From the NCBI GenBank assembly GCA_000320545.1, contig ADNK01002346.1, forward strand, positions 60,489 through 124,488: a stretch of DNA of 64,000 nt. Reading direction: 5' to 3'. Source of the DNA: Bigelowiella natans CCMP2755. Its lineage: Eukaryota > Protista > Cercozoa. Of this stretch, positions 1-64,000 are shown one piece after another; position 1 is the first letter of the stretch; the number at the start of each line of letters is the position of its first letter. Made by a program: the position numbers and the translations under genes. The notes under the pieces were generated by a model. It had not been told where the DNA came from, did no database searches, and worked only from the letters and a program-made list of their open reading frames with translations.

Positions 1-592
1 CTTGAAGCTGCAACAACGAATGTTGTTGGATCCTGATCACATCATCATGTATCACGTCAGAGACGTCACGGAAGAAAAAGCGAATATGCTGCTCCTCAGC
101 AAATGTTGTACTTTTTCAAAATCTCTTGCGCATCTACACAGATGTTGGTGTGTACCTTAAATTGTACGCTTAGTAGGACTTGCTGCATGCCCTTTTTATC
201 ACTGTCATCATCATCATCCAAATTTTCTTCCTTCCGACAATCTTTCTCCGCAGCTCGTATCCAGCGCGACACAACTGCTTTCCTCTTCTCCCTCGATCCC
301 AAAGCACCACCAGCTAGCTCAGGCACTTCAAACTGGATCTTATGCGCAAGTTCTTTCATTTCCATCGTTTACGAAAGTGGATCTGTTTGAGATGTGGTTC
401 CTCTTAGCATCTGCGAGCCCCAAAGCAATCACAATAGATTAGACATATTACTCCATGACTACATCCTTGAAAGTCTATTATGGAGTAGCATACCTGCGCA
501 TGTGTCATCATGGCATCGAAGTGCACGAGAAATTGGGTCATAGAAAGGACAAGTTGCCCTTTCACCATTTCGGAGTCTAGCCTGGAATCCAA
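1..592 (-). CDS. Partial spliced gene of unknown function (runs off the left edge; start uncertain)
   Basis: Coding-like segments ...SEMVKGQLVLSMTQFLVHFDAMMTHAQ|gtatgc and ...IQFEVPELAGGALGSREKRKAVVSRWIRAAEKD...SVQFK|gtacac end at plausible GT donors. No family recognised. Confidence 0.4.
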
Positions 593-1381
593 ACTAAAAA
601 TTAATTATGCGGCTCCTGTTTCCGTTGCATGTCGCGAACACACAAACCTGAACCGTGTGCCCTCAGTACACCCACATGAACTATGTATGTCGCAAAGAAT
701 GATGCATATAATAATTCTTCGGCAGTCGGATATTTCCTTTCATGTACTTCCTCCGAGATATGTTTGGGCCAATTTACTTCGTTTTCACGGATTTATCTTT
801 GTCATATGCTAAAAATCAGATAAATTTCATATCTCAATCGCAAAGTTATCAATCCTGCGACAGTATCCGGGACTCGATCAGCTTCTTTTAGCCAGATTTA
901 GATTGTATCAGATAATTTGTATACTCATGCCTCAAAAGGCTCAATTAATCAATAATATCTAATATATCCCAATATCACAGGTAGTAATTACAGTTGACAC
1001 TGCAATCCGAAAATTTTTATAAAGTCTGAAACACAAAGTATCCAGAAAAGTTCAGGCCATCCTTTTCACATCGGAATGATAAAACTATCGAAAAGGACTA
1101 ATATTTTCAACATTTTTAATTAAACCATAGCAAATTCCAAGAAAATCTCAACAGCTTTCTCCTATAACTCGTTCCGAAAAGTCTTTGTCGTACACAGAAC
1201 GTGGAAAGCAACGTACACGGACCACCCCGCACCTCCTACTGCGTGTTGCCATTAGCGCTGTATGTATACTTTTATTGGTTGAAGGGCCTTCTCTTTTCAT
1301 GACATGTGTCATAAAATGCGAACAATATGTATTATAGATTGATATATATATTAATAGATTATTCTACAATTACTATCTTAG

Positions 1382-2659
1382 ATGACGTTCAGTGACACTC
1401 CGGACTATGCCGTTCTACTTCTCGGCTTTGGAGCTCCCGTCTTGGGTCTCTTATTTGCTGTGTACTACACCATGGAGACAGCAGCCATTCCTGTAGTGTA
1501 TCGTCCCAGCAACAAAAAAGGTAGTTAGGCAGGTGATGAAAAAAAGTCAATCAATGTGCTGAGTGGGATTCGTGGCACTCGACGAAATTTCTTAATGTGA
1601 CTTAAATAAATGAACCATCAATTTAACAGAGGAATATGGTGAGATTGACGGAAAGAGTCAACCATTGAAGTACGGTTCCAATGGATCTGTTAACGAGGCT
1701 GATAGCAGCGAAGTTCAAAAGGTATGAGTTTAGCTCTTGGGGACCATTCACGAATTACTGAACTCTTCTTTTCTGTCTACATGTACATTTACTTCGTTAT
1801 CTTATTTTATTTTTTGGAAATGTTATGGGCTTGGTCCTCCTCATTTTTCCTCCTATGCTCCTCTCACACCCATGGGTTATGACGAGAGATGTCTCTGGTT
1901 CAAAATGGAAGTGAAGAGGAGGGAGAGAGAGCCTCCCATAATGACATACAGAAAGTCATGCTTCCGTGTATAATGTCTCTTGAACCCTACTGAGCCATTG
2001 CTCTTTTCTTCGATTTATTTGCGATTGGTTTAGATTAATGATTCTCTCATCCGTATCTCGGGTCTTATCACCCGTGGGGCCAACTCCTTCTTGTATACCG
2101 AGTAATAAGTGCTTGTAATAGTGTTGCTGTTGTTCGATGCTCTTTGTTTCTACCACACTGTTTCCGCTTATTTCCGCGAAACTCAAATAAAATTGCGTTA
2201 TTATATGATTTGCAGATACGGGTACATGGTCATCTTCATGGTGGTTTTCGGACTGTTGGTTCTTTTTGTTCTTGGAGGTGAGTGTCAACGAAGTTTGTAC
2301 TAATGAAGTAACGGTGATAACGATGATCGTGCCCCTCGTTATATCCACATGAAACTGCAACCAGGGAGTAAATGGGAACTCCATTAAACTGTCGTCACAC
2401 ATTTTTAGTGGTGTTTTTCATCTGATTTACACTCCTCTTGAGCTTGTTCCTCCTCCTTCGTTAAAAACTACGACTAACAAACACAGGCGTACGCAACTGG
2501 ACTACTGGTATTGGAACTGCCGTATCATTCTGGGTTGGATGTATCACTTCGATTGCCTCTGGGTATGCTGCTACTGTCACAAATACTACAAGATGATGTG
2601 TGATAGTTTATTGCCAATTACTTCATCAACACTGTCATTCAAATTTCAGTACTGCGACC

Positions 2660-2693
<34 letters not shown>

Positions 2694-5600
2694 GAATTGC
2701 TCAAACCCTCATCTTCCACCCTATCCACCCATTTTGCAGTTTTATCGGTATGCGTATTGCCGTGTTCTCCAACTCTCGTACTGCCGTCAAGTCGAATGAA
2801 GGTGAGCATAAGAGGGAGGAAGGAAGGAGAGTAAAGCTGTCTATCATTGTGCTGTGCTGCTTGTGTTGTCTGGTGTATGTGCCAACCCATCCATTAGGCA
2901 AGCAATTGCATTGTTTTTTAAACTGAATGTTGTACTGTTGTTCTGCAGGCATTGGGGAGGGATTTACCACTGCGTTCAAGGCTGGCTCTGTTATGGGTGA
3001 GAAGATAGAGATTTTGATGATGGTGATAGATAAGAAGAAGAAGAGAAGAAATAATTCATATGTGTCATACCACACCGCAATCCCGCTACTTGCAGCTGCC
3101 TGGTGCTGCGGTTGGTGAATAATGCTGACTGACTGTCTGACTGCCGCAGGTTTTGCTCTTGTGTCGCTTGGAATATTGGTTTTGATGATTCTTGTGGAGG
3201 TCTACAAGGCCCTGTTCTCGAACGCCTACAAGGATAATGGCGACTGTGAATCTTGCACGGTAGGCATGCATGACACCTACCTTCTTCACCATCTACTTAC
3301 TTGACAGGACACACATATATCAATCATCCCACAAGGAAGAAGAAGCTGCTTGAAGCTGCTGCAACAACAAATACTCACAATCTCTCTAACTCCTCCCTTG
3401 GTCTCTCCTTCCCTCCATCTCCTCGTAAAGGTGACTATGTACGAGTGCATTGCCGGATACGGTCTAGGAGGATCTTCCATTGCTATGTTCGGTCGTGTTG
3501 GAGGTGGTATCTACACTAAGGCTGCTGATGTTGGGGCAGATCTTGCCGGAAAAGTCGATCAGGTAGTGTTATAGTAGTACGTGAGAATCAACCTTAGAAG
3601 GAGTGGTATATGAAAGTAGTATGGTTATCGTAACGCTGTGTGACCTCTTACAATCATCATGCCATCATATCATCATCATCATCAATACTGTGTACATCAT
3701 TATTGTATTCGTAATATATTGACATAACTAACTGCTACTAATACTACTTAGGGGTGGGATGAGGATGATCCACGCAACCCTGCTGTTATTGCTGACAACG
3801 TTGGAGATAACGTGGGTGATATTGCTGGAATGGGTGCTGATCTCTTCGGTTCTTTCGCAGAGGCTACATGCGCTGCTCTTGTTCTGTGCGCTCAGTCCCC
3901 GGTAAGTAAGAAAGAACAAAGCTGTGTTGATGATATTATATGACTAATGCCTTCCTCTTCCCCTCCCCCCTTATTCGCTTATTGCTGCTGTTTAGGATCT
4001 TTCCGTTCACTTCACCTCTATGAGTTTTCCAATATTGGTATCTGTTGGAGGTCTCCTGGCTTGCTTCCTCACCAGCTTCTTCGCTACCCACTTCTTGTAA
4101 ACAATCAAATTAATTCGAATTGTGACGATTAATAATATGAGCATGAAGTAATGTAAGTCTCCAAACTATGAGGATCTTCTTTCTCACCAATTACCTTTTC
4201 CTTCTCTGTTTAATCGAATATTCAACTAATGATTGATTCTCCAGCCCTGTCAAGAAGGATGCAGACGTAGAAACCTGCCTCAAGTTGCAGCTTCTTATCT
4301 CCACCATCATTTGTAATTGATGATTATGATGATGACGATGATGATGATGAATATACAAATCATAATTAGATTAGCCAATGCACCGCATTTCACACATCCG
4401 TCATCCGTCGAGTCTATCCATTCATCTATGAATCATTGACTTTCCGTTGTTGTTTTCAGCGACTCCCATTGTTTTCTTCATTTCTGGCATCTTCCTCCCA
4501 TATTCGTTTGACATCTCCGGAAAGACTGTGTACTGGTACTCTGCTGCTATTTGCATTCTGGCTGGTCTATGGAGCGGTTTGATTATCGGATTTATCACCG
4601 AATACTATACCTCTTTCTCCTACCGTCCAACACAACGGTATGATGCTGGCGCCTCGCAATAGAAATAGTACTAGTAAAGTTTATATTTCCTTGTCTTTTT
4701 TTGTGTTTGCTGCAATTTACCAAGGGCGAGTACTGACATAACAATAATGATTAATTATCGTCATCATCATCATTAATCAGACTTGCAGAATCGTGTGAAA
4801 CGGGCCCTGCTACAAACATCATTTACGGTCTCGCTTTGGGTTACAAGTCTGCTATCATCCCTATCGTCTGCTTGTGCATTACCAGTAAGTACTAACTAAA
4901 CTACTACGTGCTTCTTCAAACATCATATACTTCAGTCTTCGTGTTGGTTGGTTTGTTGATAACCCCTTTCTTTCCTCCCCCCCCCCCCCCCTTCTTTCCC
5001 AATCATCAGTGTTCCTTGGATACACCCTCGGTCGTATGTTCGGTATTGCATGCGGAGCTCTTGGTATCTTGATGACCCTGGCTACTGGGCTGACCATTGA
5101 TGCTTATGGGCCTATCACCGACAATGCTGGTGGAATTGCTGAGATGACGGGCATGCCAAAGCACGTACGCAAGAACACGGACAAATTGGACGCTGCTGGT
5201 AACACGACTGCTGCTATTGGAAAAGGATTTGCAATCGGATCTGCTGCATTGGTCTCCCTTGCCCTCTTCGGTGCTTTCGCTGATACTGTTGGAATCTATG
5301 AGCTGCAGCTTATTGGAGCGTGGCAGTTTGCAGGGCTTGTTCTCGGGGCTATGATTCCTTACTGGTGATAACAATAACATACGATTGTATGAATAGTATG
5401 TTATGATTGATATGATTATTGTGATGATAATGACGATGATGATGAGTACTCCTCCTTTAACTACGACAACTAACTAACTACAGGTTCTTCGCCATGACTA
5501 TGGAATCTGTTGGACAAGCAGCAAACAAGATGGTGTTGGAGGTTAGACGTCAAGTCAAAGAGAAGCGCCGGGGCCAAGCTGACAGCAAGCTTGTTCTCGA

Positions 5601-7025
5601 CTACAAGTCTCAAGGTCGTTTGTGTGTATTTTGTTAAATTATGCTTCCTCATCTAAATTGATGAGTTTTGACATTATTATTTTTATACATCATTTTTATT
5701 TTCAAATGCATCTGACATCATTTGTTCGGTTAGGTGTGGACAAGATCCGTCAGTCTTTGCAGGCTGCTTTGGAAGGCGGAATCAGCCAGAATAAGAATAT
5801 CGGAAACGTGCAAGAATTGAGCAACAGTGTTGGAGAGTTGTCCAAACTCCTTAAAGAGAAGCAGGAAGAACTCGAAGTTGCACATGGAAAGGCTCTTGGT
5901 GCTGCTGATCCTGATTCTTTGGAAACAACAGACGAGCAATACGAAAAGTGCATTGCTATTGCTACTGATGCTTCTCTCAAGGTAGTACAAACTTCTGAAC
6001 AACAACATACCCACATTGCTTATTCCAAACAACGTTTTGTAGTTAATACAGCTCCTGTTGTAACTCTTATAGATTATATTGTTACAACGATCCCTACTAC
6101 TCAATCTATTACTTACCACTGCTACTACTACTACTGTTCAATTTGCTATATTGTTGATACTGGCTCTCTATGTGCTCCTACAGAATGATAATAATGATAA
6201 TAACAAAAATAATAATATTATTATTATTACAATATCACAGGAAATGATTGCTCCTGGCGCTTTGGTCCTTTTTACCCCAATCGTTGTCGGATTCCTTTTC
6301 GGAGTCAAGATGCTCGCAGGGGTTCTACTTGGGGCTCTAGCCTCTGGTGTCTCTATGGCCATTTCAGCTTCAAACACCGGTCAGAACATAACAGAACAAA
6401 ACCGATTGATTGATTGATTGATTGATTGATGGTGAGTGAATGAGTGGAGGAGTGTGACGTATGGTCAACAACAAATAAGAAGAGCAACAACAACAACAAC
6501 TGCATGTTCGGTTACTGCGAGATTGGTGACTGCTGCGTAGATGATAAGATGAATATGTGTGATGGACGGCATCAAGAAAGGTGACTTTCTTCCTCCTCCC
6601 CTCCTCCTAGGTGGTGCTTGGGACAACGCCAAGAAGTACATCGGAGCTGGCCACTTGGTTATCAATGGCGAGGTTCGTGGAAAGAAAACCGAGGAGCACA
6701 ATGCTGCGATCATTGGTAATGCCGTAATTCTTTTTTGTACATGAAGGATTAATTACGATGCAAGACTACGAATAATTTCAATCAATTTAAGAACCTTCGC
6801 CGTCGTTGAATCGTGATTCTTTTTTCTCGAGCAAAACATAGCCTGACCCTTAATTTCTTCTTGTTCTTCTTTTTAGGTGACACTGTAGGAGATCCCCTCA
6901 AAGATACTTCCGGTCCTGCTTTGAACATCGTGATGAAGCTTATGGCTATCGTTTCATTGGTGTTTGCACGTGCTTTCCCAAGTCAAAGCAAGGGAGGATA
7001 TGTGCAGCAGATCTTTGACCATTAG
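1382..7025 (+). CDS. Membrane H+-translocating inorganic pyrophosphatase (V-PPase), K+-dependent type, about 20 exons
   Basis: Exons encode [97 protein letters not shown] and [23 protein letters not shown] (Ala, not Lys) is the established K+-dependent signature. ATG 1382 directly follows a probable 5'UTR intron (gtatgt 1260...ttag 1381). Confidence 0.96.
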
Positions 7026-7189
7026 GCGAAACATCATTTAAGTGGGCGACGGTAATGGAATTGCATCAACTATTTTTATTCCCCTATTTTTGTCTCAATC
7101 TCTTTCCAGGATTCTTGCGTAATATACTTATACTCCTCAACTCTACCTTAATGATATCGTTCTCCACGTGCGAAAACAGTAGGGATTAC

Positions 7190-8200
7190 CATGCTAGCAT
7201 GTAGTAGCACTCTGCAATAAAGCAGTATAACTAGTTATCTATGATGAGTGTTATTTAATATTGATACATTAAACCTACCATATTCACTCAACTGCATTCC
7301 ACTTGTTAGTTGCCACACGATGTGATCATTCACTTCTTGCCGATAGTAGCTTGCAATGTAGACATGCTAGCATGTGCTGCCGGAATGTGCAATTCTGTAC
7401 GTGTGCTCTGCTACGCTGCACGTACGTGCTGACAGAACAACGACACGTCTAGACGTGCGTGCATCGATCATCACGGGCGAGCCATGGGCAATGGTGGGCC
7501 CAATGTTAGAATACATGCCAATAGCTAGATGGCGGCATTACTAGATCTATAGAGATCAGTAGGGTGTGCCTCGTTGGCTACACCACAGTAATGAGTGTAG
7601 CTGGGTTGGCATGCGCGCCCATCTACAAGCTAGCTAGCAGCTAGGCCTTGAAGCGTACCCATTATATTCTCATGTACTAGCTAGCTAGCATGCTAGCATG
7701 GTGCGCGCATGTCTAGCAGATGTCTCGAATAGCAATGAAGCTAGAAAGTGCTGATCTGGTATGCGCACACATGCTAGTAGCATGTCATGTTGAACATCTG
7801 CCTACACTAGCTAGCTAGCTGCTATAGCTAGCCTTGAGCGCCTCGATTGATCATCGATCAATGTGAAGCTGTTTCCCACATTACCAGATTAGCTAGATAG
7901 CTAGCCGATCAAGCATGCAGGCATTATTCATCAATTACATTATTATACCAGATAAGGCAAGCATCGCATGCGATGAGGATTGCTTTCAAATGCATGAAGC
8001 ACGTGACAATCGTATTTGCGCGATCTCATTGCGTTGTCACGACAATGGAGACAAATAGATGCAACATAAGAGCTGTAGCCGCTGCTCAGGCTGCTTTGCA
8101 TAGCTACATTAGAATGACCATCGAAAAGATTAAAACACTTTATTCACATCCGTCTCATCATATCTAGATATGCCTATCTAGCTATGGAATAGTAGCTTAT
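7190..8200. other. CTAG/CATG/TGCA-rich intergenic tract between convergent genes
   Basis: Dense gctagctagc, gcatgc and ctag words, no coding features. TpA loss is only partial here. Confidence 0.6.
8041..8160 (+). repeat. Dispersed repeat, copy A (copy B at 29918-30061)
   Basis: gctttgcatagctacattagaatgaccatcgaaaagattaaaacactttattcacatccgtctcatca aligns with gctttgcacagctacatcaggatgaccattgaaaagatttaatcacttcattacatccgtctcatca. Looser similarity extends upstream to gacaatgg. Confidence 0.9.
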
Positions 8201-8819
8201 GATTACTATGCAGCTGCTGTGAACATGGAAAACCGAAGACAACCTTTCCGCATACTTGTGATATCGTACGTATTACGTACATATTGGTGTGTCGTATTGC
8301 TGTAAAGCTCTGATTAATATCAGGAAAATAATCGCCAGGCTGCCTCTTGCAATGTGGAGACTTGTGGTGGCTTTGACGATCACCTATGCAGATATCTATG
8401 CACGTGGCACGCACCTTTGGTTTATGCCAAGACTTTGTGATCTGTTGTGAGCTGATAAGCTGCAAGATAGCCACTCATTTCCATGGATTTAGAGCTAGTT
8501 CGCGAGGCTCCTACCGCAACTTGGCTGCTCATCGATGCAGAGCTCGAGGCCCAATTCACAGAAATTGAGCTCCCTACGTGACGGAGGCTCTGACAGTGTT
8601 TGGCAAACAAGAGGAGTGAGTTTTCTGCATTTATTATCTAGTTGAAGGCATCCATCATTGACATGCATTGGGTAGTTTTTGTTCCAATCTATGTTCTTTA
8701 GATATACTGACCGTTGACCCTTTGAGGCTCCAGCGAGAAGCCTTGTTGATACTTACTGATTCTGATCAAAAGCAAACAGCAAAAATGAGTGCGGTTATGA
8801 TGATATACACCCTCGTGAT

Positions 8820-9551
8820 TTAATACATCAACAAGTATCGAAAGAATGGATTAGTTTCTATTGTGTTGTTGAGGTTGGAAATAATAACAACGTTACCAGC
8901 AGGATGGAATTCGAGCTCTGCGAAATACACCGCCCCCGATTCGTGAGAGACTAGTGAATTTTCTAGCGGCGCGGAGATAAAAGCGGACAAGAGAAGAGCT
9001 GGATCCTCCCCATCCCTACCTTCCGTTTGTGTTGCTTCAACAATCTTCACATGACGACCGAATCTTCCAAAACGGCTTGGAAGACGAAGTATAGCAAACA
9101 CATTATCACCATGTGAACACTTCTGTTACAATCACATTTGAGAATGAGGCTTAGAGAGTTAGGACAACTTCAGCAACCTGGATCCCTGAAGAATCGTCAT
9201 TTTCTTGTTGAGCTCCGCCGAGGAGATGTTCCTGTTACACGAATCGAGTTGAGTTATACAAAATTTCGCTCGGCTTTCTGTTAAAAAACTCGAGACGAGG
9301 CCAATAAATGGTTTTTATGGAGATCTGCTACAATAAGCACGCAAATACAGGTGCAGCGAGGCTATTCAATGCAAGGCTCATTCTTTTACAAATATTTGTT
9401 TTCTGTCCTCTTGCTACCCTTTCAATCCTGCTATGTTGATGAAGCGAACGACACCAGCCCTCGCCTTCTTCGTCTTAAAGGGATAGATTACAGTCTTCTC
9501 CACATTCTCTGTGGGTGAGCTGACAGCAAGAATTGATGTTGAAGAGGATGG

Positions 9552-9583
<32 letters not shown>

Positions 9584-10569
9584 CCCCTCTGCTTACAGCA
9601 TCAACGGAACTCCCTGATAATAATATGGGACAAGAGCGCAACGAAGAAGGTGGTGAGAACACTGGCATGAACAAGATACAGTCCTAAGTAGATGGAAGCA
9701 CTAAGCAAATAGTAACATCATGATGGTAACGAAAAGATCGATGTATCGACTAGATCGTGCGCTACCGAATTCTGCCAGGGGCTCATCGCCGATAATCATA
9801 AATTCAAGTTTTGCTGAAGTTTCTGTGAGACCCAATCCTTGCTGTTGTTGCTTCTGACCTTTTTCTTCGATGCAGATACCGAACACTGCACCTACTACAT
9901 TTGCTTCTGTTTCCGCACCTCTAGACCGCTGTTGTGATTTGCGGTATCCAGGTGCTCCAACCACAAGTACTGCTGCTGTGCTGCTACTGCTGTTGGCGAC
10001 GACTGTAAGACTTTGTCCGAAAAAGGCGTATTCTGAGGGGCCTTCGATGCTAAACAACAGGCTAGAAAGCGAAGATGAAGAAGTACTGCCAGGATGGGCT
10101 GCGGTTTTGTCATTTCCGTCGGCTTGAAGTCTCAGGACGTTGGCGTCGATGTCCAGATCGATAGCGCTACTACTGGAACCATGCTGATTGATTTGTTAGA
10201 ACAAAGGCAGCAGCAGAGAAAGGTTGGCAGTAGTACCAATGAGCAACAACGGTCACTTTATTACTATATCACATTAAAATAATTCTTCCGTGTGTTGATA
10301 CAGTCTGAATTCTGAATGCCTTCTTCAATGATGCCACCCCCCTGTGCTACCACCTTAGTGCTAGCCAGCATAACGAAGACTTTCCCATTGTGAATGCCGT
10401 TGCCATCAGCCCGTGACCAGAGCGGACAGCCCATGAGCAAATCATCATGCCCGTCATCATTCACATCGCCTTACAGAGAAGAGGATGAAGAGGAGGAGGG
10501 GTTTGATTACATCAATACTAATGTTTCAATGCAGTATCAAAATTCATTGAAACACGATTGATTGCAGGA

Positions 10570-10612
<43 letters not shown>

Positions 10613-13600
10613 ATGAAAGAAGCCCGCACCTGCAGCCAATACAAGCCCTAAACCAGTAAAGTCCTGTCTTGTTCTCACTGTTATGTCGGCAGTTTTGCGT
10701 AGTCCCTCACCAGCTCTTCCTATATCCAGATAAAAACAGCTCAAAACCACGTAATCATTACAAATGCATCCGTCGCTATCATCATCATCATCATCATCAT
10801 TATCACTTTCGTCATAGCCTCACCGAGAAAGATGTAGATTGTTCCCCACAAGCGGACGTGCGGCTCTTCGTCGTGAATGGGGAGGGAGTTGTTCCACCCG
10901 GATTCAGGCGCTCCGACAATCAAATCACACACACCATCCATGTTGATGTCCATCGCTAATACTGCGTGCCCGAAACGCCCGTGGATCTCAGGCCCGACGA
11001 GTTCCTATTCAAACACCAACGTTTCAAATGTGGGAAGCAGGAAAGATAGTTGAAAGGCTTGGCGCTCTCGAGCTGAGCAAAAGTCAGGAGAAAGGATTTT
11101 GAATATGACTATGTCGCTGCTGGCATGTATACATTGTGCTTGCACGCAGGTGGTGTGTGAGGAAAGGTCTTGCCTGGACTACTGTGAAGTTAGTCGTGGC
11201 GCTGCTGCCTCCTATGGACGAAGTATCCTGAGCAAGAGATGAAGCTGCTAGAATGTCTACACGCCCCTTTTGAGGCTCTCCAGGCACTCCTTGAATGATG
11301 GCAGAAATGGAGGAAGTAGTGGAAGAGAGAATTATTTCAAGTGCAGCAGTAGCATAAAGTAGCATCTTCTATTTACCTGCTCCATACGCTGCAACGGCAA
11401 TTTCCATGATGCCGTCGGAGTCGAAGTCCCCGAACGTACTCGCGCTTCCATAGTATTCCACCGCAGACGAGCCGTAGCGTTCGAATAACATTGACGAGGA
11501 TGAAGACAACAACGACGATGATGATGCTTCTTCCTCATCGTTTTTTGAAGGGTTATATTCGTTTTCTGACGCTAGTGCTCTTCGTTCTTCTGTTCCTTCC
11601 TCTTTGATTGGCCTGGCTTCGTCTGAGGGTGATCTCTGCAAGAGCTCTGAGACAGAGAATCCGCTGCCAACATACGCATATACACACACGTTCGCCTTTA
11701 CTTTTCTACGAGCAAAAACATAGATTCTCCACTAATTTCACAGCATCGAAATGATACAAAATGTAGCACAAAAGAACTTTATTTACACGGCCGAAAGATA
11801 CCTGTCCTTTCCCAACGACATATCGATCAGTGACTGGAGCATTGACTTTAGCACCTTTCAGTGATCATTATCATCATCATAATCATCATCATCATCATCA
11901 TCATTTTCACTAGCTGCGATTCTGTGCTTGAAGACGAGAGGAGTCAAAGAATAGAAGAAAGAAAAGGATGATGAGGAGCAGATACACTGTCGGAATGCAA
12001 ATGTGCCAAACGATTCCAAATTGAAAACATATTCGTGATCAAAATTATGCAAATACTTAGCGTTGCAACCCTGCCCATTTGTTCAGATGTGCTGCTGCTA
12101 CCTCTCTGAGAGGACCATTTCCATACTCTGAGGACATGATGAGTCCTGAAAATCATCATGTCTTAATTCTTAGCTACGAACGGCGAGACGCACACACAAA
12201 CGTTTGCTCCTCGTCGTACAGATATAATTTTAATAACATAGATATACTGACCTCCTGTTTGCTCATGAAACATGAAAATCTTGTCAGGATTACGAATAGC
12301 TCTCAGGCTATCAGCATGCTGAAGAGAAGGAGAAATGGAGATGTATTTACGTTGATGAGCAAAGATAGGGAGAGACTAAAATATCCACTGGAATAGACCA
12401 CTGGGGTCATCTATCCATATCCATCATTATTTTTGTACCCACCTTCTGGTAAGGCCTCATCTCTTGAAACAAGGCAAATGTCCATCGATCATCCTCGTCG
12501 TCTCCGTTCATTGCTTTAGCCTCTTCTTCCACTGGCATCATCGTGGATGACGTATTAGTTCCCGATTGCCTATTACTACCCCACATTCCTCGTGGAGGTA
12601 TGGTACCAGGGGGGCCTTTTGTTCGGGTAGTGGTTCATTCGTCAGGTTTTGGAAGAGGCAACAAAGCTCGCTGCTGCTGCTACTACTGCTGCTACCATTA
12701 CACAACCAACCTTGATCCAACCAACGTGCTATGCGCTCCCACACGAACGACGCCCATATTGCCATATCGTCTATGCCTGCAGAGCAACGAATGTGGGGAA
12801 AGGGACGCGAGGAAGCGGGAAGAATAATAGCAAAAACTAGGTGATGAGAGGCGGCAAAAATGTGCAGAATTTTGGATCGTTGATGCTTTTCTATACTATT
12901 GGGGACCCAGAAGAAATGTTCCATACTGCTACCACTGACATCTCTCTTAATCTTACGACAACATCTAAATAAGCGAGAAGTACTCCTTTTGAAAGCGTAT
13001 CGAAGCCTTTGCTTACCGTTAAAAGGTGCCTCTATAAGCGCCTCTGCTGCGTACGGAACTTGCTTTACTCTCTATAATTTAAAAGCCAAATGAAATACAT
13101 GCCAATATGTGATCTAGGTGCATGTTCTTTCTTTACATGTAAAACAGTTTCATTATAATACGCATGCGCACACATTGACACCTCAGTGTAAAGTAGGAAA
13201 AGGACGGACCCAAAGGCCTAAGAGATTGAACAGCGGTGTATGGATTATTTCGATGGAGGGAGTGAGAGGGTGCTGGGATCGCTTTCCATCATATTTGACT
13301 TGTGTATAGCATTATCAATCATCGCTGCTGTCATTTTCGTCATCAATATCACCTTTTCAGCCCAAAGTCCTAGGTCAAAAAGAGCACGGCAGTTGGAAAT
13401 AGAGGCGAGCGTCACGTTAGCAAAACCGTCTAAATGATAGATCTCGACAATGTCCTGCAGATATAGCACTTTACTCAGTCTCATCTGTGGTTTCTATCTC
13501 ACGGCAAGTAACTTGGGCACTAGCAGCACCGCCATGAATATCACCATCCCCACCTTGACAGGGAAGTAGCGCTTCCATGGATGTATATCGCTCTCAGCCA

Positions 13601-15020
13601 TCTCAAATGCGACACCGAAATCACCAGCCTAGTATAGTGTGGAGAACACACAGGAAATGAATATAGACAGAAGGAATACGCGTTTCTATGTCGCTTCTAA
13701 TTTTAGCAGCATACAAGCAGTAAGCTGAGGGTTTGTATAGAGTTCTCGTCGTCGTTACTATCGTCACTTTGCCGCAATGGTAATGTAGAGCATCACTGCC
13801 TCAAAAGGCTGCTACCATATTCGCGATCATCTCATCGTTGTCGGTCTTGCCATCATGCCCCAGATTGAAAGCTGAAAGCGTCCGAACAAAACCCTATGAG
13901 ACAAAAGCAGACAAAGAATCTCGATGGGATGTTCCAGAACATTGGCATGATACTTGTACGTAGTTTGCACCCTCCTAACAAGTTGCGACAATAGTACACC
14001 TGCCCCGAGGCCCACTGAGTGTTCAGTCCTTCCCAGATTTCATCGGTTATGTAATGCACCTACGAATTGTGTTCATGTACACAAATAGCGGAGAGGGGAG
14101 GAGCGACAAAGCCTAAGGAAACACTGCGGCTCACACACGAAGTAAATCTCTGAAATTACCGATACTCCAAAAAGAAACGCAACAAGTCTGGCCGTGTCGG
14201 AAGACCAATTGCCTCTGAATAGCATCAATAAAGATAGATGTGTGAAGGAAAGTTCATTTTTAAATTACCACATCGGATTATCACCTATCAAAACTTAGGT
14301 TTCTTCGAACTGGCAGGTACTCTCAAGTATTTACATAAACTCCTAGTTTACCTTTGGAAGTCATCTCTACTTCTAATATACCGCACCGCCGCCGCTTGCC
14401 ACTTTGGCCAATGTGCTTCCTGACAAGAAATTGCGTATTCCTTTCTCATCATCGCCGATCGATTTGTTTTGGTCAAAGGGGGGGTACACACCTCTCCAGC
14501 ATCGTGATGATCGGCATACTTTCCACACGCGTACAGAAAGTCGGGAAAGTCTGAGCCAGCCTAAATGGTAGTGATATTGTTGTTGTAAAAATCGACGTTA
14601 TCGATGGTACTTCGTCTTCATCATGTCGACCTCTACAGCCTCTGGGTACATGGCAAGTGCATCATTGTAAAGGGTTCGATTAGGAGAGAGCATTATCTTC
14701 CCGTAATACCTGTCAAGCATATGAACACGATATGCATGCCGATGCGATGATGGAATATAAGATGAATGTATGCATTCTACTGCTTTTAGTCTCGAGTGTT
14801 TTACCTCGCCGCCCTGTGCCCGACCATCGTATGCTTTGCACAAAACATTCAATTTATAAGAAAAAGCCTCGTGAAACTTCCTTATCACCCTTCTTATATT
14901 ATGACAAGTATAGTCAACCGTATTCATTCCAGCTGCATCCACCGAAGGGATCCCGATTGCATTGAGAAGAAGGATGAGAGCGACCATCCGAACACAATGC
15001 CCCCCCGTTGCAGAAGACAT
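8820..15020 (-). CDS. Glycosylphosphatidylinositol-specific phospholipase D-like secreted protein (Zn-dependent catalytic domain plus FG-GAP repeats); 3' end approximate
   Basis: Signal peptide MVALILLLNAIGIPSVDA, then AGMNT, AGSDFPDFLYACGKYADHHDAGE, AHWPKW and HYITDEIWEGL. FG-GAP repeats: YYGSASTFGDFDSDGIMEIAVAAYG, RFGHAVLAMDINMDGVCDLIVGAP, DVNDDGHDDLLMGCP, FFGQSL...LVVGAPGY. This layout matches the GPLD1 family. Confidence 0.85.
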
Positions 15021-15700
15021 GATGGCGTTACTGAAAGGCAAAGATTTCGGCAATGCGTGAAAAAGACTGTCGCAGGGAAAAATTGTCAGTAATATTAACG
15101 TTATTCTACGAGTCGTATGCGATAAAAAATAGATGATGGCTTTGATAACCTCAGATGTCAAACCAATCATTCCACTAAACTGCAAGAGCATCACATGTTT
15201 ATTTGAGACTCGAAACGATGGAAGCACCAGAGGGTTTTGGCATTTTTATTACGAAGAGACATATCATTTTAGTTGTCGTAGAATGTTATTTACCAATATT
15301 CTCCGTGGAGCTGCTTACTTTTTGCGTATTAAGGAAAATCTTAAAATCGCTGCTTGGTTCCGAAGGAAGGGGGTCCAAAGAAGCAGGGAGCTTTCGTCAC
15401 AACACAAACCTAAAAGCCAACGAACGTACAGACATCTCAGAACTAGAGGGGATAGCATAGTGAAGATAATTCAGGCTAAAGCGTGGATCCGTTTTATGCT
15501 CATGATGCGTTACTCATTTGTTTTAAAAGCTATTGCTAGCTCAACGAGGCACGCCGCCGAACCCTTTTTTTTCACTGAACGAAAATCAGTACGATATATT
15601 TTCCCAACTGTGCCAAAGCAATAAACACTTACTAATTATGCCTTCAATTCTCATTTCAATCAAAGATTGGATCGAAGTTCCGACCCGAAACAAAGTAGTA

Positions 15701-16523
15701 ATGTTTCTTTCTTCACGACGTGGACTTCGAATCGGTACCGCGGTCGCCCGTATTTCTCGCCGTTACCAGCTGAGTCGCTCATTTAGCACAGAAGCCCCAC
15801 GATATCCGATACCTCCATTCACCCTTGAGACAGCAATTGAGAAGACTAAAATGGCAGAAGATGCTTGGAACACAAAAGATCCAGAAAAGGTTGAACTGAG
15901 GCGAAATGATGAAATTTACTCTGTTTAACGTTTTCCAACGAAGGTTTCGATGGCATATTCCAAGGATTCTGAATGGAGAAATAGGAGCGTTTTTGTCAAA
16001 GGAAGGTTTTCAAGCTGACTTTTGCCCCTGCAATATAGCATCATAATTTGTATCGCAGGAGCGAAATCAAAGAGTTTCTTACCGATAAATGGAAAAAAGA
16101 ACTTGACTACAAGCTTGAAAAACGATATTGGTGGCTTATACAGCGATTTCTGAAGGTTTTGCAATCCTTGATTATGTATTCATGGTAGGTGTCACGCCAA
16201 TAACAGAATCGCAGTTCGATTTGCTTATGAATACCGAAACGCAGATGGAGAATGGTAGAGCTAAGATACCTTGTGTACCTTTTTATTATTTGATTTAGAT
16301 ACATTCAGGTTCCGAGCTCATGGCAATGAAAATTGGGAGTTTGATGAGCTTGGCTATATGACTCGCCGTGAAGGTTCGCATTCAGTCAACAATTCTGTGG
16401 TATGCAGAAAACTAAGGCACTTGTTTCACAGCTTCTATTAACGATGTTCCGATTGACAAATCTGAGCGCGTGATCGCAATTGACGGTCCACCTCAAACGA
16501 AGGACAATCCAAAATGGACATGA
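15701..16523 (+). CDS. DUF1348 / SnoaL-like (NTF2-fold) protein with a predicted mitochondrial presequence
   Basis: Spliced product: ...[66 protein letters not shown]...[12 protein letters not shown]...[30 protein letters not shown]. Five introns of about 45-60 nt. The N-terminus is Arg/Ser-rich and ends RSFST. Confidence 0.92.
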
Positions 16524-16559
16524 AAGAGATGGTGCACATTTTCAACAAAGCATCCTCTT

Positions 16560-17760
16560 CGTTTTCAGTCATTTGTAGTGTTTGCACGCGCACGCGCTAG
16601 CGCGTGCAAATGACTTGATCAAGTGATGCATGCACTGATCGCACTGCTAAATCACTAGATCACGACACATGCGCATTGCATGCACATGTGGTGAGCACCA
16701 CGCAAGAAGAAAAAAACAGTCTCTGCATAGATCATGCACGGCTAACATGTTGTGATGTCATTGTGTGTGCATGCGCGGCGATGCGTGCCACTCTAGCACT
16801 CTGCTAGTCTAGCACTGCTAGACTGGAATGTGGAATGGCTAGCTCAGAGCTAGAGCCGCCTGACAGCCGCGATGGGGTTCAGATTCCTTCTCGTCAACGC
16901 CCTTTCTAGCTGTGACCTCGTCAACAGGTGCCTGCTGTTGATGCTCCAGTCTAGCAGTGCTTTGTGCAGTTAGCCAGTCTAGCAGTGCTCACTGCAGCTC
17001 GCGATTGTCGAAGGACATCGAAGCATTGATTTCTGTGAGAGTGGTGTTGAGACGCATCATCTGTCGTGAAGTACTGACACAAATGTTCCCATCTGGGCTT
17101 GCAAACGGCAGGTCTGGATTGGGGCATTCACGTGCAAGTCCCACAATCTTGGACACACACGAGGCGCAAATCACACTGGCACAGTCCGGCAGTCAGGCTA
17201 GCAGGCGGTCCTCAGCTTTCTAGCTTTCGATTCTGAGGTGCATGTGCGCATGCGTGCGTGCATTTACGCATCTAGGCATGTTGCTGAATGAAAACAGTGG
17301 CAACACTTCCATGGGCATCTGCAACAAGCAGACGCCAGCGGTCGTGAGGGCAGGGTGTGCACGCGTGCCATCACGCATAACCATCATACGCAAGTGGCTG
17401 TGCGTGCGGGCGGGTCAATTTGGCAAGTCTAGAAGTGTGACTTTGATGGACAGCTACGTGTGTCATGCCATGCAAGCAAACAATGACTGCCTCTTGTGCT
17501 TTCGTTCGCTGGAGCTTGCTGCTAGCTGTGCAAGCACGCTGCAACAACACAACCCGGCCACCGGGAACCATCGTGAGCACTTGCAACCCAAGAGAATCCT
17601 CGAGAATCCCCCGAGTTTTTTCCAACAAAAGAAAAGCACATGGTGCACACGGTTCTCCTTGCATTGAAGCATTCATCAAAATGTGCATGCGACTTGAGAT
17701 TCTGCACAAATGAGGTTGTTTTCGCCTGCATTTTGTCGCATGTTGTTGTTGTTTGCGACT
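16560..17760. other. TpA-depleted intergenic tract
   Basis: Hand count about 25 TpA in 1.2 kb, about 16 of them within CTAG. CpG, CpA and TpG are abundant. Confidence 0.8.
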
Positions 17761-17904
17761 ACCTTTCTTCTTCCTTCTTGCTTCAGCGTCATCGTCCTCC
17801 CACCCCTGACAAAAACTAGAAGAAGAACCAGAACATAACAATAATAATAACAGATCTGCTCCTCCCACAAACACGACGTCACGCCAAAGAACCCGCCCAA
17901 TCCA

Positions 17905-19111
17905 ATGCCTTCTGTGGTATCCATTAACACAAGCAACAAAGGAGCGAATCATTCTGATCTACGACTTCGACGGAGGAGTGGAGATACGAAAATGATGAGA
18001 TCTGGAGAAAAACATAGAAAAGCTCCCGATACAAGTACAGCTCCTTTAAAGATAAGAAGAGAATTCTACTGGTGTGGAAATTCAAGAGCAAACTATTCTC
18101 GCAAGGATAAGAAGAAAATGTTCGATGCTCAGATGGGAAATCTTCACGTAAAACGAAACACTGATTATGGATGCGTCGGCGACTGCATTGTCAGCTATAG
18201 CAACATATGCGATGAATTCGGAAAACTTGCAGCTGGATTTGGGTTTTGGTTTCTGAGACTTTTCCTATTTATAGTCAAAGCTCTATTTGAACCAATTTAT
18301 AGCCGTCTCCCGTGTTTTAACATTGCTGACGGGGCTAGAATTACCTTAACTGAGTCCATTATGGCGTGGTAAAGCGAAGAACCACTTAATAAACACAACA
18401 TTACAGAATAATATAATAATAATGATATAATGAATATAAGGACGATAATGCGCACTTATTAGAGAATATTATGTACTTTCTTTCATTTAATTCCCAGTGA
18501 GAAATATTTTGACAAAGAGCACCTTCCTTCTTGTAATCACTCTCCTTCTTGTCATGTAAGAAGGATGCTGCGGTTTGTCGCCCATTAGGATCCTCATTGC
18601 TGCAATATGTGCCTATGGGTTCATCTACGTGCTCAAAGTTGCGTGTGACTACGAGCCTGATTGCATCACCTTTCGAACGGAAACCGGAGCGTTCATGCTG
18701 GCAAAGGCTTTCGGAAAAGCTGTAACAGCATGCTTCATTGTCGCGATGATATTTGTCCTGAAGCCTGTCACCGAGTACATCGAGACGTAATACAATTAAT
18801 TCAGCTACTTTTGCCCATTTTTGTTTGTTGCATTTGACGACGATTTTATTTTGGTCGATGCCTCGCTTAGACTTCCTTTCGAGAAACGCTGGGGAGCAAG
18901 TTGGAGATCAGTACACCAGAGCTTCATGAATCTTGCAGTGCTTTTTGCGCTTGCTCACTTCTTGGCGCATATGCAGAGAAAGAATAAAGCAAGATTGCCG
19001 GATCTGTATGAAACTTTCCAATTAGTGACAGGAATCATGCTCTTTGGGCTTTGGGTTATAGCTGGATCCCCATTTTGGTTTAGGCGATTGAATGGCACGG
19101 TAGTAGTAGTG

Positions 19112-19145
<34 letters not shown>

Positions 19146-21034
19146 AAGTGAATTACATAATATGATCGAAATGATGAGAAAGAATTATGATAAAGAATAA
19201 TGATGATCGGTCTGGAATCGAAGAAGCAAGTAGGAAATAAAAAGAAGAGGATATTGAAATTTGTGTTCCGAACTACTGCTATATTTCTCACCACTCATTT
19301 AAAAATTGCAGATAGACATGAAGAAGTTGTGCAGACCCTTCGTCGTGATTTTTGATTCGTGTTTCTCCAGAGTTCATCGGTCTTAAATTCGTACATATGT
19401 TGTTAGTAGATACAAATTAGATATACATTTTCATCAAATACACGTACAGCTATAACAACCATGCTGAGAATCCTAAATAATCGGCAACCACAACAGTAAC
19501 AACAACAACAACAACCGCCACCACAACTAGAATCAAGGTTCGGGTAACTTGGAAAGGACACGTGGAGTGGTACGAGCTGAGAGGAGATAGGCCCTGGGAT
19601 GACTTGCTCTACAAAATAAGGAGGGGGTTGAATGATGATGATGGAAAAACGATAACACTAGATAGAGGATGGGTGTACAGCTCGAAACACCACACGTTAC
19701 GTTTGGTGAGAACAAACGACGAGCTGAACGATGCTCTGCACAATGTTAAAGAGCCAGTCATCAGGCTTGATGCTTCTGGTCTCGATATATTAGATCATGA
19801 AGATATTGAGAAAGCTCCAACACCTCCTGAGCTCTCGCCCAAAAAAACAGCGCTCACGAAAAATAGCAGCAGCATCAAGAAATCGTTTAAGAAGAACGCC
19901 TTGAATGAACTGAAGGAGCGCAAGGAGGTCTTAGACGATGAGGACGAAGGTAGCAAAATTAGTCGGGTATCTATCGAAGAAATTACTCACATGGAGAAGA
20001 AAGGTGATGGTAGTAGTAGTGCTACATCGGAAAATGTGAATAATGATGCAGTAGAGAAGGCCCTCGTTACTACTACAATTGAGCTTGTGGAAGCTGTGGG
20101 GGAAAAAAAGGATACTATGACCCAGTTTATCAATAGCAAACTTCCTGATCCTAGTCGCCTACTACCACAACGACGACCAACAAGCAGCACCAACCGGAAA
20201 GTAAGGACAACATAATATACCCATTCCTCTCTCATTTCTGACTCCTCTTTCTCTGTACTTACTACTCGTAACAAACCACTACTTTACAACAAATTTGAAA
20301 TTATTGTGATGGTGGTGGTGGTGATTGGCAGGTGGACGTTCTGGTTTCATTCGATAACGAAGCTAACATATTCCATCTCCGCATTGCAAAGCCTTGGGAT
20401 GATTTGATTGTAGGATTGAAAGAAACATTTGTAGTTGATGAAGAGCGAGGCTGTTTTACGCAGACAGTTAAAGGTACCACCACCACCACTATCATCATCA
20501 TCATCATCATCTTCATTATCATAATTCATGCTACTACTATATACTCCCATGACAGGTCCTTCATTGGACGGTATAGAAGGACTCTATTTTGATGGCAAAC
20601 CAGATGCGAAAGGAGAATACAAATGCACTAAAGTAGACTCGAATGAAACATTGAGTATCATGTTACAAAAAGCAGCTGCTGCTGCTGCTGCTTCTGATGT
20701 TGGTGATGATGGAAAACGAGGAGGGGGTGATAGTAGAGGAAGGCCCAGATTACTAGTATACCCAAAGAAGGTGCGGCGAAGGCATCACCATCATCATCGT
20801 CGGAATAACAACAATGAGACGACTGGTACATGTCCTTTGTTCGGCTGTAACTCCGGGAATCGTAAAGAGAAAGCATACTTCACAAGATGGATGTTCCGAT
20901 GGACCCACATCCCAATGTTTTACATTGTAAGTAGCAGTCATCTTGTTATCGACATTCATAATCAAAGCAAATTTCTTCTTTGGATATTCATGAGACTTTA
21001 CACTCATCCTAATAGCTTACTCCTATCTATTTCA

Positions 21035-21077
<43 letters not shown>

Positions 21078-21354
21078 CCTTTCCTTCCCCCTCTCTCTAT
21101 CCGTCTGTATTAGGTTGCAATCCTGTATACCATCCATGCACAAGACATTTTCCCCATAGTAATCATAATCGTCTGGACTTACTGCTACCGCTCAAGAGTC
21201 TTGCCAGTTGAGAAGATTCTATATACATTTTCACATCGTCAAAATAAATGTGCTCGGTAAGTCGAAGTAAGTAAGTAGGGAGGGACGATGATAAGTCAAC
21301 CTATTAGTACTAGTTTGTTATACGATGTTAAGATTATCATTCCTCCGCGCTCGT

Positions 21355-21392
<38 letters not shown>

Positions 21393-22392
21393 CAAGAGAG
21401 AAAGGGGGGGCGAGAAAGAGCTACAGCAAGAATATTAGTAAGCTCTTCAAATTTGCCCTCCTCCAACGTTTTCCCTTTCTTCTCCTAACTTTTCTTCCTC
21501 CTCTTCTTCTTTCTCTTCCTAAGATTCGCAAATATCCATGACGAGTATCTCTTAAATCTTCGCATTAAACTGGCAAACTCTGTCGTTCCTGATAAGTCAG
21601 TAATAGTATCAGTAGAGTAGCAGTAGCAGCAGTTGGATGTAGCTTCTCTGCACCAATTCATCACCATCATTAATAGTAATAAACGACACTGTCTATTATG
21701 TATCACCATCATTGATAGTAAGCAACGATACTGTCTATTATTCGCCTACTATTTTGTACTAATTTGTGCGTCGTTCGAATGTACGTTTACATCTCTAGCT
21801 TCCATACATTATCATACCATCAATGTACGTTTACATCTCTAGCTCCTACACGTCATCAAACTATCATTATCATTACCATCATCATCAACCACATCCTGAT
21901 CACATTACAACAAACATTTTCCTTCAGATATGGTTATTATGTTGTCCTTGGCCGTGATACGAGAGTATGCAGCTATACAATGGTCCCTGCTGAGGTAGGT
22001 GGTGTGACAATTCAAAGGATGATGAATCATGATGATGATGGTGATATTGAAGAGAGCGAGGAGGAGGTGAAAGGGGAGGAAATAGGAGAGACTTACTTAC
22101 ACCCCAGCTTATGACAAATACTACTATATATGAAAGTTTATGTGAATAATGCTGATAACATGATGATTAAATGCTGCCTGCTTGCTGCGGATACAGGGTG
22201 GAAGCGAGATTCGGCTGACAATAAAGCACTGCACTTTCATCGACTCCGTCCTAGATCAAATTGCTGCTAACGAAAACACCGGTTGGAGGAGCAACAAACA
22301 AACAAACATGCATCTTCCAGCATTCATTCATTAACAAATAATAAGAATACGATTAGTTATGATATTTAGTATTCTGAGGACGATGGTCATTA

Positions 22393-22428
<36 letters not shown>

Positions 22429-24122
22429 AATAGTGGACGTTGAGGAATTGGCAAAGACTGGACAGACATGGTTGTGTGATTAAAACAACACTCACAACAC
22501 TTATTCCCTTCATGGCATCAGTGAGAGGAGGAGGAAGAAGAAGAAAAAGAAGAAGAAGACGACAAGCTCTCTAATGACAAACACATAGGTATAATCTTGG
22601 AAGAGGATTCTTCAAAGTCTATGGACCCTTCATGTCTTGTGATCACACTATTGCAAACGCTGAAAGGGTTGTTATGTTAGTAGGAGGACACTAACCACCT
22701 TCGATCCCCCCACGAAAAGAACAATATGAAAGAGTGGAGAGTGCTATGAGATAATATGAAAGACAAGAGCACAATATAGTATATGATATCCCTCTATCAA
22801 AGCGCATATAATAATATAAATACTGTGAGAAATTCATGGTGATGGTTATGATAATGATGATGATGGTAGTGATGGTGGGCGATATGATATTCTACGTGAT
22901 CAGGTTGCAGTTTTGGTGCAAACGACTGGTAGCGTGGTATCTGACACTGTCATCAGCTTTCAGAACATAAGAAAGTAGTTGAGTTGTTTGTTGTCGTGAT
23001 CTAAGAAGCTTCACATTAACCATAAGCGTGTAGTAGTAGTAGTAGAGAGAGAAAGAGAGAGAAGTAACTGAATCACCTGAATTATAGCAAGACTGCACGA
23101 TTATACACACCTCCATCATTTCGTCGTACTCTTACCATGCCAGACGAATGAGTGCTATTATCATTATGACCATAACAACAATAACAATAACAATAACAAC
23201 AATAACAGCTACTACTATGGCTGTGATAATAATAACAACCTAAAACTAGGTACTGGGACAAGGTTGTTGTCTTTCCAGTTGGCTCGGCACTCATGAATTA
23301 TGATGGTGATAGTAATGTAAAATCATCGTCGGTGAATAACAAAGGGGAGCAGCGGCAAGAGACCACCATTTTTACAAACACTGATGTACAGAACTGGAGC
23401 TCCTCAGAACAAAAGTAGTAAGTGTGCGGGAGAAGAAGTAGCCATATCACGAATGTTGTTTTTAAATAAAATCTGAGATACTACTCGGAACATAATAATA
23501 AAAACCATAATTTCATGATGTGCGTTTATCTGTTCATTTCTCCCGCGTTGAATCTGTTTACTTACCTATAAATAATTGTCACAGATACAAGTGGATTATG
23601 AATCGTATCGATAGAGAAATAGCTGGAGATCAAACGCTACTACCTATGCCTTGCAACCTCAACTCGGCTATGACTCCGAGAAGCCCCCCTCCTCTTGAAG
23701 AAGATCCAACGAAAAAGTTCATGGAGAATAAAATCCCTTATTGGCCAGATTCTGTCAGCTTCAAAGGAAAGGTAAGTGAGGATGATTTCGCTTATGATAA
23801 TGATAACAACAGAAAGTCATCAGTGTTTCAGTGTTTCTTATGAGCGATTGATATTTTGGAAACAACACTGTTCATTTGTCAGCTTCCAGTGGAAGTGCAA
23901 AGAAACAAGGATGATATCGTTGTCATAGGCCTTCACCGTATTCAGAGGAACCTTGCAGAGCACATATTGAAGCAATTACAAATCTATAACTATAACATTT
24001 TGGTATGCAGTGGAGCTTGGGCAAACCATATTCATGACATCCTAGAAGATGACAAGTTTGACCCAGTTGAGGAGAAGCCACTGGAAAAAGTAAAGCTACA
24101 TCTTGAGCTCTTTGGGGATTAG
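17905..24122 (+). CDS. NADPH-oxidase/ferric-reductase-like transmembrane protein with a large loop insertion and a divergent dehydrogenase domain (start 17905 or 17992)
   Basis: TM2 LAKAFGKAVTACFIVAMIFVLKPV; TM3 HQSFMNLAVLFALAHFLAH (H-x13-H); TM4 TGIMLFGLWVIAGSPFWFRR; TM5 FRWTHIPMFYI|VAILYTIHA (H-x13-H); TM6 DIFPIVIIIVWTY. Then CSYT, IRLTIKA, KVYGPF, ILVCSG and a C-terminal LHLELF in the NOX order. Confidence 0.8.
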
Positions 24123-24139
24123 CTTTATCTAGTTATTGT

Positions 24140-25130
24140 TAGCATCTAGTTAGCGTAAAGAGCCGTGGTGAGACGTATTTGCATGATGAGGCTACGTCTA
24201 GATGCAACCAGTAGATGCAAGAAGCAATTTCTTGAGTGCTGCAAGTCTCGCAACACACACCTTGCCATGCATGCGCACCTCTGATCTGTTGTCAACATGT
24301 CGATCACGCACATGAGTAGCAGACCATGCATTTGTGACTTCATGTGCAACTTTGATTCCACCATGCGATCGAGCACAAATTTGAAACATGCGTGCGCTAG
24401 ATTCTGCTCATCTCATGTCATGACAATGACCGCTTAGCGCTTCTCATTTGACAACACAACAAAGCAAGTTTCATTTCCACGTGGATGACACCCAGAGCAT
24501 GCCGCTTTTGCACGTCAGACGTGCTTTAAGTGTGCACCGCACTTCGTGCACACACACACATTGCTAGATTGCACGTGACACACCACACTTGCACTTCACT
24601 TTTTCCTGCCCTGGAGCAAATAATAGTTCACCTACAAGGTCACAAGACTTTTCAAAAGCGTCTCGCTTTGACATGCAGTCGTGACGACGGTGCATTGACG
24701 AGCACAAAATTGAAGTGCACATGCGCTGAGCTCTGTGCATCTCACGTTGTGGCAATGATCACTTGCTAGCTTCGCGCTTCTCGTTTGACAACGCAATGAA
24801 GTGAACTTTGTTTCCACGTGGACGTTCAGAGCACGCCGCATTTTGCACGCACTTCTTGAGACGGAGTATAAAACAATAGTTAAAACCTTCATGATTTTGC
24901 ACGTTGCTCTTATTTGCTCACGCAAGTTCAATGCTGTACTGTGTGCGGCAACACATGCACGTGCGACGTACGTGTTTCAATGAGAAGCGGCGTTCGCATC
25001 GTGCGCGCCCATGTCCAGACGTCTAGGTGTTGACACGCCACTCACACTTCGTGGACTGAACCACCACGTTGACAACGACTGTGGATGGCAAAATCCTGAT
25101 TTTTCCCATGCAATTGGCACATTGAGCAAT
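24140..25130. other. TpA-depleted intergenic tract between convergent genes
   Basis: Long stretches (about 24220-24860) have very few TpA, mostly ctag, ttag or ctac. Overlapping ORF translations are Cys/His-rich and nearly Tyr-free. Confidence 0.75.
24371..24849 (+). repeat. Degenerate direct repeat, two copies of about 145 bp (24371-24514 and 24700-24849)
   Basis: Shared blocks gagcacaaa, tgcgct, catctca, caatga, gcgcttctc, tttgacaac, tttccacgtgga, cagagca and ttttgcacg occur in the same order. Confidence 0.85.
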
Positions 25131-25216
25131 CTCTAGACCTTCTTGGCTTCTTGATAACTAGATAACTTGTAAACTTTCACGCTGTATGTCTATTATGGAA
25201 CATGAATAAAGGTTGT

Positions 25217-26753
25217 TCATTGCCATGCTTTCGAACGCACAAACTCCTCTTCCGCCTCACTCATTGGATCATCTTGTAATGCCTGCAAATATGCATGGTT
25301 TTGTGAAAATACAAACGGTAGTGTGGGCAACGAAATGAAGGATCGTGCACCTTTCGGAACGGATTACAACCAAATTTGCCCCATGCTTCTCTCAAATCCC
25401 TAGAGAACTCTCTGAGGCATATCAGTGTAGCAGCCTCTGAATATGCATCGCCAAGCTGAATATTTCGAACGCAGATTTTTAGAGCTTAGTTTTTGAAGAT
25501 ACATACCATGAATGTTTTTCTTCATATCTACCTGTCCGATCAACTCGTCGATTTTTCGAATTCCAACTTGCATGTCTTCCTCCTTCCCGGAATTGAGTAG
25601 GGACATATACACGAGCATTCTACATAAGCAACAGCGAAAATACAACATGCAGGGCATTCACTCGATGTGTAAGCTGAATATCCGTGCGTTTCCGACCTTT
25701 CAAAGCCAGTATATCCAAATTCCTAAATCATATGATAAATCAAATTTTCCCTCCATTGAACAAGAGTATCAGAGAGAGAGGAGAACCTGTGATGTATCTG
25801 CGCCAATGTGGACCATAGTTGATGCAATAGTTAAGGCAACATCGTCGAATTCGTGAACCTTTGAGAGGAATCATCATCATCATCATCATCATCATCACAT
25901 CATCATCGTTGTGCCTAAATGAATCTAAGATCAATACCTTTTCAGGATCATTTCTATGGATTGCTCTGTGGATGAAACCGTTTAAAACTATTAGTGCTAA
26001 GGCTCCTTCCGACTGAGGGTAGGAAAAACAACAATGCTATAACCCCGAGCTTAGAGAGTCAAATTTGGTTGAAACAGCAACATATTAGTAATGAATATGT
26101 TCATAGATGCCTCTTTTGCTTGAGTCCATGGAGTATCTCCTTGTATCAATAGGCCCTGATTAAGCCAATCTAGTCAGCTGGTAAAATCCATACACATATT
26201 CTGGAACGCTATCAATTATTTGCTTGCTATGTAGTCACATGATTCGCAGTTGCTGAAAGTACAACTACCCACCGTCTGGCCTGCAATTATCGTTTCTGTA
26301 AAGACTGTATCTAGCTCCTCGCCCAGTTTCTTTCTCATTTTTGAATCTAGAGGCATCACACCGCCAAATTGTCGACCCCACCATAACGCAAGCTGAACCT
26401 TTACAGCACACGTGCACGAATTATTGACTCAGAAAGGATTCGAAAGATTGAAGATTAGTCGGTAGAGTAACAGTGACTGCAGCATTAAGCAGGAGTATTA
26501 CCTCCTCAATTTCATCTACGGGGGCAGATTTACGGTCCCAAACATCAACAGGTGCTCCGAACCAATAGTCGAGAATCTCTTTTGGTGATTTGATGTTTCC
26601 GTTGACGGTGGTACTACTGCTGCTGCTACTACTGCTACTGCTACTGCTGCTGCTCGTTGAGAACCGTAATGAAGATGCTAGTGTTCGAACCAAAGGATAT
26701 TTATTTGCAGATAACGTGATTCTCCTTAACTTGCCCGTCATTATCCTCATCAT
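25217..26753 (-). CDS. DUF924-family protein with a predicted mitochondrial presequence
   Basis: MMRIMTGKLRRITLSANK...LRFST presequence, then PKEILDYWFG, LWW, GALALIVL, EFDDVALTIA, LVYMSLLNS and AWGKFGCNPFRK|ALQDDPMSEAEEEFV. These parallel the DUF924 motifs V..FWF, LA.II.LDQ, F.YLP..HSE and RFGRFPHRN...T.EE..FL. Confidence 0.7.
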
Positions 26754-27438
26754 CCTAAGGTAGGGGGCAGTTCTGTGTGTTTTGCGGCGTTTGTCAAATA
26801 GGGTCCTATTTCCCCCATGCGACAACCCGTCCATTCCCATAATTTGAAGCGACACATATCCAACACAAAACCAGCATAATTGCAGGACATTTTTGTAAGA
26901 ATTGAGTTTGCATCTTCACAAAAATTTAGCAAATATCTCGAAATCCTCATGCATTTCAGAGAGGAAAGCGTGAGGGTTTTCAGCTAGGCAATGCTACGAC
27001 TACATAACATTAGAGGAAATTTCTCACTATATTTAACATACGACAACAAAAATACAAGGTTTAGAGATAGAATATAAATAGATTTAGAGATATCTATCAC
27101 CTTTGGAGAGTTTTTTATGTCTTACACGGCCTCTGCTTGTAAGCGCCCCTCCTCGCATTAGTAGTCACCCGTACGACACAGGTACCCCATCCCCCCCCTT
27201 CATCAATGTGTTCTTTCGCGTGCTTGGCGTGCTTGCAACGCGAAATGGATTCAATTCGAATTTTCGCTTATTATTCTTTCGGGAGGAAGTTCTACGGTCG
27301 AAATTGAAGGGCTGGGATTTCCCTATCCTCTGATGATAGACACAATGGCGTGCTGTCCTCACGCAATCATATTACTTTTTCAGATTTCTATTGATAAATT
27401 ATTTCTAACAAAAATCCTTGAATATTTTTTAGAGAAGG

Positions 27439-29016
27439 ATGGATACTCAACTTTTGATAATCGTGGCGGCCGTCGCTGGCGTTGGGGCCCTCCTGTTCTT
27501 CGCCACACAAAAATCTAGTGCCTCTGCAGAACCTACAGTCTCAGCAGAAGATAAGCCTGGTAAGACAGCATTGAGGGGGAAGAAAAACAAGAACAAAAAG
27601 AATAAAAAGAAGGGAAATAAAGCAGGCAAGAAGAAAAACCAGCCTAAGGTAGAATCTGTTGCCGATGTGGAGGCCGCACCAGCAGCTGCACCAGCTGACG
27701 CAAAGAAAGAGAAGAAGCTTTCGCGCAACCAGAGGCGCAAGAGAAACGCACGGGCACGCCAAGCTGAAAAGGAAAAGGAAGAGAAAGAACAGAAACTGAA
27801 GGAGAAAGTTAATGGGGGGAAGAAAAAGTCATCTAAAAAATCTACTGCTCCCTCAGCGGCCACTCAAAAGAGTCCTAAACAGAAGCAGGAGGAGGCACGT
27901 AAACGACTGGCAGAGTACAAAAGGGACGCAGAAGAAGGTTGGGAAACAGTTGGCGATAAATCCAAAGGCCAGGATAAATCCAAGAATAAAAAGAAGAAGA
28001 AAGGAGGGGATAAGAAAGCTGTTGAAACCAAAAAATCTGCTCCTGCACTTCCGACTGGTGTTAGCATCTCAAAGTTGGACGTAGATCCCCGTCACTATGG
28101 AAAGATCATTGGGTCTGGGGGAGTAACCCTAAAGGCTATTATGGAAAAGTCTGGAGCTAACATCAGAATGCCTCGCAGAGATGCAGATCCTCCCTCGCGT
28201 ACCGTGACTATCGAAGGCACATCGGATGCGATTGGAGCAGCAAAGGGAGCAATTCACGAGCTGGTCACTAAAGGATACAGTCGCTTATTGAATCCGGAAA
28301 TTGCTGAGGGTTCAATCAGCATTGATCCAAAACTTCACGGACTGGTTATTGGACCAAAGGGCTCCGTTATTAAAGCAATTAAAGAGAAAACTGGCGTGCA
28401 GATAAGCTTACCGTCTTCAGAATCGAAATCCCGTCGCATCAAGTTAAGCGGTTCCAAAAACGGAATCAAAAACGCCAAAGCTGCTATAAAATTTATCTCA
28501 CAGTATCGATACACTCCCCTTCTGAATCCAAGGTTCACCCACTGTGAGGTCACTGTTCCTGAAGGGAAAATGAGCTACATTATTGGCGCGAAAGGCAGTA
28601 CTCGTCGACACATCGAAGGCAATACAAAGGCAAAGATCCACACTCCCATGCGTGGTGATGAGAACCAAAATGTGATTATTGTTGGGTTCCCAGATTGCGT
28701 CGAAAAAGCAAAGAATGCCATTATGAAAATAGTCAATAAACCTGAAGATGGTGATGACGAAGTTGCTGCTAAAGAAGAGTACTATGATGAGGATGAAGAA
28801 GATCAGCCAGATGAAATCGCAGCTCAATATCTTATCGATACGTCCAAGCAACAAGAAGAGGAAGTCGAAGAGTATGATCAAGGTTGGAACAACACCTCCT
28901 CCGAGCCAGTGGAAAGTGGAAGTGCTGCTGCTGCTGCGGATTCTGCAGGAAGCTGGGGTATGCCGTCAAAGGTGGCAAAGGCAGATGGTGATGCTGGTGC
29001 AGGCGATTGGGATTAA
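27439..29016 (+). CDS. Intronless membrane-anchored RNA-binding protein with three KH domains
   Basis: N-terminal hydrophobic anchor LLIIVAAVAGVGALLFFA, a Lys-rich linker, KH GxxG loops KIIGSGGVTLK, LVIGPKGSVIK and YIIGAKGSTRR, and an acidic tail. Single 525-aa ORF. Confidence 0.93.
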   Translation: MDTQLLIIVAAVAGVGALLFFATQKSSASAEPTVSAEDKPGKTALRGKKNKNKKNKKKGNKAGKKKNQPKVESVADVEAAPAAAPADAKKEKKLSRNQRRKRNARARQAEKEKEEKEQKLKEKVNGGKKKSSKKSTAPSAATQKSPKQKQEEARKRLAEYKRDAEEGWETVGDKSKGQDKSKNKKKKKGGDKKAVETKKSAPALPTGVSISKLDVDPRHYGKIIGSGGVTLKAIMEKSGANIRMPRRDADPPSRTVTIEGTSDAIGAAKGAIHELVTKGYSRLLNPEIAEGSISIDPKLHGLVIGPKGSVIKAIKEKTGVQISLPSSESKSRRIKLSGSKNGIKNAKAAIKFISQYRYTPLLNPRFTHCEVTVPEGKMSYIIGAKGSTRRHIEGNTKAKIHTPMRGDENQNVIIVGFPDCVEKAKNAIMKIVNKPEDGDDEVAAKEEYYDEDEEDQPDEIAAQYLIDTSKQQEEEVEEYDQGWNNTSSEPVESGSAAAAADSAGSWGMPSKVAKADGDAGAGDWD

Positions 29017-29199
29017 AGAGAGGGCTTCTAGATACATACTTTCTTCAAAGTCATAGACTTTATACCCAATGTTGGCTAGATGAGTAGAAGACATTATTTA
29101 TTTGCAAAGTGTATTCGCGCCAAGAAAAAACTGTTCTAAATAGAAAATAAAGTAATTCAAAAGTGACCAGATGTGACTGTTATCATACGTGATGGGCCG

Positions 29200-30250
29200 A
29201 TTCAACCGTAATTCAAGTGCGCACGGTAAATGCCTCGATGCATTCGCATGCATGTACGTATACATATTGACCTACATGTTCATAATGTGAGACGGATGTA
29301 ATGAATAAATTAGATTTGTTCAATGGTCATCCTGATCTTGCTGATGTCGCTGTGCAAAGAAGCGGCTACGTACAGCTAGACAGGCTTATATTTTATGCTG
29401 AAACTGTTTGTTTTTTCCCCCCACATACAACATGCGTGCGACGCTGATCCATAGCTGCTAGTTCTTGGTTTCGCAGCACACATGTAAACATGCTAGCTAG
29501 CAGCACTAGAGCATGCTAGCATGCCGCAGACTTGCAAATATTGACATCACATTACACACACAGCAGCAGCACTTACTAGCTTGCACAACACTGGAACAAT
29601 CTAGCAATGTGGGATCTCTAGATCTCTCATGTGGCAATGATGGTCACACCGAACAACACTCAAATGGATCAATCAGTAATGCTAGAATGCGACATGATGC
29701 ATCGCACTCCATGCACAACTAGCTAGCTAGCTAGCAGACAGGCGTGCGCATGCTGATTCTAGCTAGACTTATCTGGACTGTCTAAAAGACTAAGATGCTA
29801 GCAGCTAGCTAGCTCGCTATTAGCTAGTTAGCTCATGGGTCCGAGCTAGCGAGGCTACAGCTAGAAAGCGAAATGAGCGAAAAAAGTCACAAGAATGCCA
29901 TAGCTAGATAGCAGCAGACAATGGGCACAGCAATAAGATGCATAACATACACATGTCATATTGCATGTCTATCATGCAGACGGTCTGCTTTCTAGCTTTG
30001 CACAGCTACATCAGGATGACCATTGAAAAGATTTAATCACTTCATTACATCCGTCTCATCATGCAGACGGTATATCGCCCAGGAAATAAGAGCAATCGTA
30101 TAATGCCCTGCTTCGCAACAGACACAACACAACATGCTAGCATGTGTACGCTCATGGTATACAGCGATATATTTATATATACCTATCACGCACATGTAGC
30201 AGTCAGCTTTAACAGTTTTTGAACGGCGCATCGAACTCGCAGTGGTTTCC
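29200..30250. other. CTAG/CATG-rich intergenic tract between convergent genes
   Basis: Runs such as ctagctagctagctag and gcatgctagcatgc. Contains repeat copy B. Confidence 0.6.
29918..30061 (+). repeat. Dispersed repeat, copy B (copy A at 8041-8160)
   Basis: Direct alignment to copy A in the same orientation. Confidence 0.9.
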
Positions 30251-30255
30251 ATGTC

Positions 30256-32806
30256 TTATGACAGGAGAATTGCTACAGCCGTACTGATATCACCATCAGC
30301 CGAGAGCAATGCATGTGAAATCTCTTGATCTGTCTTCTGGATTCCCATTGCTTTGATCTGTTCCACACCTTCAGCAAAGGGGTTATCGCTCTGCGGATTG
30401 CTGTATTGCGAGAATCCCTGTTCTTGCCGTGCCGCACGTATCTCGTTCAACCTCCGCATCATCCATTGCGAGCCATTATGCAGAGGTCCGACACAAGCAC
30501 AGTTGATATCGTAAGCTTTTTGCATGGCTTTTTCTGCCTCTTCATATCTTTGCATCGTCGAGTATGTACGACCAATATTAGCGTACAGTTCAGCAACACT
30601 ACTATGATTCTCAGTGCCAGTTACAGCGATGTGACTCTTCATGGCTTCCATCTGCAGCCCTATCTTCCGTTCATTCTCTCCCAAGTACCCAATGCAGTTT
30701 CCAAGGTTTATTTTCGCAGTCCCAACGTCAGGATGCCTCTCGTCAATGGATTGCTTCAAAATCGTAACAGCCTGTTCCATGAGAGCTTTGGCCTTTTTCA
30801 AGTTTTTGAGACTATCTCCTTTCTCAAAAGCCATTCCTGTTTTAAAATCAAAGCCGCCCTCCTTCAAGCCCTTATCCATCCATGCAATACCCAAATTCTG
30901 TAGGACGAAAGCGTATTCCTTCCCATGCTGCACCCCGTGCTTACGGTAAATGGAATAGCATCTTTGCATGATTTTAAGCTGCTCCTCCGTATCACCAACC
31001 AGACCTATCGTTTGTGCTAGCTTCCGAAGTGGCACCGTGACAGCGAGTGATTCTTTGCCGTGCATCTGCTCATCTACTCTTACTGCTTCCTGCATGATTT
31101 GTAGTACTTGATCGTGCTTGCCGTATCTTGTGTACAGATTTGCGAGATTAAACAGGTGACTCGAGGGAACAAAGCCAAGAGAGCGGCCAACCTGTATTGA
31201 CTCTATAAGATATTTCTCAGCAGTAACATACTCTCCTAAAGCGGTCGTGCACTCGCCAACCTGGTTGCATATCTGAGCATATTTCTTGTGCTTTGAACCG
31301 TACAACAATTCTGCTTGTTCGGCAAGTTCCAGTAGAATCTTCTTCTTCTCCTTCCAATCACCCTTTTCACCATATACGTGCGCTATTCGTGTTTTTATTT
31401 GAATTTCCGTGTCCTGCAAAGTCCCATCTCGATTAGCATCTACGTCTCCAGGGCTTACTTGGATGTTGTTGGTGAAAAGATGCTTGATTCTAGCCAAGTC
31501 CCCCAACGTTTCTTTGAATATTTGGAGAGCTTTGCTACCATCCGAACTAATGTAAGCAACACCAAGGTTGTGCTTGGCAGCTATGTAAGATTCCCAATGC
31601 GTTTGTAGGAATTGAATTTCGTCTCTCTGAATCTCGAAATCATATCCCTTCAAAACAATAGTCAACATTCTAATTTTCAATGGAAGGAGCTGTAGTCGGT
31701 CACATGCGTTTGCAGCATGCGTCATCATGAACATGGCTTTCACCGCCGAGCCACCCCCTGTGAGTATTCTCTTCAGGAGCATGAAAGCAGTGCAAAATGC
31801 TGCATAGTCAAACTTGATATGGTACAGCACCAAATTACTCCTCATAGATGCAAAGTCTATATTTCTATCTAGAGTCCGCCTTACATATGAGGAGGAGGGG
31901 GAAGGGGAGGAGGAGGAAGTGCAATCTTCTTCTTCTTCTTCCTCAGCTTTGAAGAAATCTGCCATCATCTTCACCACTTGAGCAGTTCTTACCAGCGCTG
32001 TTCGCTCTACAGCTAATTCTGCCGGTATTTTGGGCACACGCATGTACTGTTTGTGCAGCATTTGATGAAGCTGGAGCTTTTGCATGAAATTGATAATCTC
32101 TTCCAAGACTGGATTATTTTTGGGTTTGCTATCATCAGTATTTTCGTCGTCGTCTTTGTGCTTGCAAAAGTGCTTCGCTCTCGCCAGCTCTTTTTGGTTC
32201 ATGGGCTTGAGTAACCCACTGAAAAATTCTATTAATTCAGATGTAGTCTTCTTGTTGTTGTTGTTGTCACCAGACTCTTGATCATTTCCGCTCTCGTCAA
32301 AGACAGCGTCCAAAATCTCAGCTGTGAGAGGTTTGAAGAAGGAATCAAGCAATCTTAGTGGCGGTGTAGATGATGCTGATGATCCTTGTTTTTTATCATG
32401 ACCATCAGCAGCGCCTTCGTTGTCCGGCAAAGAAGCAGCACCAGCATTGCCTTCTCCTCCTCCTCCTCCTCCCCCTCTATCTCCCTCCTCACCATTTCGT
32501 GACGACGACGACTTCATGCCTCTTTCTATCATGCCCCAATACAGAGACAACAAACGACCAAAAGTCCTGAAAATCGCAGTATTATTTCCCTTTGCCACAG
32601 CATCAAATTGAAGCTTAGCCAGTTGGATCACCGTTGATTCCGACCCCCAGCCAGCATGCGATTGAACGACACGAGGAAATGCCGTTTCAAAGCTGGAAGT
32701 CACCTTCAACCCAAGGCGACTGTATATGCCTAATACTGATGCCTGCAGTTTAAGCAGATCAATATGGGATATAGCGCTGCTGCTGCTTTTCCCATGGCTC
32801 GTTGTC

Positions 32807-32837
<31 letters not shown>

Positions 32838-33093
32838 CGGGTTTTTGGTGGTGCTTGGGGTCGTTAATGGTATTTACTTCTTGTGGCAGCTCCATCGACA
32901 CGATTTGTTTGATGAAATCCATTTCTCCTAGTTCTCTTTCTCCGACAATTCGTGCTCCTATTGCCTTATACACCTCTTCCAGTAAATGCGGTTCTTCGTT
33001 TCTAGAAAGCACTTTTCTTGCCGCATCAACAGCGACAAGCAGGTCACTTGGATACACCCTAAGCGCTTCTTGCCGTTTTCCTGCAATTGAGCA

Positions 33094-33128
<35 letters not shown>

Positions 33129-36100
33129 CTCTACCTACTACTACTACCACTACTACTAATTTCTACCACCTTTTTCGAGGAGGTTCTTCTTCTTCTTCTT
33201 CTTCTTCTTCTTCTTCTTGCTGTTGTTGTTCCTTCTCCCAACGTCAAATTTGGTAAGAATCCCTTGGTAAACACATGATTTCCAAAATCCATCTGCCGTA
33301 GGTCCCTTTCCGAACACGTATCGAGTAAGAAGGGCAATCATGAAATACCGCTCAACTTCATGCAAACGGTGGTACTCCGCAATAGCATCTTTGGGATGAT
33401 CTTTAGCACTGTATCCATTCTTAGGGTCTTTAGCAATATCGATGAGCATTGGCCGTCTGCAGTCCTTATTGCGAGCCTTGTAAGATTGCACGCATTTCCT
33501 CCATTTTTGGAACTCATCGTCAAATAGAAAACGGGAGAGAATCTTGCCGGAATTTCGAAAGCATCGTCGTGATATCCCCTTAATGACCCTCAGTACCATT
33601 TCCATCACTAGCACGTTGCATAAGATTGATGATATGACTTCTCGTTGTCCCAGATCCTGTCTCTTCTCCTCTGATGATCTTCCTCCTTCCTCTGCTGCTG
33701 CTCCTGCTGCTGGCATCATGTTGGTGCTGCTTCTTCCACTATCACTACCACCACCACCCCCACCACTTTTCCAGACAGCATGCAGATATGCGTACACATG
33801 CCCCATCAATCTTACGTTTATACCGTGAGAATGCATAATATCGACTAATTCCTTAGCTCTCATCTTAAAATCAACACCTTCGTCTAGCCTTTTTGTAGCT
33901 ACTCTGATCATCTCCTCACATGCCATTGGAACAATTTCAGTTATGAGATGGGTGAATGCCCGATGTGCTTCCAACCAAAACTCCTCGCGTCCAACCTCTC
34001 CAAACCGGGAGAAAACGTCGGCGGAGATAGGTTTTTGGCAGAAATGCCGCATGTATTCTGGGCGGAACAGTCTTACAAGATGGTCACTGTCACCGTTTTT
34101 CCTGGGGGGGTGGCAAGGAAAGAGCCTAGCAAGGTCAATGAGGTAGAAACGGCCATCAACCTTCGATTGATGCCCTTCAATATCCGCTGCTAACCACAAC
34201 TCAGTTGGAGCTGATTTTGTAGTGTCTCTCTCCTTCTTCTTCTCCGGGTCTTTGGCATCGTTGTTGTCACTTGAAGCACTTTTAGCTGCTGCTGATGATG
34301 ATGATGATGGGGCGACAGGATGTGATGCGAGATTGAGTTCCTTTGCTAAATTTTCAACAAGATGCTCAAATGCCTTTGATTTGTTATGGACTGTTTTGGC
34401 CGCATCAGCAGAACCATAGACGATGCTCTCATCACCTTGGATAGGGGTGATGGCCGAGATCATCAGTGTGAATCCAAAGCCTTTACAAGCAAAGGAGAAC
34501 GGTAGAAACACGTTTGCACTGCCGCACTCATGAAGCGTTTCCAGGTGTCTGATTTCGTTCAAAGCTACTTTCGCAGCATCCTCGTGGGAGGAGCCAAACA
34601 CACCGTTTGAATCAACCGCAAACTTAACTAAAGTACCGTTAATCAGGAATTTCTCGCCACCAGCCAACCCGCCAGCTCGTACTGGAAATGGATACTCACG
34701 AATGGGAGGGGGGAGGTGATATTCAGCAACGACTTTGCCGAGGAGAGGTACCATGAAATCGACAATGTAATTTTCCAACTCCCTCTGTCTTTCAACTTTA
34801 TGCAAATCCCCTGCCTTTGTTGCGTGTAGTAGTGCATAGCGTAAAAGAGAGTGGGGGGGGGGGGTTTAGGATTAATAACAAAGGAGCAAGGGCAACTACC
34901 AATAATACATCAAGGATAGATATGGGCTTAAGGGCTGCAATGGTATCAACATATATGCAGCTTATTCTTACTGTGTTTGTTGTCAAATCCTCTCGTATTT
35001 TCTGGAATTGGTCGTTCACAGGACGCGAAGGAATTAACTGATCATTTCCAAAGAATTATAAGATAATCTACTGCAACATTCATATCAACTGCTGCTGCTG
35101 CTGCTCCTGTTTTGGCATTTTCGTATTATGTTATTCCGTGATCACCTGTATCTTGCGGCCAAAGTACTTTTCTCCCTTCTTTTCCCTAATCCCTGATACG
35201 CTCGTATTATCCAAGAAATTTGGAAACTCGTACTCCATAATCATCTAAATAATAGAAGGAAAGAGAACGCAATAAATCAATAAATCAGTAAATCGATATG
35301 AAGGATGCAAGAACCATATATGAAACTAATGACGATATAGGAATAGAGTGCGCATCATCATCATCATCAGCAGCAGCAGCAGCAGTGAAACATGAGGATC
35401 TGACCGTGGAGTCCTCTAAACCAGCGTTCTCTGCATTATTATCATCTTCGTCAGTGCATATGAAAGAGCAACAGCAGTATAAACATAGCCATCATGGAAG
35501 GGGCAGTAGCAGCGGTACAGGAGGAAGGAAGAGTATTAAGGAAAGGTTCTAGATGATAAGCTATTACATATCAAGCTTTTTTATGGCGTCACCATAATTA
35601 GATAAGGTATTAATGGATAGTATCATTCTTCTACTAATTCTTCTTCATCATCATCATCATCATCAACGAATTAATAAAATGTTTAAATCAGAACATTTAC
35701 CTTCTTGCTCAGCGGCAGATTTCTTTCCCTTCTCACGTTTTAAGAATGTACGCGCGTTTTGGACAGAGCAATACTCTACAATCTTGGTAATGTGTTGGTC
35801 TGTCCATTGGTGAATCGACCTATTAGGTAAAGCATCAAGAGGCAGAGCGAACGTCTCTCCCTTGAGTGTAGCTTTCTTCATCATTCCAAGCTTCCATACG
35901 TCTATCTTCTGGGGGACAACAACGGTAGTAGATGCTACTACTGCTGCTGCTGCTGCTGAAGTATGAACATTCCCAAGATTCAGTTGTTGCGTTTTCCCAT
36001 AATCACTTTTACTTTCATCATTGCTGTGATCTAGATTAGCAGTATTATTTCCCTCTACTACTGCGCCATCATCGCAACCATGATTGCTGCCTTTCGCATA

Positions 36101-37285
36101 TACCTTGCTGCTAACACCGTCAGTATGAGCATCATCAACTAATGGTTTTGATTCACCGTACATGATGTCGTCTGGGTCCTTTTCGATTCCATATTCATAT
36201 GTGTTGGCATCATCAATTCTGACAATACCGTCGTTGGTTCCATAGACATTGTTCGTCGTTGAGGATGCCTTAGAACTATTGGTAACAGCAGAAGATGACT
36301 GCTCCTTCACAACACCTAATTCTTTAGATTCTCCGCAGCATCCGTTGCCAATATTATTATCAGCAGCATCATCATCATTGACCACTGGTTGCTTTTGCTC
36401 TTTGGCAGGTTCATGACCTGCAGGTTTCGTCGCCTTAGAAGTCATCAGCGTTGTAGGATCATCATTTGTAGGTACTCCTACTCCGAAGGCGGTAGTCACA
36501 CCATAGTTCGCCTCATTATTACTATTGTTGTTCCTTACACTTATGCCACCATCATGCCCCCCAACGCTAGCTGGTGGCTCGTAGTCGCTTTTCTTCCCGT
36601 TATTCTTCTTAGTATCATTTGACTGTGAGTTTGTGTTGATTTCTTGTCCGTAGATACCTAAGGATGTTCTGCAACCCTCTGATTGCTCGTCTATGCTACC
36701 ACTATGCTGCTTTGAGTCTTTCCTTGTCTTTATGTATTCTGATTTAAGTTCATTTGCATCTCCTCCTCCTCCTCCTCCTCCGCCTTTAAACTCCTCAGAT
36801 TCATCTTCTATGACCTAGATCCAAGTGATAGAGATAATCATGATTTTACCGCATGATAACCAAATCATCAAAAAAGATACTCGCAAACGCCATATTTAGA
36901 TCCACGTTTACAGAGGAGGGGGGAGGGAGAAATTACAGAGCCACCAAAGGTAATACCATTTCCAAGCCTTTCAAACCGCGGTATGCATCATTCTTGTACC
37001 CTTCTTCGTCCCTAATTTTTGAGTATAAAAACCAGAGAATTGTTATCATTCCCCTGCTCGACTCTATCCTGATGATCCATATCTTGTTCTTATTCTTCTT
37101 CTTCTTCGTGACACTAGCTTCCACCAACTAGTCATACAGTTGTGCCTAATATTACATATTACTTGTAAGCATTTTGCAGGTGAGCTACAGCCTTGGCGGT
37201 TTGGAGAGATACGAAATCTTTTTCCCCCATGAACTTCGATAAGAAGAGAATGTTATCTCATTTGAATAGAAAGTAGAATTGCATC

Positions 37286-37324
<39 letters not shown>

Positions 37325-37397
37325 TATGTGCTCATCGCGTTGAAATTCAAATGTAAGATGCATTGTTTCATAGAACTTATTCTTAATTTCAAATCGC

Positions 37398-37434
<37 letters not shown>

Positions 37435-39584
37435 GGGGGATAATGAACATAAACTCCCAACACTGCAACGAACCAGACCGTTCATAATACCTGTGTGTGA
37501 ATGTTATGGCTGACTTTGCTTTGCATCTTCTGAAACGCCTCAAAACGCTGCATGGCCTTTAATCGCCTATTCCTCTCCTGAGAACCACCAACGTGTGAGC
37601 AGCACGCAACCATCGAAAACAACGTTTGTAATCCAGGTGTTTTGTCTTGAGAAGAAGAATCACCTACTACGTTCATTCTACTACCTCAAGCCTTCTTTTC
37701 TCTTCATATCCTTTGGGGTAGCTCTTTTCCTGTATGCACGACAATTTTATGCTGCCATGATCCATCAATAACATTTATCTGATGGGTATCCGCTGCATAC
37801 TCTTTTTTGAAAGAAATCAACGTGTTTTCAGTCGGAATTGTTACCTGCATCCATGCAGCCTTAGCACTCTTTACCTCGTTTACCTTTCTCAACGCGCAGT
37901 TTTGACATACATCGAAGTCTGTTTCCTATAATCAACCAATGGAGCAGCAAATATCCAATCAATCAGCTACATCTTATCCTGATAATGCTGCTATTAAACT
38001 AACATTACATTATAGCTCATACCCTTAACGCTATTATGATGCACTTTCATCGTATTCTTCTTCTTCTACTATCCAAACTGTTGTTACCCTGCAGCTCAGC
38101 GTCCTATGACCAGCACTAAGCTGTGAGGGAGGAGGAGGAGGAGGAGGAGGAGGAGGAGGAGGAGGAGGAGGATGATATAGTCATTAAACAAAGCCATGAT
38201 GATGTCGACATTGCAACAAAAAATCTCGTTTCTTGCTTCTTCAGTTCATCGTGTTTATTATGATATTCTGATTTTCATCATTATCACTAATCAGAATGTT
38301 ACTAAAAAGTAGCTTAACGTGTTCGTTGCACACCCCAACTCCGCAAAGGTCACAATTCAGAATCGTTTTCCCCTCCCTCACTATTATGGAAGGGAAAAGC
38401 TTGCAATTTTTGGGACAGGCTATTCCTGGAATTGGTGGTACTGCATCCCCCACAGGGATCTAAAGAAGTGGTTAATAGCATTGGGTTGATTTAAGGTTAA
38501 CAATAAAACAAATTTATCTCAAAATAGATGGATAGATTACTGATAAAAAGGGAAAAGATATTAATTAAGTCAGAGCATCATCAAGACTATGAAGTTCGAA
38601 AATGCGAGTTGTTACAGTGATAGGCCACTTTGAGGGATGAATATTCTTCAACTTCGCTTGTATATCCAAAGGAATAGGCTCTTTCTCAAGGGACAGGGGC
38701 GGAAGATTCGCTGGTTTTGGTGGTGGCGGTGCGGATGATGATGATGAGGAGGATGGCCCGGGTGAGAGATTGATCGTAACTCCCACAGGAATATCCTATT
38801 GTTGATCATTGCTCATGCACAGTTCTTGTCTTATCATAACGGTTTTTTTGTCTCTCAGAAAGAGGGAATCTTTTCATCACACACACACACACGCACACAC
38901 ACATACACACACAGTAATTCACTGCGCAATCTCGTGTGATCTTCCTGGATCGCCTACTTCTCTCTCCGTTATCTTCGTATACCGGAGGTAGTTGCACTTG
39001 TATAACTTGGCCATTCGGAAGCTTCAAATTCAATTTGCTCCCAGGCCAGCCCTCTTTCACTGTCAAGGATACTACCAAATACAAAAAGCTGTACATTAGA
39101 AAAACCAGAATACATTGGAACTAACATGGAAGACAATAAATATTTTAATAGGATACATCAATAAATTCATTATGAATTTACTTTTGCCATCGGGGGCTAT
39201 TGGTGGAGATTCGATTTCAATAGAGCCAGAAGTGGAAGGTCCATTATTAGCGGTTCCCGTGTTGTTAGGCGGCCGCAAGTTTACTAATTCACAAATTCAG
39301 ATTTAGAGACTCTCAAAAAAGTTTATGTTTTCCCCCGAAACAATACCTCCCTGGGATTGTAAGAAGCCACCCGCAGTCTGAAGTGCTTCCTGCAGGGAGC
39401 CAACTCCCGGCTCAATGCCACATATTCCTATTGCAAGCTCTCCTACGTGATTAATTGCCGAATGAATTCGTAACTAATGCTGTCACACGACGAGCGCCAA
39501 AATTACAAAACCTTGTTCTGCAGTTGCTCCACATTCCATAAGGATCTCGATGAGCCTCCCCACGGTCCATGGTGAGGCCGACAT
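30256..39584 (-). CDS. Large multi-exon protein: UBA-like N-terminus, ZZ-like Zn finger, low-complexity region, CLU-like domain, TPR repeats, C-terminal UBA
   Basis: CLU-like motifs GGLAGGEKF, KFAVD, AAKVALNE, IVYGSAD, AADIEGH, DGRFYLIDLARLFP and LFRPE in 33156-34805. Kinesin-light-chain-type TPRs (HPDVGTAKINLG, VAELYANIG) and a UBA (VEQIKAMGIQ...ALLSADGDISTAVAILL) in 30256-33082. CDLC...CR|ETDFDVCQNC at about 37900-38360. Joining the exons upstream of 36800 to this gene is inferred. Confidence 0.75.
38128..38172. repeat. (GGA)n microsatellite in an intron
   Basis: Seen directly. Confidence 0.95.
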
Positions 39585-40276
39585 TCCCTAGAACAACGTG
39601 GCTGCCGAATCGAGGAAATTCCTACCCGTGCAGATGTAATCTCATCATATGCTCAAACAATACGAAGAGCATGCTCAAATCCAGAAATAGTCCGATAACT
39701 GTAACCGGTCCCAGCCCCACACACCTAATGGAGAGCTCAGAGCGAAGCCTCGCGTGCGAATTTGGAACGGTGTGTGAGCAGCCTCCTCTCCCCTTTCTTT
39801 CTCCTTTTTCCTCCTCGCAAGTAGTCGTACAAATCTTGAAACTACTACGGGTTATTCTAGAAGGTAAATAGAACATGGAAGAAGGGGATTTCACCACTGC
39901 GTCAACAAAAATACCATGTCGCATAAATAAGTCGCTGTGTCAGATGATGGGGTACCGGTTGCTACCCCACTCTCACCACAAAACAACGACACGGCTCCGC
40001 GGAAGAGATACTGCTGTCATCAAGTAGCATCATTTCCATCGAAAAGATATCTTGGGAATATCTGCGGATATTTGCTTGCCGCCCAAAAACAATAACTACA
40101 GCTCATGTGTTGGAACAGAGGGTCAACGAAATATGTATATTTATCATACGGAAAATATCCTAATAAACCTACGTTTTCATGAGCCTACTACTTCCTGTCA
40201 AGCAAGCAGATTCGGATTATTCATAAGTCAAACCCTTCACCTCGGAACCTCAAGCAGCCCACGCTTCATAGTTTCG

Positions 40277-45241
<4,965 letters not shown>

Positions 45242-45729
45242 TACCTTTAAACTGCATGACAACCAAACGAAATAGAGAATTTTATTAATAGACAGTACTA
45301 ATTATTTGCGTCAACGCCGACTAATGTGTTGTTCAGGATATTACTGTATCTGATGACGGGATCCCGGCACATCATACAGTGAAGGAAACGATGTAGTTAG
45401 TAGTAAGTAGTAGTGAGTTATAGTAGAAGTTGTGAAAAGTGTAGTCGTAGCTAGTTTTCGACATGAGAAGTGAAGTTGAGCAGCAGTGTTCATTTGCATG
45501 ATTCTTCTAAACATAAACATAAGTTGCTCCAGCAAGAAAAGAGTCATTGCCGTTACTGTGAATACTGCTCCTCTTATAAAATATATTGTCGAAATTTGCT
45601 GTTTGGGTTGGCTTGCTGGTTATTTGGAAATAAACGCTGATCTTCTTCGTTCCCTTCTTGATTCAACCAAGGTTGCCACTGGTGTATGTGGCTTCCACAT
45701 AGTAACTAACAAAATAATAATGCTCATGA

Positions 45730-46560
45730 AGATATAATTGCATGAATTCTTGATCCGAATCAACAGCTATCCATGCGCTCGAATGAACGAGTTGCATGCA
45801 TTGAGCATAGTACTTACCTCTAAGCACTAGCTAGCTAGAGCAACTATGCTAATTTCATTGCCTATCTAGATATCATGATTCTGCTTGTTTTGGTTATATG
45901 GTGTTAATTGCTTGCAAATGCCTGTACGTATATATCGCCATGTTAGGTCATCAGTAGCGCTAGTGCCTGCTGCTAATGCTGTCGTTACGTTGTAGCTGTA
46001 ATTATTGCTGGCCTCGTAAGCTAACGCCGCGCACAACAAATGCCAATATATGCGATTCTACATGTAGATCAACGCGATGAGCCTGGCTAGCTGGCTAGCT
46101 GGTGCACCTACTACTGTATGCATAGCAAGATAGGGTCAAAGGTAGTGCAACATAGTACACTTCTGGACTGCTAGGCCTGCGTATTCGCTAATAACACCTG
46201 CCACAACGTACGTGCGTCTGCTAGCTAGACGCACTCATATGCATACGCGTCTGCGCCGCAGCGGCAATATGGATATCAGCTTGCATGCGTAATCCGCCTG
46301 CCCGTGACACCCGTCATATGAATACAGCATTACTAAAAACGTCAAGTTTGCCATGTAACTGGATACTAGCTAGCTTGACGAGCATCGCATCTTATATATT
46401 TGACATATTGTAGACCCACATTATTGAAGTTATGTCATCGATGCCAGACTTGCTGTTGATAGGCTTAAGCAGTTGCCATTTGATTTTTATCTAAAATTTT
46501 TAGCTAGATCTAGAGATTCCAACACTAGAACTGTCAAATGAAGTGTATTATCTGTGTATG
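45730..46560. other. CTAG/CATG-rich intergenic tract between convergent genes (weak signature)
   Basis: ctagctagctag, gctagctggctagc and tgcatgca words, but many ordinary TpA remain. Confidence 0.5.
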
Positions 46561-46597
46561 CATGTATCAGTGTTCACATATCGGCATCGCTCTAGAG

Positions 46598-47694
46598 CTA
46601 CGCAACCACGGGCATTTTATAATCTCGGTAAGTTCCCAGAAGCTTGTCCCACACCATGAAGTACTGAGCGTAGTTGCACTGAGGGAGGAGGAGGAGGAGG
46701 AGGAGGAGGAGGAGGAGGAGGAAAACATATCATCGTTAGGCTTGGAAAGTTGTGTTTTTCCTTGCATATTTCAGAACAATTTAGCACGTCGTATCAGAAA
46801 TGAATGCACATGTCTTCGTAATATCAGTCGAAGGACATACACACCTTGGGGAAACGATGATGCATCTCATGAGCTCGCACAGAGTAATGGAATCCCAGCC
46901 ACGAAAACGACACGTCGTAGCGTCTTTATTAAAAAAAAAACAGATATACAGCAATAAGATAAAGAAGAATTCGCATGTGTGGAGATAAACTTACGTGTGG
47001 TTCAGCATTGCGAGAGCCGCATATATTCCGAAATATATTAAGATGGTAGCTGCATGAAGCGTTGTGATGTTAGCCGTCACGTATAGTGCACACCACACGC
47101 ATCCCATTCCAATAACCTAGCCGACAATAGATAAACAATCAACTCTTGGCATCAACAATAAGGGAAAGCATTGTTTAGCAGGATCTCTACTACTACCTGT
47201 TCGACAGGATGCTCATTGCCTGCGTCTGGATATCCTCTAGAAGGAAGGTTTTGGCGATGATGATGCTTGTGCACGTACTTATACAGAAAATCTGTGTGCA
47301 TGAGAAGATGCGCCGGTGTATAGATTAAGTCGTCAAATAAAAATATAAGGAACATCGCCGGGATGGTGTTAAAGAACCCTAAGTCCGACAAACTCCGGCC
47401 AACATTTGGAGATGTGAAGGCGTATGATATTATTCCAAGCATGAAGATGTATTCGATTACGCTGTTTATCGAAAGATAAACATAATCTATAGTTTGGAGA
47501 GCAGGGAGTCCTTTCACTACACCAGTAGTAGGTAGTTTCTTTGCTCCGGAGGCAGCAACTACAGCTTGCACGGTGTGATCCCAAACTGCCAAAGCAGCTG
47601 TTTTGGCCAAATAACCCCCGACCCACTGGAGGAGTGTGAGATTTAGGGGGTTAAATATGTCATAGTCAGGGGAGGATGCTGCACTGTCAATCAT
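46598..47694 (-). CDS. Fatty acid hydroxylase / sterol desaturase superfamily protein, 4 exons
   Basis: His boxes DLIYTPAHLLMH, YKYVHKHHH, HPVEQ, MLNHT and AHEMHH, and C-terminal NYAQYFMVWDKLLGTY. Confidence 0.93.
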
Positions 47695-48759
47695 GGTTGC
47701 GTTGTGGTGTTTAGCCTTCGATCTCCCCCCTTCCCTGAAGAGCAACTCTCTCGTGAGCCTACGTGGTCTGCGTGCCTGAAGGGTGAGACGAAGAGATTTT
47801 GGGTAAGGGAAATGTAGACAAGATTTTATCGGGATAATATCGGATCATTGAGCTACAAACTCTATGGAAGTCGAAGGGAAAAAAATCATGATCATTCCGA
47901 TGGCAACGCGTGACCACCATCCATGCCGGTACTGCCCGCTTTTAAGGGGAACACGCGATTTCGATATCCTGAGAACTCTGAGAGATTCCATATTTTCATT
48001 GACGGGGATTTTAGAAGTGCCGGGCAGTGATAGATACAATGTAAACTATCGGGTAGTAACGGGAAATGTAATGGTACTACCGGGTACTGCCGAATGGCAG
48101 CTGTGGATTTGTACCCGTTGAGCTTGTAATAACAAAGCGTTGCAATGGAGCACGCCTGCAAACCAAGCTCTGCTCCACGAGGAAAGTGAAGGACAAACTT
48201 CAAAGCGCACGAGGACGTTGGACTCTGTTTTACAGCGTTCGAATCCATAGTTGATCGAGGACTAGTAAATTCCCATATGGAGGAAGATAACAAAACCGGG
48301 AGTGCGGATGAAGACCGCAAAAATCTAAGCCTCATTCTCGATGTAAATTTATTCCATGTCTTGTGTGTGATGCTGTAGCTATGTCTTGATTTATTACATG
48401 CTGGTGGGTATTAGGATAGCCAGAGCGGTATCGAAGGCTATTCATCGTTGGACGCGCCGAGCGACAACCCCCTAAAGTTGAAATGACACTACAATAGATA
48501 ATAACAATGCGGCAAAAAAAACAATGTTCAGAAGAGTGAGGATGCAATATAATCATAAGTATATGCAACCATTTACTCAAGATCTAAGTTCAACTTTATT
48601 ATTTTGTTTGTGAAACAAAATCTAAATTGATGCAGCGACATCTGCAATCATAAGACAATATGTTTGTTGGAAAAGGTCGCTTCGGGCACCATCTCCTGCA
48701 GATACGGTCTCCGTCTCCTCCATGAACCATTTCGACAATATGAGTGCAACTTCTACTGT

Positions 48760-48828
48760 CCCAAGTTATGCTCCTTCTGGAGCCCCAAGTCATGCTCCTT
48801 CTGAGGCCCCAAGTTTTGCTCCTGAGGG
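48760..48828 (+). repeat. 24-bp tandem repeat (about 3 units) that would encode PSYAPSGA/PSHAPSEA/PSFAPEG; possibly a gene remnant
   Basis: ccaagttatgctccttctggagcc ccaagtcatgctccttctgaggcc ccaagttttgctcctgag. Confidence 0.7.
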
Positions 48829-49553
48829 GTATATAATAAACATGCAAAATGAATCTCTGTATGTATGCTCCGTTATACCAGCAGGCACAGTAGCAACTGT
48901 GTCGTCGCGTAATATAGCCTTGAACTGGGAGGAGAAAGGACGTTAGATATTAGTGGTTAGAAAGTGGTTTTCTCAAAAAATTGAATTCTTTCACACCGCT
49001 TGAAAATTGTTCTCCCTGATACCTCAAAATACTTCGTATATGGGGTTCCCTCTCTGTGTCTAACTACACCGTGATATAATGCGAAAAAATTAGGGACGAT
49101 TTTAACATAGGCGATGACATTAGCTGGTAGGCATGATGACAGCAGCAAATACACACACACACACACACACGCGCGCATGCGCGCGCGCAAAAGACTTAGT
49201 TATGGAACACTATTTCAAACATCAACAGAAGATCCTACAGCACATATTGAATTGTTACGGTACTAAGTCAATATTCAATTTTGCTGCTATGGTGTGGATA
49301 AAGTTTTGTCCAAATTTGTATGTGAGAAAGGAACAGTATCTATCATTTTTAGGATTATAGTGACTTTTATCAGATATCCATTTGAAAACTCATTTCCTTG
49401 CTTGCGAAATGCTTCTTGATCTTAGTGCCCCTTTGGATGATGAAACCGAGCCACCAGGCAAGGAGCTTCTCAGGTTGCAGAATTAGAAGTAGAACAAGGA
49501 TACCTTAAGTTGAACATTTAATACGCACACACAACTATCATAATAATACTTAA

Positions 49554-51633
49554 ATGCGCGTTCCCCTTGCGCGCGCATATAAAATCGTAGTGCAAAGATG
49601 CCAAAGAGTATTATCCCTGGAGAATCGTCGATGGCAAAGGTGAGCTTCATAATTCCAATGTATCGCTTACATGTTGAAACTAAGAGTGTAGATCGAAGCC
49701 AGTGCTAAGAACTATTGTCCTAGCCACTTCACTTTCATTACTACAACATCAGACTGCGTCACAAGAAACGGTTGAAGAGGGAGGTACAGGATCAGAGGAA
49801 CCCTCCTCCGGCATATTCGCAAAAAAGGAGAAAGATGAAAATAAGGAGGGGAGCAGGAGTATTCCAAAAATGGAAAATCACTCGAAGGAAACCGTTGGGG
49901 AGAAAGTTGAAGAAGTGAAGGGAAAGGAGGAAGAGGAATTCATATCGATATCGGTAGGGCAAAAACAAGCATCCATCGGCAACTCAAAAAATGAAACTGA
50001 TAACAAATGCGATCCTCCTGATGCTATGGTTGGGCAATCTAGTACCCGAGGAGAGACTGTTAATCTCACCGATGAAACCAGTCAAGATGTTTACGAAGGC
50101 TTTAAAAAATATGTGAAAGGAGAAGATGTTATCACGGACAGCCACCGAGCAACTCATGACAGTGATGGCAAATATAAATTCAACTTCATTGAGTTGTTTG
50201 CAGGCATTGGAGGGTTCAGGTCTGGACTCGAGGCAATAGGCGGACGGTGTGTATGGGCATGTGAGAAGGACAGAGCTGCACGTCTAACCTATCGAGCTAA
50301 CTTTGTACAAAATCCCTACTACGACATTAAAGCGGCTGATCTCTCAACTATACTTCCGTTTGATGTCCTAACCGCTGGATTTCCATGCCAAGACTTCTCT
50401 TCCCTTTCCGATCAAAAGGGAGTGCAGGGCAAGAAGGGGGCATTATTCTGGGAGGTCATCCGTGTTCTTAAAGAGTGTAAACCTCCTGCCCTCTTCCTGG
50501 AGAATGTCAAAGGTCTAGTAACTATGCGGAAGGGAAAGACGATGGAATCTATCCTCAATGCCCTCCAAGAGTGCGGTTATTTCTGCACATATAAGCTTAT
50601 GAACAGCAACAGTTTAGTACCACAGGTCCGGAATAGGGTCTACATAGTCGGTTTTCGAGATCGTGCAACTTTTAAGCGCTTTCGCTTTCCCCACACTCCC
50701 TGCATTAGCCCCTCTCCTGCAGTTGGAGACGTGCTTCAATCGAACGATGAGGATAAATTTCTCGAAATCTTTCAGCTAAGCCGATCCCAATGGAAAACTG
50801 TGCGGGAATCTAGAGGCACAATAAAGTATGGCCTCAGAAAACGTCTTCTTATGCTTAACGACACCAAAGAATGTGCTGATACGTTGCTTAGAAACTATCG
50901 AGTGTCATGGAGGAACATGGCTCAGTTTGTTGTCGATGAAAACTATGATTTCAACGAAGAAATGCCAGGAAGAGCTCGGTGGTTCACGCCACGTGAATGT
51001 GCCCGCCTCATGGGATTTCCGGACGGATTCAAGATTCATCCTGATAGGTGGGAGAGCTACAAGCAACTTGGTAATGCTGTTGTTCCCGGTTTTGTTACTT
51101 TGATAGGAAGCTTGATCGTGGGTGCCATGGAAGGAGGCTCAATTGAAAACGGGAGACTCGAGAAACACTACATCCGCGGTGCAAGAAGAGCATTGGAGCT
51201 TGTGCGGAATTCCCGTCATCCTGGGCGTGTCGAGCAGTTCCTCGCTCGCAATCTCAGTCTTCTCGAATTAGATACGCAACCACACAAGGAAGGAAAGGGA
51301 GATGTCAATGGCAGTCAGGAGAAATTGAGGCATCCAGGATCACACCTCCCGATTCAGAACTCAAAATCGCGACGTCATCTGTTCAAGGGCACAATCGGTG
51401 CATTTGTTGAAGACGACAGTTGCAAGACAAAGCGTGCAGATGGAGTCTCTCCTGAGGATTTGTCATCTTCATCAAAGTCGTCATCTTGGACATTTCTCCC
51501 ATCAATGGGAGGCTCATCATTTCCGTTTTCGATTGGCTTTCTGGCAGGTTGTATCGTCTCGGTGTCGCTTTTAATTTGGCGTACCCGCAGTGGTGGTGGC
51601 AGCAAATTTGAATTCCAGGACAAGTTTTGGTGA
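49554..51633 (+). CDS. C5-cytosine DNA methyltransferase of bacterial (Dcm/HhaI-like) type, 2 exons (49554-49639, 49692-51633)
   Basis: Motifs I FIELFAGIGGF, II ACEKD, IV AGFPCQDFS, VI FLENVKGL, VIII PQVRNRVYIVG, TRD DTL, IX RWFTPRECARLMGFP and X YKQLGNAVV. A 52-nt intron (gtgagc...tgtag) joins ATG 49554 in frame to the 643-aa ORF, which has no early ATG of its own. Confidence 0.93.
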
Positions 51634-51659
51634 TGAATGACCATGACCATGAACAATCA

Positions 51660-53370
51660 ATACTCACTCATTTTGGTTTGCATGCGCGCATCGTGTGCAC
51701 GGCGTCACGCTCTCTAGCTAACTCTGCGCAACAGACGAAAATCGTCTGATTTAGAGATCGATGAATACAGCGTGCTCGTGCAACGACGGACGCGAGTGCA
51801 AGCGGGCACCTGTTCGCTGTTCCAAGCATCAGCATGCATGCATCATCTCATCGTGCAATCATTGCATGTGTGGTGGTGGCGGGGTCAGGCTCAATGCAAC
51901 TAGCTGTGCCAGCATGTCTGTACGTACTTGCATCACACAACCGTGCGTACGACTACACAACTTCACGTGCCTTCGAACTCAAGACTCATGGGCCCTGTTG
52001 GCCTCACGTGGCGAACTTCACGATGAAGCCGCACGCGTGCGCGCACAGCTGCCACCGTCATTAGCAAATGAGACCTGCAATGGCAACAGTGCCAAGATTG
52101 ATCATGATGCTGATGCACCAACGAATGTGATCGAGAGCGAACCGAACTTGATGGGGAAAATAGAAGTCAGTTGTTCAGTTGTGATTGCCAAGTCTAGAAG
52201 TCCCTTTGTTTGCGAACACGTTCATGTCAAAGCAACTGCTGAGGAAGCAATCCATGTTGTTGACTGTCTAGCTGTGCCGCACGAATGCGCTTCAGTGACG
52301 TTGCTCTGTGCTAGATTGATTTGTCCTCTCAATGCCAGACTAGCAGAATGGCATGAAGCTGCCCAACTAGCCAAGTTGCCGACACCAGTGACACAACGCA
52401 CACAACAATGCGCGATTGCGCAATTAGCGATTGCGATGCTGAATGAATCGAACACAAAACGTTGTGCGTGCTGTGCACACGGCGTCTGCACGTGTGCGGT
52501 GCACATGGCCTTTCCAGCTTTGCACGAGTGAGTGAACCAGTGAAGAGGTATAGAGGTTCCGTGGGGCATTGATCGTTGAACAAGGAATTGAGCATTGCTA
52601 GATTGGTGCATGGACATGCATGTCCCCATGCGTGTAGCCGTCTGCGACATGTGTACATCACGCACTTAGATCACATGCGCCCACAGCTACACATGTGCCA
52701 AATGATGGCGCTCACATGCACATTCGGTGCATGTGCAGTGGCTTGTTTGGTGCATGTGTGGACATGAACAGAGCATGTGTGCTTTTTGGCACACGTGGTG
52801 TGCATGGCTAGATGGGTGCATGTGTTCCTCACGCGCACACGTGCATGGACACACATGTCCCCACATTGGGGACTCGGGACCACCACAGGTTCCTCCACCA
52901 GTCCAGCTAGCCAGTGCACAATGAACGATGAACAAAGCATTGGTGCAAAACCACACGAGCAAGAACCACATGCCAGCACGGGAGACACACACAACACACG
53001 CAGCAGTGCCTCAACCAAAATCATTTCGAGGACTTGGTCAGCACCCTGTTGGTGGAGAGTGACACAACCATGACCAGCTGACGTCCCACAGCAACTGAAC
53101 CAGTGAAGCTAGGAAGCCAAGAAGTGCTCAGTCGCAGCTAGGTGAAACCATCTGTCAACCATGACTTGTTGGCACAGCTACCTGTAGAGTGTGTCCGTGT
53201 TCTAGCTGAACATTGAACATTGAACATTGAATTTTCAATTGATGCAAAACCACACGCGCAAGAACCACATGGGAAACAAGCATCACACGTGCAGCAGCGC
53301 CTCAGCAAAAATCATTGACTGCCAGACTGGGCAATTGGTTCCGAAGTGAGACACAACAGGAGCACACAAA
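51660..53370. other. Strongly TpA-depleted intergenic tract
   Basis: Hand count for 52021-53340: about 22 TpA, of which 11 CTAG, 7 other xTAG, 2 CTAC and 2 neither. Confidence 0.85.
52941..53316 (+). repeat. Degenerate direct repeat, two copies of about 80 bp (52941-53025 and 53240-53316)
   Basis: tggtgcaaaaccacacgagcaagaaccacatg...gcagcagtgcctcaaccaaaatcatt versus tgatgcaaaaccacacgcgcaagaaccacatg...gcagcagcgcctcagcaaaaatcatt. Confidence 0.85.
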
Positions 53371-53472
53371 TTCTTTCTTCTAAAGATAAATACCCTCGAC
53401 ATGCATCCTAAGACAACAAATATCCCATGTCGCACATCAAAAACCGGTCTTTCACATTCCGACAGCTGTCGC

Positions 53473-54440
53473 ATGGAACCCGACCCGATGTGGACGTGTG
53501 CTATGTGCGCCTTCACGAATCATAGAGTCGATTCAAGTACATATTTATACATTCGTTAATGCAATCAATAGGCATGGTTTTCGTGCTGCCACGCACCCTG
53601 TTATATTTGTGACGAACTAATTTCGCTCGGGTTAATGGCGTGGTGCCGGTGATTTTCCTTTCAATGCACAATGTAAAAATTAGAATGCGGGGGATGCGGT
53701 GCGCCACAGACTGTGCGGATTCTCAAGGAAGCTGGTGAACAAAAGGGAAAAACCAACCCTGTTGTCATTCGAAAGAAGGTCAACTGAAAACATTACGTGG
53801 CGTGCGTGCGTGCGTGCGTGCGTGCGTGCTCTGTCGATACTCAAACATACATCTTTCGTGTTGACGAAGAAGAAAACGTGAATGAATAAAACGTACAAAC
53901 TAGGTTCCAGCGCATCTGTGGATTTGCCGAATATGCGAGACAGGTGAGTGTGAGTGAAGTTCGTTGCAAAAATCCAAGTTCAGCGTCTTGATTGAGCTTA
54001 TCATAATATTCTTGATATATTATGTAGAGAATGGCCTTCGTCGTGAGGTTTGCTACAACTGCAAAAGACCGAAACCTACGGTAGCATTATGAGAGGCATT
54101 CATATGGCTACTAAGCAAAGTTCATATAAATAGTACATGCACAAACATAACACAGACTCACTGAAAGCTATAACATCTTCGTTCTGTGTCTCTTACCTCC
54201 ATACCGAACAGGCTGCTCAAAAGAAAAGGCAACAGAAGTCACAGGAAAAGCACAATAAGGTTGATTACTTTTACACGTCTACCACGATATATATTGGTCA
54301 ATCCAATCTGTAACATGGAGGCAGATTTTGAACTGTAATTTATTGCTAACAATAAAAGAGTAATAGAGAACTGTCAATTAAACATACCCACACACACACA
54401 CACACACAACACATATACACAAACGATAATAAAATCAATA

Positions 54441-54474
<34 letters not shown>

Positions 54475-54580
54475 GTTAATGTGACCTCCTCCTAGATTGT
54501 AGTCGCAAAGAGAAAGGCTTTTCTTCTCAAGTTGGCATCTTTAGCACTTGCCAAGGTCGGCTTCGTTCCCGTCAGATTAA

Positions 54581-54618
<38 letters not shown>

Positions 54619-54815
54619 TCTATCAACGTTCATTACGTGACCTCCTCCTTCTCTTTTGCATAATCACCATTATAGGTGAGAATAAATGCAAAAGCTACTC
54701 TCCAAGACTTTGGCCAGGCTGCTCGGATAGTCACGGAATTGTAATATTGCGATATGAGGGTGGGGGAGAGGGGTGTGGCTACATGCATATTTATATCAAG
54801 TCTACTCTTATTATA

Positions 54816-54888
<73 letters not shown>

Positions 54889-55441
54889 GATATCAAGCAC
54901 AGAACTTGCCGCAACCTCCTCCCTCCCGAATAAAGAGAGTTGGAAATCAAGAGGAAAAGAAATCTTTATACTGCGCGGTGACAGCATATCTTGTAGAATC
55001 ATTGTTTAGAATTATATGCTTCTATACGTGTGTGTACGTGTTGTGCTTGCATATTTGGATCGATGTTGCATACTAGTCCCCATCATTGTTGTATACTATG
55101 GTTGATAATTATGCATCAGGTTTGCTATGATAAGTTCTCTGAAAAGTCCTCTGGAAAGACTCGACGTCACAACTGTGGAAAGTAGTGCTAGTAGTTGGAA
55201 GTAGTTGCATATAGGTAGCAGCAGCAGCAGCAGGAAGAGGAGGAGGAGGAGGAGGACGAGGAGGAGAGCATTGAAGCAGATAGTACAAGCAATTATTGTG
55301 TGATGATGTTGCTGCTGCATATATGGACAAGCAGATGCGGGCACTGTGATATTTGCTCCGAGTGCTTTGCGGATTATGTCAAGATCAGGGTTGTTGAGAG
55401 TACAGAATGCAGACGATAGATGCAGTCATATGTGTGTGTGT

Positions 55442-55479
<38 letters not shown>

Positions 55480-55526
55480 ACGTGTACATGAAGCTAATCC
55501 TGAATAACGACACCTTTTTTTTTGTT

Positions 55527-55558
<32 letters not shown>

Positions 55559-56291
55559 AAGAGAGAGAGATATGATTCCTTCGCTATATACAAGTACCAC
55601 TGCCTCGTAGTTGAGTAGTTGTTGGTGCTCTTATTTCCATATCCTATGACTAACCAGTGTTTTCGTGTGTTTTCTTCTTCTCTTACTATTCATCTGCATA
55701 TAGGTCGATGATGACGATGTCATTCCGTATATTCCCTGTCCGACCCCTGACTGCCAGAACCCGGTAGTAGTATAACAACAGCAACAACAATAATAACAAC
55801 AAAAACTCTTTGCTACATCTCATATTTGAAGCTCTAATTTTCTTCTTCACTGAGAGCTTAATCGTTGGGGTTGTTGTGTTTGAACCATGCTGACAGGTCT
55901 CAGCCAAGGCAATTACATCGTACGTTCAAAGGGGGGGGGGGGGGGCACACCGCACTGCAGAAGAAGAAAAAGAAGAAGAAGAAGATGATAATGATATTAT
56001 TATTATTAAAATAAAATGGCTATATCTTCCCAATTGTCGTTTTACTTCTTCGCATCAGAGCTTGGTTAGCTTGCTCAACTTTGCTTAGATTGTCCGTGAC
56101 GATGCTGCAGGTATTTATTGTGTCTTGCAAATGCCATCTTTTTGCACGAATCAAACAGCACGTAGTAGCATCAAATTGGAGACGTTTTATCTCTCCCTCT
56201 ACACTTCTGATTGCATGCACGAAACAGCAATATCAGCAATGGTGCTATCCTTTTCCCGTTGTGTCTACATTGAATTTTCGTTGTTATGATT

Positions 56292-56323
<32 letters not shown>

Positions 56324-56564
56324 AATGATCATCATAATCTTGCAAGAGGCAGCTCATGAGCACAGGGTATTGGGTTGTCTGCAAGAATCATAGCAAATTT
56401 CTCTTCGGGTGACGTTTATCAACTGAGTATACGTGTTTGCATTTGTAGTAAAAAGCATAATGCGGTGACATCATTATTTATAATTATCTTAGGGAAGCAT
56501 GCCCTTTTGGCTTTATTGTTGAAAAGGTACTGCAATGTACCACATCATCATATATATATATAAT

Positions 56565-56595
<31 letters not shown>

Positions 56596-56611
56596 CATAT
56601 ATATATATAAT

Positions 56612-56657
<46 letters not shown>

Positions 56658-57308
56658 TATGTGTGTGTGTGGATATGCGGCTGCCATGTAAACTTCGAAA
56701 AGCAGCCACTTTCGGGTCGCTGCTGATAGTATTTGACGTTTGTCGTAACGTTGTTTGCATTGAATTCAAAGGAAGGGGGAGAGGGGAAGGAGCAGTGCTG
56801 CAAGGTGTGTCTGATGTCGCAAAAGGTAGAGCCAAAGACAGAAAAATCAGAGAGGGGGGGGGGGGAGGAGGAGGAACAATATGTGTTGTTGTGAAAAACG
56901 GACTTTGATATCGAGGATTTGGTGCTTGTGGACGATTCCCATTCTTCCATATGTGTGCGGAATGTTTGTGTGAATGTCATATTTGCTTCATTTTTAACCC
57001 CCCCCCCCCTCCCCAGGATTCGATAAGATGCTGATAATTTCAGGTTGTCAGACAAAAAAATGTGTCTGAGGTGGCACTGACTGATATGATTGCAGACGGA
57101 ATACTTCGGTTTGTGTTGGAAATAGCATAAATGATGATGATGATGACGATGGTGATGATGATGATGATGGTTGTGGTTGAAGGAAAGGCAAGTTGCGGAT
57201 TTTTTTTGTTTTTTTTCCTTCTTCATTATCATTATAGCTATCTGATAAGAATTGAAATTATTCTTTTTGTTGTCTTTCTCCCCTCCCCCCCTTCCCCCCC
57301 TTCCTCCC

Positions 57309-57359
<51 letters not shown>

Positions 57360-57452
57360 TATACATCTAGTCCTTGTCCACAGTGCCGCACGTACCAGCT
57401 TAAAGATAAAGGCGTCTGCAACGTGATTCAATGCCCAGGGTAATAACATCGA

Positions 57453-57490
<38 letters not shown>

Positions 57491-57964
57491 TGTGTGTGTG
57501 TCACAAAACCAACGAGCAGCTGACAAATCCTATGCTCATCCTCTTCTCCTGTCTATCACAATGATCAGGTGCTCTATATGGTGGAATTGGAGAACAAAAG
57601 CAACGTTAGTAGCAGAAAGATATAATTCCTGATGATGCTAAGATACGGCGACTCAATCGTGCATGATTATTATCATCATTACATGATGAGCTTTTCACAC
57701 ATCAGCAGTTGTGTCCATTGCAATATGTGACCGAAAATAAAAAGTTTATTTCAGAAATCCTTCGACTGTGCTGTATCTGTCGCACACATCATCTTAGCTA
57801 ATTGCTGAAGCCTATTGCTTCTCTCACTATCATGATTGGGACTTACCCCCCCCTAAGCATATCGATGCGTGTTGCTGCTTAGGGGTCCTACCTCTCGATC
57901 ACTCAAGCTAAAAGCACGTTCCAACGGCACCCTTGTAAGAGATAATATATTAATTTATACACAC

Positions 57965-58010
<46 letters not shown>

Positions 58011-58531
58011 GAGAGATATAGAGAGAATTTGAGAGCGAATGCAGATAGATTACCACAGACTTTGAACATATAGCACGCGTTCTTGTTACCATTTTGATTC
58101 AATAACACTCACGGAAATCTTTCAATTTGTTCTCCAAACGCACAGTCCAGAATGAATGGGTTGATACAGTTATTGATCGTTAAGCATCTATCCCTATCCT
58201 CTCCGTTGTTTCTTAATCTATGCTATTACTATCATCCCTAACCGTCATTACCATCATCATCATCACCATTCATTGTAGTGGGAACCTGGTGAGCTAGAGT
58301 ACCAGCAGCAGCTGGAACGCACGGTACTTCAGAACGATTATTACACAATGATAATTTATTCTTATATGAATGCTACGTGATCAATGATGTCGATCTGTGT
58401 GTCGGCATTGGCCATCGATAACATCTTGTTGTTAGGATCCAGCTGCGTTTCAACGGTTATTGGAGCAGAATGGGGTCGCGTACGATCCCAACTATCAAAG
58501 AGGAGGTGGGGCGGGGGCGGGGGGATTTTAA
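53473..58531 (+). CDS. RBR-like (RING1-IBR-RING2) ubiquitin ligase with two N-terminal RanBP2/NZF zinc fingers
   Basis: WTCAMCAFTNHRVDS|KCGGCGAP and WICRICET|ENGLRREVCYNCKRPK (both split by introns). RING1 YCA|VCYDKF...CGHCDICSECFADYVK...IPCPTPDC. RING2 PCPQCRTYQLKDKGVCNVIQCPG|CSIWWNW. Tail WEPGELEYQQQLERT|DPAAFQRLLEQNGVAYDPNY. Middle exons not fully resolved. Confidence 0.78.
56551..56670. repeat. Imperfect (TA)n/(TG)n microsatellite in an intron
   Basis: Seen directly. Confidence 0.95.
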
Positions 58532-58589
58532 TCATTAACTACTGCGTGCTCAAAAGCATACTATCTGGCTATATGGAGAACAAATGTGG

Positions 58590-59160
58590 GAAAGGACACT
58601 AGCATTCACCTTGTCATCATGTTGTGTCATCGCATGTTTAGCAGCGCCTATATGCACGCATGTAATGCATAGCTAATGATGCGTCGTATCCACAACCCGC
58701 ATAGAATGGCACGTATCGTAAACGATAATGATTATGATGTTACGCAGCCGTCAGGCACGTCATGTAAACAAAGCGCATGCGAGCATGCTATGACCCTTAT
58801 TTTTAATTCAATTGACAATATTGTTTCTACTATGTACGTTCTAGCGTTGTCTGCATGTCTGCATCCGCCATGGGCGTGAGTGTTGTGCCATCTTCGCCCC
58901 TATCGACAGCACATGCATTAATGATTGTGTCCGTGCGACACACGCCTACGCACACATACATACACATTTAGATATTAGCGTCAGCATGCATTATGGCAAA
59001 TGCGTATATGAGTACATATAGCTAATAAAATCAACGTACAAAGCGCGACTTGTCATCGCATCGCATGCGTAAGATAACTAGATGTGCATGCATGCATTGA
59101 CACTGCCGATTTATCTAGAGATGCCCACATTGTATCGAACACGAAATGATTCATGATGAG
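58590..59160. other. CATG/TGCA-rich intergenic tract between convergent genes (weak signature)
   Basis: gcatgcgagcatgc and gtgcatgcatgcat words. TpA loss is incomplete. Confidence 0.45.
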
Positions 59161-59251
59161 AAATTCCATCATTGTGTCGGCATATACTTTTGAACAGTCT
59201 GCGTAATGATTGCCCTTTGCTGCATCACTAACTTACCAAAAGCATAGCTAT

Positions 59252-62200
59252 TTATCTAAAAATTGCAGCGCGGCTCAGACGAACAACTTCATCGAGTCCG
59301 TCATTTATGTTTTTGAAGAGCGGAACGCCGTACCGTCTCGCAGTATCGAAAGCATATGCTCGTCCTGTTAACATCATGGACAAACTTGATTACTTTGATG
59401 ATATTTTTGATGATATGTGCGAACGCAAACAGTCAGTTCATGATCGCACTCATTGTTTCTGATGCTATCGCGGAGTACAATTCGTTGGAAAACACGGAAT
59501 CACAAATCAAGCACGGTCGCTTCGGAAACCATTTTCGGCGACCACTTCCCCCCACCACTCCACCACCACAAGAGAAATATTACCTCTATTCAGATCTTTC
59601 CTCACAGCAGGTTCAAGCTCTTTAGCTTTCTGGCTATTCTCATCTATCAACTGTATAACCGCAACCAGTTGTCTTCCTGCAGTAGCGAGCTCCACTACCT
59701 CCAACATGGACGCTACAGCATTCGTCTTATTATCTATCACAAAGAAGAGAATTCCAGCTGTTTCCTTTTCTTTGGCTTCTATTTCTACCAAATCAGGTGT
59801 CCATTCATCCACCTAGCAACAATATAAGCATGTGATTCGAAGCAAGAAAGATCGACGTAAGAGAAAGCACCCGACCCGACCGCATCCCTCCAAGCTTACC
59901 AGAACACGCACACACACGCGCGCGCGCGCGCACACACACACGGCTTTGGCCACAGCATAATCAAAGGCATTCTGGGTACTACCTGTGGATTGTAGTATGG
60001 TATATGACATTGCTTGAGCTTTGGTATAGCAATGTCTTTTCTCCAAGTTGTGGGATTGCAGCTTCCTATTGATGATGATGATGATGGTGATGATGGTGAT
60101 GATCCTCGTGATTAGTTAGTACTCTTCAATAAGTATTTTGGCATCATAATAGCATTGGAGATTCATTTTATCATTCACACACAATATAAGGCGGAGTTGC
60201 GAACAGACAGAAATCAACCACCTCCAAGGAAGACTTTTCTCTTGCTCGCATTCATTGCCAGACTATGTCGTCTCTTGGGATATTTCATGTTCAGCTTTCG
60301 CATCCAGGAACGTATTTGTGAGATTCCGGCGACCATCTTCATTTTCTGAATATTGGGACATAATAATAATATCACCGCCAAGAAATGCACTCTGTTCTCT
60401 CTCATATATATAGATATGCGGTTGCATATCCACCAAATATAAAATCTTTCAGCATCAAGTTCCGTGAAGAAACGTTGTAGTCACGACACCTGTCTGGCCA
60501 CACGCTTCTCGTAGCCAGAGCCATCTTTCTGATCTTCCATCAGCTGTTTTATGTCCTATATATGGCATTTGAATTAGTCATATTATCATCGCAAAATTCT
60601 CCTAATATAGCTTCTTTCCCTTTACTAAAGTATTTTATGGTATCTATCACCCATCCGGCAAATCCAGCAGGTGTTTCTGTTTCCGCTCTTGCATAAACAA
60701 CTTGCGACTTCACTCTGTTAGCGCCTATTTTATGATCGATGGAGACAACACCATTTTTAATACCCAATGAAATGATTTGCTTATTTCTAAGGACGAAAAT
60801 TGCTGATGTATTTTGTGGGATGTTAGCTTGGTATTCTGAAATTACCATCTTCTCCGATCCATGCGTATATAACGTTCCATGCCTATAAATAGCACATATA
60901 GGTTTTCTTCTTTCAAGCTTATAGGTTTGGCATGGAGAAATAAAAAATGACAAAATCTATATTTATGATCATATGCAAAACTACTATTCTCTGTGCCACA
61001 TTCTATCTTACCCTTTCTCTCACAGCTTTCGAAACATCCTCATTAAGAGCCGTCGTCAAGGCTTGCTGAACCTAGGTGTAGCGAAGATGATGAGCCATTG
61101 AGGGCAGAATGATCTTGCAGCATTCTCTATCTAAACACCCAAATCGAGCATATTAAGGAGTCGTTTTTACCTCTGAGAAGGTGCCGGCGGTCTCTCCTTT
61201 TCCATCTCCAGCAAAAACCTTCAAGTATGCAGTGTTACATTCGTAAGAATAAATGAGAGCGCGAGTAAGAAGAGAGGGAAGTGAGGGGACCGTGTTTTTG
61301 TTAGCATAAAGACAGCACTACACACACCACCACCGCTGCATTATTGATCTTTGCCTCTTTTTACCCGCTCTTGAATTCTATCGAGGTTTTTGAGTTTCGC
61401 CTTCAGTTTATTGGCCTTCTTCTTTTGGAACTCTACATATCCCTCGTCGATCTTCCGGAAGAAATTATTTCTAAAAGCTCCGAATATAGAGCACACGTAT
61501 GTTACGACTGTGATGAAGGAAATCCTGAGTACGCTAGATCCATGTGCCTGATTGGAAAACAAATGTAGCTTTTCAGATAAACATTTGACTGTGATTTACT
61601 TCGTACGGGTTGTTGTCAACGAGTGGTACTGATTTAGAATTTCATCGTAGTACCCAATCTCCAAAGGGAAGGCTGCACAATTGAATGATGAGCGCCAAGG
61701 TGTTTCCAATCTGCGTGCAATACAATGCAACAATTGGTGGTGACGATGCTATTCAGTACGTTATAGCGTTTGTGGAGATGTTGGTAGAGCTCACATACCC
61801 CTGTTTGATATTCGCCGGCTCCGAAGAACAATGGCATGAAGAGGTACAAGTTGACTATCTGTAGCATTATTGTAAAAGAGATTATTCTTCAAAGGGAAGA
61901 TGGAACGGTGCTGTGGTTTCTGTTTATGTATTTAACGAGATAATCCAAGTTACCATCATCATTATCACCAATATCATCATCACCATCATCATCATCATCT
62001 AATGTGCTGTTGTTTCACCATAGGCTCAGTAGCATCGTAGCAAGCCCATGACTGCTCGTCCTCAACCGTTGTACATGATTCTTGTGTCAGCTGGGGGAAG
62101 GAAAATAACAACACTTAACAACACTGAAGCAAATTTATATTTGTATCATCAGGCCAACAACAATCAGCACAGCATCCACCCCCCCACCCCACCATTCCCT

Positions 62201-63590
62201 ACTTACCGTCAGGCAGCATACTACGATAGCAGCGGCTACTACGATAAAACCTGAGGATGTACCCAAAGTAAGCAACATTAGCCTCAATATGTGTGAGAAT
62301 AGTTGATCAAATACACGCTCTTGCCTCTCTCTCCCTCCCTCCCTTGCGCCACCCATGTTGTATCTTACATAGTACTGAGTCCCAGATCCGGTCATAAAGA
62401 GGCGGGTAGGCGTATGATAGAATGAACATCGCCAGACAGGGACAAATAATCAGGACGTACAATAACACCTAGTGATTGGCAATGTAGAAAACTCTTAGAC
62501 CGATGACGATGAAACTTTGAAATGGCGTCGTTACTTGCAAGCTAATGTGCTGGTCACTTATGTTCCAATACCACGATATAGAGAGCATCAGCCAGGAAAA
62601 ACTATATGAAATCAAGTCTCAGTGGTGACGACAAATGCAACGCAATGAGCAAAGAGGCAGAGAATCATTACAATGATATGAAGAAGAAGGGCTTTGAGTA
62701 CGTCCTATACTGCATCAATCGAAATTGTTCAATTTCCCCCGAGCTCTCAAACTGTTTATAAAATCAGGATATCATGATGAGCATTTGAAAGAATAAAGCC
62801 CACGAACTGAAGACCTTGATCTGTGTCTTTCTTTTCAGCCCCATAAAGCCTCCAGTGGAAGACAATAACATCATCTGCTCACACAGGAAGTTGTACATGC
62901 ACAATGTTATGCATAACCCATCATATTGTATATGAAGTACTTGCATTCATTACATGATCAACGGACTGCCATCGCACAAGGTTCTTGGGTTTGCTATTCC
63001 TTGCTTGTCGCGGTAATCTGGATGGACGCCTCTTCTTCATCTGCAAGGCTTTGCATTAGTTGATTGTTGGATGTGTTGTCATCATGCGCGGGATATCTAC
63101 CTCGGGTAGTGCGAAGGCTCTGTCACTTCTCTGTTGTCGTACAATCAACACCACAAAGAAATTAATAAGTACGTGCTAGTAAGCATCTTTGTGGGCGGAG
63201 CTCATGTACCGCGTCAGTCCTGCCAGGAGCTGCATTTGCGTTTCCAACATCTGATTTGCTATTTCTTTTGCTCGATTCTACAAGGGGTTGTCTGCTGTCC
63301 CGTGTTTTATTCACAGGAACGCCAATTACCGGAGATGAAGTTACACCAGGTCGTCCCTGAATAGTGGCAGCGGCAGTAGTGAAATCATAATCGTCTTATA
63401 TGCTAATTTAAGGTATCCGAGGATGATCACTCATAAATCTATGAATCTCAAATTTGTACAAATATGGTTGATAGTTTAAGGTGTTCCTTTCATTACCGTT
63501 GAATCTATTTCTCCGTTTACTGCATTAGGAATATTTACCTGCATTTAGGGGGGGAAAGAAGAGGAAGATGATGATGGCAACTCTTACATG

Positions 63591-63625
<35 letters not shown>

Positions 63626-64000
63626 TAGTTCCCATCAGTTCGATTCGGCACATAGGTCAAAACACACAGGGGCATTACTACCATCTGTGCAGAAGAAAGA
63701 GAGTACTCGCCTCAAATCAGAATTTATATTTCATAAAACAATGCTTTGAAGATTTTGAGGGGTTCACGTATAGATCAGGTCAGCAATATCCTCTTCATAC
63801 GATCCTTTTCATCTTCATCATCATCGTCACCCCTATCTAACAAGGAGCTTCATTGGTCGGAAGGGGAGGATGGGGCCAGTGCTTCACACACTTCGTGTTA
63901 TAATTTCAACTACTGTTTCCAAGAAGTTTCACCGATATATTTTTGACAGAAAGAACGCTGCATCCTCGGGGGTCAGCGTCAGTTTCATTCCCTCAGTTAC
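59252..64000 (-). CDS. Multi-pass membrane protein with a C-terminal Raw-like / nucleoside 2-deoxyribosyltransferase-like domain (5' part beyond the window)
   Basis: KVFLGG|SCNPTTWRKDIAIPKL...YYNPQ|VDEWTPDLVEIEAKEKE...LFFVIDNKTNAVASMLE...DLNRG|RAY matches the Raw/Nuc_deoxyri_tr2 pattern. Upstream exons are hydrophobic (FSSWALFFQMLIM, GFIVVAAAIVVCCL, IVNLYLFMPLFFG, VLRISFITVVTYVCSIFG) and are followed by a basic coiled coil. Confidence 0.75.

What the first reader, a model, noticed from the sequence alone, without database searches (positions are those of the whole stretch)
19081..20900. NOX/RBOH-like protein with two PB1-like domains inserted in the TM4-TM5 loop
Seen: between TM4 (...SPFWFRR) and TM5 (FRWTHIPMFYI...) are about 400 aa spread over four exons, where NOX proteins normally have a short cytosolic D-loop. 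It holds two related modules: IKVRVTWKGHVEWYELRGDRPWDDLLYKIRRGL...LRLVRTNDELNDAL...VIRLDA (about 19532-19775) and VDVLVSFDNEANIFHLRIAKPWDDLIVGLKETF...TKVDSNETLSIML...PRLLVYP (about 20332-20765). Both share PWDDL and the strand-strand-helix...strand-helix-strand pattern of PB1/ubiquitin-like folds, and a charged low-complexity linker separates them. Established: PB1 domains assemble the separate NOX regulators p67phox/p40phox and fungal NoxR/Bem1. Inference: this oxidase-like protein carries its own scaffolding or oligomerisation modules, an architecture I do not recognise.
Basis: partly seen in the sequence, partly recalled or inferred. Interest (0 to 1): 0.85.

Follow-up and report, generated by a model that had tools for sequence, protein, structure and literature searches.

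The report
NOX-like protein with internal PB1 modules
A chlorarachniophyte alga has a very diverged relative of NADPH oxidases/ferric reductases in which a normally short, fixed-length cytosolic loop carries about 400 extra residues with two PB1-like protein-binding modules; I found no description of such a layout, but the main transcripts here keep two introns that would cut the protein short.

Summary
One gene (17905-24122, +, 17 exons) encodes TM helices with the four haem histidines of the ferric-reductase domain. Between FRD helices 4 and 5 lie about 400 residues. In 36 canonical relatives the same landmarks are always 29 residues apart; here the distance is about 432, and 373 and 501 in the two orthologues.

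Both modules are PB1-like. Their profile matches the genome's own PB1 domains (hhalign Prob 93%, P 2.6e-7; shuffled maximum 15.5 against 40.2) but not its ubiquitins. A model of module 1 hits PB1 structures first (Z 8-8.9). They lack the acidic OPCA cluster and a conserved beta1 lysine.

NOX membership is only partly shown. Pfam finds nothing. The TM part matches canonical NOX weakly (P 6e-4), with all haem histidines aligned. The C-terminal part is not significant and its NADPH glycine loop is lost.

Only two relatives exist among 1.84 billion representatives: Amorphochlora and Lotharella, both with continuous ORFs.

Caveat: in transcript assemblies from three studies, both introns flanking the micro-exon are retained at exon-level depth, giving a stop after helix 4.

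This is a new variant of a known kind. Its function is untested.

The parts
17905..18368 (+). Exon 1: ATG, N-terminal region (REFYW..MGNL conserved) and the first hydrophobic helix
   Evidence: ORF and donor GTAAAG. Joint 18368|18589 in transcript contigs of 3 runs. Aligns with P0002 and P0004.
18589..18786 (+). Exon 2: two TM helices, the second with AKAFG...LKPV (FRD helix 2 motif)
   Evidence: Joints. hhalign pairs AKSFG/LKPV of the family with AKAFG/LlPV of canonical NOX.
18871..19099 (+). Exon 3: FRD helix 3 with His codons 18914-16, 18956-58 (H-x13-H) and 18968-70 (third, NOX-type His), then FRD helix 4 ending FWFRRLNGT
   Evidence: The histidines align with invariant H369/H383/H387 of 36 canonical NOX.
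19100..19311 (+). Intron 3, opening with a (GTA)3 GTG (GTA)11 microsatellite (19100-19144); retained in assembled transcripts, where the exon-3 frame reads poly-Val and stops at TGA 19163-65
   Evidence: The contigs cover 19156-20200 without a gap, and the upstream contig runs 33 letters into the repeat. Sequence.
19312..19379 (+).
   Evidence: Canonical AG/GT borders and fitting phases. Protein match to INFRDLCRPLSRTYECCFMTVR (P0002) and LVFSRLCFPLINCFDKCFESV (P0004).
19380..19530 (+). Intron 3b, retained in assembled transcripts
   Evidence: same contig and same depth as the exons (165 / 706 / 1038).
19531..19780 (+). Exon 4, first part: PB1-like module 1 (b-b-a-b-b-a-b)
   Evidence: hhalign against PB1, Prob 89.9%, P 1.7e-6. 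AF2 pLDDT 78. PB1 structures on top, Z 8.0-8.9. PB1 clusters nearest in the Atlas.
19781..20200 (+). Exon 4, second part: charged, low-complexity linker, poorly conserved and variable in length
   Evidence: Translation. Alignment with the orthologues.
20332..20473 (+). Exon 5: first half of PB1-like module 2 (VDVLVSFDNEANIFHLRIAKPWDDL...)
   Evidence: The 140+2 contig letters between 20200 and 20554 equal this exon. phmmer to module 2 of the orthologues, 1e-10 to 1e-20. hhalign of m2 against PB1, P 9e-5.
20556..20926 (+). Exon 6: second half of module 2 (to about 20765), basic His/Arg-rich stretch, conserved GCP, and the start of FRD helix 5 with the first His (20906-08)
21114..21256 (+). Exon 7: rest of FRD helix 5 (second His 21135-37, H-x13-H) and helix 6
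   Evidence: Joint 20926|21114. Alignment.
21524..21595 (+). Exon 8 (start of the C-terminal cytosolic part)
   Evidence: The contig length fits exons 7+8 (215 letters) and there is a joint 21595|21928. 82% identical to P0002.
21928..21994 (+). Exon 9: YGYYVVLGR...CSYTMVPAE (position of GQY..L and HPFT of NOX)
22197..22281 (+). Exon 10: GGSEIRLTIKHCTFIDS...
22434..22470 (+). Exon 11 (37 nt)
   Evidence: Joint 22470|22589. Protein alignment VDVEELAKTGQT. The upstream joint lies at a (GT)n repeat and was not listed.
22589..22667 (+). Exon 12: FFKVYGPFMS (position of IDGPH)
22904..22974 (+). Exon 13: VAVLVQTTGSVVSD (position of the NADPH Gly loop GAGIGLTP, glycines lost)
23250..23414 (+). Exon 14
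23585..23771 (+). Exon 15
23883..24122 (+). Exon 16: ...ILVCSGAW...KLHLELFGD, stop TAG 24120-22
   Evidence: Joint also seen in raw RNA reads of X24 (4 reads) and in the contigs. Aligns with the C-terminus of P0002.

Best explanation
The locus is one gene for a very diverged member of the ferric-reductase-domain (NOX/FRE) lineage. So far it is found only in chlorarachniophytes.

Shown:
- Its membrane core keeps the four haem-ligating histidines and the NOX-type third histidine of helix 3. It most likely binds two b-type haems (the binding itself is inferred).
- The cytosolic D-loop between FRD helices 4 and 5 has a fixed length in canonical relatives. In solved NOX structures it touches the FAD adenine at the interface of the membrane and dehydrogenase domains (PMC11031084). 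Here it has been expanded by about 350-470 residues.
- The expansion consists of a Cys-bearing stalk, PB1-like module 1, a disordered charged tether, PB1-like module 2 and a basic stretch.
- The modules are duplicated, diverged PB1 domains.

Inferred:
- The modules form a built-in protein-docking or self-association platform on the cytosolic face.
- This platform controls, or replaces, coupling between the haem core and the degenerate C-terminal domain. It would do so through non-canonical contacts, because the OPCA and lysine signatures are missing.

In this organism the bulk mRNA keeps the two introns around the micro-exon. Full-length protein would therefore come only from a minor or conditionally spliced form.
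For: Gene structure:
- All other introns are spliced in transcript contigs of three studies.
- The frame is continuous with the micro-exon.
- Every exon aligns with the orthologues.

Conserved architecture:
- P0002 (Amorphochlora amoebiformis genome model, 1056 aa) and P0004 (Lotharella globosa MMETSP transcript, 1369 aa) have continuous ORFs with the same order of parts.
- They were the only credible matches; a third, a bacterial repeat protein, I judged spurious by eye, among 1.84e9 representatives.

Insert size:
- 29 residues in 36 of 36 canonical proteins, against 373 to 501 in this family.

PB1 nature of the modules:
- hhalign against 6 PB1 domains of the same genome gives Prob 89.9% and 93.4%, P 1.7e-6 and 2.6e-7. 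The score is 40.2, against 9.1 +/- 1.8 (maximum 15.5) for 150 column shuffles.
- Against 12 ubiquitin-family domains of the same genome, Prob is below 1%.
- The Atlas gives PB1 for 24 of 30 hits, score 0.91, 187 of 256 features. For module 2 it gives only beta-grasp families.
- AF2 of module 1 has pLDDT 78. Foldseek and VIA-align put PB1 domains on top.
- The low-confidence whole-protein model shows b-b-a-b-b-a-b for both modules.

FRD core:
- hhalign of the TM part against 36 canonical NOX gives P 6e-4 and score 35.9, against 17.1 +/- 3.4 (maximum 25.9) for shuffles.
- H260/H274/H278 fall on invariant H369/H383/H387, AKSFG on AKAFG, and TG on TG.

Role of the D-loop at the FAD site: PMC11031084.
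Against: - No Pfam family is hit by the exons or by the full-length orthologues, even at E 10. PF01794 and PF00564 scans of the genome find other loci but not this one.
- The C-terminal part is not significantly similar to canonical dehydrogenase domains (20.8 against 17.7 +/- 3.0 for shuffles). HPFT reads CSYT, and the glycines of the NADPH loop are gone. Oxidase or reductase activity is therefore doubtful.
- The TM5 histidines are 13 residues apart, not 12 as in NOX2.
- The AF2 model of the whole orthologue failed (pLDDT 31).
- The MSA used for the module-1 model contained PB1 domains, so that model leans towards PB1.
- OPCA is absent, and the beta1 Lys is not conserved.
- The dominant transcripts in three studies retain introns 19100-19311 and 19380-19530, with a stop at 19163.
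- No binding or activity was tested.
Confidence: 0.6

Rival explanations
1. In this organism the gene is mostly non-productive. It could be a decaying gene, or one held off by intron retention. The usual product would then be a truncated four/five-helix fragment ending in poly-Val, and the PB1-bearing full-length protein would be made rarely or never.
For: - The contigs cover 19156-20200 without a gap at exon-level depth in 3 studies.
- Unspliced forms of the other introns appear only at 5-10% of that depth.
- No spliced joint at 19099|19312 or 19379|19531 was listed.
- The stop is TGA 19163-65, and the downstream frame has no ATG before 19991.
- A (GTA)15 microsatellite sits exactly on the donor.
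- No protein of 580 aa or more from this organism's locus turned up in the 5.8e9-protein collection.
Against: - The micro-exon, its splice sites and phases are intact.
- All exons are open and strongly conserved with two other genera, which argues for continued selection on a spliced product.
- The read tool dropped 5 joints at repeats in run X5, so a minor spliced form is not excluded.
- Lotharella has a spliced transcript across the homologous region (L004/P0004).
- The donor GTAGTA is used elsewhere in this gene, at 23415.
Confidence: 0.3
2. The protein is not an oxidoreductase of the NOX type at all. It would be a haem-binding (or even haem-less) membrane scaffold or pseudo-enzyme. Its C-terminal domain would no longer bind FAD and NADPH, and the PB1-like modules would be its real business end, for example a membrane anchor for a signalling complex.
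For: - The NADPH Gly loop is lost (QTTGSVVS for GAGIGLTP).
- HPFT is changed to CSYT, and CGP to CSGAW.
- The dehydrogenase part does not score above shuffles.
- No Pfam hit.
- The genome has four canonical ferric-reductase/NOX genes that could do the catalytic work.
Against: - All four haem histidines plus the third NOX-type His are invariant in three genera.
- The collinear remnants GYYVVL, Y-T, GP and the terminal LHLELF are strictly conserved. This suggests a still-folded FNR-like domain under selection.
Confidence: 0.35
3. The modules are only structural filler of generic ubiquitin-like fold, with no PB1-type partner binding. They could, for example, be an intramolecular spacer that packs on the C-terminal domain.
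For: - OPCA is absent, and the beta1 Lys varies (K/A/V in module 1; D/R/N in module 2).
- VIA Z for FERM and ubiquitin folds is only about 1 below that for PB1.
Against: - The sequence-profile match is specific to PB1 and absent for ubiquitin.
- Two copies on a long flexible tether look like a docking device.
- Surface residues such as PWDDL and PVIRLD are conserved across genera.
Confidence: 0.25
4. Two separate genes (an N-terminal four-helix protein and a PB1 + C-terminal protein) wrongly read as one.
For: - The assembled transcripts break at the (GTA)n repeat.
- The upstream contig is at lower depth than the downstream one in two of three runs (394 against 706; 580 against 1038).
Against: - The depths are equal in the third run (150 against 165), and a 3' bias explains the rest.
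- The downstream frame has no start codon before module 1.
- The haem sites need histidines from both halves.
- The orthologues are single ORFs.
Confidence: 0.05

Closest known systems
NADPH oxidases / ferric reductases (ferric reductase domain superfamily; Pfam PF01794 + PF08022 + PF08030), e.g. the SH3-NOX of the same genome (L013 = P0005)
   Same: - Helix with H-x13-H plus a third His four residues on.
- A second bis-His helix.
- AKAFG / L-P-V motif of helix 2 and TG of helix 4.
- A cytosolic C-terminal domain with collinear remnants of the FAD/NADPH motifs, ending in an aromatic (LHLELF for LHKENF).
   Different: - Not detected by any Pfam model.
- One extra N-terminal hydrophobic helix.
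- TM5 histidines spaced by 13 residues, not 12.
- D-loop of 373-501 residues instead of 29.
- NADPH Gly loop and HPFT not conserved.
- No SH3 or EF-hand.
PB1 domains (PF00564), as in p67phox/p40phox, Bem1/Cdc24, Par6/aPKC, NBR1/p62
   Same: - b-b-a-b-b-a-b beta-grasp.
- Profile-profile match over about 70 columns.
- Best structural matches are PB1 domains. The p40/p67phox PB1 pair 1oey is also among the matches, at Z 6.8.
   Different: - Below Pfam detection.
- No OPCA acidic cluster and no conserved beta1 lysine.
- Own signature P-W-D-D-L at the start of helix 1.
- Module 2 carries a variable insert between strands 3 and 4.
- Located inside a membrane protein's loop rather than in a soluble adaptor.
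NOX5 / RBOH / DUOX (oxidases with built-in regulatory domains)
   Same: The regulatory or interaction modules are part of the catalytic polypeptide rather than separate subunits.
   Different: Those carry EF-hands (or a peroxidase-like domain) at the N-terminus. Here the modules are PB1-like and inserted within the membrane domain's D-loop. Comparison from established knowledge and PMC3591440.

Membership tests
Ferric reductase domain (FRD) superfamily | Four haem-ligating histidines, two in helix 3 and two in helix 5 (PMC3591440) | tested here: met
   Window His codons are 18914, 18956 (x13) and 20906, 21135 (x13). They are invariant in P0002 and P0004. Those of helix 3 align with invariant H369/H383 of 36 canonical proteins.
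Ferric reductase domain (FRD) superfamily | Match to Pfam PF01794 above its gathering score | tested here: not met
   There is no hit at E up to 1 for the exons or E up to 10 for the orthologues. The six-frame genome scan with PF01794 hits 7 other places, not this locus.
Ferric reductase domain (FRD) superfamily | Profile-profile similarity of the membrane part to canonical members | tested here: inconclusive
   hhalign gives P 6e-4, Prob 29% and score 35.9, against 17.1 +/- 3.4 for shuffles (maximum 25.9, n = 40), over 142 columns with the motifs in register. This is above the controls but short of proof.
Ferric reductase domain (FRD) superfamily | FRD-type helical bundle seen in a structure or confident model | tested here: inconclusive
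   AF2 of P0002 with a 2-sequence alignment gave pLDDT 30.7 and is unusable.
NADPH oxidase (NOX) subfamily | Third histidine in helix 3 (NOX2 His-119), typical of NOX against FRE (PMC3591440) | tested here: met
   A-H-F-L-A-H, with the His at +4, is invariant in three species and aligned to invariant H387.
NADPH oxidase (NOX) subfamily | Helix 5 histidines 13 positions apart (NOX2 209/222) | tested here: not met
   They are 14 positions apart (P0002 H673/H687; window THIPMFYIVAILYTIH). hhalign needs a one-residue gap.
NADPH oxidase (NOX) subfamily | FAD motif H-P-F-T and NADPH loop G-x-G-x-x-P; Pfam PF08022/PF08030 | tested here: not met
   The family has C-S-Y-T and Q-T-T-G-S-V-V-S in their place. 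There are no Pfam hits, and the dehydrogenase part is not above shuffles.
NADPH oxidase (NOX) subfamily | Superoxide production or ferric reduction with NADPH | not testable with these tools
   Needs expression and assay.
PB1 domain (PF00564) | Match to the Pfam model above its gathering score | tested here: not met
   No hit for the exons or the orthologues. The genome scan with PF00564 finds 11 other places, not this locus.
PB1 domain (PF00564) | Profile-profile homology to bona fide PB1 domains, specific against other beta-grasp families | tested here: met
   Prob is 89.9% for module 1 and 93.4% for the five-module profile, with P 1.7e-6 and 2.6e-7. Shuffles reach at most 15.5 against 40.2. 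The ubiquitin profile gives Prob below 1%. Module 2 alone matches only over its first half (Prob 59%, P 9e-5).
PB1 domain (PF00564) | b-b-a-b-b-a-b beta-grasp fold closest to solved PB1 domains | tested here: met
   The module 1 model has pLDDT 78.2. The ten best VIA matches are all PB1 (Z 8.0-8.9, rmsd 2.2-3.6 A, 72-78 residues). Caveat: the MSA included 6 PB1 domains. Module 2 was seen only in the low-confidence model.
PB1 domain (PF00564) | Interaction signature: OPCA acidic motif (type A) and/or conserved Lys on strand 1 (type B) | tested here: not met
   OPCA positions read S-S-K-H-H-T, C-A-K-D-H-T and C-S-K-N-Q-T in module 1, and are interrupted in module 2. The strand-1 position is K/A/V in module 1 and D/R/N in module 2.
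PB1 domain (PF00564) | Binding to another PB1 domain or self-association | not tested
This needs bench work.

The most novel reading that the evidence does not exclude
Chlorarachniophytes would have built phox-type adaptor modules into oxidase-family polypeptides themselves. Their canonical NOX carries an N-terminal SH3. This sister family carries two PB1-derived modules inside the D-loop, exactly at the junction of the haem core and the flavin domain. The modules would switch electron transfer by docking partners or by polymerising the protein in the membrane, and productive splicing of the micro-exon would gate when the full-length form is made. That would be a self-contained, PB1-gated transmembrane electron carrier of a kind not described.
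Probability: 0.2. Interest if true: 0.8.

Novelty: new variant of a known kind. Interest (0 to 1): 0.62.

Why it matters
In known NOX systems, PB1 and SH3 domains sit on separate cytosolic subunits that assemble on the oxidase. The D-loop is a short, length-invariant element at the FAD/haem interface. A conserved lineage with two PB1-derived domains spliced into that very loop shows that the loop tolerates a large domain insertion.

It also offers a natural experiment on how docking at this site controls electron flow. The degenerate NADPH site raises the question of what a haem-competent but possibly flavin-poor NOX relative does.

The family escapes Pfam, so it is missed by NOX surveys that rely on domain models. 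The intron retention around a conserved micro-exon may be a case of splicing-gated expression in an alga reported to have unusual levels of alternative splicing (Bigelowiella natans; PMC6142364, which notes conflicting measurements).

Tried and rejected
- Pfam on each exon and on the full orthologues: nothing. The only weak hits were DUF7649 and DUF4405 on exon 3.
- phmmer and a profile search of the PDB sequences: only low-complexity noise.
- AF2 of the whole orthologue with a 2-sequence MSA: pLDDT 31, unusable.
- MAFFT alignments of exon fragments with the full-length proteins scattered the fragments and were not used for folding.
- hhalign against only three canonical ORFs of the genome was too weak. 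It was repeated with 36 sequences.
- Word-indexed protein searches with P0002 and P0001 found only themselves.
- Two metagenome scans found no further members.
- There is no paralogue of exon 3 or module 1 in the genome.
- My first model, a single in-frame intron 19100-19537, was dropped once the orthologues revealed the micro-exon.
- An alternative genetic code was considered and rejected: all three stop codons occur in the retained stretch.
- Exons were used by reference, and the database orthologues stood in for the full length.
- The raw-read RNA run X24 is a 3'-end library and said nothing about the critical junctions.
Full report
**What is in the window.** The sequence is eukaryotic: about 43% G+C, many microsatellites and short GT..AG introns. 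The window belongs to a 91.4-Mb assembly. Its nearest protein relatives are from the chlorarachniophytes Amorphochlora amoebiformis and Lotharella globosa. A canonical NOX gene elsewhere in the genome is 100% identical to an MMETSP transcript, and 59% and 48% identical to two 'Bigna1' proteins. The organism is therefore a chlorarachniophyte; run and organism names were coded.

**Gene model.** I laid contigs of three runs from three studies, plus one raw RNA run, on 18250-24200.
- The contigs carry GT..AG joints, so they are transcripts.
- They confirm introns 18369-18588, 18787-18870, 20927-21113, 21596-21927, 21995-22196, 22471-22588, 22668-22903, 22975-23249, 23415-23584 and 23772-23882.
- By the number of contig letters between laid pieces, they also confirm exons 20332-20473, 21114-21256 and 21524-21595.
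- All phases fit, from ATG 17905 to TAG 24120-22.

**The missed micro-exon.** The junction between the TM4 exon (ending 19099) and the module-1 exon did not fit: the acceptor at 19530 needs two bases from upstream. The orthologues solved this. Between TM4 and module 1 they have a conserved stretch, I-N-F-R-D-L-C-R-P...C-C-F..V in P0002 and L-V-F-S-R-L-C-F-P...C-F..V in P0004. The window encodes its counterpart (IDMKKLCRPFVVIFDSCFSRVH) at 19312-19379. This exon has AG/GT borders and is 68 nt long, which restores the frame into 19531.

**Rule followed.** Exons were used one by one by reference, and the database orthologues P0002 and P0004 served as the full-length stand-ins.

**Intron retention.** In all three transcript assemblies the stretch 19156-20200 is one uninterrupted piece. 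Its depth equals that of the exons (165, 706, 1038). The upstream contig (exons 1-3) runs 33 letters into the (GTA)n repeat that starts at the donor.

For other introns of the same gene the unspliced form appears only as separate pieces at 5-10% of the depth: 11 against 112, and 6.6 against 119. No joint 19099|19312 or 19379|19531 was listed.

- The tool skipped repeats there and dropped five joints in one run, so a minor spliced form cannot be excluded.
- The dominant RNA nevertheless keeps both introns.
- In it the exon-3 frame reads poly-Val and stops at TGA 19163-65.
- The downstream frame has no ATG before 19991.
- One run also has a minor joint 19568->19793 that removes most of module 1 out of frame.
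- The raw-read RNA run is a 3'-end library and did not help.

This remains unexplained. The micro-exon and all other exons are intact and conserved, which argues that a spliced product is under selection. Lotharella has a spliced transcript over the same region (L004).

**The insert.** I aligned 36 canonical NOX/FRE proteins, homologues of the genome's own SH3-NOX.
- The distance from the invariant Gly of helix 4 to the first His of helix 5 is 29 residues in every one of them.
- It is about 432 in the window, 373 in Amorphochlora and 501 in Lotharella.
- The insertion point is the D-loop. In a solved bacterial NOX this loop packs on the adenine of FAD at the interface of the membrane and dehydrogenase domains (PMC11031084).

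**Are the modules PB1?**
- Pfam says no at its thresholds, and a PF00564 scan of the genome does not touch this locus.
- I took six PB1 domains found by that scan (L005-L009, L011) as a family profile and compared it with profiles of the modules from the three species.
  - Module 1: Prob 89.9%, P 1.7e-6 over 71 columns.
  - All five module sequences together: Prob 93.4%, P 2.6e-7, score 40.2.
  - 150 column shuffles of the PB1 alignment gave 9.1 +/- 1.8, maximum 15.5. The reversed alignment gave 8.8.
- A profile of 12 ubiquitin-family domains of the same genome gave Prob below 1%. The signal is therefore specific to PB1, not generic to beta-grasp folds.
- The ESM Atlas puts module 1 next to PB1 clusters (0.91, 24 of 30 hits, 187 of 256 features). 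It puts module 2 of P0002 next to GRHL1_C, PB1, TDP-43_N, Par3-N, CIDE-N and KHA (0.79-0.87), families I take from my own knowledge to be ubiquitin-like or PB1-like folds.
- AF2 of module 1 (window 19532-19792) gave pLDDT 78.2 with strands and helices in the order b-b-a-b-b-a-b. Foldseek's first hits are PB1 domains of Cdc24p, NBR1, aPKC/Par6 and MAP2K5. The ten best VIA-align matches are all PB1 (Z 8.0-8.9). The MSA held two module-1 sequences, half a module 2 and the six PB1 domains, so this model is not independent of the PB1 idea.
- The failed whole-protein model still shows the same secondary-structure order for both modules.
- The two modules are paralogues (p 4.5e-6; P 1.4e-4).
- They are not canonical. 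The OPCA acidic cluster is replaced (S-S-K-H-H-T in the window). The strand-1 lysine is not conserved.

**Is the protein NOX-like?**
- The full-length orthologues hit no Pfam family at E up to 10 and no PDB sequence.
- Against the 36-sequence canonical alignment, the best hhalign match of the family is the helix-3 region. H260, H274 and H278 fall on the invariant H369, H383 and H387.
- With the window's exons added, the TM1-4 segment scores 35.9 (P 6e-4, Prob 29%, 142 columns). Shuffles give 17.1 +/- 3.4, maximum 25.9. AKSFG aligns with AKAFG, LKPV with LlPV, and TG with TG.
- The third histidine is the NOX-type His-119 of PMC3591440. The helix-5 histidines are one residue further apart than in NOX2.
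- The C-terminal 400 residues do not score above shuffles (20.8 against 17.7 +/- 3.0). The greedy alignment is collinear: GYYVVL/GQYlfL, CSYT/HPFT, VYGPY/IDGPH, VCSGAW/FCGP, LHLELF/LHKENF. The NADPH glycine loop (GAGIGLTP) reads QTTGSVVS.
- I therefore take descent from the FRD/NOX lineage as probable. Haem binding is likely. Flavin and NADPH binding are open.

**Distribution.**
- A full HMMER scan of 1.84 billion cluster representatives with the module-1 exon found only the Lotharella cluster (48% identity) and the Amorphochlora protein (33%). A third hit, a bacterial repeat protein, I take to be spurious.
- Word-indexed searches and two metagenome scans added nothing.
- The genome has no paralogue.
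- The Amorphochlora protein is filed as 'hypothetical protein'.
- My literature searches on FRD/NOX evolution did not turn up such an architecture. The FRD survey lists SH3 and other fused modules (PMC3591440), and 'PB1' does not occur in PMC9421330. That is absence in what I read, not proof.

**Mechanism.**
- Shown: a conserved single-ORF architecture with an FRD-like haem core, a D-loop expansion, two PB1-derived modules on a disordered charged tether, and a diverged C-terminal domain.
- Inferred: the modules are a built-in docking or self-association device placed where the membrane and cytosolic domains meet. Through non-canonical contacts it would tune or replace their coupling.
- Rivals: a mostly non-productive gene in this species; a pseudo-enzyme scaffold; modules as mere spacers; two genes (unlikely).

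**Verdict.** This is a new variant of a known kind, of moderate to high interest, limited by the lack of any functional test and by the intron retention.

**Earlier notes of the scan.** The two notes returned by the scan's own index concern other places of the window and did not bear on this finding.

Noticed in passing
L013:3102-5207 (-) = G000:C1058, and protein P0005: The genome's canonical NADPH oxidase carries an N-terminal SH3 domain (residues 4-60), then Ferric_reduct, FAD_binding_8 and NAD_binding_6. Many rhizarian and other protist homologues share this SH3-NOX fusion.
   Followed up: partly
window 19100-19144: A (GTA)3 GTG (GTA)11 microsatellite lies exactly on the 5' splice site of the retained intron. 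In frame it would read as 15 valines. It also breaks the transcript assemblies.
   Followed up: partly
window 19568-19793: Run X5 has a minor GT..AG joint (depth 170 against about 1040) that skips 224 nt inside the module-1 exon. It removes most of module 1 and shifts the frame.
   Followed up: no
window 24370-24485 and 24699-24822: Just downstream of the gene there are two copies of a roughly 120-nt element, 71-80% identical and about 330 nt apart. They lie in a G+C-richer spacer full of GCAC/GTGC-type words.
   Followed up: partly
P0004 (Lotharella globosa), residues about 845-1010: The MMETSP transcript protein has a roughly 170-residue low-complexity insert (HPSIHPS repeats) in the middle of the VAVLV|QTTGSVVS motif. 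In the window an intron (22975-23249 region) lies nearby. It looks like an in-frame retained intron. The 3' end is also aberrant.
   Followed up: no
L003:3001-23860 (Amorphochlora amoebiformis): The orthologous gene is spread over 20.8 kb in more than 30 very short exons (many of 15-40 codons), against 17 exons in 6.2 kb here.
   Followed up: partly
window 19327-19365 and 20840-20850 (protein: LCRP...CF in the micro-exon; GCP before helix 5): Three cysteines flanking the insert on both sides are invariant in the three species (P0002 C328, C338, C648). They could clasp the base of the insertion through a metal or a disulfide.
   Followed up: no
window 24021-24200: The raw RNA run X24 piles up only at the 3' end of the gene (depth 51, against less than 1 elsewhere), with first mates on the + strand and 60-nt reads. 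It is a 3'-tag type library, not useful for splice questions.
   Followed up: no
L016:2380-5409 (-) = G000:C800: A 1010-residue open frame gives a weak PF01794 match (19 bits, below the cut-off) in the genome scan. As a protein it has no Pfam hit at E 0.001. It may be another diverged FRD-like gene.
   Followed up: no
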